Source: Syntrophales bacterium (GTDB taxonomy: Bacteria; Desulfobacterota; Syntrophia; Syntrophales; UBA2210). From it: 64,000 bases of DNA. This document shows, one piece after another, positions 1 through 64,000 of the stretch (the first letter of the stretch is position 1; each line of letters starts with the position of its first letter). The translations under genes and the position numbers were made by a program. The stretch lies in contig CAXXNF010000002.1 in the NCBI GenBank assembly GCA_963666365.2, positions 192,001 through 256,000 on the forward strand, written 5' to 3'. The notes under the pieces were generated by a model. The model saw only the letters and a program-made list of their open reading frames with translations. It ran no database searches and was not told the DNA's origin.

Positions 1-103
1 ATGAGGGGATATGATCCGTCAGCGTCGGCGCCAGATAAAAGAATGCGATGAGGAGAACCATGAGGGTGATGCCGATCCTCACTTTTATATTCCTGTCAAA
101 CAT
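1..103 (-). CDS. secD: Protein translocase subunit SecD, 5' end only (runs off window)
   Basis: Hand-translated MFDRNIKVRIGITLMVLLIAFFYLAPTLTDHIPS (N-terminal TM helix); GGAGGAAGG SD upstream; sits after queA-tgt-yajC in the conserved operon order. Confidence 0.75.
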   Translation of the reverse strand, partial: MFDRNIKVRIGITLMVLLIAFFYLAPTLTDHIPS

Positions 104-129
104 GAACGTTTCCTTCCTCCGTGAAGACG

Positions 130-2668
<2,539 letters not shown>

Positions 2669-2672
2669 ACCC

Positions 2673-2858
2673 TTAGGTCCTCCCGAAGTACACAAGAATG
2701 AGCCCCGTGACGAGCGACAGGAACCCCAGGATGCGAAGGGTGGTGTCCGGCATCTCGGCAACCTTCAGCAGGTACGATTTAATGCGCCGGGGGAACACAA
2801 AGTATGGAAGCCCCTCAATGATAAGCACCAAACCCAGGAGACAGAGGAAAAATTTCAT
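2673..2858 (-). CDS. DUF2065 (YjeT-like) small membrane protein
   Basis: LGLVLIIEGLPYFVFP...LRILG pattern, two TM helices; start overlaps mazG stop. Confidence 0.8.
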   Translation of the reverse strand: MKFFLCLLGLVLIIEGLPYFVFPRRIKSYLLKVAEMPDTTLRILGFLSLVTGLILVYFGRT

Positions 2859-3676
2859 GGGATCCTTGCATCTCCTTTGGCGCATGTGGTTTTCGAAAGA
2901 TCCCACAGGCGGTCCATTTCTTCCATGGTTGCATCCTGCGGAGTTTTTCCTTCCTTTTTTAATGAAGATTCAATGAAGGCAAAGCGCTGCAAAAACTTTG
3001 CAATGGACCTGGCAAGCGCCCGGTCGGGATCTATGCCGGCGAAGCGGGAAAGGTTGACCATCGAAAACAGCAGATCTCCCAGTTCCGCTTCTACCTCATT
3101 GCAGTCCTGTTTTGTCAGGGCCTTTCTGAACTCTCTCATTTCCTCATCCAGTTTTTCGAGTACTCCCTCTATGGAATTCCAGTCGAATCCCGCCTTCGAT
3201 GCCTTCTCCGTCACCTTGCGCGCTCTCGTAAGAGGGGGAAGAGAGCGAGGAATGTTCTGGAAGATCGATTCCTGCGGGTTCTGCCCCTGTCGTTCACATG
3301 CCTTGACTTCCTCCCAGGCCTTTTTGATTGCATCGACCGAGTCTGCTTTATTATTTCCAAAGACATGGGGGTGACGACGGATCATTTTCTCCGAGATGCC
3401 GGCCATTACCTGCGCGACATCGAACTTGCCCGATTCTTCCAACATACGCGCCACAAAGAGTACCTGAAACAACAGGTCCCCAAGCTCCTCCTTGAGATGA
3501 TCAGGTGAGTCCTCCGTTATGGCGTCGAGCACTTCGTAGGCCTCTTCAATTACATAGCGGCCCGCGTCTTGGGGCGTCTGGCTCCGGTCCCAGAGACACC
3601 CCTCAGGCGACCTGAGGTATGCAACAATGCCCATAAGCCTTTCAAACTCAACAGTTGCTCGATGTGCAGGCTTCAT
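2855..3676 (-). CDS. mazG: Nucleoside triphosphate pyrophosphohydrolase MazG
   Basis: LRSPEGCLWDRSQT, EEAYEV, EELGDLLFQV, KMIRRHPHVF, second domain ELGDLLF. Confidence 0.95.
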   Translation of the reverse strand: MKPAHRATVEFERLMGIVAYLRSPEGCLWDRSQTPQDAGRYVIEEAYEVLDAITEDSPDHLKEELGDLLFQVLFVARMLEESGKFDVAQVMAGISEKMIRRHPHVFGNNKADSVDAIKKAWEEVKACERQGQNPQESIFQNIPRSLPPLTRARKVTEKASKAGFDWNSIEGVLEKLDEEMREFRKALTKQDCNEVEAELGDLLFSMVNLSRFAGIDPDRALARSIAKFLQRFAFIESSLKKEGKTPQDATMEEMDRLWDLSKTTCAKGDARIP

Positions 3677-3963
3677 TTCGCCTCTCCCTCCCCGAAGTAT
3701 GCGACGTATCTAGCACGAATAGGAGCAGGTGTCAAAACCACATTTTTCAGCTGATTCTGAAGACAGCGCAGAGGGTCATTCATTCCTTTGTGGGGTGTAT
3801 GCGCTCATGACCACCTCAGGATACCTATACGAAAAGTATGCTAAAAAGGGAACGATAAACCCTTGACCTTTGATCGATAAGATGTTAGGCGATGCAGAGC
3901 CGGTAGGGCATCGGTTCTCCTGCGTGAGAGGCAAAGTAACAAAAGGTTGAGGAGGTTTACCCT

Positions 3964-4179
3964 ATGGGTGTAGAAGTCGTAGCCCCCATGCCGGGAAAGA
4001 TTCATGAGATTATGGTCAGCGTCGGTGACAAAGTAGAAGCGGATGAGGAAATTTTGGTTATCGAGGCGATGAAGATGGAAAATTCAGTGTATACTCCCGT
4101 AGATGGAACGGTAGCGGAAATCAGGGTGGAAGAAGACGACAAAGTGGAAGCGGATCAAGTGCTGGTTGTTCTTGATTGA
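3964..4179 (+). CDS. Stand-alone biotin carboxyl carrier (biotinyl-domain) protein
   Basis: APMPGKI...EAMKMEN biotinylation motif, 71 aa, GAGGAGG SD. Confidence 0.9.
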   Translation: MGVEVVAPMPGKIHEIMVSVGDKVEADEEILVIEAMKMENSVYTPVDGTVAEIRVEEDDKVEADQVLVVLD

Positions 4180-4199
4180 AGAAGCTGTGGAGTAAAAAC

Positions 4200-4244
4200 G
4201 GGCCGAACGAATGTGAGACAGGACCTGTTCGGCCCATTTTTTTT
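4200..4244 (+). terminator. Probable intrinsic terminator between convergent genes
   Basis: gggccgaac...gttcggccc inverted repeat (long loop) followed by a T-run. Confidence 0.55.
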
Positions 4245-4268
4245 GAAAAAACCAAGACCATCCCCTGA

Positions 4269-4661
4269 TCATTCGATCGGCCATTCCCCCCGCTCTTTAA
4301 GAACCGCGCGATATACATCAAGCGCCTCATTGACCGCCGGCATTCCTCCATAAGGTGCAAGCTGAAAGAATATTTCCGTCAATTTTTTTGGGTTGCACCC
4401 CACGTTCAACGCCGCATTTACATGAAGACGCAGCTCATCAGGCGCCCTGAGCGCGGCCAGCATGGCACAGGCAGCCATCTGCCGCTCCTGTATGGTGAGC
4501 ACGTCTCGGGAATAAAGATTTCCCGTAATAAACAGTGAAAAATCGTTCGCCAGATCTTTATCAAAGGCCTTCCATGTAAGATAAGGGGGATCCATGGTAA
4601 TCCCCTTTCCGAAAAGCTCGGCCGCTCGTTTTTGCGTTTTCTTCTTTATGTCGTCGCTCAT
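4269..4661 (-). CDS. Carboxymuconolactone decarboxylase (CMD/AhpD-fold) family protein
   Basis: LYSRDVLTIQERQM...ELRLHVNAALNVG...QLAPYGGMP; no CxxC; ATG 4661 with CAGGAG SD. Confidence 0.85.
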   Translation of the reverse strand: MSDDIKKKTQKRAAELFGKGITMDPPYLTWKAFDKDLANDFSLFITGNLYSRDVLTIQERQMAACAMLAALRAPDELRLHVNAALNVGCNPKKLTEIFFQLAPYGGMPAVNEALDVYRAVLKERGEWPIE

Positions 4662-4672
4662 CAAAAACTCCT

Positions 4673-4747
4673 GTTCTACGTTCAACGTTCTATGTTCAAC
4701 GTTCTACGTTAATGAATTTCTGGTTTTGAACATAGAACGTAGAACGT
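4673..4747. repeat. 7-bp tandem repeats (GTTCTAC/GTTCAAC) arranged as an inverted repeat
   Basis: Five heptamers at 4673-4707 and about three inverted copies at 4726-4747; 22-bp arms 4678-4699 and 4726-4747 with one mismatch. Confidence 0.85.
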
Positions 4748-6054
4748 TATTTCACAAGGTAGATGTCCCGGTCCCGGTCCTGGAAGTATACGTATCCGTA
4801 AGAGCTTTTGCGCGTTGAATCGAAGATTTCTTCTCCGCGCTTTCTGCAGGCGGAGCAGCTGCCGCCGGGGACGATAACGGCAAATATTCTGTTTCGGGTG
4901 GTGGCCATTGAGTCTATTGTCACGAGACCGCCGCAGTCATGACAAATTCGAACCGATTCCGTTTGTTCCTCGTGAATATTGTCTGTATCGTAATAGATGC
5001 TCTTGGTACGCTGATCAAACTCCTTGTCATGGTCTGCCGCGTTTCTCGTCAGGTCCCTCAATTTCCACTTATTAAGAATGGCGCCGGTCAATTTTTCAAT
5101 ATACTGTGTGATTTCCTGAGACTGCTTTATTGCGGCGGCATTGTAGTCCGGTTCCAGGACATGGGAGTAATCAAGCCCGGCCATCGCCAGTATAATTCCC
5201 ACATTTATATAGGGCAGTGCCGTTTCTATGGAGTACCCTCCCTCAAGTACCGCAATGTCCGGCGCCAGCCGTTCGTTCAGAATGGCATAGCCTTGAGCGG
5301 TGAAATTCATGTTGGTGATCGGGTCGGTATAATGATTATCCTGACCGGCTGAGTTAATAATAAGGTCCGGCTTATAATCTTCCAGTATGGGGAGAATTAA
5401 ATTGTCGAGGGTGTAGAGAAAGCCCTCTTCCGATGTATTGGGGGGGAGGGGTATGTTAATGGTGTACCCGTAGGCATTGGGCCCCCCAAAGTCATTCGGG
5501 AATCCCGTTCCGGGATATAGTGTTCTGCCATCCTGATGAACGGAAATATAAAGCGTATTAGGGTCATGCCAGAAGATATCTTCCGTTCCGTCTCCATGGT
5601 GACAATCGGTGTCGACAATGGCAATCCGCCTGGGGCCGTATTTTTTTCGAATATATTCAACCATGATGGCTTCAATATTTATGTTGCAGAATCCTCTGGC
5701 CCCGTGGACCACCCGCATGGCATGATGGCCGGGCGGGCGGACAAGAGCAAAGGCATTGTCCACCGCTCCCTCCATCACTTTCTCTGCTGCAGTAATTGCA
5801 CCGCCGGCGGAAATCAGGTGGGATTCCGTAATTACCTTTTCAGCAGAGGGCACACACACATGAATACGATTAATGTCGTCGATTGATGCCAGGCCGGCCT
5901 TGTACTCAACTATGTTTTCAAAATCGAGGAGGCCCTCTTCGAATACCTGATCCTGCGTGTAGAGAAGACGCTCCTCCCGTTCGGGATGGGTAGGTGATAT
6001 GGCCCAGTCGAAGGCGGGGAAAAAGATAAGGCCTGTTTTTTTTACTTTTTTCAT
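4747..6054 (-). CDS. Zn-dependent histone deacetylase family amidohydrolase with C-terminal Cys-containing extension
   Basis: HPEREERL, RPPGHHA, GFC, VDTDCHHGDGT, SAGQD, LEGGY; start ATG 6054 overlaps upstream stop. Confidence 0.92.
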   Translation of the reverse strand: MKKVKKTGLIFFPAFDWAISPTHPEREERLLYTQDQVFEEGLLDFENIVEYKAGLASIDDINRIHVCVPSAEKVITESHLISAGGAITAAEKVMEGAVDNAFALVRPPGHHAMRVVHGARGFCNINIEAIMVEYIRKKYGPRRIAIVDTDCHHGDGTEDIFWHDPNTLYISVHQDGRTLYPGTGFPNDFGGPNAYGYTINIPLPPNTSEEGFLYTLDNLILPILEDYKPDLIINSAGQDNHYTDPITNMNFTAQGYAILNERLAPDIAVLEGGYSIETALPYINVGIILAMAGLDYSHVLEPDYNAAAIKQSQEITQYIEKLTGAILNKWKLRDLTRNAADHDKEFDQRTKSIYYDTDNIHEEQTESVRICHDCGGLVTIDSMATTRNRIFAVIVPGGSCSACRKRGEEIFDSTRKSSYGYVYFQDRDRDIYLVK

Positions 6055-7724
6055 CGCGCACCCCCCTTGCCGTGACGGGAAATAAGCCCCGGTTTTACCT
6101 GTCCCTTGATTCGTATGTTTTGTCCTACAGTGGAATATCCCCGAATCATATTGAAGAGTTGATCCTCGGTGACTTCCGTCTCGAGGTCTTCTTCCACAGC
6201 CCCCATGGCCAATGCGCGTTCCCGCAAACGTTCCATGCACATGTGAATGGCATCGGCTCTGGTAAATCCGGCGGTGATGGGGATCTGAAGTCCCTCTTCC
6301 ACGACAGTCGCCTGTCGCTTTTCCGTATCGGCAAGGATGGTAAGTTCCGTAGTCGTTCTCGCCAGGGCTGCGCCGATTGCATTTGCCACTTCGGCATGTT
6401 CAGGGATAGTAACGGGCAGTCCGAGAAGTTCGCCGATTCTGGGCGCCATAGGTTCCGCCGGTCCGCCGACGGCACAGAGAATGGTCGGGGTTACACGTTT
6501 TCCTTCAAGCAATTCGTGAATGGTATAGACCGGCTCATTGTTTACGTCTTCGATCATGTTTCTGACTGCTGTGGCGATTCGACTGCAGGTTTCCTCAAAA
6601 ATGCACCGTGCTGCTTCTTCAGTTGACTGATGTGCGTTTACCGCCAGCGCGCCTATGGCTTCCCATGCTTTTTCTCTGGCACCGATTGTGGTAAGGCCCA
6701 AGACTATCATTGCATCGGTCGGTGTGGGGGATGGGCCGCCGAAGGCGGCTGCCGACCCCTTTCGCTGAGGGCCGATATGGTAGCGCTCACCATCATAGTG
6801 GACAACGCTGTCGCCCCCGACACCGATCGAGCGTGTCCGCAGTCCCCTGATAAGCGTTTTATGTCCCGCTATAGTAACTCCCAGAGGTTCAAGGAGAGGC
6901 GCTCCGTCGGCAAAGATGGCGATATCCGTGGTTGTGCCGCCGATATCCAACGCCACGGCGTCATCGGTTGTATGTGCGACGCTCAATATTCCCATAATAC
7001 TTGCTGCCGGTCCCGAAAGGATGGTTTGTGCCGGATATTGTGCGGATTGGTGAATATCGAATGTGCCTCCGTCGGCCTTCAGAATATAAATTGGAAATCG
7101 TGCATGGAATTGATCCACAAAAGCGGTGATGACCTCTACGAACTTGCCGTAAAGATCCCAAATGGATGCATTCAGGTAGGCGGTGGCGATGCGGCGGGGA
7201 AAGTTGAGATGTCCCGACATCCGGTGACCCAAGGAACAATGGTTGAATGAAAGATTAACGGCATCTTCGATATCGAGTTCTATACGGGGATTGCGTGTGG
7301 AAAATTTCCCCACTATGCCGAGGTGATCGATACCACTTTCTTTTAAGGCCACACTGATATCCTTCACTTCATTTTTGTCGATGGGGGTAACCGGGATTCC
7401 CCGGTGATTTACATAGCCTGAAACAAAATGACAGTGTTCATGTATCGCAAGTGCCGAGGGTGACAACCCCGGACCGCTGGCCAGGATCATGCCCACAGGA
7501 CTCGTTGTATTCTGAACAATAGCGTTTGTGGAAATAGTGGTGCTCAGCACTACTCGTTCAAGTTCTTTCGGCTTGGTGTTGCGAAGAGTGTGTTCGGTGA
7601 CCGCGAGAAGAGAAAGGGAAAGATCGTCCTCATTCGTAAGAACCTTTGCCTTTTCGACTATCCGATCGCCCTCGATAAGGACGGCATCGGTATGCGTCCC
7701 CCCCACATCGATTCCCAGAATCAT
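6051..7724 (-). CDS. Hydantoinase/oxoprolinase family protein (A/ATP-binding subunit type)
   Basis: GIDVGGTHTDAV, TILSGPAAS, LDIGGTTTDI, SIGVGGDS, PTPTDA, ANAIGAA. Confidence 0.9.
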   Translation of the reverse strand: MILGIDVGGTHTDAVLIEGDRIVEKAKVLTNEDDLSLSLLAVTEHTLRNTKPKELERVVLSTTISTNAIVQNTTSPVGMILASGPGLSPSALAIHEHCHFVSGYVNHRGIPVTPIDKNEVKDISVALKESGIDHLGIVGKFSTRNPRIELDIEDAVNLSFNHCSLGHRMSGHLNFPRRIATAYLNASIWDLYGKFVEVITAFVDQFHARFPIYILKADGGTFDIHQSAQYPAQTILSGPAASIMGILSVAHTTDDAVALDIGGTTTDIAIFADGAPLLEPLGVTIAGHKTLIRGLRTRSIGVGGDSVVHYDGERYHIGPQRKGSAAAFGGPSPTPTDAMIVLGLTTIGAREKAWEAIGALAVNAHQSTEEAARCIFEETCSRIATAVRNMIEDVNNEPVYTIHELLEGKRVTPTILCAVGGPAEPMAPRIGELLGLPVTIPEHAEVANAIGAALARTTTELTILADTEKRQATVVEEGLQIPITAGFTRADAIHMCMERLRERALAMGAVEEDLETEVTEDQLFNMIRGYSTVGQNIRIKGQVKPGLISRHGKGGAR

Positions 7725-7897
7725 GATGGTTCCTCTCGTATGATTTTCCCACGCTCGTTATCACAGGAGCAAAAATGAGTCAATTTATCATTTATAAAAG
7801 TAAATTACTGATTGACCGGATTCCTTCTTTTGTGATAGTTTTCACTTCCATATCTGAAGCGCTCACGGGTTATCCCAAAAAATATACTCCGAAGTGA

Positions 7898-9280
<1,383 letters not shown>

Positions 9281-9310
9281 TAGCATGAGATCTGCGGAGT
9301 AAAACTATGA

Positions 9311-9339
9311 AGAGGGCGGGTGGAATGCCCGCTCTCTTT
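9311..9339 (+). terminator. Probable intrinsic terminator of gdhA
   Basis: agagggcggg-tggaatg-cccgctctct hairpin followed by a short T-run. Confidence 0.55.
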
Positions 9340-9388
9340 GGGCCTGAGAAGTTCTGCATGGGAACGCCCATGCAGGGGAGAATAAAAA

Positions 9389-9838
9389 GTGGTTCGACAA
9401 ACCTTCGGAAGTAGAGGAGGGCGCGTCCGCTCAACCCTCACAAGGGGCAGCGCAGCGAAGAGTGAGCGCCCTGTCGAGGAAGTGGTCCGTGAGATGAAGG
9501 CAGGGATGCAGCGGTCCGGGGAAGGGTATCGTGACCGATCGATTGCACTCCACGGTCTTGTCTGTGCCCGGTGCGGACGCGAATTCGATCATACCACCAG
9601 GCATCTGCTGACAGTGCATCACAAGGACGGCAATCATCACAACAATCCCCCCGACGGAAGCAACTGGGAAAATCTTTGTGTCTATTGTCATGACGACATT
9701 CACAGCCGTGAAGTGCTGGGCGAGTATCTTGACGGCGCACCTTCGGAAAAGAGCCGTGAAGTCGTCTATACAGACAGCACATCCCCTTCCGGTTTCAATT
9801 CTCTTGCAGACAAACTTCAAAAAGCATTGAAGAAATAG
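9389..9838 (+). CDS. yajD: YajD-family HNH nuclease
   Basis: YR...CARCGREF...LTVHHKDGNHHNNPPDGSNWENLCVYCHD closely follows the YajD pattern. Confidence 0.85.
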   Translation: MVRQTFGSRGGRVRSTLTRGSAAKSERPVEEVVREMKAGMQRSGEGYRDRSIALHGLVCARCGREFDHTTRHLLTVHHKDGNHHNNPPDGSNWENLCVYCHDDIHSREVLGEYLDGAPSEKSREVVYTDSTSPSGFNSLADKLQKALKK

Positions 9839-9928
9839 TATCCTGTCCCTCCTTCCGACTCCGTCTTGTGAAGCGTCGAATATTTGTGATATAGACATTT
9901 CATGTTTCGAAGCAGCGGAGAGTGTGCA

Positions 9929-11404
9929 ATGGAGCTTAATGAGAAGATAGGTGTCCTCTTCAATCCGAAATCGGTCGCGATCATCGGGGCGTCGAGGACA
10001 ATCGGGAAATGGGGTTTCACCTTCACCCTGCACCTCATAAAGGGGGGCTACAGGGGCGCCGTGTATCCGATAAATCCCGGCGGCGGGACACTGATGGGGC
10101 TGCCGATATATCGGAGTCTGGGAGATGTTCCGGGACCGGTGGATGTCGCCTTCATTCTGCTTCCACCTGGAAAAGTCGCGGCCGCCGTTTCGGAATGCGG
10201 CGCCCTCGGAGTTTCGGCCGCGGTAGTTATTACTGCAGGATTCAGCGAGGTGGGCGAAGAAGGGCGGCGTCTGGAAGCGAAGATCGTCGAGGCTGCCCGG
10301 AAATGGGGAATCGCATTAATCGGACCCAATTGCGCCGGCATCGTAAGCACCGAGCCCATGAGTTTTTATTGCATGATGCAGCCGGTCTTCCCTCCCCCGG
10401 GACATGTGGCCATCGTATCGCAAAGCGGAAACATTGCAGGCTCGATACAGTTTATGTTCTGGAAGCAGGATGTGGGCATCAGCCGCGCGGTGAGCGTGGG
10501 AAATCAGGCGGTGCTCAGGGTCGAGGACATCCTGGAATATCTGATTGACGATAACGAAACGAGGGTTGTGGTCGCCTATCTGGAAGGCGTGCACGACGGT
10601 CGTCGATTTATTGATGTGGCCCGGCGGCTTACTCGTAAAAAACCCTTTATTGTCATCAAAGGGGGGCAATCTGAAAAAGGCGTCCAGGCGGCGCGCTCAC
10701 ATACGGGAGCCATCGCCGGTTCCGACGAGATCTTTAACGCGCTGTGCCGGCAGTGCGGGATCATTCGCGTGCACGATATAGAGGATCTATGCGATACGGC
10801 CGTCGCATTTCTTTCGCAGCCCGTTCCTCGAGGCAATCGAGTGGGTATTGTGGCGAATGGCGGCGGATGGGGTGTGCTGACGGCGGACGCCTGCGTAGGA
10901 GCCGGTCTTGATGTGGCGACGCTTCCAGAGGAAACGCTGAGACGGCTCGACGAGCGCCTGCCGAAATGGTGGAACCGACAGAACCCCGTCGATCTGGTAG
11001 CGGGCATGAGCCGCGGCGCATTCTTTAAAGCTGTTGAAATCGTTGCGCAGTCTGATGCAATAGACGGGATTATCTGCCTTGGATTCGGATACGGTCATGG
11101 GAATGTTGCCGCGCTGAATGAGGTACCCCATGATGAGGATCTTGACTATGAGGGCTATATTGACGCGACGCTGCACTCAGAAATCAGAGGGATGAATTTT
11201 CTGCTCAATGTGATCGACAGGTATAAAAAGCCGGTGCTCCTCGCGTCAGAGTTTATTGTAGGTGCTGATAATGACGGCAATCAGCCCATGATAGAACTTC
11301 GAAGAAGAAACGTTTTTGTCTATGCATCAGCCCGTAGGCCTGCCCGGGTCATGGAACGGATGGTGTTCTACGGGCGGTATCTGAATACTATTGCCGAAAA
11401 ATAA
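9929..11404 (+). CDS. NDP-forming acyl-CoA synthetase alpha-type subunit (CoA-binding + ligase domains, no ATP-grasp)
   Basis: FNPKSVAIIGAS, ITAGFSE, IGPNCAG, SQSG, phospho-His motif AARSHTGAIAG, NPVDL. Confidence 0.88.
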   Translation: MELNEKIGVLFNPKSVAIIGASRTIGKWGFTFTLHLIKGGYRGAVYPINPGGGTLMGLPIYRSLGDVPGPVDVAFILLPPGKVAAAVSECGALGVSAAVVITAGFSEVGEEGRRLEAKIVEAARKWGIALIGPNCAGIVSTEPMSFYCMMQPVFPPPGHVAIVSQSGNIAGSIQFMFWKQDVGISRAVSVGNQAVLRVEDILEYLIDDNETRVVVAYLEGVHDGRRFIDVARRLTRKKPFIVIKGGQSEKGVQAARSHTGAIAGSDEIFNALCRQCGIIRVHDIEDLCDTAVAFLSQPVPRGNRVGIVANGGGWGVLTADACVGAGLDVATLPEETLRRLDERLPKWWNRQNPVDLVAGMSRGAFFKAVEIVAQSDAIDGIICLGFGYGHGNVAALNEVPHDEDLDYEGYIDATLHSEIRGMNFLLNVIDRYKKPVLLASEFIVGADNDGNQPMIELRRRNVFVYASARRPARVMERMVFYGRYLNTIAEK

Positions 11405-11432
11405 GGGCCATGGTTTCTGGCCATGGCCCTTA
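11402..11432. terminator. Perfect 12-bp hairpin between convergent genes
   Basis: taagggccatgg-tttctgg-ccatggccctta; no long U-tail on either strand. Confidence 0.55.
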
Positions 11433-11457
11433 CACGTTCTTATGTCGTGGGGCTAAG

Positions 11458-12801
11458 CTATTTCTTGCACCGTTCGAGGTCGGGTGCAACCGATGGGGTG
11501 ACAAATTCCGCCGGAGCCCTGAATACGAAGCCCTGCGAGGCCTGATCGTCATAATAGGCATTGGGGTAAATGAACTCGGTGATGTACATATCCTGAATCG
11601 TTTCGTGGTCGCAGGCCCTCATTTTCTTGACGCCCCAGATGGTTTCGAATTCGTCTCCTTCCCATTGGGCGATGATTTTTTCGGGGTCGGTGCTGCCCGC
11701 CCGTTCCATGACGCTGAAGAGCCAGTAAAGCCCGAAAGCCGCATCCCCGAAGACACCGCCGGGCCATTTGTAGAGGGGAGTGTTATAAGGCTTGTCCCAC
11801 TTCTGCCATTGGTCATTCCACATTTTTGTATATTTCTTTGCCGCGTCGTCTTTATCGGGGACCATCCAGCAATAGGCGTTGACCATACCGTTGGTGCCTC
11901 TCGGTCCTACCTTCGAGAGTGAATTCGGCTCGTTCATGTAGATGTTGGCGATGGGCAGGTAAATTCCCAGACTTCGGGCCTGGGTGATCAGGTTGCCGCC
12001 GTCGGGCATCCAGTCGGCCGAGTAGATGACCTCGGCCCCGGAGGCCTGAATTTTGGTCAGGTAGGGGGCAAAATCTTTCAGGAAGAGCGGGTGGTAGTCT
12101 TCACCGACGATTTCGGCGTCGGGCCGGTATTTTTTCAGGGCGGTCTTGAATCCCTCGGCCATGGAGTGGCCGTAGGTATAATCCTGGCAGAGGATATAGA
12201 ATTTTTTCTCCCAGCGGTGTTTATAAAAATAGCCCAGCGCGGCGCCATGGACCTCGGCTTTCTGAAGGGTCCGGAAGCTGTAGCGGTTGAAGTTCTTCCC
12301 GTCCATGAGAACATCCGAGAGGGCATGGGTGTTGACATAGATCTTTTTATATTTTTTTGCCACTGTCTGAATGACCACCGAGATGTGGCTCCCCGTTGTC
12401 CCGTGAAGCGCATCCACCTTTTCTTCGAGACAGAGCCGTTCCGCTTCTTTTTTTGTTTTTGCCGGCTGTGTCAGGGTATCGCCTTTGATGAGCTCGATTT
12501 TTTTCATCTTTCCGTCAACCATGATGCCGCCCCGCTTATTGAGGTCATGGGCGACCCAGGCCGCAACGAGAAAATAGATCTCTCCGTTTCCCGCTCCCGG
12601 ACCGGAAAAGGGATCCATAAGACCGATCTTGATCGTGTCTCCTTCGGGGTTGACCCACTTGTTGGCGTCAAAATCGGACATGTCGGACATTTTAGATACG
12701 TCAAATTTCGCATTGGCCGCTGCAGCCGCCGATACGCCGGCGCCCAGCAGAATAAGGACGCACAGTACAGCAGGTAGGACAATCTTTACATGGTGTTTCA
12801 T
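11458..12801 (-). CDS. Orphan ABC transporter substrate-binding protein, LivJ/branched-chain family
   Basis: Signal peptide; IKIGLMDPFSGPGA, QDYTYGHS, DFAPYLTKIQASGAEVI, MRACDH. Confidence 0.85.
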   Translation of the reverse strand: MKHHVKIVLPAVLCVLILLGAGVSAAAAANAKFDVSKMSDMSDFDANKWVNPEGDTIKIGLMDPFSGPGAGNGEIYFLVAAWVAHDLNKRGGIMVDGKMKKIELIKGDTLTQPAKTKKEAERLCLEEKVDALHGTTGSHISVVIQTVAKKYKKIYVNTHALSDVLMDGKNFNRYSFRTLQKAEVHGAALGYFYKHRWEKKFYILCQDYTYGHSMAEGFKTALKKYRPDAEIVGEDYHPLFLKDFAPYLTKIQASGAEVIYSADWMPDGGNLITQARSLGIYLPIANIYMNEPNSLSKVGPRGTNGMVNAYCWMVPDKDDAAKKYTKMWNDQWQKWDKPYNTPLYKWPGGVFGDAAFGLYWLFSVMERAGSTDPEKIIAQWEGDEFETIWGVKKMRACDHETIQDMYITEFIYPNAYYDDQASQGFVFRAPAEFVTPSVAPDLERCKK

Positions 12802-13043
12802 TAGTATTACCTCCTTTATGTGGCATGTATCTGCATAGATTTCCTCATGAAATCAATTGCATTCGAACATGCGATGAGATGATGCTCCTGTAAATTTCCT
12901 CCTTCCCGAGAGGATATAACAATACACCATTTCACCTGCTTAAATCGGTATGACTAGTGAAAAGATAACGAATATAGTAACAAATATTTTGATTGAGTCA
13001 ACAAATAATAAATTGTATTCTGTACATCGCCGTACGGGCATAG

Positions 13044-14384
13044 TTATTCAACAACGACGGCAATTCGACTCCTGACAGGGATGTTCGTTGATTGAAGCCC
13101 GGGACGTTGTCCATGCAAGTCGAATTGCAGTTTGACCTGCGGCCTGAAAATAAGGCAATGGGTGGAACCGCCGAAGTGGAACATCCCAAGTTGATCCCCC
13201 TTCTTCACATGCTGGCCCTCACGGACAGTGATGTCATTTGAGGACACCTCTGCCATGCCGACACACATAACGCACATCAAACCGATGTCCCGATTGTCGG
13301 CCTCAATGAAGATCAATGCACGGGAGGCTACCTGTGTAATGTATCCCTGTGATTCGTTGGGTCCTGCCGGGTCAAACCCTTCGGACAGGGCTTCAGCATA
13401 ATCCGAACCGTCAATAAGACGGGTTTTCAGAATTTTCCCGCTGACGGGGCTGTGCCAGCGATGATAACTCAGCGCACTGAGAAAGGCCTGATAAATTGTG
13501 CCGCCGACAAACTGCTCCACAAGAGGGTCCATTGCCATCATGTGCTGAAGCGAATAAGGCTGTGCTTTAATCCAAAAACGGTCTAACAGTTTTACATCTG
13601 TGGCGATCTTGTATGGCGCAGATTCACAGGCGTTTGCGATAACCCTCTCATCCTGGGGACTCGCTACCGGACGCCGCCCCTCTCGAAATCTTCGGGTGAA
13701 AAAATTATCCCATGAGGTAAATCCATGGCAGGGAAGGGTGGGGTCGCATACGAAGTCCTTTGCAAAATCAGGCATTGCCTCTTGGGCATCCTGCCCGAAC
13801 CATCCTTTCCGGGGGTCCTTATTCAACACGTAGCATGAGTCCGCCGAGTTCAAGAATCGCGCCCACTGGTTCAGTATTATTTTCAATTGCCGGTTCACCT
13901 TTTCGTTCAGGAAAGCCATTGTTCCGGCAGGCGTACCCATGGGCCAGGCAAGGATGGCATTGATGGGAAAACCAACCAGGCCAGTCTTATTGAATTCCGG
14001 CGCCGTGGTCAAAATCCGGTTCATGGCTCTAAGCATCTGGCGATAGGTTGTGATCCGGGGGGGTCCTGTAGGATCCCTGCTGAAAGATTTGCTGTGGGGC
14101 ACTTGGTCGAACATTTGGTTGAACAGCATATATAATTGGGGATCTTCTTCTATTATGTGTTTGAATTCCTCAACCACAGGCAATAAAGGTTTTTCTGAGG
14201 ATTCCGTTTCTTTGATCAGCTTTGCCATCCAGCGATCCAACAAAAGCTGATCCGAGGGCAGCCATTTTCCTACGCCGTAAGGCGCAGACGTTTCTGTCGA
14301 TTCGGCAACCGCCTTGTGTCCGAGAGTAAAGAAGATACAAATCAGCGCCAGCGAAATAATGAAAAACAAAATGGTTTTTTTCAT
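13044..14384 (-). CDS. Phosphatidylserine decarboxylase-related pyruvoyl enzyme (PSDC/PsiD-like class) with N-terminal signal peptide
   Basis: GLVGFPINAIL, GFTSWDNFFTRRF, ACESAPY, YQAFLSALSYHRWHSPV, VGMAEVSS, self-cleavage motif FHFGGSTH. Confidence 0.88.
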   Translation of the reverse strand: MKKTILFFIISLALICIFFTLGHKAVAESTETSAPYGVGKWLPSDQLLLDRWMAKLIKETESSEKPLLPVVEEFKHIIEEDPQLYMLFNQMFDQVPHSKSFSRDPTGPPRITTYRQMLRAMNRILTTAPEFNKTGLVGFPINAILAWPMGTPAGTMAFLNEKVNRQLKIILNQWARFLNSADSCYVLNKDPRKGWFGQDAQEAMPDFAKDFVCDPTLPCHGFTSWDNFFTRRFREGRRPVASPQDERVIANACESAPYKIATDVKLLDRFWIKAQPYSLQHMMAMDPLVEQFVGGTIYQAFLSALSYHRWHSPVSGKILKTRLIDGSDYAEALSEGFDPAGPNESQGYITQVASRALIFIEADNRDIGLMCVMCVGMAEVSSNDITVREGQHVKKGDQLGMFHFGGSTHCLIFRPQVKLQFDLHGQRPGLQSTNIPVRSRIAVVVE

Positions 14385-14401
14385 GTCCCTATCCGATCTC
14401 T

Positions 14402-14602
14402 TCAGCTAAGCAAAATGGAAACATCTTTTTCCGTATTCGTTTTGTCGCCCACTGAAGTGCCGCAGTACACACAGGTGTAGTCGTATTTCTCCCCGTTCGC
14501 AAGAACGAGCAGGAGTCTTTTTCTTACGGGAACGGAACGCTTGCACCGGGGGCAGTAAAGCTCCGTGGCATCGAAATCGCCGAAACTGTCTCTTCCTCTC
14601 AT
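14402..14602 (-). CDS. Small Zn-ribbon protein
   Basis: CPRC...CVYC pair, 66 aa, starts just after nadE stop. Confidence 0.7.
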   Translation of the reverse strand: MRGRDSFGDFDATELYCPRCKRSVPVRKRLLLVLANGEKYDYTCVYCGTSVGDKTNTEKDVSILLS

Positions 14603-14604
14603 AG

Positions 14605-16665
14605 TCACTCTTCTCTTTCAGGGATGGTGTGCGCATTTTCAAGCCAGACCGTTGCCTCGCTGTCACTTGGCGCCCGATAGTCGCCCCGGGGCGAGAGCGA
14701 TCCCCCCGAACCCACTTTGGGACCGTTGGGGATGCAACTCCGTTTGAACTGGCTGGTCTTGAAGAATCGATGGAGATATATCACCAGCCAATGTTTGATA
14801 TCTTCAATGGCATATTCATTTCTTCTGTGTTTCGGCACATCGGGCCAGAATCCCCTGGTCCTGTCGTGCCAGGCACAGTATGCCATGAAGGCCACTTTGG
14901 CGGGAAGGTATCCCAGCCTGGTAATATAGAAATTATTGAAATCCTGAAGTTCATAAGGTCCGATGGTGGATTCGGTCTTCTGCGCCGGTTCGTTGTTCGA
15001 TGTGCCGGGGATTAATTCGGGACTTATCTCCGTTTCCAGAATGTCGATAAGCGCCGCGACGGTATCGGTGCCGAATTGTTCTGATGTAGCAACCCAGCGT
15101 ATCAGGTGCTGGATAAGGGTTTTGGGAACGCTGGCATTCACATTGTAATGGGACATGTGATCCCCCACGCCATAGGTACACCACCCGAGCGCGAGTTCGC
15201 TGAGATCGCCCGTTCCCACCACGAGACCCTTTCTGAAATTGGCTATTCTGAAAAGGTGGGACGTCCTTTCACCGGCCTGCACATTTTCAAATGTAATGTC
15301 GTACAGTTCCTTCCCTTCGGTGAAAGGATGGCCGATATCCTGCATCATCTGCATGCAACTGGGCCTGATGTCCAGTTCGTTGACTTCGACGCCGAGAGAA
15401 TGCATGAGTCTGAGTGCATTGGCGTATGTCTTCTCAGAGGTGGCGAACCCCGGCATGGTGTATGCTTTTATGTTCGAACGGGGAAGGTTGAGGAAATCCA
15501 TGGTCTTTGCTGTAACGATGAGGGCGTGGGTCGAATCGAGGCCGCCCGATACACCTATTACCGCGTTTGCGGTGCCGGACGATTCGAGTCGTTTCGCCAG
15601 TCCCTGTATCTGAATATTAAAGATTTCATAGCAGCGTTGATCTCGCTTGTCAGGATCAGAAGGGATATAGGGAAACCGGGAATAGGCCCTGTCGAGAAGC
15701 ATGCGCTTCCGAGGAATCGTGACTGAAAATGAAATCGTTCTGAATCGCCGCGCCCAATCCTGGTGGGTTCTCATATTCTGCCCGAAGCTGTTGGTTCGCA
15801 TGCGATCCTGGGAGAGCCTGTCCAGATCGATATCGGTCGTGATCACCTGCGGTGTCTTAAGGAATCGTTCCGATTCCGCCAGCAGGTTTCCGTTTTCATA
15901 GATGAGGGCATGGCCGTCCCAGGCCAAATCGGTGGTGGATTCGCCGTATCCTGCGGCAGTGTAGAGGTAGGCGGCGATACATCGGGCCGACTGGTTCGCG
16001 ACCAGTTCACGGCGAAATTCCGATTTCCCCACGGTAATATTTGAGGCGGAAAGGTTTCCTATGAGTGTGGCGCCGGCGAGCGAAGCGAGACTGGAAGGCG
16101 GAATGGGCACCCAGACGTCCTCGCACATTTCAATGAAGAATTTGAAATTCTTTATGTTATGTACGTCGAAAATGAGATCGGCGCCGAAGGGGATGTTGAT
16201 CTGCCCGCAGAGTGCGATTGTTTTGGAAATGGCGCTCTCGGCGGGGCTGAACTGGCGGTATTCATAAAATTCGCGGTAGTTTGGCAGGTATGATTTTACC
16301 GCGATTCCCCTGATGTGACCCTTATGAAGCACGATTCCGCAGTTGAAAAGAAGGTTGTCTACCTTGAGCGGAGCGCCCACAACCAATATGATGCCAAGAT
16401 TCTTTGTTTCGTCGATTATCTGTTTCAGCGTCGAAAGCACTCCTGTCAGAAGCGCCTCCTGATGAAAAAGGTCCTCATTCGAGTAGGCTGAGAGGCCAAG
16501 TTCCGGGAAAAGGGCAAAAAGAGCCCCTTTTTCGGCTGCCCGGCGGGCCAGTGCCAGGGTTGTTTCACCATTATAGGAGGGGTCCGCGACCCTGACTTCA
16601 GGTATGCACAGCGCTACTTTAATGAACCCATGAGTGTAGAGATTGAAATATTTTTTACTATCCAT
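14605..16665 (-). CDS. nadE: Glutamine-dependent NAD+ synthetase
   Basis: Nitrilase domain (FPELGL, KSYLPNYREFYE, MCED) plus GVSGGLDS, ENVQAGERT, GTGDLSE, SQFKR. Confidence 0.96.
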   Translation of the reverse strand: MDSKKYFNLYTHGFIKVALCIPEVRVADPSYNGETTLALARRAAEKGALFALFPELGLSAYSNEDLFHQEALLTGVLSTLKQIIDETKNLGIILVVGAPLKVDNLLFNCGIVLHKGHIRGIAVKSYLPNYREFYEYRQFSPAESAISKTIALCGQINIPFGADLIFDVHNIKNFKFFIEMCEDVWVPIPPSSLASLAGATLIGNLSASNITVGKSEFRRELVANQSARCIAAYLYTAAGYGESTTDLAWDGHALIYENGNLLAESERFLKTPQVITTDIDLDRLSQDRMRTNSFGQNMRTHQDWARRFRTISFSVTIPRKRMLLDRAYSRFPYIPSDPDKRDQRCYEIFNIQIQGLAKRLESSGTANAVIGVSGGLDSTHALIVTAKTMDFLNLPRSNIKAYTMPGFATSEKTYANALRLMHSLGVEVNELDIRPSCMQMMQDIGHPFTEGKELYDITFENVQAGERTSHLFRIANFRKGLVVGTGDLSELALGWCTYGVGDHMSHYNVNASVPKTLIQHLIRWVATSEQFGTDTVAALIDILETEISPELIPGTSNNEPAQKTESTIGPYELQDFNNFYITRLGYLPAKVAFMAYCAWHDRTRGFWPDVPKHRRNEYAIEDIKHWLVIYLHRFFKTSQFKRSCIPNGPKVGSGGSLSPRGDYRAPSDSEATVWLENAHTIPEREE

Positions 16666-16817
16666 TTTCCGCCTGTTTCACACTTTGCAGAAACCCGATG
16701 CCTTTCGTTTGGTTTTGTAATTATGGATGAAAGATCCCTATCTTTCAACAGAAAACTTGAGGAAAAAGCCTGCGCAGCAGCCATGGGTGCAGACGTGGAG
16801 AGAGTGTGCACTGGTAG

Positions 16818-17273
16818 TTACGGGGCGAGCAGGTTCGCTATGTGCGCCTCTATTTCTTTTTTAGGGTGTGCACCCACCATACGATCAACAAGCGTGCCGT
16901 CCTTGAAGAAAAGCAAAGTTGGAATACTTTGTATGCGATAATGCGATGCCGTGGCGGGGTTTTCATCGACATTCAGTTTTGCAACCTTGATTCTTCCTGT
17001 AAATTCCGCTGCGAGCTGCTCCATGATCGGGCCCACCATCCGGCAGGGTCCACACCAGGGCGCCCAGCAGTCCACAAGCACCGGCAGCGGGGATGCACGC
17101 ACCTCTCTTTCAAATGAGGCATCGCTGATATCTGCGGGGCGGCTTGAAACACCGCCCAGAGCGAGCGGCGCACGGCATTTCGCGCATATCGGCCTGTCAT
17201 TGAGACGTGTCTTCGGAATTCTGTTTTTTGTACCACAGTTCCTGCAGGGGATAATAATGCTGTCGTGCACCAT
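16818..17273 (-). CDS. trxC: Thioredoxin 2 (Zn-finger thioredoxin)
   Basis: N-terminal CRNC...CAKC and WCGPC active site. Confidence 0.93.
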   Translation of the reverse strand: MVHDSIIIPCRNCGTKNRIPKTRLNDRPICAKCRAPLALGGVSSRPADISDASFEREVRASPLPVLVDCWAPWCGPCRMVGPIMEQLAAEFTGRIKVAKLNVDENPATASHYRIQSIPTLLFFKDGTLVDRMVGAHPKKEIEAHIANLLAP

Positions 17274-17285
17274 TGCGTGCCTCCT

Positions 17286-17774
17286 TTAGGATGAGATGCC
17301 CACGGTCACGTACTGTGGATGGAGGATGGCGACCAGATCAGAAGGTGACATCTCGACAAGAAATCCCCTGCGGCCACCGTTTATCAGCAGATAGGGAAGG
17401 TCTTGTATGCTTTCCTCCATATAGACGGGAAGTGTCTCTTTTGTGCCGAAAGGGGAGGTGCCGCCCACCATGTACCCTGTATGTCGCTGTGCAACTTTGG
17501 GGTCGCAGGGTGTGATCGATTTGACTCCCAGCTCCCGTGCCAGCGCCTTGGTCGATACCTCCATATCACCATGCATGAGAATGATAAACGGTCGCGCATC
17601 GTGGTCTTCCATCACCAGGGTCTTGACGGTCAGGTGCTCATCCACTGCAAGCTCGCGCGCCGCCACCCTGGTGCCCCCCCGCTCCTGATATTTGTAAGGA
17701 CGGGGAGTGAATGCAACGCACTGTTCTTTCAGCAGGCGAATTGCCGGAGTCGAGGGGGTTTTTTCCTTACTCAT
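17286..17774 (-). CDS. ybaK: Cys-tRNA(Pro) deacylase, YbaK/EbsC family
   Basis: TPAIRLL, VKTLV, TGYMVGGTSPFG, NGGRRG. Confidence 0.9.
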   Translation of the reverse strand: MSKEKTPSTPAIRLLKEQCVAFTPRPYKYQERGGTRVAARELAVDEHLTVKTLVMEDHDARPFIILMHGDMEVSTKALARELGVKSITPCDPKVAQRHTGYMVGGTSPFGTKETLPVYMEESIQDLPYLLINGGRRGFLVEMSPSDLVAILHPQYVTVGISS

Positions 17775-17837
17775 GGTTCAGCATGCTATATCCGATAAAT
17801 GACATCCGCCCCTATCCTCAACGCTTCCATTCACCCT

Positions 17838-17873
17838 TTCCTACCCTTCTTACTCTTCCTACTTTTCCTACTT
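17838..17873. repeat. 4 x 9-bp tandem repeat (consensus TTCCTACTT)
   Basis: ttcctaccc ttcttactc ttcctactt ttcctactt adjoining the etfA stop; same consensus as 1613-1639. Confidence 0.8.
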
Positions 17874-18871
17874 TATTTATGTTCCTTCAGCGATTCGATC
17901 AGTGCCGGAATTATGTCTTTGTAGTCGCCCACAAGCCCCAGGTCGCAGTGATCGAATATCGCCGCCGCCGGATCCTGATTCACGGCCACCTTCAAATCGG
18001 TGTTTTTAATGCCCACGATATGGTGCATGTGGCCGGAAATGCCTATGCCGATGTACAGTTTCGGGTACACGGTGCGACCGCTCTGTCCGATCATCTGGTC
18101 ATGGTCCGTCCAGCCCTCGTCCGTGGGGGGGCGGGTCGCTCCCACCGCACCGTTGAGAAGGGCGGCCAATTCTTCAACGTAATGCCAATTTTCCTTGCCC
18201 CCGATTCCGTAGCCGCCGACAACGACTATCTCGGCACTTTCGAGGTCGCCTTCTTGTATCTCTTCCTGATAGGTTTCCACGATGTGGTAGGGGCGGTCTC
18301 CTTCCGAGACGGTTGCGTCGATTGGAATGATGGATCCCTTTGCCTGTCCGGATTCGGGCACGTCAAACACCCCGGGGTTGACAGACACCATCTGAGGCCG
18401 TGTGCGGGGACAGTAAATTCGCCCCAGGTAATTGCCTCCCGACCAGGGAATGACGGCGATCAGCTCTCCCCTGTCATTCAGTTCGAGATCGATGGAATGG
18501 GCCGACAAGCCCGTGCGGAGACGCGCCGCCAAACGGGGACCGAGATCGGTTCCCATCGCAGTGGCGCCTATAATGAACGCTTCCGGCTGAAACGAAGTTA
18601 TGGCCCGTTCCAGCACCCTGACATAGGTTCCGTTGCAATACTCTTCGAGCAGGGGGTCGTCGGCAAGAAGCACTTCATCGGCGCCATAGGAGAGAAGCAG
18701 ATCGGCCGTGTGTGTCACCCCGTGTCCGATCAGCACAGCGCCCACCTTCCAACCGACCCCGGAGGCAAGCGCAAGGGCCTTGCCCAGTAGTTCAAGCCCC
18801 ACATCGGCAAGTATGCCGCGGCGTTGTTCAATAAAAACCCATAACTTGCTTTCCGGTGTCTTTTTATCCAT
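17873..18871 (-). CDS. etfA: Electron transfer flavoprotein alpha subunit
   Basis: LGPRLAARLRTGL, VGATRP, IGQSGRTVYPKLYIGIGISG; start at ATG 18871. Confidence 0.95.
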   Translation of the reverse strand: MDKKTPESKLWVFIEQRRGILADVGLELLGKALALASGVGWKVGAVLIGHGVTHTADLLLSYGADEVLLADDPLLEEYCNGTYVRVLERAITSFQPEAFIIGATAMGTDLGPRLAARLRTGLSAHSIDLELNDRGELIAVIPWSGGNYLGRIYCPRTRPQMVSVNPGVFDVPESGQAKGSIIPIDATVSEGDRPYHIVETYQEEIQEGDLESAEIVVVGGYGIGGKENWHYVEELAALLNGAVGATRPPTDEGWTDHDQMIGQSGRTVYPKLYIGIGISGHMHHIVGIKNTDLKVAVNQDPAAAIFDHCDLGLVGDYKDIIPALIESLKEHK

Positions 18872-19664
18872 GGTAAAACCCCATCCGGTACAGCCGATCG
18901 GCCAAGGCCTGTGCCTGTTCACGGGCGCTGCCCCCCAACATTTCGGCTCGCGCCCTTCGTTCGGGTGACGTAAGATCAACGATCTGTGTGGGAGATCCCT
19001 CGAGCCCTATCCACGGTTCTTTCAAGATCATGTCGTCGGCAGTGAGAACACGGACATCCTTGGCTTCCCCATCGAGAATGTTCATCAGGGTAATGTAACG
19101 CGGTTCATTCAGATCCCTGATCACAGAGAGCACCATGGGCGCTTTGAGTTCGGCGACGACGTAGCCCGCCTCGAATCGGCTTCTCACGCGAAAGAGGCCG
19201 TCGTCCGTCACATCGATGGCACTTACATGCATCAGATTGGGTACTCCCAGAAATTCCGCTATTTGCGGGCTGACCTGAGAGGTGCCGCTGTCGGTAGTTT
19301 CATCGCCACAGAGCAAAAGATCGAAGGGGCCCGTTGTTTTGACGGCTGCCGCAATAATGGAAGCGGTGGCCAGGGTATCGGAACCGGCAAATCTCCTGTC
19401 GGAAAGGACAATAAGATGATCGGCGCCCATGGCGAGGGCCTCCCGCAGCACGGAAATGCAGCCTTCGGGCGCCATGCTGATAACGGTAACCTCGCCCCCG
19501 AAACGGTCGCGGAGTGCGATTGACGCTTCGAGGGCGTGTTTGTCCAGCGGATTGATTACTGTGGGAACATTATGCCGCACCATCGTTTTTGTGTTTTCAT
19601 CAAGGGTGATCCTGTTTGCATGTTTGGGATCGGGCACCGGCTTTATGCACACGATAATCCGCAT
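18864..19664 (-). CDS. etfB: Electron transfer flavoprotein beta subunit
   Basis: IVCIKPVPD, INPLDKHALE, ALAMGAD, FAGSDTLAT, NEPRY, GLEGSPT. Confidence 0.95.
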   Translation of the reverse strand: MRIIVCIKPVPDPKHANRITLDENTKTMVRHNVPTVINPLDKHALEASIALRDRFGGEVTVISMAPEGCISVLREALAMGADHLIVLSDRRFAGSDTLATASIIAAAVKTTGPFDLLLCGDETTDSGTSQVSPQIAEFLGVPNLMHVSAIDVTDDGLFRVRSRFEAGYVVAELKAPMVLSVIRDLNEPRYITLMNILDGEAKDVRVLTADDMILKEPWIGLEGSPTQIVDLTSPERRARAEMLGGSAREQAQALADRLYRMGFYHG

Positions 19665-19682
19665 TCCCTGTACCTTGCCTTT

Positions 19683-20825
19683 CTATTGATACTCTTTTGT
19701 CGCCACACGGGAGAGTACAAGTTTTGCAATCTCAGCCGTGCCTCCTGCAGGAACTGCCACAAGGGCATCTCGCATAAGCCTCTGAATGGGGTACTCTTTA
19801 AGAATCCCATAGCTGCCGTGAATCTCGACCGCCTTTCGCGCCGATCGTGCTGCGGCTTCACAGATCCACTGCTTGGCCATGGTGCATGCCGTATCGGCGG
19901 GAACGTTGTTGTCCAGCATCCAACCGGCCCGATAGGCGAGAAGTCGCGCAATGTGAAGGTCTGCATAAATTTCGCTTATGTACCACTGGATTGCCTGGAG
20001 GTTTGAGATGGGTTTGCCGTACAGTTCGCGCTCGGTGGCAAACTTGACCGCTTCTTCAATAACGGCGTTCAGTATGCCGAGACCGACACAGGCCATTCCG
20101 GGCCTTCCGCAATTTCCGATAGTGCCGAGGGCGACGGCCATGCCGTTCCCTTCACCACCGATCAGATTTTCCGCAGGGACTACGCAATCCTGGAATACCA
20201 GTTCGCCCGTATTGGCGCCGCGAAGCCCCACTTTGTCTTCCACATGACCCGCTTTTGCGCCGGGGAAATCCTTTTCCACGATGAAGGCCGACATGCCCTT
20301 ACGTCCCTCGCCTGTCATCGCCGGTACGACCCAGGTATTTGATACATGCGCATTGGTGATGAAGCATTTCCTTCCATTGAGAATGTACGTGTCACCTTCG
20401 CGTCTCGCCGTCGTTTTCATGTTGGCCACATCCGACCCGCCCGAGGGTTCCGTAACGGCCACCACTCCCAGGGTTTCGCCGTTTGTCAATGGGGGGAGAT
20501 ATTTCTTCTTCTGTTCTTCAGTGCCGAAGACGTTAAGCGCATAGGTGCACATATGGTGAACCTGCAGCGACATAGGCATGGCGGGGCAGACTCGTCCAAG
20601 CTGTTCAAGCACCAGGATGCGGGCCAGATGTCCCAGACCGGCGCCCCCGTACTCGCGGGGGGTAATGACGCCGAGTATTCCCATATCCGCCAATCCCTTC
20701 ATGAGATCCAGGGGAAATTCCCCCGTCTCTTCCATCTTTTCCATTCGTGACGGAATTTCTTTTTCAGCAAACTCCCTGATCGAACGCTGGAGCATCTGAT
20801 CCCGTTCCGTTAATGCGAAATCCAT
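19683..20825 (-). CDS. Acyl-CoA dehydrogenase
   Basis: TEPSGGSD, LNGRKCFITN, EDKVGLRG, RELYGKPI, EIHGSYG, GGTAEI. Confidence 0.95.
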   Translation of the reverse strand: MDFALTERDQMLQRSIREFAEKEIPSRMEKMEETGEFPLDLMKGLADMGILGVITPREYGGAGLGHLARILVLEQLGRVCPAMPMSLQVHHMCTYALNVFGTEEQKKKYLPPLTNGETLGVVAVTEPSGGSDVANMKTTARREGDTYILNGRKCFITNAHVSNTWVVPAMTGEGRKGMSAFIVEKDFPGAKAGHVEDKVGLRGANTGELVFQDCVVPAENLIGGEGNGMAVALGTIGNCGRPGMACVGLGILNAVIEEAVKFATERELYGKPISNLQAIQWYISEIYADLHIARLLAYRAGWMLDNNVPADTACTMAKQWICEAAARSARKAVEIHGSYGILKEYPIQRLMRDALVAVPAGGTAEIAKLVLSRVATKEYQ

Positions 20826-21019
20826 AATTCCTCCTTACCTGTATTGATAGTATTTATTTGAGATACAGCTGTGCATACCTGAAAATTCCGGGCGGCGCTT
20901 CTGTACACTATGAAAAAGCGTCGCCTGATATGAATACAGAAGTATGAATTTTTTGTCAATGAAGATAATGATTTTCCCCTACAGGGAATAGGGATGGCGA
21001 TGCGGCGCCTCCGGGGCGT

Positions 21020-21445
21020 TCAGACGGCGGCATCTTTGATGAACTTGAGTAGGAGCCTTTTGATATAGCGGTTATCCGAAAACCCCTTACGCTTTACAAT
21101 GGTCTTGCAAAGGCGAAGTTTCGCGGGGTCTTTCATCAGCTCTTCCAGAAAAAGTCGCTGGCTTTTTACGAAGCCGTCGAAACGTATCTGTATGCCCTGT
21201 TCTTCCGAGAAGGGAAGGCCGCTTTCTCTTTCCACATCTTCCGGCGATAAATCAAGGCCGGCGATCATTTTGAGGAAATAGTCTCCCGTAATGTTACGAG
21301 TATTTTGGGAAAATTCGCTGAACCGCTGGGGAGAAAGGCCGGCGTTTTTCATGAACTGGCCTTTCGTGATTCCCTTTGACTGGGCATAATTCCAGAGGAA
21401 ATCAAAATATTCGTTGAAGTCGGTATCTTTTTTTCTTGATGCCAT
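21020..21445 (-). CDS. Putative XRE/Cro-like helix-turn-helix protein
   Basis: KGITKGQFMKNAGLSPQRFSEF...ITGDYFLKMIAGL resembles an XRE HTH. Confidence 0.55.
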   Translation of the reverse strand: MASRKKDTDFNEYFDFLWNYAQSKGITKGQFMKNAGLSPQRFSEFSQNTRNITGDYFLKMIAGLDLSPEDVERESGLPFSEEQGIQIRFDGFVKSQRLFLEELMKDPAKLRLCKTIVKRKGFSDNRYIKRLLLKFIKDAAV

Positions 21446-21452
21446 GGGTGGA

Positions 21453-21480
21453 ATACTACCAGAATTATGATACGTGTCAA
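21453..21480 (-). promoter_or_regulatory. Sigma70-type promoter (TTGACA-16-TAGTAT, extended -10 TG)
   Basis: Minus strand ttgaca cgtatcataattctgg tagtat, 7 nt before the ATG at 21445. Confidence 0.6.
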
Positions 21481-21523
21481 TAATAATTTACATCATCTTC
21501 ATGAGTCTCAGGTTCCTTCCTTA

Positions 21524-22042
21524 TCATCGCGCAATCCACCGCTCCATTCGTGGAAGTTCTTCCGTGCTCCAGCGGGCATCTCCCCGCAGTTTCAGAAAGA
21601 GGGCAAACAGTCGTTCCATCATTCCCATTGCTTTTTCTAGTACATAAATCCTCTCGAGCATCCGTCCTTCACGCTCGGCCTCGTCTTCTTCCGTTTCCTG
21701 CCTTGCGGGCGTTTTCATGGACTGGAAGGTGAAATCGTCAGCCTTGAAGATGAATTCCCATTCATCACTTTCGATGTTCATTTTCAGGCGTGCCTCTTTG
21801 ATTTTTTTCCCCATTTTCAAAGCTGCCTTTCCTTCCTTGAGATCGGCATGAAGCCCTTTGCAGAGAACCGTCTCGGAATATTCGCCTTCACCAGACTCAA
21901 GCACTATTCTCTGCAGAAAGGCAATGCCGATGTCGCCCAGCCCCTCAACCATGATATTGCCGTTTCGTTCTTCGCTCTTACACCAGAGCCATGTGAGAAA
22001 TTCTCTGCCCAGAAACACCAGGTCGCTTCGTTCTAATTCCAT
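21524..22042 (-). CDS. RdgC-like protein, C-terminal half
   Basis: FLGREFLTWLW...ALKMGKKIKEARL...EWEFIFKADDF resembles the RdgC C-terminal half. Confidence 0.65.
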   Translation of the reverse strand: MELERSDLVFLGREFLTWLWCKSEERNGNIMVEGLGDIGIAFLQRIVLESGEGEYSETVLCKGLHADLKEGKAALKMGKKIKEARLKMNIESDEWEFIFKADDFTFQSMKTPARQETEEDEAEREGRMLERIYVLEKAMGMMERLFALFLKLRGDARWSTEELPRMERWIAR

Positions 22043-22065
22043 ACTATTTTCCTTTGGGGTTCACG

Positions 22066-22653
22066 CTATTTTTTAATTGCTGCAAGCAGTTCAGCTGTGC
22101 GGGAGTCCGCGAAAGCCGGATCCCAGGGAAAAAAATGAACCGCTGTCAGGTTGAAGGAGCGCTTGAAGAGATCCTCGAAGTCATCAAAGACCTTTGGAGA
22201 GAGGGTGCCCAGGATCAGCCATCCCTGAGACAGGGCCCAGCACACCTCGTAAAAAGAAGGAACAGGGGGTGTGTTTCCCAGAAGTTCCCGTCTCACGGCT
22301 TCGCGGATTTCAGCCCGCTGTTCCCGGTACAGCTTTTTGAGATTGTTCTCCTTGATATACTGTCTTTCCGCTTCCAGAACTTTCAGCTTCAGGAGGGCCG
22401 GCGGGACCGCTCTTCTGTCGATGCGCAATGAAAACACTGCATAGTCGGCGAGTGAGTAATTCGCATACTCAAAATTTGTATCGAGTACGTTTTCACTGCT
22501 GGTCCACCCCAGGGACTTCTCCTCCAGCCCCGTTGATATTTCCCGAAACGCGTGGAGTTTGATCTGCGTATCAAAGAAGTTCCTGAAATCATTAGGCATA
22601 TCGCCGATCACCCGATACCGGGTAAATGTTGCACTCCCTTTAAGCACACCCAT
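22066..22653 (-). CDS. RdgC-like protein, N-terminal half
   Basis: FTRYRV...AFREI...SLGW...LRIDRRAVP...EIREAVRRELL resembles the RdgC N-terminal half. Confidence 0.7.
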   Translation of the reverse strand: MGVLKGSATFTRYRVIGDMPNDFRNFFDTQIKLHAFREISTGLEEKSLGWTSSENVLDTNFEYANYSLADYAVFSLRIDRRAVPPALLKLKVLEAERQYIKENNLKKLYREQRAEIREAVRRELLGNTPPVPSFYEVCWALSQGWLILGTLSPKVFDDFEDLFKRSFNLTAVHFFPWDPAFADSRTAELLAAIKK

Positions 22654-22802
22654 ATGTGTTCGATCCTTTCAAAATACCGACACCCTATGGCATCGGTTCA
22701 CGACAAGGTCAAGAAAAAAACCCTCCCTCGCTCACTTTTAATGTTCTGACCGATGTGTGTCCTATGCAATCAATCTGCTCGGCAGTGTGTTTACAGGCGA
22801 GG

Positions 22803-24092
22803 TTATGAGGCCGTCGCCAGACCGGGCAGAAAAAGGGCTATTTGAGGAAAGGCCATGAGCAGAATTGTCGCCAGGATCAGGATCAGTAAAAAGGGAACTG
22901 TATGGCCGATAACTTCCAGATAGGGCCGTCTGAAGATAAGCTGTGCCGTGAATATGTCGCAGCCGAAGGGGGGGGTGGCAGAGCCGATGGCGGCCTGCAG
23001 CGTCACCAGGACGCCCAGCAGAATCGGGTCGACGCCCGCGCCTACCACATAGGGCTGAAAGACGGGACTCAAAATGAAGATGGCGACAATCGGATCCACG
23101 AACATGCAGGCGAAGAAATAGACACATACCACGATCGTGATGACCCAGAGCATTGAAGGATCGGCGCCGAAGAGCGGCGGCAGCAGTGTTTCGGGGATCT
23201 GAAGAAACCCGATAAGAAAGGAAAAAGCCTGTCCCGCTCCGACAAGAATGAACACAACGCCGGTAATCACGCCGGTGCGGAGAAAGGCATCGATCATTCG
23301 GTGAAACGTCATTGTTCTGTAAATAAAAGATTCGAGAATGAAGGCATACAAGACCGCAACAGCGGCAGCTTCAGTAGGGCTGAAAATGCCCGCATAGATG
23401 CCGCCCACGATGATGAAGGGAAATCCCATCACCGGGAGACCACGGTGCACCGCCGACAATCGTTCGGACCAGGTTGCCCTGGGAAGTGTGGGGATTCTTT
23501 TTATTTTGGAATATACATAGCAGTAGAGGGAAAACAAAAACAGGATCATCAACCCGGGGATAACGCCGGCCAGGAACAGTGTTCCAATGGAAGTGTTCGT
23601 GGCCACACCGTAGACGATGAACCCAATGCTCGGAGGGATCAGAAAAGCGATATCGCTTGCATTGATGATCAAACCCAGTGTGAAGGGGCTTTTATAGCCC
23701 GCCTCCAGAAGCATTGGACGCATGGCGCCGCCGATTGCCGCGACGGTTGCTTGTGTGGAGCCGGATACCGCACCAAAAAGAGTGCAACTGGCATTAGTGG
23801 TGATGGCCAGTCCGCCCGGCAGATGCCCCACGAACATTTTAAGCATTGCGATCAGGCGATTGGCCGATTTCCCGGAAGTGATAATCGCGGCCGAAAGGAT
23901 GAACATGGGCACGCACACCAGTGCCGGCTGCGTGATGCCGGTGAGCGCCTGCTGTACTATGGCGATGATCATAGCCGGGGCCATATCGGGCATGTAAAGT
24001 GCGAGATACAGGAGGATCGATCCCAAAAGAGTGACCATAAAGGGAAAGCCGAAAAGGAGCATGGCGGCAAGGGAAAGGCCGAATAGTTTCAT
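22803..24092 (-). CDS. TRAP transporter large permease (DctM)
   Basis: FGAVSGS, LIPPSIGFIVYG, GIFSPTEAA, TPPFG; highly hydrophobic. Confidence 0.95.
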   Translation of the reverse strand: MKLFGLSLAAMLLFGFPFMVTLLGSILLYLALYMPDMAPAMIIAIVQQALTGITQPALVCVPMFILSAAIITSGKSANRLIAMLKMFVGHLPGGLAITTNASCTLFGAVSGSTQATVAAIGGAMRPMLLEAGYKSPFTLGLIINASDIAFLIPPSIGFIVYGVATNTSIGTLFLAGVIPGLMILFLFSLYCYVYSKIKRIPTLPRATWSERLSAVHRGLPVMGFPFIIVGGIYAGIFSPTEAAAVAVLYAFILESFIYRTMTFHRMIDAFLRTGVITGVVFILVGAGQAFSFLIGFLQIPETLLPPLFGADPSMLWVITIVVCVYFFACMFVDPIVAIFILSPVFQPYVVGAGVDPILLGVLVTLQAAIGSATPPFGCDIFTAQLIFRRPYLEVIGHTVPFLLILILATILLMAFPQIALFLPGLATAS

Positions 24093-24673
24093 GGGCTGTC
24101 CCCTGTGATGATTTCATCTTCGTATTCACTCTTCTGATCCGGTGACTGCCAGGGATCCGGTTCAATAAAGTTTTTGATGATGGTACGGATGTATTGAATG
24201 CAGGCCAGGGCAAACCCTGTGGGAATGATGAGGTAAAAAGTCCATTTCGGCAGCCGCAGCGCCGGCGTCAAATGACCCATGGATCTGGCGTTTATAAGAT
24301 ATTCCCATGAGGCCCAGGCCATCACTGCCATCACCGAGGCGCTGACGAGCGATATTATGATGATACATATTTTTTCCAATGCCGGCGGCATGGCATCAAG
24401 AAAGGCGCCCATGCGTATATGGCGGGCCTTGCGGACGCCATAGCTCACACCCGTGAAGGTCAGGAGGATAACAAGAAATGTGGATACTTCTTCTGCGTAG
24501 TAAATGCTCTGAAAAAAGGTGCGGGCAAAGACATTGGCAATTAACAAAAGGGCCAGCGCGGCGACACAGAAGACCAGAACGGCGACCTCGACGGCGTTGA
24601 CTATTGTGCCGAAGATGCGGTTAAGAGTGTGGAGTCGCCGGAATTTTTCGCTGTGGTCGCTGTCTGCCTTCAT
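24089..24673 (-). CDS. TRAP transporter small permease (DctQ)
   Basis: NVFAR...AEEVS...HIRM; four TM helices. Confidence 0.92.
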   Translation of the reverse strand: MKADSDHSEKFRRLHTLNRIFGTIVNAVEVAVLVFCVAALALLLIANVFARTFFQSIYYAEEVSTFLVILLTFTGVSYGVRKARHIRMGAFLDAMPPALEKICIIIISLVSASVMAVMAWASWEYLINARSMGHLTPALRLPKWTFYLIIPTGFALACIQYIRTIIKNFIEPDPWQSPDQKSEYEDEIITGDSP

Positions 24674-24693
24674 AACGATAGGTAGTGTGTCCG

Positions 24694-25743
24694 TTAGTTG
24701 ATGCTGAGCGCCTTTTTGGCGTTCGCGATATCTTTCAGAAGGGCCTTCAGAATGTTCTCTGCACTTTCTCCCCCAATCTCGCCATACAGTGGGTAGACAC
24801 TCTGAGCCCGCGTCTTGAAGGGGGTGAGGGCATCTTCGTCAAGTACGCGAAATGTCAGTGAGGGTTTCGACGCTTTCATTTTTTTCATATCCGAGAGGTT
24901 GCGTTCATGAATCCATTCCCCTGCGGGTATAATTGCGTCTATCCAGAATCGCCGGATCTCCTCACGGGTCTCTTCGGGCAATCCGTCGAAGAATGTCTGG
25001 TTGACCGTGGGGATGCTTATAAACGGCTCATTTCGGAGTTGTGCGAAGTAGTCCTGCACCTCGTAAAATTTCATGCTGAAGGCGGCAAACAGGGGGTTGA
25101 CCTGTCCATCGATCAATCCCATCTGGAGCCCGCTATAGACCTCGCCATATGACATGGGTGTGGGGCTGGCGCCGTAAGCCCTGTAATTTTCAACCAGCAT
25201 TTTGGATGACATCAATCGTAATTTGACATTCTCCATGTCTTCGAGAGAGTTGATCGCTTTTTTCGCACTTACCCATTGCCAGCCTTCAAACATAATTGAC
25301 AGGGGGACCAGGCCTTTTTTACGGAATGCTTCTTCCAGAAGTGGTAAAAATCGGCCTTTTCTGGCCATCCAATCGAGTATTTCCGGCACCTTTCCGGAGG
25401 GAAACAGGTAGTGCAGTGCCAGAGCCTGAGCTTGGGGCACGAATGAACTTATCCAGGCATGATCAGAAAAGACAAACTGCACTACGCCCATCTGGGCGAG
25501 CTCATTGATGTCTCCCGATGCCCCCAGTGTGCCGTAGGGATAGACGGCGATGCGTATTTTGCCGTCGGACCATTTTTCCATATGGGCAGAAAAGCGTCGT
25601 CCCCAGACCGTCATAAAATCCCCTTCGATTTCTTCTGAAGCCAGTTTGGCATTGACCTGACCGCCGCGGTAATGTGCGGCCGAAGCGTAATCAAGGGGAA
25701 AAAGCACGAAAAGGGCAATAAAAAAGGTGATCAATTTTTTCAT
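24694..25743 (-). CDS. TRAP substrate-binding protein (DctP), TeaA-like
   Basis: Signal peptide; SEEIEGD, YPYGTLG, KLRLMSS, PTPMSYGEVYSGLQMGLIDGQVNP, FYEVQDY. Confidence 0.9.
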   Translation of the reverse strand: MKKLITFFIALFVLFPLDYASAAHYRGGQVNAKLASEEIEGDFMTVWGRRFSAHMEKWSDGKIRIAVYPYGTLGASGDINELAQMGVVQFVFSDHAWISSFVPQAQALALHYLFPSGKVPEILDWMARKGRFLPLLEEAFRKKGLVPLSIMFEGWQWVSAKKAINSLEDMENVKLRLMSSKMLVENYRAYGASPTPMSYGEVYSGLQMGLIDGQVNPLFAAFSMKFYEVQDYFAQLRNEPFISIPTVNQTFFDGLPEETREEIRRFWIDAIIPAGEWIHERNLSDMKKMKASKPSLTFRVLDEDALTPFKTRAQSVYPLYGEIGGESAENILKALLKDIANAKKALSIN

Positions 25744-26009
25744 GATTCAGCTCATTCAATTAAAAGTTACTTGGTGTTTTTTGTTTGAAGCTCTAAAGGC
25801 ATTAAAAAACTATGAGTCGGTCCCTTAACCGCCTTCGCGCAAAGGGAGCGTTTTGCAGCCTCTTCGAGGTGTTGAGTGAAATGTACATGAAGCCTGCACG
25901 CCATAAGACCCTTTGTGTACCGTATTTGCAAGAGGGTTGTCAAGTGTGCTGTCGAGACGGCCCAATTACGCATGGACAGCATATTTTTTTTGTGATAGAA
26001 ATTCGAGTC

Positions 26010-26858
26010 ATGAATATCACAAACGTGGGAATCATAGCGAACAGCAGGAAAGAGAGCGCCGCACAGGACTCCCGTCGTCTCGGTGAGTGGCTCTCAGTGA
26101 GGGGGATTACCGTACATTTTGACAAGGAAATTGCCGCGCAAATCGGGCAGGAGCCGGGAATTCCTAGACGGGAACTTCCCAAACTTTCCGATATGATCGT
26201 CGTATTCGGCGGCGATGGCACCCTTCTTATGGCAGCCCGGTGTGTACAGGGCTATGACGTTCCCATTTTAGGCGTCAATCTGGGCGCTTTCGGTTTTATG
26301 ACTGTGGTCAATCTGAACGAAATGTTCAGTGCCATGGAGCATATTCTTAAGGGCGACTGTAAGACGACAAAACGTATGATGCTTGATGCATCGATGGCCG
26401 GAAAGGATCTTTCTGCATTAAACGACGTGGTTATCAACCGGGGTAATCTGTCCCGGATGGTAAACCTGGAAACATTTGTGGATGACCAGTACCTTACGAC
26501 CTTCAAGGCTGACGGGCTGATTATATCAACCCCCACCGGTTCGACGGCCTACTCGCTTTCCGCGGGCGGTCCCATCGTGTTTCCCGAACTCAATTCGATG
26601 ATCATTAATCCGATCTGTCCTCATACATTGACGAACAGGCCGATTATGATGCCCCCGGAGGTGACGATACGGGTGGTGCTGTGGACGCAGGAAGAGGGCG
26701 CAACGGTCACACTGGACGGGCAGGATTCCTTTGTGCTCAAATCGGGCGATGCCGTGACGATCCGTAAATCGAATCATTGTGTAAATCTGTTTGAATCGCC
26801 GCACCGGAACTATCTGGAAGTATTGCGCAGTAAACTGGGGTGGGGCGGACTCCCTTAA
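26010..26858 (+). CDS. nadK: NAD+ kinase
   Basis: GGDGT, GVNLGAFGF, LNDVV, DGLIISTPTGSTAYSLSAGGP; start ATG 26010. Confidence 0.96.
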   Translation: MNITNVGIIANSRKESAAQDSRRLGEWLSVRGITVHFDKEIAAQIGQEPGIPRRELPKLSDMIVVFGGDGTLLMAARCVQGYDVPILGVNLGAFGFMTVVNLNEMFSAMEHILKGDCKTTKRMMLDASMAGKDLSALNDVVINRGNLSRMVNLETFVDDQYLTTFKADGLIISTPTGSTAYSLSAGGPIVFPELNSMIINPICPHTLTNRPIMMPPEVTIRVVLWTQEEGATVTLDGQDSFVLKSGDAVTIRKSNHCVNLFESPHRNYLEVLRSKLGWGGLP

Positions 26859-26863
26859 GTGAA

Positions 26864-28549
26864 ATGCTGGCCGAACTCTCTATTAAAAATTTTGCCATCA
26901 TCGATTCTCTTAATGTGACCTTTGCCGATGGTCTGAATGTCATTTCCGGTGAAACAGGTGCGGGAAAATCGATCATTGTCGGTGCCGTGAATCTGCTTTT
27001 AGGGGATCGTGCTTCCAATGAAATGATACGATCATCGGAAGATTCGGCCGTGGTTGAAGCGCGGTTCGTTTTGGAGGAGGGGGAGAAGATAACTGCTTGG
27101 CTTCAGGACATGGGATTCCATGAAGACGGCGATCTTGTGGTAAGAAGGATTATTGCGCGTTCCGGGAAAAACAGGGTCTTTATCAACGGCAACCTTGCCA
27201 CACTGAACATGCTTTCGTCGCTGGGCGAGTTTCTAGTGAATATCTGCAGTCAGCATGCGCACCAGGTGATTCTGCAGACCGACAGGCACATAGACATCCT
27301 CGATGAATTCGGCAACCTCCTGGGCATGAGAAATGAATATGCCGGTCATTTTCATCAGTATCAGGCGCTTAAGGAAAAACGGAATGTGCTTTTGAGGGCG
27401 AACGATGAAAAAAGTCAGAGGGAAGAACTCCTGCGATTCCAGGTTGATGAAATTGAAAAAAGCGATATACAGATAGGAGAAGATGTTGCGCTCAAGGATG
27501 AAAAAAAGATTCTTTCCAGTGCCCAAAAGCTCAGAGAGCATGGGGAAAGCGCCTATCACGTTCTTTACGGGAGGGAGGGATCGCTGCTGGAGGAACTGGA
27601 CGGCATCAGGGAGAAGATTCGAGAAATAAGGGGAGTCGACCAGGGATTTATGGTGAAGGAACAGGATGTGGATTCTCTCTATTTCGGCCTTGAGGATATC
27701 GCATTCGGTCTGAGGGAATATCTCAAGCATATACGGGACGACCAGGGAAGGCTCGAAGAAATTGACGACCGGCTGGAATTGTTGGGAACCCTGAAGCGTA
27801 AGTACGGAACGACGCTGGAAGATGTCCTTCTACGACGGGATGCCATGATGGCGGAACTGGAAGAGATGACTCGCCTGGAGGAAGAGATTGCTCTCTGTGC
27901 ACGAGAGCTGAGTGCGAAGGAAGCCCTTCTGACGGAGATGGCTGAAGGGCTTTCGGACCTTCGGAAAAAGTGGGCTCACACACTGGAGGAGCATGTGGAG
28001 AAAGAAATTCATGAGCTCTGCATGGAAACTACTGCCTTCAAAGTCGTATTTACCTGTGATTCCCATGCAGAAGCCCCTCCCGTGTTTACTGAAAAGGGAA
28101 TTGACGGCATTGAGTTTTATCTTTCCACCAACATCGGTGAAACCTTGAAGCCGCTGCATCGGATTGCGTCGGGCGGAGAGCTCTCAAGAATCGTACTTGC
28201 CCTGAAAAAGGTGCTTGCCACGGCGGGATCGGTGGGAACGGTCATTTTCGACGAAGTGGACAGCGGCATCGGGGGCGCCGCCGCTGAGATGGTGGGATAT
28301 AAGCTGAAGGATGTGGCGAAACATCATCAGGTTATCTGTATTACTCATTTACCGCAAATCGCCTGCTTCGGCGACACCCACTATCTGGTAACCAAGGCGG
28401 TCGCAGGAGGCAGGACGCATACGGAAGTGGCGCCCCTGAATGCATCGGAGCGCCTTGATGAAGTCGCCCGTATGCTGGGAGGGGTGGAAACAACGGAAAC
28501 CACACGCCGGCACGCCGCGGAAATGCTGCAAGGATCACGCCGGAGTTGA
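26864..28549 (+). CDS. recN: DNA repair protein RecN
   Basis: GETGAGKS, coiled coil, ASGGELSR, FDEVDSG, ITHLPQIA. Confidence 0.97.
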   Translation: MLAELSIKNFAIIDSLNVTFADGLNVISGETGAGKSIIVGAVNLLLGDRASNEMIRSSEDSAVVEARFVLEEGEKITAWLQDMGFHEDGDLVVRRIIARSGKNRVFINGNLATLNMLSSLGEFLVNICSQHAHQVILQTDRHIDILDEFGNLLGMRNEYAGHFHQYQALKEKRNVLLRANDEKSQREELLRFQVDEIEKSDIQIGEDVALKDEKKILSSAQKLREHGESAYHVLYGREGSLLEELDGIREKIREIRGVDQGFMVKEQDVDSLYFGLEDIAFGLREYLKHIRDDQGRLEEIDDRLELLGTLKRKYGTTLEDVLLRRDAMMAELEEMTRLEEEIALCARELSAKEALLTEMAEGLSDLRKKWAHTLEEHVEKEIHELCMETTAFKVVFTCDSHAEAPPVFTEKGIDGIEFYLSTNIGETLKPLHRIASGGELSRIVLALKKVLATAGSVGTVIFDEVDSGIGGAAAEMVGYKLKDVAKHHQVICITHLPQIACFGDTHYLVTKAVAGGRTHTEVAPLNASERLDEVARMLGGVETTETTRRHAAEMLQGSRRS

Positions 28550-28577
28550 TGCAATATGATGAAATGGTGGGAGTGAT

Positions 28578-29036
28578 ATGCTGCGAAAGGCCAAAATAAG
28601 CGATGTAAAACGTATTCACCGGATGATTAACGCAGCAGCGGCGCGGGGGGAAATGCTGCCCCGTTCACTTATGGATCTTTATGGGTTCGTGAGAGATTAT
28701 TTCGTATACTGTGCCGATGACGACGCACCCGTGGTCGGTGTCTGCGCCCTCCATATCTTCTGGGAAAATCTTGCCGAGGTCCGATCCCTTTTTGTCGCCG
28801 AAGAGTACCGGAGAAGGGGTATTGCCACGAAATTGGTAGAAGCCTGCATTTCCGAAGCGATCACCCTCGACCTCTATCGCATTTTTACGCTGACAAATCA
28901 GGTTGAATTTTTCAAAAGCCTCGATTTCTGGGAGGTCGATAAGGCCAGCTTGCCCGAAAAAGTATGGTCTGAATGCATCAAATGTCCCAAGTACCCCGAT
29001 TATTGCGATGAAGTTCCCATGGTTATGGAGCCCTGA
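28578..29036 (+). CDS. GNAT acetyltransferase, short ArgA-like (amino-acid N-acetyltransferase)
   Basis: MLPRS, LAEVRSL, RRRGIA, FTLT, LPEKVWSECIKCPK. Confidence 0.85.
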   Translation: MLRKAKISDVKRIHRMINAAAARGEMLPRSLMDLYGFVRDYFVYCADDDAPVVGVCALHIFWENLAEVRSLFVAEEYRRRGIATKLVEACISEAITLDLYRIFTLTNQVEFFKSLDFWEVDKASLPEKVWSECIKCPKYPDYCDEVPMVMEP

Positions 29037-29079
29037 ACGAAAAAGCGGGAACTTTGTCAGGGGCCGCAGCGGGAGGAGT

Positions 29080-30315
29080 ATGATGAATAAGTACAGGCGC
29101 ATCGGTATTCTGTTTTTTTTCGCCCTGTCCATGCTTGGGCTCTTCTGGAGCTGTGCGCCGGTGATGGAGAAGCCGGTGTATGAAAGTGCGGCGCCGGATC
29201 ATCTGGTGCGACTGGTTCAGGAGGAAATACCCCGGGTGGAAGACGATCTCGACGTCGCATCCCTGTTCAGGGCTATCGAACGAAGCCTCGAATACTTCGA
29301 TAGAGTGCCTCAAGACCAGCTTTTCAGATTTGGAAACGATACCTATACCACGGCGGACATGAGGGAGTCCCTGGTCGCATTCCGTGACATTCTTGCCACG
29401 ACCCTCGACAAGGACAGGCTAATGGAGCGTCTGCGAGCACAGTTTCGCGTCTACCAATGCCTCGGTCGCGATGGAGAGGGGGGTGTGCTCTATACGGGAT
29501 ATTACGAACCGGTCCTTGAGGGCTCGAAGTCACGCACTCCGGAATTTTCATATCCGATCTACCGCACTCCCGATGATCATGTGGTGGTTGACCTCGGACG
29601 ATTCCGAAGTAAATACAAGGGCGAGCGCATTATCGCCAGAGTGGACGACGGAAATATTGTACCCTATTACACACGCAGGGACATCGATGTGGTCGGCCAG
29701 CTGGCGGGGAGAGGACTGGAAATTGCCTGGCTGCCCGATCCGGTGGATATTTTTTTTCTTCACATACAGGGTTCTGGAACCATCAGGTTTGTCGATGGAA
29801 GCACAATTCAGGTAAGTTATGCAGAATCCAATGGTCACGCGTACCGAAGCCTGGGCAAGCATCTTGTCGAAGAGGGGAAGATGTCTATCGGAGAAATATC
29901 CCTGGAAGGCATCAAACGATACCTGAGAAGTCATCCCGATGAGATGCTCGATCTCCTTGCCCATAATGAAAGCTATGTTTTTTTCAGAGTTGTCGAAGAA
30001 GGGCCTCGGGGTTCCCTTGATGTACCAGTCACTGCGGGACGTTCCATTGCCACCGATCCCGCCTTTTTTCCGCGGGGTGCGCTGGCGCTTATACGAGTCA
30101 AAAAACCGATCATAAGCGAGGCGGGAGAAATTCATTCATGGGCGCCTTTTACCCGTTTTGTTCTTAATCAGGACGCCGGCGGCGCCATCAAGGGGGCGGG
30201 CAGGGTTGACCTCTTTTGCGGTACAGGCGCAAGGGCCGGAATCATGGCGGGTCACCTCAAGGAGTACGGTGAGCTTTATTTTCTCATGAAAAAGAAAGCC
30301 GCCTCCCGAGAATGA
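29080..30315 (+). CDS. mltA: Membrane-bound lytic murein transglycosylase A (lipoprotein)
   Basis: Lipobox-like FWSC; TGYYEP, FFLHIQGSG, NESYVFF, SIATDP, QDAGGAIKGAGRVDLFCG. Confidence 0.93.
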   Translation: MMNKYRRIGILFFFALSMLGLFWSCAPVMEKPVYESAAPDHLVRLVQEEIPRVEDDLDVASLFRAIERSLEYFDRVPQDQLFRFGNDTYTTADMRESLVAFRDILATTLDKDRLMERLRAQFRVYQCLGRDGEGGVLYTGYYEPVLEGSKSRTPEFSYPIYRTPDDHVVVDLGRFRSKYKGERIIARVDDGNIVPYYTRRDIDVVGQLAGRGLEIAWLPDPVDIFFLHIQGSGTIRFVDGSTIQVSYAESNGHAYRSLGKHLVEEGKMSIGEISLEGIKRYLRSHPDEMLDLLAHNESYVFFRVVEEGPRGSLDVPVTAGRSIATDPAFFPRGALALIRVKKPIISEAGEIHSWAPFTRFVLNQDAGGAIKGAGRVDLFCGTGARAGIMAGHLKEYGELYFLMKKKAASRE

Positions 30316-30337
30316 ATCCCGCTCATTAAAAAAACGC

Positions 30338-30367
30338 TTGACAGTTTCCATGCCTTGTTGTTATAAG
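30338..30367 (+). promoter_or_regulatory. Sigma70-type promoter (TTGACA-18-TATAAG, extended -10)
   Basis: ttgaca gtttccatgccttgttgt tataag, about 310 nt upstream of the SBP gene. Confidence 0.55.
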
Positions 30368-30679
30368 TGAGGCCACATGGGGGTTTCTGAGGATGTAAGG
30401 CGTCCCATTTTCATGCAGTGGGATGAATCACGGGCCATGTCGTGTTTTCACAAAACGGATATCTTGTCACATACACCAGCCACAGGCGGGTTCGCTCTCT
30501 GGGAACGAATCTCACCATTTTTTCTGTGTGGGAATCATTGATAGAAAGAGCTTAGAAAGACGGAAGGGTTTTTGCGTTATCTAAGGGGCCATACAATGCA
30601 CCTGGCCTTATAAGCCTGGTGTGGGCATAAATGTGTAAGGCACTTGTAACCTTTAAAGACACTGCAAAGGAGGGAACCT

Positions 30680-31945
30680 ATGAAAAGCAAGGTGTCGATC
30701 CTGTCTATCGTTCTCGTGATTGTCGGCATGGTCTTGTGTGTCGGCCCCCAGTCGGTGTGTGCGAAAGCGCCCATAAAAATTGGTTTTATCGGCGCCCTTT
30801 CGACACCCTACGGTGCAAGCAACAAAGCAGTTCTTGATATCAGTGTGCAGGAGATCAATGAGGCGGGGGGGATACTGGGACACCCGGTGGAACTGGTCAC
30901 GGAGGACTGGAAACGTGAAGTGCCCCTTGCCGTGGCCGCCTATAAGAAATTGGTGATGAAGGACAAGTGCCTTCTCATATTCACTGAGGGCACCGAGGGA
31001 AGCACCGCCTGTGCGCAGGTGGCGACGCGGCTTTATTCGAGCTATCCCCATCTTCAGTTCACCTTCTGGTCCGCTCATGAGGGTCTTACCGACCTGGTGG
31101 CGAATGATTATGAAAAATATAAGTTTCTCTTTCGCGTCTATCCGAGTACCGCCGATACCTACAATCCAAAACTTGAGTTTATAGAATTCTTCAAGAATAC
31201 CGTTGGCGCCAGAAAGCTTGCCCTGCTGATAGAAGATATCGGATGGACGGAGGTGTACCGCAAAGGAAAACCGGGTGTGTATCCGACGCAGAAGGAATAT
31301 TTTGAGAAAAACGGTATTGAAGTAGTATACGAGCAGAATACCGATATTAAAGAAAAAATGTTCCTGCCGATTCTGGAAAAGGTGGCCGCCAGCGGCGCCG
31401 ATACCATCTACTGGATTACCGGTTACAGCGACACAATTACCATCGTGAAACAGTGGGCCCAATCGGCCGCGAAAGACATGGATTTGATTTTCCAGAGCGG
31501 CGCCTGCAGCTATGCGGCCTTCTGGGATATGACGAGCGGTCAGGCGTTGGGTGTAGGCGCCACATGGCCGCAAATCGAAATTCCCTTTACCGACAAGTCG
31601 CGCCCCTTCTTCGATAAACTGAGGGCAAAGAAGGCCGGAATGCTTGCATCCACCTACGGCGCCTATGACGGACTGTGGATACTCAAAGGAGCGGCGGAAA
31701 AAGCAGGCGGTATCGATAATGTCGATACCCTGATAAAGACCCTTGAAACGATCGAGGTGCAGTATGGATTTTGGGTCTGGGCCTTCGACAAACGGCATGA
31801 ACCGAAAAAGGGATATCCCTACCATCCGACAGTGATAGGTCAGTTCCAGAAAGATGGACGATATGTCCTCGTTCATCCTTCAAAGCTGGTACAGATCACC
31901 AATCCCGATGCAAAATATATGCACGTCAAGGATTTACGCAAATAG
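30680..31945 (+). CDS. ABC transporter substrate-binding protein, LivJ-like
   Basis: Signal peptide; IKIGFIGALS, EINEAGGILG, FLFRV, AYDGLWIL. Confidence 0.88.
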   Translation: MKSKVSILSIVLVIVGMVLCVGPQSVCAKAPIKIGFIGALSTPYGASNKAVLDISVQEINEAGGILGHPVELVTEDWKREVPLAVAAYKKLVMKDKCLLIFTEGTEGSTACAQVATRLYSSYPHLQFTFWSAHEGLTDLVANDYEKYKFLFRVYPSTADTYNPKLEFIEFFKNTVGARKLALLIEDIGWTEVYRKGKPGVYPTQKEYFEKNGIEVVYEQNTDIKEKMFLPILEKVAASGADTIYWITGYSDTITIVKQWAQSAAKDMDLIFQSGACSYAAFWDMTSGQALGVGATWPQIEIPFTDKSRPFFDKLRAKKAGMLASTYGAYDGLWILKGAAEKAGGIDNVDTLIKTLETIEVQYGFWVWAFDKRHEPKKGYPYHPTVIGQFQKDGRYVLVHPSKLVQITNPDAKYMHVKDLRK

Positions 31946-31969
31946 CACATGCACACGACGAAGCCTGCA

Positions 31970-32014
31970 GTGAAGAGGGTGTTGTTTCCGTCAAGGGACG
32001 ATCACCCTCTTCAC
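31970..32014 (+). other. Strong stem-loop between SBP and permease genes
   Basis: gtgaagagggtg / caccctcttcac perfect 12-bp arms, extendable with G-U pairs. Confidence 0.65.
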
Positions 32015-32164
32015 AGGGGACTTCGACATTGATAACATGCCGCGGTGTCCAATGACTCATTCTTCCGCGTTGATGTGAAAATGAACAGTACATGCATTTC
32101 CACCGAAGCGGTTTTCCTGATGTGGTGGTGGAAGCGCACTGCTGCATAAGGGGTGTCAATTACA

Positions 32165-33037
32165 ATGCATGCGATCCAGAGTGTCCTTGTGTACGCCGTG
32201 GTGCTTGGCTCGTTATATCTTCTCATATCACTCGGGTTTTCGTTGATATGTGGTGTCCTCGGCATCTTTAACCTCGGCTATGGCGCAACCTTTCTGGTTG
32301 CCGTGTACGGAATGTGGATGCTGATGGATACCTTCGGATTCGGCGTTATTCCGGCGATTGTCGGCGTGTGTGTGATTCAGTGCGTATTTACGCTTGCCGT
32401 CATATATTACCCCATTGTAAAGCGGTACATGGAGAAAGAAGAGCTGCTTCTTACCTCCCTTCTGCTCGTGTCTTTGATCGTTGAAGAGACGGTCAATCAT
32501 GCCTATCCCGTGACGGCCGGTGTCGACATTCCCACGACGATTCTTTCCGGGACCTGTGAGATCGGAGCGGTGAGCATCCCTTCACAGATGCTTGTCGTGG
32601 TCATTTTTGCCGCACTCATTACCGCATTTTTCGTTGTGTTTCTGACCAGGACAAGGATCGGGTTTAAAATACGTGCGGTAAGCCAGGACCCGGAGGCGGC
32701 CCGGCTCCTAGGTGTAAAGGTTGAAGTCGTCTACGCACTGGCCATGATTCTTTCGGTGCTTCCGCCCACGATTTGCATGCTGGTCATTGCACCCATCTGG
32801 GCGATAGAACCCACTCTGGGCCACTCGTTGCTTCAGACGGCAATCCTCGTGACAATTTTAGGCGGTCTCGGCAATCTGCGGGGAACCGTAATGGCCAGCT
32901 TTATCGTCGGTCTCATTGCCTCGTCCGTTGCATTCTTCACCAACCCCCGGCTTGTAGGGATGGCAATACTGATTATTGTGTTTTTCGTGCTTCTTTTTAA
33001 ACCGCAGGGAATAGCGAAAAGTGAGACATTATGGTGA
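32165..33037 (+). CDS. Branched-chain-type ABC permease (LivH-like)
   Basis: LGFSLICGVLGIFNLGYG, IRAVSQDPEAARLLGV, ILGGLG, KPQGI. Confidence 0.9.
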   Translation: MHAIQSVLVYAVVLGSLYLLISLGFSLICGVLGIFNLGYGATFLVAVYGMWMLMDTFGFGVIPAIVGVCVIQCVFTLAVIYYPIVKRYMEKEELLLTSLLLVSLIVEETVNHAYPVTAGVDIPTTILSGTCEIGAVSIPSQMLVVVIFAALITAFFVVFLTRTRIGFKIRAVSQDPEAARLLGVKVEVVYALAMILSVLPPTICMLVIAPIWAIEPTLGHSLLQTAILVTILGGLGNLRGTVMASFIVGLIASSVAFFTNPRLVGMAILIIVFFVLLFKPQGIAKSETLW

Positions 33038-34065
33038 GAATTGAACACAAGCGCGCCCTTCTGGTAGTAAGAATAGGCGATAAAAAGTTCGAGTGGCCCA
33101 TCGAACCCCGTTACTGGAGAAACCCGCTGCTCGGTATGGCTTGCATTGCCTTGCTGCCCCTCATCTTCAGCGGCCAGCCTGATCTTATCAGCCTTTTCGC
33201 CACGGCGAACATCTACGCCTGCATAGCCATTCCCCTGGCCTGGCAGATGACGGGGATCGGACGACTGAATTTCGGACCCCAGTTTTTCGTGGGAATCGGG
33301 GGCTATACGGCGGCTTTGATAAGTGTGCACTTTGGATGGGGGCCCTGGGAGACATTGCCGGTGGCCATAGTGGCGGGTCTTGTATTCGGTATTCTGCTAA
33401 GCCCCCTGACCACCATTGCCAAGGGGTTGTATTTTTCCCTCGTTACACTGATTCTTCCCCTGATATTTTTGGAAGTTACGTATTATTTCAGACTGTTTAA
33501 AGGAGAAACGGGACTCTACGGCATAGCCCCTCTCGTCACAGTCGAAAACATCAAGACTGAATATTTGATAACGGGATTTCTGTCGCTTTTCATGCTGATC
33601 CTGTTCCTTTTCATCGTTCATAAGGTGTTGACATCGAGAATCGGTCTCTTTGCCGCGGCCATCAATGATGACGAAGAGGTCGCGAATAATCTGGGACTGA
33701 ATATCAAAAGGTGGAAGATTATATGTTTTGTGGCGACCTCGGTCATGATATCCGTGACGGGATGGTTCGCAGCCCACTACTTCGGCACCTTTGCCGGCGT
33801 CACCTATCTTCAGCTTCCCTTCATGCTGAAGATTCTTCTCATGGTCATGATCGGCGGACGGGGAGACATCTATGGCGCCATCTACGGCGCATATTTCGTG
33901 GTAATACTTGAAAAACTGCTCACCGTGTTCGGGACCGTTCACTATATCCTCTTCCCCCTGATTCTGATGATTTTGTTGTTTACTCTACCAGAAGGTCTGT
34001 ATGGTATTTATCGACGGCACCGGTATCGCGAATATTATCCAACGATACGTGTCAGAAAAAGGTAG
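33031..34065 (+). CDS. Branched-chain-type ABC permease (LivM-like)
   Basis: FFVGIGGYTAA, GLYFSLVTL, GETGL, MVMIGG, LPEGL. Confidence 0.9.
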   Translation: MVRIEHKRALLVVRIGDKKFEWPIEPRYWRNPLLGMACIALLPLIFSGQPDLISLFATANIYACIAIPLAWQMTGIGRLNFGPQFFVGIGGYTAALISVHFGWGPWETLPVAIVAGLVFGILLSPLTTIAKGLYFSLVTLILPLIFLEVTYYFRLFKGETGLYGIAPLVTVENIKTEYLITGFLSLFMLILFLFIVHKVLTSRIGLFAAAINDDEEVANNLGLNIKRWKIICFVATSVMISVTGWFAAHYFGTFAGVTYLQLPFMLKILLMVMIGGRGDIYGAIYGAYFVVILEKLLTVFGTVHYILFPLILMILLFTLPEGLYGIYRRHRYREYYPTIRVRKR

Positions 34066-34116
34066 GATGATATGCCGCTGTGTAGGTAACTGCCGAGTGA
34101 ACATAAGGACGAAGAA

Positions 34117-34848
34117 ATGCTTCTGCAATTAAAGGGAATTAGTAAACACTTCGGCGGTCTGATTGCCGTCAACGACGTCAGTTTTTCCATCGGCGAGGGA
34201 GAAGTAGTCGGTCTTATCGGACCGAACGGTGCGGGAAAAACAACACTCATGAATCTCATCTCCGGTTCTTTAAAACCCGATGCAGGCACAATCGGCTTTA
34301 ACGGACATACCATTTCAGGTGAGGAGCCTCACACAATATGCAGGCGGGGAATAAGCCGGACCTATCAGATCCCGAGACCTTTTCCGGACATGACGACGCT
34401 GCTGAATGTTTCCGTGGGGGTGTTCTGCGGTAAGAAACGACCGAATATGAGTCTCGGCGATGCGATGCTTGATGCCTCGCACTGCCTTGAATTTGTAGGA
34501 CTTTTCGGAAAACGCAATATGCTTGCCCGCGATCTCTCGCTCTTCGAGTTGCGGGCACTGGAACTGGCGCGGGCGCTTGCAACGACGCCCAGACTGATCC
34601 TGATCGATGAGGTGATGGCCGGTCTTAATCAAGCCGAGTCAAGGCGCGCCATCAGACTTATTCGAAAGGTCGTGGAAGAATATCATGTGACGATATTGTG
34701 GATTGAACATGTGATGAAGATTATCATGGAGGCCACCCAGCGAGTTGAAGTGCTCCATTATGGAGAAATTATCGCGTCGGGTACGCCGCACAAAGTGATC
34801 AGCGATCCTCTGGTCGTTGAGGCCTATCTGGGGGAAAAAATTGCTTAA
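34117..34848 (+). CDS. Branched-chain-type ABC ATPase (LivG-like)
   Basis: GPNGAGKTT, GISRTYQ, IDEVMAGL, IEH, VVEAYLG. Confidence 0.93.
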   Translation: MLLQLKGISKHFGGLIAVNDVSFSIGEGEVVGLIGPNGAGKTTLMNLISGSLKPDAGTIGFNGHTISGEEPHTICRRGISRTYQIPRPFPDMTTLLNVSVGVFCGKKRPNMSLGDAMLDASHCLEFVGLFGKRNMLARDLSLFELRALELARALATTPRLILIDEVMAGLNQAESRRAIRLIRKVVEEYHVTILWIEHVMKIIMEATQRVEVLHYGEIIASGTPHKVISDPLVVEAYLGEKIA

Positions 34849-35548
34849 AGCTGAAAAGGTCAATATTTCTTACGGCATAATCCAGGTAGTCTACGATGTG
34901 GATTTTTATGTGGAAGAAGGGGAGTGCGTTGCCTTGCTCGGTTCAAACGGCGCCGGCAAGACAACTATCCTCAATGCGATCTCCGGAGTCGTGCCGCTGA
35001 AATCAGGAAACGTCATTTTTCAGGGGCTCAGGTGTGAAACAAGCTCCCCTGCGGTCCGTTACGAATCAGGAATCGCCCAGGTTCCCGAAGGGGGAAAGAT
35101 TTTTCCCTTTATGACGGTGCGGGAGAATCTGGTCATGGGAGCCGCCTGCAGGAACGAAGCATGGAAAAAACGGGACGATACACTTGAGTGGATCTATAAG
35201 ATATTTCCAAAACTGAGGGACCGCTACAATCAGGAAGCGCGACTGCTCAGCGGCGGAGAGAGGCAGTTGCTGGTGGTCGGAAGAGGACTTATGGCACGGC
35301 CGAGGCTTCTCATGATCGATGAACCATCGCTTGGCCTGGCGCCGAAAGTATTGCTTGAAATCTACGAAACCCTGAAAGTGCTTCGTGACGAGGGGCTGAC
35401 GATTCTTCTGTCGGAACAGAATGTGACGCAGGCGCTCAAGCTCGCTTCTCGTGGATATGTGCTCGAAAACGGTGAGATCATTTTGAGCGGCGCCAGCAGC
35501 GAACTGCTGAACAGCGCCCATGTGAAACAGGCCTATCTGGGACTGTAA
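34841..35548 (+). CDS. Branched-chain-type ABC ATPase (LivF-like)
   Basis: GSNGAGKTT, QVPEG, LSGGERQ, DEPSLGLAP, EQN; TTG start overlapping upstream stop. Confidence 0.93.
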   Translation: MLKAEKVNISYGIIQVVYDVDFYVEEGECVALLGSNGAGKTTILNAISGVVPLKSGNVIFQGLRCETSSPAVRYESGIAQVPEGGKIFPFMTVRENLVMGAACRNEAWKKRDDTLEWIYKIFPKLRDRYNQEARLLSGGERQLLVVGRGLMARPRLLMIDEPSLGLAPKVLLEIYETLKVLRDEGLTILLSEQNVTQALKLASRGYVLENGEIILSGASSELLNSAHVKQAYLGL

Positions 35549-35619
35549 GAAGAAAGATTTTTTTAATTTTTGAATCCGAGGGGTACGTGTCTCCCCCGGC
35601 AGTAGTGAGGAGGATCTTT

Positions 35620-36975
35620 GTGACAGAGGATTATTTTTCATTTACGGACAGGCTGTTCGACGCATCGCAGATAGGCGGGAAACCGGAAGCGCTTAAAGGG
35701 ATACGGGTGCTTGACCTGTCCCGTGTCATTTTCGGCCCCATGGTGGCCAAATGGCTGTCGCTCTTCGGCGCCGAGGTGATTAAAATCGAGGAACCCGAGG
35801 AAGGGGACGACTGGAGAACAGGGACGTACTGGGGTAAGTTCTGGAAGGATTCCTGCCCCTATTTCCAGTCACTGAATCCGAATAAATATTTTGTGGCCAT
35901 TGACCTGAAAAGAAAGGAAGGAAAAGATCTCGTAAAGGAATTGGCAAAAAGCGCGGATGTCGTAATAGAAAACTACAGGGCGGGATTAATCGAGGCCTGG
36001 GGTCTCGGATATATGACACTGAGCGCAATCAACCCGAAGATCATATACATCAGTTGCAGCGGCTACGGACAATGGGGACCGTTGCGCTACTATCCGAGTT
36101 ATGATCTGATTGCGCAATCCATGTCGGGTGTTGCGAGAATGACCGGCTATTCCGAAGACACTACTTATAAACTGCCTGATTATTATGGGGATTTTTATCC
36201 GGCGATTCTCGGTGCCGTGGGGGTGCTGGCCGCGCTCAACCATCGTGAGGAAACCGGTCGCGGCCAGTATATCGATATGGCGCAAACGGAAGCATTGATG
36301 CGGGCCATGCATAACTGGACGTACACCAGTGTCACCGGTGACGACATCACGCAAACCGGGAATTTCGATCCCACGATGGCGCCTTCAGGCATCTTCAAAA
36401 CGAAAGACGATGCATTTGTGGCCATTGCCGTCGCCACTACGGAACAATTCGGCGCACTGGCGAAGGCAATGGATTCAAAAGAGCTCACACAGGATCCGCG
36501 GTTCTTCGAAACCCGGGAACGTCTCAAACCTGAAAATGCTGCTGCAATAAATCAGACATTGGGCTCTTGGGTCGGCACTCATTCGGAACAGGAGATCATT
36601 GAGAGTGCAAAGACAATGGGATTTCCGGCGGCGCCGGTCATGGACGACTGGAAGCTTGTCAGCGACAGCTGGAGAGAAGAGCGGGGAAGCGTCGTGGAAT
36701 TTGACGACGATATGTACGGCAAGGGGCGCTGGGCCGGTCCTCCCGTATCGCTGAGCAAGAGTCCCGGTCGGATCAAGCATTTAACGCGGCCCATTGGATA
36801 TCACAACAGATACGTGTTTAAAGAGATGCTCGGATTAACGGAAAAAAAGATCCGGGAACTGGAAAAAAGAAATATCATCGGATACTGGGACAACCGGGTA
36901 GGAAAACGACCGCCGCCCTACGTCGATATGGAAAAGGACGAACTTTTCAATTACAAAAAGGATGTAAAGGATTAG
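35620..36975 (+). CDS. Family III CoA-transferase (CaiB/BaiF)
   Basis: LKGIRVLDLS, GAEVIKIE, ADVVIENYR, GYGQWGP, catalytic-type SYDLIAQ; GTG 35620 after GAGGAGG. Confidence 0.92.
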   Translation: MTEDYFSFTDRLFDASQIGGKPEALKGIRVLDLSRVIFGPMVAKWLSLFGAEVIKIEEPEEGDDWRTGTYWGKFWKDSCPYFQSLNPNKYFVAIDLKRKEGKDLVKELAKSADVVIENYRAGLIEAWGLGYMTLSAINPKIIYISCSGYGQWGPLRYYPSYDLIAQSMSGVARMTGYSEDTTYKLPDYYGDFYPAILGAVGVLAALNHREETGRGQYIDMAQTEALMRAMHNWTYTSVTGDDITQTGNFDPTMAPSGIFKTKDDAFVAIAVATTEQFGALAKAMDSKELTQDPRFFETRERLKPENAAAINQTLGSWVGTHSEQEIIESAKTMGFPAAPVMDDWKLVSDSWREERGSVVEFDDDMYGKGRWAGPPVSLSKSPGRIKHLTRPIGYHNRYVFKEMLGLTEKKIRELEKRNIIGYWDNRVGKRPPPYVDMEKDELFNYKKDVKD

Positions 36976-36980
36976 AAGTC

Positions 36981-38330
36981 GTGAGCCAGAAACAGCAGGT
37001 ATTTTCAAAACATATGACCGATAAAAAGGTCCGGGAGCAGCTTGAGCGATTCAACGATCTTCTCGGAACGATGATGGAATCATCGGAAGATAAGCAGGGT
37101 GCACTTCATGGTCTCAGGGTGCTTGAGATAAGCTATGCAAGCTTTCCTGGACTTATATGCGGGGCCATGCTTGGTGAAATGGGGGCCGATGTAGTGAAAA
37201 TCGAACCACCCCAGGGAGATCCGGCGCGGGAAGCAACCTATAACGGGGAGTACATCAGGGATGTGGGGATTCCTTTTGTAATAGAAAACAGGAATAAACG
37301 AATGCTCACGGCCGATTTTAATGAGGATCGATATATCGAAAAGGTAAGGGAGCTTGCAACGAAGGCCGATATCATGATCGACGCAATGCCGCCGGGGTAT
37401 CTCGACGGCCGAGGGATGGGATACCGGCAGCTCGCCGGAATCAACACCGGTCTTGTCTACGCGGCGCTCTCTCCCTATGGCCACTATACTTCGAAGGCGC
37501 GGGCATATAAAAATATCCCCGATGCGGATCTTACGGCGCAGGCTGAATCGGGATATCCCGCACTGTCAGGAGATCCCGATGCGCAGGAACCGTATAATTA
37601 TCCGCTGCGCGCGGGCATATGGGCGGCTTCATATATGGGCGCGGCCATAGCGGTTGCGGGTATTTTGACAGCCCTCCTGCATCGGAGGAAGACCGGGGAA
37701 GGACAGATGGTGGATCTGGCGACCTATGATGCCATTGCAGCCTGGCAGGGGTTCTCGCATGTCTGGGGGTTTACCAATGAAACGCCCCGAACGCGGATCG
37801 GGAATTTTGACTGGTGCCTGTTCCCCTATGGCTATTACAAGGCAAAGGACGGTTATGTGACAATCGCCGCCGCATCCGATGCGGATTTCAGGGGCCTCTT
37901 AAAAATTCTCGGCCGTTGGGATCTTGAGGATGACTGGAGGTTCTTATTTGACAGAATTGCCGATGATCCCGAAAAACTGAGAGAACTGGAAGTGGAAATC
38001 AAAAAAGAAATCGCTAAATATACGAGAAAAGAGCTCTATGAAAAAACCTTTGCTTACGGAGCCAAGGCTGCACGGGATAAATTACGGTCACGAGGATTCC
38101 CGATCGTGGTGGAAACGCGTTCGCCCCGGGAAGCGGCGTCGGAGAAGCATTGGCAGATTCGAAAGAGTTTTATTGAAATAGATATTGAAGGTTTCGGTGC
38201 CATACGCATTGCCGAGCTGCCGCCCCGCATGTCAGAGTCTCCTTCGCATGCCAGGTGGATCAAGACGGGCATTGGTGAAGATAACGAGGAGTTGTTCGGG
38301 GAATCAAAATCAGATTTGACGGCTTCGTAA
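36981..38330 (+). CDS. Family III CoA-transferase (CaiB/BaiF), divergent second subunit
   Basis: LHGLRVLEIS, GADVVKIEPP, NRNKR, DADLTAQAESG, GEGQMVD. Confidence 0.88.
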   Translation: MSQKQQVFSKHMTDKKVREQLERFNDLLGTMMESSEDKQGALHGLRVLEISYASFPGLICGAMLGEMGADVVKIEPPQGDPAREATYNGEYIRDVGIPFVIENRNKRMLTADFNEDRYIEKVRELATKADIMIDAMPPGYLDGRGMGYRQLAGINTGLVYAALSPYGHYTSKARAYKNIPDADLTAQAESGYPALSGDPDAQEPYNYPLRAGIWAASYMGAAIAVAGILTALLHRRKTGEGQMVDLATYDAIAAWQGFSHVWGFTNETPRTRIGNFDWCLFPYGYYKAKDGYVTIAAASDADFRGLLKILGRWDLEDDWRFLFDRIADDPEKLRELEVEIKKEIAKYTRKELYEKTFAYGAKAARDKLRSRGFPIVVETRSPREAASEKHWQIRKSFIEIDIEGFGAIRIAELPPRMSESPSHARWIKTGIGEDNEELFGESKSDLTAS

Positions 38331-38516
38331 AACGCTTACCATGCCGACGGTTCGGCAGTATAATGGAACGCACATGATGCCGGTATCACTGTTTCTCGGC
38401 CCTATGCTTTCTCAAGTGGCGCCCGGCTCAGGTCGGTGTTTCGACCATGCAGCGTCTCGCGAAGCGGTCCCGGAGAACTCGCGCTACGCGCTCGAACCGC
38501 GTATCCGAAAAAAAGA

Positions 38517-38600
38517 TTTTCGCGCAGAGGCGCAGGGGCGCTGAGGACAAGGGGAAATAAAAAATTTTTTCTCTGCCTCTTGGCGTCTTGCGGGAGAAAA
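38517..38600. repeat. REP-like imperfect inverted element built from 8-bp units (CGCAGAGG-like)
   Basis: ttttcgcgcagaggcgcaggggcgctgag ... ctctgcctcttggcgtcttgcgggagaaaa in the gap between convergent genes. Confidence 0.5.
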
Positions 38601-38700
38601 AGAATCAGTTATTGAGAAGTTCCTCATGCCCCCGCATCAGAACCCGCATGAGCGGTGCATCATGTACTGAGGAGTCCAAATGCGCCGACTATTCAATATG

Positions 38701-39915
38701 TTAAACCTGGGCATTAATCACGCCTTTTTCTCTCAATCGTGAGATTTCCTGAGGTGTATATTTGAGAATTTCCCGCAGGACCTCTTCGGAATGTTCTCCC
38801 AAAAGGGGTGCATGTGCGTAGACCTTGCCCGGCGTATCGGACAGATGAATCGGGGAGCCGGCAATTTTCATGGCGCCTATTCCCGGCTGATCTAGTTCCA
38901 CCAGCATTCTCCGGTATGAGATGTGCGGATCTTCACAGATCTCTTTCATGGTGTTGATTGGTGAATAGGGTATCCCCGCATTTTCAAACAGTTCGCACCA
39001 TTCCTTTGTTGTTCTTTTCCTCAGCTCAGCCGAGAGTATCGGGATGAGCGCTTCTCTATTGTTTGTCCTCAGTGGATTCGTGGTGAACCTGATATCTCCT
39101 GTCAGATCCTCTCTTTCAATCGTTCTGCAGAATGTGGCCCAGAGGGTGTCGTTTCCGATCGGTGTCACAATCCAGGAATCCTTTGTTGCGAAGCTCTGAA
39201 ACGGAGTGATTGAGGGATGGGCGCTTCCCAATGGACCCGGTATCGAGCCCTCGAGTGTGTAACGGACAGCGGCGTTTTCCAGAATCGAAAATAACCCGTC
39301 TATCATCGCGCCGTCGTAATGTTGCCCTCTGCCCGTTTTCCCGCGATTAAACAATGCAGCGAGAATACCGATGACGGCCTGGTGGCCGGCAATGATATCT
39401 CCGATGGATGTCCCGACTCTGCAGGGAGGACCTCCTTCAGGCCCCGTAATGCTCATAATGCCGCTGTATCCCTGGGCCACCATATCGTATGCCGGACGGC
39501 TTTCGTATCCGGGCAGGGTGTCATGACCGAACCCGCAAATGGATGCATAAATAATCCGGGGATTTAGCTTCTGGATGTCTTCCCAGTCGAATCCCAGCCG
39601 TTTCATTGTGGTTGGCCTGAAGTTTTCCACAATAATATCAGATACTATTATGAGGTCGCGCAGTACCTTTTTCCCCTCCGCACAGTGCAAATCGAGCACC
39701 ATGCTTTTTTTGTTGCGGTTAAGACTGATAAAGTATCCGCTCCGGTTTTTGTCCTGTTCCCCGGCAAAGGGGCCGAATTCCCGTGCATCATCTCCCTGTG
39801 GCGGTTCGATATGAATCACCTCGGCCCCAAGATCCGCGAGAAACATCGTACATAAGGGGGCGGCCAATACATGACTCAAGTCAACCACTCGTATGCCTTG
39901 CAAAGCTCCGGTCAT
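38701..39915 (-). CDS. Family III CoA-transferase (formyl-CoA transferase-like)
   Basis: LQGIRVVDLSHVLAAP, LNRNKKS, VENFRP, RPAYDMVAQGYSG, APLLGEH; ATG 39915 with GGAG SD. Confidence 0.93.
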   Translation of the reverse strand: MTGALQGIRVVDLSHVLAAPLCTMFLADLGAEVIHIEPPQGDDAREFGPFAGEQDKNRSGYFISLNRNKKSMVLDLHCAEGKKVLRDLIIVSDIIVENFRPTTMKRLGFDWEDIQKLNPRIIYASICGFGHDTLPGYESRPAYDMVAQGYSGIMSITGPEGGPPCRVGTSIGDIIAGHQAVIGILAALFNRGKTGRGQHYDGAMIDGLFSILENAAVRYTLEGSIPGPLGSAHPSITPFQSFATKDSWIVTPIGNDTLWATFCRTIEREDLTGDIRFTTNPLRTNNREALIPILSAELRKRTTKEWCELFENAGIPYSPINTMKEICEDPHISYRRMLVELDQPGIGAMKIAGSPIHLSDTPGKVYAHAPLLGEHSEEVLREILKYTPQEISRLREKGVINAQV

Positions 39916-40025
39916 AATTTCTCCTGTAGGCTGCATCTGTTCTTCTCACTTAAAAAATGCGCTCTTGTCAAATAGTATTCGCCGGCGGAGAAGGGTGAAA
40001 GGCGAGCATGTCTGTTATCAGACCA

Positions 40026-40868
40026 TCACGTATCCAAAAACTGCAACACTATTCTGTTGAATTCCTCCGGTCGTTCATACTGCGGCATGTGACCGCAGGA
40101 GTCCAGAATATGAAGTTGCGAGTGAGGGAGCATCTTCTTTGCGGTGTAGGCATGCCTCAGGGGCAAAACCCGGTCCTGCCTGCCCCAGATGATCAGCGTC
40201 GGCGCCGCAATTCGATGTATGTTGTTCAGTATAGGGGTGAGCAACTCTTTTTTGCCGCCTCTGAATGAAAGGATAGCGCGTATTGCCTTGAGCAATGACG
40301 TCTGGTTGCCCGGCAGGGAGTGCAATTCCCTATAGGTGTCTATGAACTCCTTTTTCAGCACTGAAGGGTCATGGACTGCATGCCTGAAATAGACATAGGC
40401 TTCAAATCGGCTGGGGCGGGTCATGAGTTCACCCACGAGGGGAAGGGATGCCGCCCGCAAGGACAACGAGGCATCGGCGCCGAAACCGGCGCTGTCAACA
40501 AGCACCAGTCTACTGACACTGTGGGGATAGAGCAACGCGTACTGAAGGGCGATGCCGCCGCCGAGGGAATTCCCGATCAAGGTGGGGTTCTCGATATGCA
40601 TCACTCTTATAAAACGGTTGAGAAAGGTTGGGAAGAGTGCTGCCGTATATTCCATGTCCGGCTTGTCCGTTTTTCCGAACCCCACCAGATCCAAGGCATA
40701 CACCCGGTGCGCCTGTGCCAGGGCATCGATTGCATACATCCAGATGTCCACCGAAGCGCCGAGACCATGGATCAGTACAACCGGCGATCCCATGGCCCCC
40801 TGCTGCCAGTAACGAGTGTGAATTGAGCCGACGGTAACATACTTGTCTTTATAGCGGGGTTGTGCCAT
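40026..40868 (-). CDS. Alpha/beta hydrolase
   Basis: IHGLG, DLVGFG, nucleophile elbow GNSLGG, WGRQD, CGHMPQYE. Confidence 0.92.
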   Translation of the reverse strand: MAQPRYKDKYVTVGSIHTRYWQQGAMGSPVVLIHGLGASVDIWMYAIDALAQAHRVYALDLVGFGKTDKPDMEYTAALFPTFLNRFIRVMHIENPTLIGNSLGGGIALQYALLYPHSVSRLVLVDSAGFGADASLSLRAASLPLVGELMTRPSRFEAYVYFRHAVHDPSVLKKEFIDTYRELHSLPGNQTSLLKAIRAILSFRGGKKELLTPILNNIHRIAAPTLIIWGRQDRVLPLRHAYTAKKMLPHSQLHILDSCGHMPQYERPEEFNRIVLQFLDT

Positions 40869-41105
40869 AGTTCCTCCCTGTGATAAAAATTACAGAGTAG
40901 ATGGATTTCCGAAATACAGTATGCTACACACATAACCGCAGCGAGCATCAGAAGTCAACGACGTCTTTGCAGCAAAAGGGTGATGCCGGTGTTCTGACGT
41001 CAAAATCAAATTTCTACCGGCACGTTGTTCCTGCATGAGGGAAGACAAAAACAGCTGTGATACTTGAAAATAATACAAAGGAGAATGATCAGAAAGGTCG
41101 TGATA

Positions 41106-42521
41106 ATGAATTCTCATTTTGAAAATCTTGACGCCGTGTTCCACCCCCGTTCCGTTGCCCTGGTGGGCATTACCACTGCCAATCCCCACCACTGGACGCG
41201 GGGATTTCTTGAAGGGTACCTCGCACTGGATTTTCCATCACGGGGCAATCTGTATCTCGTGAATCCGAAGGGAGGGATTGTGGCTGGACACAAGGTCTAT
41301 GAGACACTGGAGGATATTCCCGATACCCTGGATTTTGTGGTGGGGCTGGTGCCTTCCCGCAGTGCTCCGAAAATGATAGAGGATGCGGCGGCCAAGGGCG
41401 CACGCTGTATTCATTTTTGCACTGCCGGCTTCAGTGAAATAGATGAAGCGGAAGGTACGGCACTTGAGGAGCAATTGCTCAGTGCAGCCCGCAGGTATAA
41501 TGTGCGGATCATCGGTCCGAACTGTCTGGGCATATACTGTCCTGAAGCGGGAATGTCCTTCAGCGAACTTTTTCCGAAGGAGAGCGGATCGGTGGGATTC
41601 ATCAGTCAAAGCGGCGGCAACTCCAATTTTCTAATCCGTCATGCCGCGCTTCGTGGCATTCGCTTCAGCAAGGTTATCAGCATCGGCAATGCCTGCGATC
41701 TCAACGAAAGCGATTTTTTGGAGTATTTGGCCGATGATCCGAAAACAAAAATTATATGCATGTATCTCGAGGGAGTCAAAGAGGCCGGCCGTTTCCGGCG
41801 TGCCTTCCACTACGCATCGGAGAAAAAGCCGGTGGTGTTACTGAAAGGAGGGGCCACTCCCGCCGGAGAAAGGGCCGTGATGGGACATACGGCATCGCTT
41901 GCCGGAAGCCGTACCATCTGGGAGCCGCTCTGCAGACAGTGTAATGTCATTCAGGTGCAAAACCTTGATGAAATGGCCGATGTGCTGGTGACGCTGGAAT
42001 TCATGCCCGCACCTGAGGGGAGACGAGCCCTGCTGTTCGGCGCCGGTGGCGGGTCAAGCGTGATAGTTGCCGATGAATTCGAAAGACGGGGGATTATGGT
42101 GCCTCAGTTGCCGAAAGAGCATATAGCCGAACTGCGCGAATTCAGCCAGGCTGCAGGCAATTTCTTCAACAATCCCATTGATTATTCTCAAAGTATGGAG
42201 CCCGCCAATGTGAATCGAGCGCTGGAGATTCTCATGAAATGGGGCGACTTCGATTTTATGATTAATTTCGTGGTGGCCACGCAATCGACTCGAGCGGGAG
42301 ATTTGCCCAAGCCACTCAGGTTTGACGATATTACAAAACCGGTGGGTGTGGTGGTAGTAATCAGCGCTCTGCCTGAAGAGGCACACAAGATATATGTGTA
42401 TATCGAGCAGTACGCGTCAGAGGGCTATCCCCTCTATTTTTCCTTCGGCGGTGCGGCCAACGCCATAAATAAGGTGATGGCCTATTACGAGCGGAATGCC
42501 CGCAGACAGGGGATGCTATAG
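41106..42521 (+). CDS. NDP-forming acyl-CoA synthetase alpha-type subunit (second paralog)
   Basis: FHPRSVALVG, TAGFSE, IGPNCLG, SQSGG, phospho-His GHTASLAG, NPID; no ATP-grasp. Confidence 0.87.
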   Translation: MNSHFENLDAVFHPRSVALVGITTANPHHWTRGFLEGYLALDFPSRGNLYLVNPKGGIVAGHKVYETLEDIPDTLDFVVGLVPSRSAPKMIEDAAAKGARCIHFCTAGFSEIDEAEGTALEEQLLSAARRYNVRIIGPNCLGIYCPEAGMSFSELFPKESGSVGFISQSGGNSNFLIRHAALRGIRFSKVISIGNACDLNESDFLEYLADDPKTKIICMYLEGVKEAGRFRRAFHYASEKKPVVLLKGGATPAGERAVMGHTASLAGSRTIWEPLCRQCNVIQVQNLDEMADVLVTLEFMPAPEGRRALLFGAGGGSSVIVADEFERRGIMVPQLPKEHIAELREFSQAAGNFFNNPIDYSQSMEPANVNRALEILMKWGDFDFMINFVVATQSTRAGDLPKPLRFDDITKPVGVVVVISALPEEAHKIYVYIEQYASEGYPLYFSFGGAANAINKVMAYYERNARRQGML

Positions 42522-44027
42522 GAAAAAGGGTGCGTGATTGGAAGAAAAAAACGGGGGGTCGCGCCTGATAATGTCCGCCACAGCCGGATGCCGTTTAAAT
42601 TCCTTTTCCAGAAACGATCTGACGCGACGCCTGTGCCATCCGCGGGGGTGGCGAAACTGACGATAAAGCGTGAGGTCGCCATCGTAGAAATCTTTTACGT
42701 CCAGAGTACCCGCTTCGGGACCGTAGGCGGGCAGGTTGAAGATTGCGATATTCAGAAAGCGGATCATTTCGCTGTGCCTCACTGTAAAATCAAGGGTCAT
42801 CAGCGCATCGTTCTCACTTTCGAAGGGGGTGCCGAAAAGGAGATAGATGTAAGTGGCAATGCCCGCACTGTGCAGAGTGTGCAAGACCTGCGACGCCATG
42901 CCAAGATCGATTCCCTTTTCCATGCCGTCGAGAACCCCTTGGCTTCCCGACTCCAGCCCGATTTTCAGCATTGTGCATCCTGCGGCTTTCAGCCTGTGGC
43001 AGAAGTCGACATCGGCGAGGAGTTCCGATATCCTCGTAAATCCGTACCAGGGAGCGCCCGGGGGGTTCAGCGCAAGATGCTGCAACAGTGCGGGACTCAG
43101 GGCATTATCGACCAGATGAATCAACACAGGCTTTCTTTGTCGGACAAGCAACTGGAGCTCGTCCGCGACCCGGCGGGGAGGCAGAGGGATATAGGCGTTC
43201 CCTTCGGCGCGCTCCGGGCAGAAGGAGCACCGCTGCCAGTAGCAGCCCCGTGAAGCGCTGTAGGGCAGAATGAATCCGGGCGAGAAGTATGAATCGAGAG
43301 GAAAATCTCCGTAGCAGGGCAACACAGGTTCCGTCGGCTGACCTTTTTCCAGCAGCGCCGGCAAAGCCCTTTCTCCCGGACCGTCGATCATCCTGTCGAC
43401 GAGGCCCTCAAAAGGATTGGTCCAGGAGGGGTTTCTCATCCATGAGGTCACAAGACCGCCTCCGAGTACGATCTTCATGGCAGGCGCAACGCGTTTTACG
43501 ACGCCGATCATTGCAAAGGTCGTAAGTGCCTGGCTCAGGAAATTCAGTGAAAAGCCCACCCATTCCGGCTGTGACTCCTCCAGAATTAAAGGAATCCTCT
43601 TTGCAAAGTAGGGGAAGAAGAGATTTCTGTCCGGGTGTTCATAGGCAGTAAGGCAATCGGCGCTTCTCAGAGGAGAGAGGCCTCTGTCCTGATAATTTGA
43701 AAGACCTGCCTGAATGTTGAGGGCCTGTCCCTGCACGTGCACGAGACGATATATGTCGGACAGCGTCCGTTTATAACGATCGAAGTTCTTATAGGTGTCC
43801 CGGCGGGTGATTGCTTCGAGATTTCTTTTACGAGTACGGAACGCACGCCTTGTCCAGGCATCGGACAGCCCGGGTGTTTGTTCCGTCAGAAAAAGAAGGC
43901 CTTCGATATTGGCGTCCAGCAGGGAAACGGGAACGGATTGAGAGGCAAGTGCGGCCGCAAGCAGTGCAATGCCCGGCGGTGGTTCACAGGGTTTAACGAC
44001 GGGGGGATATATAAGAAGAATGGACAT
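42516..44027 (-). CDS. B12-binding-domain radical SAM protein
   Basis: LLIYPP...PPPGIALL, VGFS, LGGG, SRGCYWQRCSFC (CxxxCxxC), IGLESGS, LFGTPFE; ATG 44027. Confidence 0.85.
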   Translation of the reverse strand: MSILLIYPPVVKPCEPPPGIALLAAALASQSVPVSLLDANIEGLLFLTEQTPGLSDAWTRRAFRTRKRNLEAITRRDTYKNFDRYKRTLSDIYRLVHVQGQALNIQAGLSNYQDRGLSPLRSADCLTAYEHPDRNLFFPYFAKRIPLILEESQPEWVGFSLNFLSQALTTFAMIGVVKRVAPAMKIVLGGGLVTSWMRNPSWTNPFEGLVDRMIDGPGERALPALLEKGQPTEPVLPCYGDFPLDSYFSPGFILPYSASRGCYWQRCSFCPERAEGNAYIPLPPRRVADELQLLVRQRKPVLIHLVDNALSPALLQHLALNPPGAPWYGFTRISELLADVDFCHRLKAAGCTMLKIGLESGSQGVLDGMEKGIDLGMASQVLHTLHSAGIATYIYLLFGTPFESENDALMTLDFTVRHSEMIRFLNIAIFNLPAYGPEAGTLDVKDFYDGDLTLYRQFRHPRGWHRRRVRSFLEKEFKRHPAVADIIRRDPPFFSSNHAPFFL

Positions 44028-44175
44028 AGTGTTCCTTATTGTTTTTTGTCGGACTGAACGGTACTGCGGTACACACAATAGCGCGAAAAAAATGCCTGTC
44101 AAGGAATATCAAAACCTTGCATAGTATGGTATAGTTAACTGCCGTGTATAATAATCTTACTGTACGAGGAATGAC

Positions 44176-44793
44176 ATGATCATTACCTGCTCAAAATGCG
44201 GTCATATAAACAATGTCGGCAATGTAAAATTTGATCGGTCCACAGTAAGGGTGCGCTGTAAAAATTGCGGGTCCCAGGAACTGCTCAAGGTGGGAACAAC
44301 CTCCCACCAATGGGGAGAAAAGTGGACCGTTGACAAAACCATTTCGCAATATCTGTCGGATGAAGAAGGTCCTGTGCCTGATGAATCACCGGAGGATTTT
44401 CCCGAAGGCATCAACAATGTCAGAACAAAATTCCTGAGGGTCGTTGCGGTGGTGGTAGTAATGGCTTTTCTGGCAATGGTGCTGCCCTACCTGGGGCATG
44501 TGTATTTCCGCATGAAAAGTTCCGGCGCCTATCAGGCAGCGGAAACCCTTATACGGAAAAGTCCTGAGATAAAAGCCCTGACAGGGAACAATCTGAACAT
44601 CAGCATAGTGCAGCAAAAATTTACTGAAGATTCTGAAGGCCAGGGACGGGCGAAATTAGGCCTGAGAGTGACGGGAACGTCGGGCTCGACCGATGTGATC
44701 GTATACTTGATAAAGGAAAAAGGAACCTGGAGCATCACTTCCGCCCTCTACCGGGACCGATACGGCAGGGGGCGGAACCTGACGGCGCCGTGA
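44176..44793 (+). CDS. Zn-ribbon + single-TM protein with a C-terminal Coa1-like periplasmic domain
   Basis: CSKC...CKNC, TM VVAVVVVMAFLAMVL, MKSSGAYQAA...SPEIKALTG...GRAKLGLRVTG. Confidence 0.6.
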   Translation: MIITCSKCGHINNVGNVKFDRSTVRVRCKNCGSQELLKVGTTSHQWGEKWTVDKTISQYLSDEEGPVPDESPEDFPEGINNVRTKFLRVVAVVVVMAFLAMVLPYLGHVYFRMKSSGAYQAAETLIRKSPEIKALTGNNLNISIVQQKFTEDSEGQGRAKLGLRVTGTSGSTDVIVYLIKEKGTWSITSALYRDRYGRGRNLTAP

Positions 44794-44808
44794 CCGGGAC
44801 ATTCAGAT

Positions 44809-45477
44809 TCACAGATATGAGAAGACATGGTCGATAATGAGTGTGAAGTTTCTTTGAACTGCGTCGTTCCCCTGAATGATGTCCATGTGCCCCGGCAATA
44901 AATATTCCACATCGAGCTGCGACAGTTTCCGGATACTTTCCTTAAGAAGTTGGCTGTCACCCCCGGGAAAGTCCGTTCTCCCCACGCTTTGAAAGAAGAT
45001 CACATCACCAGGGAAGAGAGCCTTTTTCGCGGGCCAGTAAAGGGACAGGGATCCCGGCGAATGGCCGGGAGTGTGAACGATTTCAAAGGATTCGCCTCCC
45101 AGTTTGACCGCTCCTTTTTCAAGAATCCTGTCGATGACTATTTCGGGTGCTCTCAGGCCGAACATGCCGTACATGTTCTTCCCCGTCGCATCATAGAATT
45201 CTTTCTCCTCACGAAGGATACACACGGACACCCCCTTTTCTTCGTTGAAAAGCTCCGAGGCTTCGAAATGATCCGGATGGGAGTGGGTATTGACAATGTA
45301 ACGTATGTCATTCTGTGTAATTCCATCTTCTTCCATCCTTATCATGAGATCCGGGAAAAAAATCGAAAGTCCCGGATCGATGAGGACGCCGGCATCGCCT
45401 CCTATAAAAAAACTGTTGCAGTTGTTTTCGTAGGGATTTGTCCATTCATAGACGTAAAGATTGTCGATCAATTTCAT
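44809..45477 (-). CDS. Metallo-beta-lactamase fold hydrolase (glyoxalase II-like)
   Basis: THSHPDH, HTPGHSPG, GDVIF, GRTDFPGG, LPGH. Confidence 0.92.
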   Translation of the reverse strand: MKLIDNLYVYEWTNPYENNCNSFFIGGDAGVLIDPGLSIFFPDLMIRMEEDGITQNDIRYIVNTHSHPDHFEASELFNEEKGVSVCILREEKEFYDATGKNMYGMFGLRAPEIVIDRILEKGAVKLGGESFEIVHTPGHSPGSLSLYWPAKKALFPGDVIFFQSVGRTDFPGGDSQLLKESIRKLSQLDVEYLLPGHMDIIQGNDAVQRNFTLIIDHVFSYL

Positions 45478-45554
45478 CGTTGCGCTCCTTTTCAGTTAAT
45501 GGGACCTGCATGGCGCTCCCATGACTCAGGTCCTTTCAACAGTTGCTGGTCATA

Positions 45555-46439
45555 CTATCTTTTGGGGACGTAACGCAATGGATTTTGAGGCCGGTTGTTA
45601 TACCGCACTTCGAAATAGAGCGAATAGGCTTTCGTTTCTTTATTTTTTTCCACTGTGGCAATTGTACTTCCCTTCGTTACCCCATCGCCTGATGTTACGT
45701 TCATTGTATCGAGATTCGCATAGATGGTCAGATAATTTCTTCTGTGCTTTATGATTATGGTGTTCCCATAAAACTTGATCGGTGAGGCATGTATGACTTT
45801 TCCATCCTCCGAGGCCTTGACCGCCGGATTCTTTTTTGATTCGATCGTAATCCCGTTTGACCGGATTCCCTCAGGCGTCCGCCCGAATCGGGAAACAACT
45901 TTGCCGCTCAAAGGCCAGATAAAGTGAAGTTTTCCCGTTTTCAGGGAAGAGGGTTTTTCAGTTGTGACGGGGCTATCCGCTTCAACTTCCTTTTCCGGTG
46001 GAGGCCCGTCTTTTGTGAGCCTTTTTTCCTGCAGTGCGTCTTTTTCCCGAACAGGTTGAGATGACCGGGCAGGAGGAGCCGGCACCGGTCCGGATTTTTC
46101 TTTTGAGCCTCCTGATGCCACCGGAGAAGTGGAACGGGTGCGTCGTGATGTCTGTGCCTGCCTGTCATTCGATGCATCCAATTCGCGCACCTCTGTCGCG
46201 CCCGGAATGAACAGCACGCGATCAGCGGCAACGGCATCGGGATCGTCAATGCGGTTGGCAGCTGCAAGATCATCGATGGAGATATCATAGGTGCAGGCAA
46301 CCTGTGAGAGGGTTTCGCCTCTATTCAAGCGGTGATACACACCCTTGACGCCGCTGGGGGTCGCGCAGGCGGAAAGAAACAACAGTGCGCTGAGTAGGAA
46401 AATGAGAAAATAATGTGTTGGTCGCGCCATGTCGATCAT
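45555..46439 (-). CDS. nlpD: NlpD-like LysM + degenerate M23 lipoprotein
   Basis: Lipobox LSAC, LysM (GETLSQVA...LAAAN), WPLSG, YGNTIIIKH, LYFEVR; follows pcm-yqaA. Confidence 0.8.
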   Translation of the reverse strand: MIDMARPTHYFLIFLLSALLFLSACATPSGVKGVYHRLNRGETLSQVACTYDISIDDLAAANRIDDPDAVAADRVLFIPGATEVRELDASNDRQAQTSRRTRSTSPVASGGSKEKSGPVPAPPARSSQPVREKDALQEKRLTKDGPPPEKEVEADSPVTTEKPSSLKTGKLHFIWPLSGKVVSRFGRTPEGIRSNGITIESKKNPAVKASEDGKVIHASPIKFYGNTIIIKHRRNYLTIYANLDTMNVTSGDGVTKGSTIATVEKNKETKAYSLYFEVRYNNRPQNPLRYVPKR

Positions 46440-47017
46440 AATAGAAATTTTACGATTAGAAACCCTCCAACAAGAAGGACGGTAAACAACAGGGTCATCA
46501 AATTAAAATATTTATCGATAAATAAGCGAATTCCTGCGCCGAACCGGTAGATCAGCCATGCGACGAGCAAAAAGCGGGCCGATCTGCTCAGAGCCGATGC
46601 CAGAAGGAAGACGGCAAAATTGATTTTAAAAGCCCCTCCGGCAATTGTAAAGATCTTATAGGGCAATGGAGTGAAGCCCGCAATCATGACGGCCCATGCA
46701 TTGTAGTGATTATAAAGCTCACCGATATAGGCGTACTTTTCCGTCAATCCATAGAAATGAATGATGCGAAGCCCCACCAGTTCCATGAACTGAAACCCGA
46801 TTGTATACCCTACAGCGCCTCCTGTAATGGAGCCGACGGAACATATCAGGGCGTAGCGGAACGATTTAGTCGGTATTGAGAGAGCCAGCGCAATCAGCAA
46901 TAGGTCGGGAGGAATCGGGAAAAAGCTCGACTCGGCAAAGGCCAGCAGAAAGAGCGCCCACGTTCCGTATGGCGTTTCGGCCCAGTGCAGGACCCAGTCA
47001 TACAGTTTCCGTATCAT
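46436..47017 (-). CDS. yqaA: YqaA/DedA-family membrane protein
   Basis: FAESSFFPIPPDLLL, AGFTPLPYKIFTIA, SRSARF. Confidence 0.88.
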   Translation of the reverse strand: MIRKLYDWVLHWAETPYGTWALFLLAFAESSFFPIPPDLLLIALALSIPTKSFRYALICSVGSITGGAVGYTIGFQFMELVGLRIIHFYGLTEKYAYIGELYNHYNAWAVMIAGFTPLPYKIFTIAGGAFKINFAVFLLASALSRSARFLLVAWLIYRFGAGIRLFIDKYFNLMTLLFTVLLVGGFLIVKFLL

Positions 47018-47025
47018 GTCAAAAA

Positions 47026-47679
47026 TCAGCCCTTCCAGCCGTGTTCCCCTATGAGACTTACGAAACGGCAGCCGCCAAGGCTTTCAGTTTGGGTCTTCTC
47101 GGGGTCATCGGAAAGGCGCGTGACTCTTGTAAGCGTCTGTGAGTTCCGGTCGCCGACGGGAATGACAAGACGACCGCCCGGCGCAAGCTGCTCTATGAAG
47201 GGCTGGGGAATTTCAGGCGCTCCTGCGGTGACGATGATTGCGTCAAAGGGCGCTTCATCCTTCCATCCGTAGGTGCCGTCACCCACTCTGATGAGCACAT
47301 TGTAACAATTCAACGAGTCGAGAATTTTTCGTGCACGGGAGGCAAGGCCGGCAATGCGTTCCACTGAAAACACCCTGTCGGAAAGCAGGGAGAGAATTGC
47401 CGCTTGATATCCCGATCCCGTGCCTATTTCAAGGACTTTCTCATAGCCCGTAAGTTCGAGCGCCTCCGTCATAAGCGCCACAATGTAAGGCTGAGAGATT
47501 GTTTGACGTTCGCCGATGGGAAGAGGATTGTCCGCGTAGGCCTGATTAATAATGCCCTCGTCGACAAAAAGATGACGCGGAATGGTTTCCATTGCCTTCA
47601 AAAGGGCGCTGTCGGTGATGCCGCGCGCTCGAATTTGCCCATCGACCATCTTGATCCTTTGATTTCTAAAGCGATTCAT
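47026..47679 (-). CDS. pcm: Protein-L-isoaspartate O-methyltransferase
   Basis: [42 protein letters not shown] 47679. Confidence 0.96.
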
Positions 47680-48037
47680 CGTGCCTCGAAAGTTCCCTTC
47701 TCCTGGGGGGGATTTTGTACATTTCATCTACCCATGTGTGTCTGCGCAGGCCGAGCGCCTCCCGTGTCACGATAAGATAATAGCGTCTCAACTCGGCATA
47801 TGCCCGGGCTTGATTAAAGGCCTTAATTTCCCTGTTCAGATCGCGGTACAGGGGTGCGTCGTCTATTTCTTCCTGTTTCCGGGCGTTACGAATGCTATCA
47901 AGCTTTGTCTGTATTGATGTGCCTATATCTTCAAGTCGCGCCAAGGCATCGGACAGGCTTTTGCCCGCCCTGGATAGAACATCGGCCCTTTCTCGGAATA
48001 TTTCTTCCTGGGTCTTTTCGAGTCCTTCTTTGGTCAT
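47666..48037 (-). CDS. Hypothetical helical/coiled-coil protein
   Basis: 123-aa ORF overlapping the pcm start; [11 protein letters not shown] motif; fills the gap co-directionally. Confidence 0.65.
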
Positions 48038-48205
48038 TTTCCGCGTGAGCCCTTCTGCCGGCGGCCCGTTTAATGGTATACGCGACTATCACTAAAAAGT
48101 CCAGTTTTCAACCGAAAATATCCGCACTTCCGCCTTGTATGCATGTTTGACTTTCGAGAGGGGCTGTATTAGGTATAGCCAGTATCCGAGAGAAGGGAGA
48201 AACGA

Positions 48206-49783
48206 ATGACCGAGATGAAGACGGATGCCCTGTCCAACGCCGTCAGAAGGGCCTACGGAAAGGGAACCGATGATGAGATGCTTGAACCGCTGGTGCTTGC
48301 CGATGAGAACGGAAGCCCGAAGGGGCGCTTTCATAACGGCGATGCGGTGATATTTTATAATATCCGCGGAGAACGGGAAATCGAACTGACCAGAAGCCTT
48401 ACGGAAAAAAATTTTTGGGAGTTCCCCGTTCAGAGGGACCTTACGCTGCACTTTGCCACCATGATCGAATACCAGAAAGGATTGCCGGTGGCCGTGGGAT
48501 TCCCTCCCGAAGGTTCCGTTGAAGATACGCTCAGCGGAGTTCTTGCAAAAGAGGGGAAACGCCAGGTGAAAATTACGGAGGCGGAAAAAGCCATCCACCT
48601 GGGATATTTTTTTAACGGAAAACACTCCCGGCCCGAGCGGGGGGAAGAACGAATAGTCATTCCCACACGAAAAGATGTGGTGCTCTTTGATGAAGCGCCG
48701 GAGATGTCCATCGCCGCAATTACCGAAACCGTGCTTCAAAAGCTTGAAGACGACAAGAATGACTGTGTTGTGGTTAATTTCCCGAATGTCGATGTCGTGG
48801 GGCATATCGAAAACCGGGAAGCCATAATCGCGGCGGTTGAGGCAGTGGACAAGGCCCTGGGAGTGGTGGTCGATGCGGCGCTGAGCCTTCATATAACAAC
48901 GATCGTAACCGCCGATCACGGAACGGTGGAAAAATGGTTCTACCCCGATGGGAAAATCGATACGGGGCACACGGATTCGCCGGTTCCCTTTATTCTCGTG
49001 TCGGATCAAGACCTGCCGCCACTCAGATCCAAAGGGGAACTCGCCGATGTGGCGCCCACACTACTTGACCTTATGGGTATTGAAAAGCCGGCGGCCATGA
49101 CCGGCAGTTCACTTCTCTCCGGAGAATGCCGAAAGACACAAAGGGTGCTCTTGTTGATCCTCGATGGGTGGGGTCTGCACCGGAAGGGGCCGGAGAACTT
49201 GATTTTTCAGGCGCATACGCCCGTGATGGATCGTTTATGGAAGTTCTGCCCTTCTGCCGCCCTCGACGCAGCCGGTCGGGCAGTGGGACTGCCGTCTGGT
49301 ACGGTGGGCAATTCTGAAGTAGGTCACTTGCATATCGGCGCAGGCCGAAGGATATATTCGGACAGGGTGAAGATTAACGGGGCGATAGAGGATGGATCGT
49401 TTTTTTTCAATCGCGCCTTCAACGAGGTGATAGAAAAGTCGCTTCAGCAGGGATCCGCTCTTCATCTGATGGGCATTGTGTCGTTTTTCAGTTCTCACGG
49501 GTCCGTCGATCATCTGTTCGCGCTCATGGATCTTGCGAAGAGAAGAGGGGTGAAAAACCTCTTCGTGCACGCCATGCTTGGAAGGCGGGGAGAGAAGCCG
49601 GAAAGCGGCGCACTCTACATAGAAAAGATTGAAAGGCGCTGCCGGGAGCTACAGCTGGGGTCGGTGGCGTCAGTCATCGGGAGGTACTGGTCCATGGACC
49701 GTGAAGAAAACTGGGACAGGATTGAAAAAACATACAGGATGCTCGTGTACGGCGAAGGGACGGGCATTCCGGAAAGGGGGTAG
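48206..49783 (+). CDS. Circularly permuted 2,3-bisphosphoglycerate-independent phosphoglycerate mutase (GpmI/alkaline phosphatase superfamily)
   Basis: Canonical C-terminal motifs (NIRGER, EAEK, PEMS, NVDVVGH, TADHG, HT, LADVAPT, MTG) come first; canonical N-terminal motifs (LILDGWG, VGLP, GNSEVGH, GAGR, GRYWSMDR) come last. Confidence 0.9.
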   Translation: MTEMKTDALSNAVRRAYGKGTDDEMLEPLVLADENGSPKGRFHNGDAVIFYNIRGEREIELTRSLTEKNFWEFPVQRDLTLHFATMIEYQKGLPVAVGFPPEGSVEDTLSGVLAKEGKRQVKITEAEKAIHLGYFFNGKHSRPERGEERIVIPTRKDVVLFDEAPEMSIAAITETVLQKLEDDKNDCVVVNFPNVDVVGHIENREAIIAAVEAVDKALGVVVDAALSLHITTIVTADHGTVEKWFYPDGKIDTGHTDSPVPFILVSDQDLPPLRSKGELADVAPTLLDLMGIEKPAAMTGSSLLSGECRKTQRVLLLILDGWGLHRKGPENLIFQAHTPVMDRLWKFCPSAALDAAGRAVGLPSGTVGNSEVGHLHIGAGRRIYSDRVKINGAIEDGSFFFNRAFNEVIEKSLQQGSALHLMGIVSFFSSHGSVDHLFALMDLAKRRGVKNLFVHAMLGRRGEKPESGALYIEKIERRCRELQLGSVASVIGRYWSMDREENWDRIEKTYRMLVYGEGTGIPERG

Positions 49784-49786
49784 GTG

Positions 49787-50317
49787 ATGGAAGTAACAAT
49801 CAAAAACGCGACGGTGGCGCTGGTAGAGGGCAATATCACTGTCGAGGAAACCGACGCGATTGTAAATGCCGCCAATTCAGGGCTGCGAGGGGGCGGCGGT
49901 GTGGACGGAGCAATTCATCGTGCGGGAGGTCCCACAATCATGGAAGAGTGTCGTCGGATCGGCCATTGTCCTACGGGGGAGGCGGTGATTACGACGGGCG
50001 GAAACCTGAAGGCACGCTATGTAATTCATACGGTAGGTCCGATATATCGGGGTGGCGGACAAGGAGAGGCCGACCTGCTGGCACGCGCCTATCGAGAAAG
50101 CCTTCGAATGGCATCACGCAAGGGGCTTAAGAGTATCGCCTTTCCGGCAATCAGTGCGGGAGTGTACGGATATCCGCTCCACGAAGCCGCACATATCGCG
50201 CTGAAAACCACAATCGACTACCTGAAAGAGCACGAAGACATAGAAACGGCAAGGTTCGTCCTCTTTGACGCAACGACATATAATGCCTTTGTGGAAGAGT
50301 TGAAGCGCCTCTCTTAA
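49787..50317 (+). CDS. Macrodomain O-acetyl-ADP-ribose deacetylase (YmdB-like)
   Basis: DAIVNAANSGLRGGGGVDGAIHRAGG, VIHTVGP, AFPAISAGVYGYP. Confidence 0.94.
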   Translation: MEVTIKNATVALVEGNITVEETDAIVNAANSGLRGGGGVDGAIHRAGGPTIMEECRRIGHCPTGEAVITTGGNLKARYVIHTVGPIYRGGGQGEADLLARAYRESLRMASRKGLKSIAFPAISAGVYGYPLHEAAHIALKTTIDYLKEHEDIETARFVLFDATTYNAFVEELKRLS

Positions 50318-50346
50318 AGGGTCATGCGGCGGGAACAGGGTTGCGA

Positions 50347-53300
50347 ATGAAGGGGAGTATTCAAACAGGAAAAATGCGACGCCTCTGCAGGACAGTTTTT
50401 CTCTCAGCCTGCGTCATTGTTGTCGCAACCTGCGTGGCGGCGGCAGGCTATTATGCCTATCTAAACACGCACCCTGAGATATTGGCAAACTTTGTGGAAG
50501 AGGCCATTGCAAAACGCCTCGGAAAAGCGGTCACCGTTGAAAAGGCGACTGTGTTGCCGGGATTGTCACCGCAGGTGATACTCACCAATGTCACAATTGG
50601 TACGTCCGATGAGCTTTATCTGGCCGCCGAACACCTTGGCGCGCACCTTGCTTTGCATTACATCCTCTTTGGAAAAATAAAAATAGACCATATGGATGTG
50701 CGGCGTCCCGAGATACGGATTCCCTGGCACTGTCTGAAAGGGGGAGCGGCGATAGGTGATTTTGAAGCGCCGCCCCTGGACATAGCCGGGGGAAGAATAA
50801 TTATCACAAAGGAAAGCGCCCATTTGATTATTGACGAAGTGCAGGGATCAATCAGTAAGAATTCCGCGCAGCTGTGCATGCATATCTTGGGGGGAGAGGC
50901 CGCCATAAAGGTGTCGCGGGGGATTGTTTCAGTGCAGGGTACGCTCAATCTCAACAACATAGCGCTCGATCGGATTGATCCCCGGATGAATGGAACCTTC
51001 GATATTAAGTCGGAGTTCCAAGCCGGCATTTTTCGCAAGGTTCTTTCCGTTGCGGCGAATGCGAAGAATGTGCGGCTTCCCTGGCTCAAGGGCACGCTCG
51101 ATGAGGTGAACATCGCGCTCGACGGCAAGGGAACAGTGGGTGGTCTGAATATTGAAAATATCACCCTCAAGACGAAGGTCTTCAATATGGGGGGGAGCGG
51201 CAGGATTTCCCAGTGGACCGGCATAGGCGCGTTTCCCGATTCGCTTCTCGAACTCACCATGCAGTCCTCTGAGGTTGACTATGAAACGCTGGTGGACCTG
51301 CTCCCCCTGAAACATTTTCCCGAGTGGTTATCCCTGTTGCTGGATCGTCAGATTCGTGATGGAACGATTCATTTTTCCCGCGTCGCCTATAAGGGATCTT
51401 TGGGGGATATTTTCACCGCCGATGGTTTAATCAAGGGCCTGACGGTCCGGGCTGCGCTGAAAAATCAAAGTTTCGGCGCCGGTCATGACCCTTCCCGCGT
51501 CGAGCAGATTCAGGGGCAATGCCTGTTCTCAAAGGGACGTATTGCCTTTAGAGATCTGTCAGGGCGGGTCGGGACCTCGTCGATACACTCGGTCAACCTT
51601 GTGTTTTGGGATATCCTTCAGAAAGGGGTGCAGCTTTCCGTGGGCGTGGGTGCGGATATGCCCTTGAGTGATTTTATAACTGCCTGGAAGGCTGTAATGA
51701 CGCCACGGGAACTCTATGACCTGCTGGGGCCGATTTCACATGTTGAGGGAGGCAGAATTGCAGGCAGGGTTGACGCCTGCGCCGATACATCGAAGGGAGA
51801 TGCGACCCTGATCAGGGGAACGGCAACCCTTTCCGGGGCTCACTTCCGATGGCTCGGCTATGAAGTCGAGGCGTCAAAGGCGACGGCACACAGGGGATCA
51901 TATGATGAACCTCTGAAAATTCAGGCCGCCGGATCAGTCCGGGGGCATGTCATTGACTCCCTCGAACTCATCATTCCCCACCCCTTAAAGTCCCCGTCCT
52001 ATGTGTTTTCGCTGTGGACAAAGGAAATCTCCAACATGCCGGGCAGTGCCTTTTTTGAAGGTCATTCACCTATCCAGATCTCGGGAAGAGGCGAGGGGCC
52101 GCATATTGAGGGAGAGGTTCTTTTTTCGGCTGAATCGGTGAGGCTTCTCAGTGAGGGATATCGGCCGAAAGAGGGGATGATCGAGGGTCGAGGAAAGGTA
52201 AAGGCAACGCTTTGGCCGGAGACTGTTGTTGAATTACCTGAACTTGTTTTCACTATGGCGCCGGGAACCTTGAAGGTGCACGGTGCTGTCAAAGGATCTG
52301 CCGGTCGTTTTGGCTTGAAGGGAACGATCGATCTGGCACAGGTCGCTGTGACGGAAGGTGCGAGGTTTGAACCGGAAAAAGGGTTCATTGATGCGGATCT
52401 TGAGGTGACTTGGCGCGAAGAGACCGCGATTACCGGCACTCTCGCTTGTCGGAAGGCATGCCTTGTCCACCGCGGTGAACCACTCGAATTCGACGGTTCC
52501 CTGACGGTTGGGCGTGCCCTCCTTTCGTCTCCGCGCTTCAGCATCACATACCGCGATATGTCGGCGCAGATCGTCGGCGACCTTTCGTTGTCGACGCCGG
52601 AGTCATTTGAAGGGACGGTCAACGTCGACAGCCTCAAAATCGAAAAGAGCTGCGCAGGCAAGGGCGGATGGATGCCTCCCTGTGCCATAAAGAACACGAC
52701 CGTTGTCATCAGCCGTGCACAGGTGTACGGTATTCCCGTGGACAGCATAATCGCCCGTCTCGAGGGCGATGGTGAAAGGCTTTGCGTTATGGACCTCAGG
52801 GCAGATTTATTATCGGGAACCGTCACGGGCAAGGCGGACGTGAAAAAGACAGGCGGGATCGCCGTTGATCTCGATGTTTCGATGGAAAAAATCGACATAG
52901 GAACACTGCTCACTGCCATGTATCCGGAAGAGCCGAAGTTTGACGGGACGGCGACTATCAAGGGACGTCTATGGGGTCCTGTCGATTTGATAAATGGAGA
53001 TATATCATTTGCTGCCGCGGAAGGGCGCATCAAAAAGTATGCGCTTCTTTCGAAAATCTTTGCAGTGCTCAACCCCTACAAGATAATCAGAAGCGGTGAA
53101 ATTGATTTTGCAGGCGAAGGATTTTCATATAATAAGATGGCAGCAACCTTTCAAATCAGAGATGGCATCCTGAGAAGCGATGACTTTTATTTCGACAGCG
53201 ATTCCCTTCAGGCCTCTGCGGCGGGCAGCTATCAGACGAACGACAAAAAAATTGACATGACCGTCATAGTGCAGCCTCTTGAAACGATAGATAAGATAAT

Positions 53301-53517
53301 CGGCCTTATTCCCATTGTGGGCTGGATTGTCACCGGTGAGAAAAACCGATTTGTAGTCATCTGCCTCAAGGTGCAAGGCAGCGCAGACAACCCTTCAATC
53401 ACACTGGCCCCTGTAGATACGATATCGGAACCGGTAACAGGCATTCTGCTGAGAATTCTGAAGCTGCCCGTGGAGATTGTAAGGAATCCCCGAAATATGA
53501 TTCCTTCTCTCAAATAA
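50347..53517 (+). CDS. AsmA-like/YhdP-type envelope protein
   Basis: N-terminal TM anchor, long beta-rich body, C-terminal FQIRDGIL...QPLETIDKIIGLIPIVGWI...VQGSADNP; start uncertain. Confidence 0.75.
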   Translation: MKGSIQTGKMRRLCRTVFLSACVIVVATCVAAAGYYAYLNTHPEILANFVEEAIAKRLGKAVTVEKATVLPGLSPQVILTNVTIGTSDELYLAAEHLGAHLALHYILFGKIKIDHMDVRRPEIRIPWHCLKGGAAIGDFEAPPLDIAGGRIIITKESAHLIIDEVQGSISKNSAQLCMHILGGEAAIKVSRGIVSVQGTLNLNNIALDRIDPRMNGTFDIKSEFQAGIFRKVLSVAANAKNVRLPWLKGTLDEVNIALDGKGTVGGLNIENITLKTKVFNMGGSGRISQWTGIGAFPDSLLELTMQSSEVDYETLVDLLPLKHFPEWLSLLLDRQIRDGTIHFSRVAYKGSLGDIFTADGLIKGLTVRAALKNQSFGAGHDPSRVEQIQGQCLFSKGRIAFRDLSGRVGTSSIHSVNLVFWDILQKGVQLSVGVGADMPLSDFITAWKAVMTPRELYDLLGPISHVEGGRIAGRVDACADTSKGDATLIRGTATLSGAHFRWLGYEVEASKATAHRGSYDEPLKIQAAGSVRGHVIDSLELIIPHPLKSPSYVFSLWTKEISNMPGSAFFEGHSPIQISGRGEGPHIEGEVLFSAESVRLLSEGYRPKEGMIEGRGKVKATLWPETVVELPELVFTMAPGTLKVHGAVKGSAGRFGLKGTIDLAQVAVTEGARFEPEKGFIDADLEVTWREETAITGTLACRKACLVHRGEPLEFDGSLTVGRALLSSPRFSITYRDMSAQIVGDLSLSTPESFEGTVNVDSLKIEKSCAGKGGWMPPCAIKNTTVVISRAQVYGIPVDSIIARLEGDGERLCVMDLRADLLSGTVTGKADVKKTGGIAVDLDVSMEKIDIGTLLTAMYPEEPKFDGTATIKGRLWGPVDLINGDISFAAAEGRIKKYALLSKIFAVLNPYKIIRSGEIDFAGEGFSYNKMAATFQIRDGILRSDDFYFDSDSLQASAAGSYQTNDKKIDMTVIVQPLETIDKIIGLIPIVGWIVTGEKNRFVVICLKVQGSADNPSITLAPVDTISEPVTGILLRILKLPVEIVRNPRNMIPSLK

Positions 53518-53571
53518 GGCAATAACAGACATGCCCGATGTATCGCGGTGGGTTTGGCCACCGTAAAACAC

Positions 53572-53600
53572 TTGACTTGCCCCGGAGATACAGGTATTAT
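53572..53600 (+). promoter_or_regulatory. Sigma70-type promoter (TTGACT-17-TATTAT)
   Basis: ttgact tgccccggagatacagg tattat upstream of the carboxylase operon. Confidence 0.55.
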
Positions 53601-53747
53601 TCACAACTTTAACGCGATGCGTTGATGATGTGTATACGAAATAATATTTGATTTCGACTGGGTAGGGCTTCCTGTTCCCCTGCGGGAGAAGTAGCGGAAA
53701 AGTGAACCCGGTATGCGGTTCTTCGCACACAAAAAAAGAGAATTACT

Positions 53748-55205
53748 ATGGATCATGAAAGAAAAATAAAAAAAATATTGGTGGCAAACCGGGGTGAAAT
53801 TGCCCTTCGCGTTATTCGAACCGTCAAAGAACTTGGATTGCACGCCGTTGCTGTGTATGAAAAACCGGACGGAGAATCGCTTTTTATCCGATTTGCCGAC
53901 GAGGCTATACAGATTGGCGATGGGCCGAGGAAAGATTATCTCGACATAGAGCGAATCATCTGGGCTGCGCGGGTCTGCGGCGCCGATGCGATTCATCCCG
54001 GCTATGGTTTCCTGGCGGAAAACGCCGATTTTTCAGAGGCCTGTGAAAAAGCGGGCATTACATTTATCGGTCCTCCTCCGGATGTAATCCGTAATCTCGG
54101 AGACAAAGTAGTGGCGCGCCAAATTATGGAAAAGGCGGGATTGCCCTTTATTCCGGGTACGGACGATCTTTCTCGGGGCGACGCCGGGGTGCGGGAAGCG
54201 CTGGCTTTCGCTGAAGCACATGGATATCCTATCATGCTCAAGGCCTCCGCCGGTGGCGGAGGAAGGGGCATCAGAAAGGTTGAAAACAGAGAAAAACTGC
54301 TGGTTGAGCTCCCTCATGCACGCAACGAGGCGCTGTCCGCCTTCAATGATGATAGGATTTATGTAGAAAAATGTATTGTTTCGCCCCGCCATGTGGAAGT
54401 ACAGATCCTGGCGGATCAGCTGGGCAATGTTTTTCACCTCGGCACACGCGACTGCTCTATACAGCGGCGTCACCAGAAGCTGCTGGAAATCGCACCGGCC
54501 GATCTGCCGCAGAACGTGCTGGAAGCAATGTGCGAGGCAGCGGTGACTGCTGCAAAAAAATCGGGCTATGTCAATGCGGGTACCGTAGAATTTCTGGTCG
54601 ATCCGAATACACATGAATTCTGGTTCATGGAAATGAACACCCGTCTTCAGGTTGAACATACGGTTACTGAAGTCCTTACCGGAGTCGACATAGTACGAGA
54701 GCAGATAGAAATTGCCGCGGGTGGTCGTCTTGACATATCGAGCGTCCGTTTCCACCTCCTCGGCAAGGCAATCCAGGTCAGGATCAATGCAGAAAACCCG
54801 AAAAGTAATTTCATGCCTGAAGGAGGAAAAGTGGTGGACGTCTACCAGTCACCCGGTGGTCCGGGAATCCGACTGGATGGCATCGTCTATCAGGGATATA
54901 AGGTGCCCACGGATTATGATTCGCTGCTGGTAAAGATGACCGTGCGCGGTTACAACTGGGAACAGACGGTACAGCGTTTAAAACGGGCATTGCACGATTT
55001 TTTGATCGTGGGACCGAAAACAACGATCCCCTTTTATCTTGCCATATGCGATGAGCCGGATTTTCAAAAAGGAGAGTTCGATACGTCCTACATCGAAACG
55101 CATCCGGAAATATTCCGATACCCGGAAACGGAACGGGAAGTGGCAAAGCTCGCCAAGCTGATTGCTGAAATCCATGCGAAAAAGGTCAATCCTTACGCAT
55201 ATTAA
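53748..55205 (+). CDS. Biotin carboxylase subunit (pyruvate carboxylase A-type)
   Basis: LVANRGEIA, HPGYGFLAEN, GGGGRG, RDCSIQRRHQK, EMNTRLQVEH, YDSLLVK. Confidence 0.93.
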   Translation: MDHERKIKKILVANRGEIALRVIRTVKELGLHAVAVYEKPDGESLFIRFADEAIQIGDGPRKDYLDIERIIWAARVCGADAIHPGYGFLAENADFSEACEKAGITFIGPPPDVIRNLGDKVVARQIMEKAGLPFIPGTDDLSRGDAGVREALAFAEAHGYPIMLKASAGGGGRGIRKVENREKLLVELPHARNEALSAFNDDRIYVEKCIVSPRHVEVQILADQLGNVFHLGTRDCSIQRRHQKLLEIAPADLPQNVLEAMCEAAVTAAKKSGYVNAGTVEFLVDPNTHEFWFMEMNTRLQVEHTVTEVLTGVDIVREQIEIAAGGRLDISSVRFHLLGKAIQVRINAENPKSNFMPEGGKVVDVYQSPGGPGIRLDGIVYQGYKVPTDYDSLLVKMTVRGYNWEQTVQRLKRALHDFLIVGPKTTIPFYLAICDEPDFQKGEFDTSYIETHPEIFRYPETEREVAKLAKLIAEIHAKKVNPYAY

Positions 55206-55238
55206 GTCCGGCGTTTATATGCCGTTGCAGGAAGAACG

Positions 55239-57188
55239 ATGAGTAGAGGATACAATCAAGGATTTGAAAGAATAACCCCTCGGGAGTTAAAGGAAAAGGG
55301 CGTGCATGACGTGCTGGAGAGAGTGCGGAGCGCCGATGACTACTTTGTAACCAACACGGAACGCGATCTTTCGCAATCCGATTACAAAAACAGAATTATG
55401 CCCCACACGCAGATTCTTGTCTCCAAGGAGCGGAATGCAGCCGGATATTTTTCTCTTGAAATTACCGGCGGCGCCTCCGTGCATGTGGATATGCTGCGAA
55501 AGCAGATGAATCCTCTGGAAAAACTGGAGATGCTCAGCCATTTCATGCCTGATACCATGTTTCAGACTCTGTGCAGGGGGGTTAATCTCTTCGGCTATCG
55601 GCCCTATCCGGAAAATGTGATCCGGCTCACCGTACAAAACTTCGCCCGCTATGTGCATGTATGGCGCGTGTTTGATTTTCTCAATTTCATCCCCAACATG
55701 GTTGCTGTATTCGAGGAAGTGAAAGCGGCGGGCTGTATTCTCGAACCTTCCATATGCTTTTCGACCGGCTCCGAACACACGGATGACTTTTATGTGAAGA
55801 AGGTCGGCGAAATACTGGACGTCACCGGCCCGGATATTGTGCTGTGCATCAAAAACCATGGTGGTTTAGGTACTTCGAAGCGGATCGGCGATCTGGTAAA
55901 AGCGATTCTTGATGCCTACCCTGATTTGATTATTCATTATCACGGCCACAATACGGACGGCGACGATCTCGGACGTATCGTCGCGGCCGTGCGAAACGGC
56001 GCCAAGATCGTTGATGCCAGTGATCACGCCTTTACAGGATTTTACGGACCGCCGCCTATTTTGACCGTCATTGACACGCTGAAAGACTACGGATACAGCG
56101 CAGCCGGTCTTGACAGGGAAATGGTGATAGAAACATCGAACAAGCTTCGTCCTCAACGGGAATATTATAAAGATTTTGAATCACAATTTTTCGGGTTCGA
56201 TCCGACGGTGCAGACACACAAGCTGCCCGGCGGCGCCACGGGATCCAGCTTCGAGCAGGCCGTAAAGGGTGAATTTCTGGATAAGATGCCGGAAATACTG
56301 CAAAGAGAGCTTCCCCAGGTGCAGAAAGAATTAGGCAACTGGTGGAGTGTCACACCGGGTTCGCAGATACTCTGGACAACAGCGGTCAATAATGTACAGG
56401 GAAAAACCCGATATCGCAACGCCAACGACGATCTCAAAAACCTTATGCTGGGGCGTTACGGCGACCTTCCCTTCTACTGGCCCTCCGATGACATATATGA
56501 GGCCGTATTCGGAAAAGATTGGAGGGCAATCGTCGAAAAAGAAAAAGGATATCAACAAATTGGTGATATCGACATTGATATCGAGCGGAGGGTTCTCGAG
56601 CACCGCCTGGGAAGACCGCCGACGGAAGATGAACTGGTGCTCTATCTGCAGCATCCCAATGATGCAGTTGCATTTTTCAAGTTTGAGGAGAACTTTGGAA
56701 AAACCTGGGTGCTTCCACCGGAAATCTGGTTTAAGAAGGGCGGATTCACCTTGGGTGAAAAGTTCGATTTTGTCGACGCATACGGAAAAAATCACATCAT
56801 CGAGATCGGGCCTCAGAGAAGAACAAAACAGGGCGATGCAGTGACTTACCTTGTAATTGATCACCATCCGGAGCCGATTCTTACGGAGCTTGAACCGGAA
56901 GGGGGTCGAACGGAACGACGGACCACGCTGACGGCGAAAGAGATTGAAGAGCTTGCTCAGTCAGGGGATATTCGTTCTCCTCTGAAGGGTGTGGTGAATG
57001 AAGTACCCGTATCCGAAGGCGAAGAGGTCACGGCAGGGCAGGTGATGATTGTTCTTGAGGCAATGAAAATGCTTAACAATGTAGTGTCCGAGATAAGCGG
57101 AAAAGTTGAGGAGGTTGCGGTGGCTCCTGGAGACGAAGTTGATGTGGGCGACCAGCTTATCGTGGTGGCGAAGGGGAAGAAAAAATAG
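55239..57188 (+). CDS. Pyruvate-carboxylase-like carboxyltransferase + biotin carrier subunit (divergent motifs)
   Basis: TNTERDLSQS, TLCRGVN, RVFDFLN, IKNHGG, HYHGHNT, HKLPGG, VTPGSQ, C-terminal EAMKM. Confidence 0.85.
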   Translation: MSRGYNQGFERITPRELKEKGVHDVLERVRSADDYFVTNTERDLSQSDYKNRIMPHTQILVSKERNAAGYFSLEITGGASVHVDMLRKQMNPLEKLEMLSHFMPDTMFQTLCRGVNLFGYRPYPENVIRLTVQNFARYVHVWRVFDFLNFIPNMVAVFEEVKAAGCILEPSICFSTGSEHTDDFYVKKVGEILDVTGPDIVLCIKNHGGLGTSKRIGDLVKAILDAYPDLIIHYHGHNTDGDDLGRIVAAVRNGAKIVDASDHAFTGFYGPPPILTVIDTLKDYGYSAAGLDREMVIETSNKLRPQREYYKDFESQFFGFDPTVQTHKLPGGATGSSFEQAVKGEFLDKMPEILQRELPQVQKELGNWWSVTPGSQILWTTAVNNVQGKTRYRNANDDLKNLMLGRYGDLPFYWPSDDIYEAVFGKDWRAIVEKEKGYQQIGDIDIDIERRVLEHRLGRPPTEDELVLYLQHPNDAVAFFKFEENFGKTWVLPPEIWFKKGGFTLGEKFDFVDAYGKNHIIEIGPQRRTKQGDAVTYLVIDHHPEPILTELEPEGGRTERRTTLTAKEIEELAQSGDIRSPLKGVVNEVPVSEGEEVTAGQVMIVLEAMKMLNNVVSEISGKVEEVAVAPGDEVDVGDQLIVVAKGKKK

Positions 57189-57363
57189 TAAAAGTAAACT
57201 TTCCTGCCTGCTGCGGCCGTCTGTTCATTGAAATTTCACATGCCTTTTTACTGCGAAAGATGTGCAGGTAAAACTTTTCTTGACATTTTAGCTGTTTTTG
57301 GTAACTTCAGTGCGGTTTGCGAATGATGATTGCGAGTGATGCGGTGCGCGTAGAGGACCGGAA

Positions 57364-58287
57364 ATGAAAAAGAGCCATTATACCCTTGTCATCATTCCTA
57401 AGGGTGGAAGGGCAGTGCGGAAAATCAGACTGCCGATACACTTCGCAACACTTATTGTACTTCTCGCCGTTTTATTGGCCGCATCGTTATCATATTTATC
57501 CTGGGATGTCATCACACGCCAAGAGACCCATAAAAAACTCATGAGCCTCAGTTGCATGAATGAATCGCAACGAGATCAGATTGATCTGCTGAGAAGCAAG
57601 ATAGAATTTTTCGAAAAATCCTTCGAAGAAAAGATGGCCGAATTAAATGATTTTGAAAGAAAAATCAGAGTTATGGCAAATCTCGAACCCGAAGAGGACG
57701 GAGGAGTTCCGCTCATGGGCGTCGGTGGCTCGATTCCCGATGACAGTTCCCCGAAAAGCAGGGTTATGGAGATGGAACAGGCCCTTATCAGCGAGATCCA
57801 TAAAAATGTGGATCAGCTTCTTGATGAAGCCTCAATTCAGCAAAAAAGTTTTGCCGAGCTTCTCCAATACCTGGAAAAACAAAAATCGATCCTTGCGTCA
57901 ACTCCCTCTATCTGGCCGGTTATGGGATGGGTGACGTCGGAATTCGGTTACAGGGTTTCTCCGTTTAATGACAGGCGCGAGTTTCACAAGGGGATAGATA
58001 TTGCCGCACGTCTTGGAAAGGAAATACTGGCGCCCGCCGATGGAGTTGTTGCAAAGGTGTCGACTAACGACAGATGGATGGGGAACGTCCTGTGGATTGA
58101 TCACACAAAAGATCTGTCGACCTGCTATGGCCATCTGCTCAAAATAACGGTCGAGGTGGGTCGGAAGGTGAAGCGTGGAGATGTGATCGGCTATGTGGGT
58201 AATACCGGCCGCAGTACAGGAGCACATCTCCATTATTCCGTCATGGACAAGGGCGTTTATGTAAATCCGCGACGGTATCTTTTTTAA
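57364..58287 (+). CDS. M23 family metallopeptidase with TM anchor and coiled coil
   Basis: [28 protein letters not shown] (Zn ligands intact). Confidence 0.92.
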
Positions 58288-58333
58288 TCCCCGAGTTGCG
58301 AACAGGAATCGTGCGCGAGGAAGTCTCTATTGC

Positions 58334-58361
58334 CCCGGTAACGTCTTTGCCGGGTTTTTTT
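58334..58361 (+). terminator. Terminator-like hairpin with U7 tract directly before the secA SD
   Basis: cccggtaa-cgtct-ttgccggg-ttttttt. Confidence 0.55.
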
Positions 58362-58372
58362 ATGAGGGAGCA

Positions 58373-60895
58373 ATGTTCAATTACATTCTTAAAATGATCA
58401 TAGGCAGCAAGAATGACAGAGAACTGAAACGATTATCCCACATTGTTGATGAGATAAATGATCTCGAACAGTCCATCAGCCCTCTGAGTGACGATGAACT
58501 AAGGGGGAAGACGCATTTTTTCAAGGAGCGGCTTTCCCAGGGGGCTGAAATTGCCGACATCCTCGTTGAGGCCTTTGCCGTAGTGAGGGAAGCGGCGCGG
58601 CGGGCGGTGGGGATGCGTCCCTTTGATGTCCAGCTGCTTGGGGGGCTGGTGCTGCACGAGGGCAAAATTGCTGAAATGAAGACAGGCGAAGGGAAGACGC
58701 TGGCGGCAACATTGCCCATCTATGTGAATGCTCTCACAGGGAAGGGAGTTCATGTGGTAACGGTAAACGATTATCTGGCACGGCGTGACGCCGAATGGAT
58801 GGGACCGATTTACCGTTTTCTCGACCTGACGGTGGGGAATATCGTCCATGGCCTGAATGACGACGAACGCAGGGCTGCCTACGGGTGCGACATTACCTAT
58901 GGGACCAACAACGAATTTGGATTCGACTATCTCCGCGATAATATGAAGTTCAGAATTGAGGATTATGTGCAGCGTGACTTCCATTATGCGATTGTAGACG
59001 AAGTCGACAGCATTCTTATTGATGAAGCGAGAACGCCGCTCATTATATCGGGGCCGTCAGAGGAGTCGACCGATAAGTATTACCGGATCAATCAGGTAAT
59101 TCCCCACCTCAAGAAGGAAGAACATTACAGCGTCGACGAAAAGAGCAGGACGGTGGTGCTGACTGAATCAGGCGTCGCACGCGTGGAATCACTCCTTAAA
59201 GTTCAGAATCTCTATGAACCGCAAAACATCGAGATACTGCACCATGTAAACCAGGCACTCAAAGCGCATACGCTGTTCAAGCGGGATGTGGATTATCTCG
59301 TAAAGGACGGACAGGTAATTATCGTCGATGAATTTACCGGGCGCGTAATGCCGGGACGTCGATACAGCGATGGACTTCATCAGGCATTGGAGGCAAAGGA
59401 ACATGTTAAAATAGAGCAGGAAAATCAAACGCTGGCCTCTGTGACCTTTCAAAACTATTTCAGGATGTATGAGAAACTGGCCGGTATGACCGGCACCGCC
59501 GATACGGAAGCGGCAGAGTTCAAAAAAATATACAATCTTGATGTGATTGTAGCGCCGACCAATATGCCCATGATCAGAACCGACTATTCCGATGTCATAT
59601 ACAAAACGGAGAAAGAAAAATTCACTGCCGTTATAGATGAGATAAAGGATCTTCACGCGATAAAACGGCCGGTTCTCGTGGGCACGATTTCGATTGAAAA
59701 GTCGGAGCTTTTGAGCCGTCAGCTCGCGAAAAAAGGTATCGCTCACAATGTGCTGAATGCGAAGAATCATGAAAAAGAAGCTGAAATAATTGCACAGGCG
59801 GGGCAACCGGGGGCGGTAACGATTTCGACAAACATGGCCGGCCGGGGAACCGACATCAAATTGGGAGAGGGGGTTGCGGAACTAGGCGGTCTGCACATAC
59901 TCGGCACGGAACGGCATGAAAGTCGCCGTATTGACAACCAGTTGCGTGGTCGTTCGGGACGGCAGGGCGACAAAGGATCATCACGGTTTTACCTGTCGCT
60001 GGAAGACGACCTTCTGAGGATATTCGGCGCCGAGAGGATATCATCGGTCATGGACCGTATCGGAGTAGAAGAGGGCCAGCCGATCGAGCATAAACTTATC
60101 TCACGGGCCATCGAGAATGCACAAAAACGGGTGGAAGGGCAGAACTTCGACATCAGGAAACACTTGCTCGACTACGACGATGTGATGAATCGACAGCGGG
60201 AGGTGATCTATCGGCAGCGCAGGGAAGTACTTGCCGGTACGGATCTGTGGCAGACCATCGATGAAATTCTTGAAGAAGTGACGGATCTTCTGATCGACGA
60301 CTTCCTGGATGAGAAAGTTCGTGCCGATGAATGGAATCTAAAAGCCCTTGAAGATGCCCTGTTCAAACAGTACGCGCTGCGGTTCGGTTTTGACGATCCG
60401 GCCAGGGGCGCCATATCGCGCGACGAGATCCGGGATCGTATCATAGGAGGGGTGAAGGATCTTCTCAGAAATAAAGAAGCAGATTTCGGAAAGCCTTTGA
60501 TGGAGTACATCATACGGGTTATTATGCTGCAATCGCTGGACGCCCACTGGAAAGATCACTTGCTTGCCATGGATCATCTTAAAGAGGGCATAGGACTTCG
60601 CGGATACGGGCAGAAAGATCCCAAGCGGGAATATCAGCGAGAAGGGTACGAGATGTTCATGGACATGGTGTACCGTATAAAGGAGGACACCCTTCATAAG
60701 CTCTGTTTTGTCCAGGTCCGCAGCGAAGATGAGGTGGCCGCAATCGAGCAAAAGCGAAAGCAGGACTATGTCATGAGCCGGGGTGAAGATGAGGCGAAAC
60801 CGCAGCCGGTGAAGAGAAAGGAAAAGAAAGTGGGAAGAAACGATCCCTGCCCCTGTGGGAGCGGGAAAAAATACAAGTACTGCTGCGGAAGATAA
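58373..60895 (+). CDS. secA: Protein translocase ATPase SecA
   Basis: [74 protein letters not shown]. Confidence 0.98.
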
Positions 60896-60950
60896 TTGGG
60901 GTTCCACTATTATTTACAATACTTTGACGCTTAGGGAGATGATGACGAAT

Positions 60951-62150
60951 ATGGCCATGGATGAAACTGATATCGCGATTCCCGGATTTCGAGCCAACGG
61001 AGTGGCCTGTGGTATAAAGGGAAACGGGAAAAGGGACCTGGCAGTGATTTTTTCAGAGACGCCGGCACTGGCTGCCGGAGTGTTCACCACGAACCGCTTC
61101 AAGGCTGCCCCGGTTCTGCACGATATAAAAAAGATTGAAAAAGGAACGGCGCAGGCGATCATTGCAAACAGCGGAAATGCGAATGCAGCTACAGGAAGCC
61201 AGGGTGAAGCGGACGCAACGGTCATGGCCCGGGCTGCGGCGGGTCGGCTGAATATCGATGAGCGATTTGTGCTTGTAGCCTCCACCGGCATTATAGGAAA
61301 GAAACTTCCGATCGAGAAGATAGAGACTGCCCTGCCGGCATTGGTTCAAGGGCTGGATGAACAGGGCATTGCTCGTGCGGAGGAGGCAATCATGACCACC
61401 GACCGGTTTCCCAAGATCGAATACCGAAGAGTGACGATTGCCGGCAAGGATATACGCATCTGCGGCATTGCCAAGGGCGCCGGCATGATAGAGCCGAATA
61501 TGGCCACCATGCTTGCCTTTATAATGACCGATGCCGCACTTGAGACTGCCGCAATAAAAAAAATGTTCACTGAGGCCATTACGCACAGCTTCAATGCCAT
61601 CACGGTAGACGGCTGCATGTCCACAAATGATACGGCAATACTGCTTGCCAATGGATATGCGGGAAATTCACCCATTGCCCTGTCGTCTCCTGAGTGTTCT
61701 CTGTTTAACGATGTGCTGAAGGATGTCATGATCTCGCTGGCCAAATCGATTGTCCGTGACGGAGAGGGCGCCACCAAGGTGATAGAAATAAGGGTGAGCG
61801 GCGCACGGACCGAACTGGAGGCGAAGCGCGTTGCCTATGCAATCGCACGGTCAAACCTTGTAAAGACCGCCTTTTTCGGATGTGATCCCAATTGGGGAAG
61901 AATCATATCAGCGATCGGTGTCCTGGATCTGCCGATTCCTACGGACCGTGTCGAACTTCTATTTGAGGGGGTTTCACTTTTTCGCGGGGGTATGGGAGTG
62001 CCGGGAAACGAGCGAATTATTGACGATATAATGAAAAAAGCAGATATTTCGGTAGAGGTGAAACTGGCGATGGGCGGTGCGTTCTTTCGAGTGTTTGCCT
62101 CGGATTTGTCTCACGAATATGTGGATATTAACGCACTTTATCACACATAA
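60951..62150 (+). CDS. argJ: Ornithine acetyltransferase / N-acetylglutamate synthase
   Basis: NSGNANA, ASTGIIG, IMTTD, KGAGMIEPNMATML, STNDT, DGEGATK, DPNWGR; start among ATG 60939/60942/60951/60957. Confidence 0.95.
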   Translation: MAMDETDIAIPGFRANGVACGIKGNGKRDLAVIFSETPALAAGVFTTNRFKAAPVLHDIKKIEKGTAQAIIANSGNANAATGSQGEADATVMARAAAGRLNIDERFVLVASTGIIGKKLPIEKIETALPALVQGLDEQGIARAEEAIMTTDRFPKIEYRRVTIAGKDIRICGIAKGAGMIEPNMATMLAFIMTDAALETAAIKKMFTEAITHSFNAITVDGCMSTNDTAILLANGYAGNSPIALSSPECSLFNDVLKDVMISLAKSIVRDGEGATKVIEIRVSGARTELEAKRVAYAIARSNLVKTAFFGCDPNWGRIISAIGVLDLPIPTDRVELLFEGVSLFRGGMGVPGNERIIDDIMKKADISVEVKLAMGGAFFRVFASDLSHEYVDINALYHT

Positions 62151-62214
62151 TGAAGTAAAAGGAGCAACGGACGCCGGACAACGGCTTCATGGGACAGAAG
62201 GAAAACATAAGGGT

Positions 62215-64000
62215 ATGAGTAACGGATGGCATCAGATATACACCAGCCGTCTCAGTACGGCACGGAAGGCGTTGGGGCGTATCAAAAAAGGCGGTAGAGT
62301 GCTGATCGGTTCAGCCTGTGGCGAACCGCAGCTTCTGGTGAAGACGCTCATTGACATAGCCCCCGATATTGCCGACACAGAAATTATTCATTTTCTTGAT
62401 TTCGGCCTGGCTTCATATACGGAAGAACGATACACGGATCAGTTTCGTCACAATGCGCTCTTTATGGGAGAGCGGATACGGGAGGTGATTCGGGAAGGAA
62501 GGGCTGACTATACCCCCATATTCCTGTCGGAAATTCCGCAGTTGATCCTTTCCGGTAGAATGCATCTCGATGTGGCCCTGATTCAGGTATCGCCCCCCGA
62601 CGATCACGGATATGTAAGCTTGGGCATTTCCGTGGACATTACCAAGACCGCTGCTGAAGCGGCCGATTACGTGGTTGCGGAAGTGAATCCCCATATGCCG
62701 AGAACCCTGGGCGATACATTTCTTCACGTTAGCGACATTCATGCCTTCGTCGAGAGTACGGAGCCGCTTCTCGAATTTCAATCCCGGTCGCCCAGTGACA
62801 TTGCGCAGAAGATCGGTGAGCATATCGCCGGTATCATAGAAAACGAATCAACGATTCAGACGGGAGTGGGCCGTATTCCGAACTCAATATTTCCCTACTT
62901 GAAGGATAAAAAAAACCTTGGTTTGCATACGGAAACCTTTACTGACGGCGTTATTGATCTCATTGAAAGCGGCGTTGTGACGTGCCGCAAAAAGACACTT
63001 CACCCGAACAAAATAATCGCCAGTTTTTGCATGGGTTCAAAAGAATTATATGAGTATGTAAACGACAATCCCCTTTTTGAGTTCCACCCCTCCCATTATG
63101 TGAACAATCCCCATATTATTGCACGGAACGAAAAGATGGTATCCATAAACGCGGCCTTAACCGTCGATCTTACCGGGCAGGTCAGCTCAGATTCGCTGGG
63201 GTTCCGTTTTTACAGCGGCATCGGCGGGCAGGTTGATTTTGTCCGGGGCGCCGCCATGTCGAAACGGGGGAGGTCGATTATTACGCTTCCCTCCGCCACC
63301 GACGACGGGGAAAAATCACGCATTGTGCCCTTCCTGAGCGAGGGGAGCGGGGTGGTTGTGACGCGCGGTGATGTCCACTATGTGGTCACGGAATATGGAG
63401 TGGCCTACATTCACGGAAAGTCCATACGGGATCGGGCGTTGGCACTGATTAACATTGCCCATCCGAAATTTCGGGAGGAGTTGCTTGAATCAGCGAAGGC
63501 GCAGGGATATGTATATCGTGATCAGGTGCTGCCGGTCGCGGTATATCCCAAGGAATTGGAAACCTATTTTACCGACAAGAAAGGGACGGAGATATTTTTC
63601 AGGCCTGTAAAGCCTACCGATGAACGGGGTATTCAAGAAATGATCTACTCACTTCCCGAACAGGACGTCTATACCCGATTTTTTCATAATCTCAAATCCT
63701 TTTCACATAGAATTGCCATGCCCCTTGCCGCAATCGATTACCAGGACGAAATGGCAATTGCCGGGGTTATCGGGCGGGAGGAACCGGAAAGCAAGGAAGA
63801 AATAATTGCCGTGGGACGGTACATTAGAGATCCCATGACAAATGTTGCAGAAGTGGCCTTTACCGTGCGTGATAAGTGGCAGAACCGCGGAATCGGTACT
63901 TTTTTACTGCAGTACCTGATAAGGATTGCCAAAGAGAAGAATGTGGAAGGATTGACTGCCGATGTACTGGCGAGAAACGATGCTATGATGGCGGTGTTTC
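62215..64000 (+). CDS. Acetyl-CoA hydrolase/4-hydroxybutyrate CoA-transferase family domain fused to a C-terminal Pat-type GNAT domain (3' truncated by window end; absent from the ORF track)
   Basis: Hand-translated MSNGWHQIYTSRL...GSACGEPQ...LGLHTETFTDG...SGIGGQVDFVRGA...VVTEYGVA, then RPVKPTDE...YTRFF...AEVAFTVRDKWQNRGIG...VLARNDAMMAVF. Confidence 0.9.
   Translation, partial: MSNGWHQIYTSRLSTARKALGRIKKGGRVLIGSACGEPQLLVKTLIDIAPDIADTEIIHFLDFGLASYTEERYTDQFRHNALFMGERIREVIREGRADYTPIFLSEIPQLILSGRMHLDVALIQVSPPDDHGYVSLGISVDITKTAAEAADYVVAEVNPHMPRTLGDTFLHVSDIHAFVESTEPLLEFQSRSPSDIAQKIGEHIAGIIENESTIQTGVGRIPNSIFPYLKDKKNLGLHTETFTDGVIDLIESGVVTCRKKTLHPNKIIASFCMGSKELYEYVNDNPLFEFHPSHYVNNPHIIARNEKMVSINAALTVDLTGQVSSDSLGFRFYSGIGGQVDFVRGAAMSKRGRSIITLPSATDDGEKSRIVPFLSEGSGVVVTRGDVHYVVTEYGVAYIHGKSIRDRALALINIAHPKFREELLESAKAQGYVYRDQVLPVAVYPKELETYFTDKKGTEIFFRPVKPTDERGIQEMIYSLPEQDVYTRFFHNLKSFSHRIAMPLAAIDYQDEMAIAGVIGREEPESKEEIIAVGRYIRDPMTNVAEVAFTVRDKWQNRGIGTFLLQYLIRIAKEKNVEGLTADVLARNDAMMAVF

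Follow-up and report, generated by a model that had tools for sequence, protein, structure and literature searches.

A natural circular permutant of bacterial-type cofactor-independent phosphoglycerate mutase in a Syntrophales bacterium, probably distinct from the housekeeping enzyme

Cofactor-independent phosphoglycerate mutase (iPGM) has a characteristic order of motifs, and the locus described here encodes a protein in which that order appears to be rotated. Two questions follow: whether the protein is a genuine circular permutant, and whether it still serves as the phosphoglycerate mutase (PGM) of the cell. The window analysed is a stretch of 64,000 nucleotides from a Syntrophales bacterium (NCBI GenBank assembly GCA_963666365.2, contig CAXXNF010000002.1, positions 192,001 to 256,000), and the protein is referred to below as P0001 (Table 1). 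A first-pass annotation, made from the sequence without database searches, described an intact ORF of 525 aa with a Shine-Dalgarno sequence and a stop codon. This description is correct, as the frame is open over 525 codons from the ATG at 48206 to the TAG at 49781–49783 and is preceded by a Shine-Dalgarno-like motif. A promoter scan at the P0001 locus returned 0 sigma-70-like sites, and a promoter/terminator scan placed one terminator-like site on the + strand inside the ORF, at 48663–48680.

We compared P0001 with PDB sequences by phmmer, with the Geobacillus stearothermophilus iPGM (1EJJ) as the reference. Residues 13–304 of P0001 correspond to 1EJJ residues 220–509 (201 bits), while residues 313–519 correspond to 1EJJ residues 5–211 (189 bits). 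Identity to 1EJJ is 38% in each half, with E-values of 1e-55 to 1e-58 per half, and the swapped pattern is therefore not a product of chance. The only parts of 1EJJ that have no counterpart in P0001 are residues ~212–219 and the extreme termini. P0001 is not collinear with the TIGR01307 model either, the back part coming first: model positions ~208–504 precede positions 1–209 in the gene, and positions 209–504 fall on P0001 residues 5–304. Its TIGR01307 score of 495.5 bits exceeds the cut-off of 330.65 only as the sum of two stretches, neither of which reaches the cut-off alone in the profile scan of the genome, and its NF003897 score is 413 bits against a cut-off of 862. The Pfam domains PF01676 (196 bits) and PF06415 (189 bits) are each split into two stretches. 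The PF06415 profile, which has 217 positions, is broken at position 129, its positions 1–129 matching P0001 residues 390–518.

The rotated motif order reported at first pass is thus borne out both by the two swapped 1EJJ stretches and by the order of the TIGR01307 matches. The short linker, initially placed at about 49113–49145, lies close by, at nt 49118–49141. The spacing of 50 residues between the catalytic Asp and Ser also holds when counted on the phmmer alignment, in which Asp320 pairs with Asp12 and Ser370 with Ser62. That the linker joins the old termini, and that the new break lies inside the transferase domain, is supported by the 1EJJ alignment and by the collinear homologues, the junction-spanning contigs and the single-chain model described below. 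The linker varies across the family and carries an insert of ~44 aa in one genus (g19). P0001 is a natural, intact circular permutant of bacterial-type iPGM. The chain begins within a transferase-domain surface loop (canonical ~212–219) and continues through the C-terminal phosphatase half; an 8-residue linker then ties the old C-terminus to the old N-terminus, and the 211 residues that are N-terminal in the canonical enzyme come last.

Table 1. Positions in the window of the permuted iPGM-family gene, its parts and its downstream neighbour.
Feature	Position	Strand	Description
Shine-Dalgarno-like AAGGGAG	48193..48199	+	6 nt 5′ of the ATG; read directly
P0001 ORF	48206..49783	+	525 aa + TAG; circularly permuted iPGM-family protein
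Back-half block	48242..49117	+	residues 13–304 = iPGM 220–509; second part of transferase domain and C-terminal part of phosphatase domain; R54/R57 (= R261/R264), K128 (= K336); metal ligands D196/H200, D237/H238, H255
RGERE	48365..48379	+	residues 54–58, in place of canonical RxDRA; Asp263→Glu clade-wide
Linker SGECRKTQ	49118..49141	+	residues 305–312; old C-terminus to old N-terminus
Front-half block	49142..49762	+	residues 313–519 = iPGM 5–211; N-terminal part of phosphatase domain and first part of transferase domain; D320 = Asp12, S370 = Ser62, H374 = His66, H431 = His123, R461 = Arg153, R493 = Arg185, R499 = Arg191
Ser370 codon	49313..49315	+	predicted phospho-serine nucleophile (GNSEVGH); invariant
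SSHGS	49490..49504	+	residues 429–433, in place of GVHSH; His123 equivalent kept, Val122→Ser clade-wide
GRRG	49580..49591	+	residues 459–462, in place of DGRD; Asp154 equivalent lost, Arg153 equivalent kept
Macro-domain gene	49787..50317	+	ATG 49787 (or GTG 49784), 3 nt past the P0001 stop

A swapped order of this kind could in principle arise from an error in assembly or gene calling, or from the decay of a tandem duplication, an explanation to which we attach next to no probability. Full-length collinear homologues were found in a search of 5.8 billion proteins, all 120 of the 120 homologues listed being collinear with P0001 at 61–100% identity and 97–100% coverage. A check of domain order in 270 proteins separated 131 permuted from 138 canonical proteins, with 1 fragment lacking one half. 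Public contigs were also compared with the window over 48000–50400. A 744-nt contig from another study spans the junction with 0 differences across 48965–49708, and a 12.4-kb sediment-metagenome contig spans the whole of 48000–50400 with 71 differences and 1 gap; one further public contig is identical to the window stretch and may be the source itself. The junction (49080–49170) is therefore bridged by contigs from two further studies, and no assembly joints were reported across 48000–50400 in the public contigs. Misassembly is ruled out by these independent junction-spanning contigs together with the collinear homologues, which occur in 80 of 151 genomes of the class and beyond. The frame is moreover intact, a ribosome-binding site is present and no iPGM remnants flank the gene, all of which speaks against a decaying remnant. 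No duplication intermediates were seen, as the 9 proteins of at least 570 aa among the 270 carry each half once. A search among longer proteins (920–2625 aa) gave 3 matches with no tandem iPGM among them, which is weak evidence; all 3 are canonical iPGMs fused to other domains (enolase/PPDK-type, NACHT-type and PGK).

The predicted structure points to the same family. An AlphaFold2 single-chain model of P0001, made with 42 permuted sequences, had a pLDDT of 93.6 and a pTM of 0.87. Foldseek returned 22 matches in the PDB at E ≤ 0.001, all of which are iPGM entries, aligned over 231–325 columns with TM values of 0.37–0.52. This partial alignment is attributable to the use of a sequential aligner on a permuted protein. 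The best matches include 1EJJ, 1O98 and 2IFY, as well as iPGMs of Caenorhabditis elegans, Staphylococcus aureus, Acinetobacter baumannii and two trypanosomatids.

Does the permuted protein retain the iPGM active site? We take the metal and nucleophile set of the G. stearothermophilus enzyme to be Asp12, Ser62, Asp403, His407, Asp444, His445 and His462. The site list of C. elegans iPGM, in the accessible portion of its source (PMC5382265), agrees with that metal-site pattern. The two-metal site and the Ser nucleophile are present in P0001 (D320, S370, D196, H200, D237, H238 and H255), and its NVDVVGH, TADHG and TGHT stretches align to the canonical metal-ligand motifs. All seven residues and H374 are invariant in 42 permuted proteins, as are K128, R54, R57, R493, R499 and H431. 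The earlier claim that the metal ligands, the phospho-Ser and the phosphate-binding Arg/Lys residues are kept thus stands, both in the alignment to 1EJJ and across these 42 proteins. Weak matches to the alkaline phosphatase superfamily core (PF01663, PF00884 and PF00245) cover P0001 residues 162–292.

The substrate pocket is altered. The substrate-binding residues of 1EJJ are presumably His123, Arg153, Asp154, Arg185, Arg191, Arg261, Arg264 and Lys336, and 7 of these 8 positions are kept in P0001, the position of Asp154 being taken by G462. We assume that Asp154 contacts the substrate in both 1EJJ and 1O98. For the pocket comparison, we used 126 rows of the main permuted clade (delimited below), 133 canonical rows and 3 rows of a second permuted group. 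The Asp154 position is Gly or Ser in 126/126 main-clade rows and Asp in 98% of the 133 canonical rows. Ninety-nine columns are conserved at ≥85% in canonical iPGMs; the main clade shares their majority residue at 83 of these and departs from it at 16. The changes that extend across its deep branches are Asp154→Gly/Ser at P0001 position 462, Val122→Ser at 430, Asp263→Glu at 56 and Val64→Ala at 372. The Syntrophales-type subclade additionally has Asp151→Gly and Gly152→Arg (GRRGE), plus several other changes. Three motif replacements had been pointed out at first pass, namely DGRD by GRRG (residues 459–462), GGVHSH by FSSHGS (428–433) and NFRPDR by NIRGER (52–57), and all are present and family-wide.

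An altered pocket would suit a derivative of iPGM that is catalytically dead or purely regulatory or structural, as would the evidence given below that the protein is not needed as a PGM. However, the seven metal/nucleophile positions and the phosphate binders are invariant in permuted proteins as diverse as these 42, as they should be if the enzyme is active, and we consider a loss of catalysis to be very improbable.

Whether the permutation and the pocket change belong together can be judged from the trees, for which the two halves were aligned separately and concatenated in canonical order. The FastTree analysis comprised 160 rows (27 permuted and 133 canonical) after rows with an incomplete half had been dropped, the permuted set being sampled by keeping P0001–P0003 and every eighth of P0004–P0120. 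It recovers the main permuted clade as one branch of 24 rows (support 0.994) and places a second permuted group of three proteins (P0124, P0128 and P0133; support 0.894) as sister to two canonical rows. An IQ-TREE 'quick' analysis under LG+C20 took in 64 rows, comprising 14 of the 27 permuted ones, the 42 canonical ones from the enclosing subtree and 8 more; it likewise finds the main clade as one branch (SH-aLRT 97) and the second group within a mostly canonical set. The second group is broken in the same region as the main clade, with its halves in the same order, and it keeps DGRD, GVHS and NFRxDRAR. With all canonical motifs in place in this group, permutation and pocket change are separable. 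The second group may represent an independent permutation at the same loop with an ordinary pocket: forcing a single permuted origin on the 14 rows costs 84.8 lnL (IQ-TREE LG+G4 --fast), at a p-AU of 0.044 that is weak evidence and with a constrained search that was perhaps suboptimal.

The permuted gene is widespread. We scanned 151 genomes of the window's class and 401 of its phylum, and assigned genome states from per-genome match counts and E-values. Matches to P0001 occur in 116 of the 151 class genomes, and 80 carry the permuted gene. By state, 57 class genomes have the permuted gene only, 23 have both the permuted gene and a canonical gpmI, 36 have the canonical gene only and 35 have neither. 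The permuted form is found in most families of the window's order. Outside the order, full-length collinear matches at 48–61% identity were found in 19 genomes of families f60, f67, f101 and f124, 2 of these matches having one internal stop. In a library of 1.84 billion representatives (50% clustering), 12 of the best 150 matches are collinear in a single stretch and 9 of the 12 are full-length; the clusters of two deep representatives include Candidatus Desulfofervidus auxilii and a Pseudomonadota MAG. The homologues listed come from Syntrophales, Smithellaceae and 'Deltaproteobacteria' MAGs. We read the permuted gene as genuine, old and selectively maintained.

The gene neighbourhood was searched for hints of a substrate. 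In the window, P0001 is probably co-transcribed with the Macro-domain gene that follows it, and the scan found no terminator-like site on the + strand between the two. Of 9 related loci, only 4 have a Macro-domain gene following the permuted one, and 4 others have a radical-SAM gene there. On the upstream side, and divergently oriented, lie a 123-aa ORF that matches no Pfam family, together with pcm, a DedA-family gene and a LysM gene. Among the related loci (n = 9), the divergent small ORF recurs in 8, pcm in 9 and DedA in 6. At 5 loci outside the class, the neighbouring genes are unrelated. Across these 9 and 5 loci, no conserved partner hinting at a substrate was found beyond order-level synteny.

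If the permuted enzyme were the housekeeping PGM, other PGM genes would be expected to be scarce where it occurs, as they are for canonical gpmI. A genome profile search of the window's genome found neither a canonical gpmI nor a gpmA scoring above cut-off; it did find two apgM-family genes (C2:894411–895604 and C2:2443057–2444256), which settles the first-pass question of whether another PGM candidate is present. One of the two belongs to the PRK04200/TIGR02535 type (546 and 534 bits), which is labelled 'proposed homoserine kinase', and the other to the PRK04135 type (532–565 bits), and no thrB scored above cut-off in the same genome. Across the class genomes (n = 151), a PRK04200-type apgM is present in 148, a PRK04135-type apgM in 58 and gpmA in 32. 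The PRK04200/TIGR02535-type apgM, at 148/151, may itself be a PGM, which blurs any argument from a vacant niche.

Either gpmA or a PRK04135-type apgM is present in only 4/59 of all genomes with canonical gpmI (3/36 with the canonical gene only and 1/23 with the permuted gene as well), vs. 52/57 permuted-only genomes and 30/35 genomes with neither iPGM, counts that represent a correlation among related, non-independent genomes, most of them MAGs and thus incomplete. The contrast repeats within family f1 (3/14 vs. 3/3 and 4/4), family f14 (1/3 vs. 2/2 and 5/6) and family f15 (0/38 vs. 7/7 and 5/5), as well as in the mixed genera g29 and g31. Counted by genus-state units, it is 27/29 for permuted-only against 1/13 for canonical-bearing. 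In each of 5 genomes from outside the class that carry the permuted gene, a further PGM candidate is likewise present. In its occurrence, canonical gpmI thus complements the other PGMs, in the way that isofunctional enzymes should, and the permuted gene does not. This non-complementarity across the 151 class genomes is new in this analysis. Permuted-only genomes resemble genomes without any iPGM in this respect (52/57 vs. 30/35), and the permuted enzyme is therefore probably not the cell's housekeeping 3PG/2PG mutase.

The protein could instead be an ordinary 3PG/2PG isozyme that is merely permuted, with the other PGMs as redundant or condition-specific partners. P0001 retains every metal ligand, Ser370 and the Arg/Lys/His cluster, and with each named substrate binder except the Asp154 equivalent in place, 3PG/2PG mutase activity is quite possible. 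The summed TIGR01307 score lies above its cut-off, the canonical pocket of the second permuted group indicates that permutation does not preclude a normal active site, and the neighbourhood offers no conserved gene pointing to another substrate. Five of the 57 permuted-only genomes, moreover, have neither gpmA nor a PRK04135-type apgM (G052, G072, G107, G108 and G125, of which G052 is 100% complete). Set against this are the presence of another PGM in most permuted-only and no-iPGM genomes but few canonical ones, the 23 genomes that retain the permuted gene alongside the canonical one, and the low NF003897 score. Asp154, nearly universal in the canonical rows, is furthermore lost throughout the clade, with three further pocket positions changed. 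We therefore regard a plain isozyme as possible but rather unlikely.

We lean towards the alternative, in which the main-clade enzyme puts iPGM chemistry to use in another physiological reaction. The clade-wide pocket changes, together with the failure of the permuted gene to replace other PGMs, indirectly support the first-pass suggestion of a permuted subfamily that may differ in substrate or activity. On the strength of the conserved sequence, two metal ions and Ser370 would take the phosphoryl group from a small anionic phospho-ester and pass it on, and the kept residues suggest that this phospho-ester would be held by the Arg/Lys/His cluster. In the window's genome, the housekeeping PGM role would fall to the PRK04135-type apgM, leaving the permuted enzyme, as the phyletic pattern and the pocket suggest, to some other reaction, as a phosphomutase or a phosphatase whose substrate would resemble phosphoglycerate or be another small phospho-acid. 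A fuller version of this proposal, about which our doubt slightly exceeds our confidence, is that the main clade is a new iPGM-derived phosphomutase or phosphatase for another small phospho-acid and not an isozyme, that it is common in syntrophic and sulfate-reducing anaerobes and has been missed in annotation through its swapped order, and that the same loop has been permuted at least twice independently.

Among the enzymes of central metabolism, natural circular permutation is rare, and its examples help in understanding how proteins fold and how domains evolve. In the present case, a hinge enzyme of two domains is cut within one of them, and only eight residues seal the old termini. The names given to the homologues vary among the matches listed, from 'alkaline phosphatase family protein' and 'sulfatase-like hydrolase/transferase' to 'phosphoglycerate mutase', and the first two reflect under-annotation because of the permutation. 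Mis-annotation of this kind leads metabolic reconstructions of syntrophic bacteria to miss or to over-count a PGM. Judging by the phyletic result, the permuted gene should probably not be counted as a glycolytic PGM, and a large group of anaerobes may have an extra phosphoryl-transfer activity. A literature search, which covered titles and passages outside the subscription literature, found no published permuted iPGM. In the accessible text of a survey of bacterial PGMs (PMC2964296), the string 'permut' is absent (Foster et al., 2010).

Among known systems, DeoB, PhpG and the sulfatases match P0001 weakly, through the metal-binding core only and with scores far below their cut-offs. Archaeal-type iPGM (apgM; TIGR00306, PRK04135, PRK04200/TIGR02535) shares the alkaline-phosphatase-like metalloenzyme core, and P0001 residues 173–268 match TIGR00306 weakly (39 bits). 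It differs, however, in its length of ~400 aa and its other substrate-binding insert, and it is free of the PF06415 domain-order issue. The closest likeness is to bacterial-type iPGM (GpmI/GpmM; TIGR01307; 1EJJ, 1O98, 2IFY, 4MY4 and 5KGM), with which P0001 shares PF01676 and PF06415 at 38% identity per half, the metal ligands, the Ser nucleophile, the Arg/Lys/His cluster and the best-matching predicted fold. Unlike that enzyme, P0001 is permuted at canonical ~212–219, its old termini being bridged by 8 residues, its clade has lost Asp154 and carries Val122→Ser, Asp263→Glu and Val64→Ala, and the permuted gene does not take the place of other PGMs in the genomes that carry it. The second permuted group, which is metagenomic in origin, has the break and order of P0001 but canonical motifs.

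The genes flanking the permuted iPGM gene recur in part across nine related loci. The Macro-domain gene, which starts 3 nt past the stop of the permuted gene and has its own GGGGG-rich ribosome-binding site located within the end of the permuted ORF, lies downstream in four of these loci. On the other side, a 123-aa ORF that overlaps the start of pcm occupies the same position in 8/9.

In two genomes of genus g19 (G033 and G061), the permuted gene has an in-frame insert of ~130–150 nt precisely where the linker connects its halves, and the joint therefore tolerates extra sequence. Outside the class, genome G360 carries two permuted copies with 61% and 58% identity to the window's protein, P0001, the second of which (C23:1-903) is interrupted by a contig end. 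The search for longer homologues also returned long fusions containing canonical iPGM, P0303 (1725 aa), P0305 (947 aa) and P0304 (1205 aa), whose partners, according to precomputed Pfam lists, are enolase together with PEP-utilising domains, phosphoglycerate kinase, or NACHT-type domains.

Coordinates of permuted genes, flanking genes and apgM-family genes
Feature	Location	Strand	Note
Permuted gene with linker insert, g19	G033:C6:64386-66092		
Permuted gene with linker insert, g19	G061:C36:13564-15261		
Permuted copy, G360	C73:16769-18334		
Permuted copy, G360	C23:1-903		
Macro-domain gene	window 49784-50317	+	PF01661, 160 bits
123-aa ORF	window 47666-48037	-	no Pfam match
apgM-family gene, G000	C2:894411-895604	-	outside window
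apgM-family gene, G000	C2:2443057-2444256	+	outside window

Two apgM-family genes occur in the genome containing the window (G000), one from each of two types: PRK04200/TIGR02535 (“proposed homoserine kinase”), present in 148/151 class genomes, and PRK04135, present in 58/151; no thrB scored above the cut-off in G000. Searches of the class genomes found neither canonical nor permuted iPGM, gpmA or PRK04135-type apgM in G076, G118 and G147 (94–98% complete). The PRK04200/TIGR02535-type gene is the sole candidate found there among those sought, and may therefore serve as their phosphoglycerate mutase.
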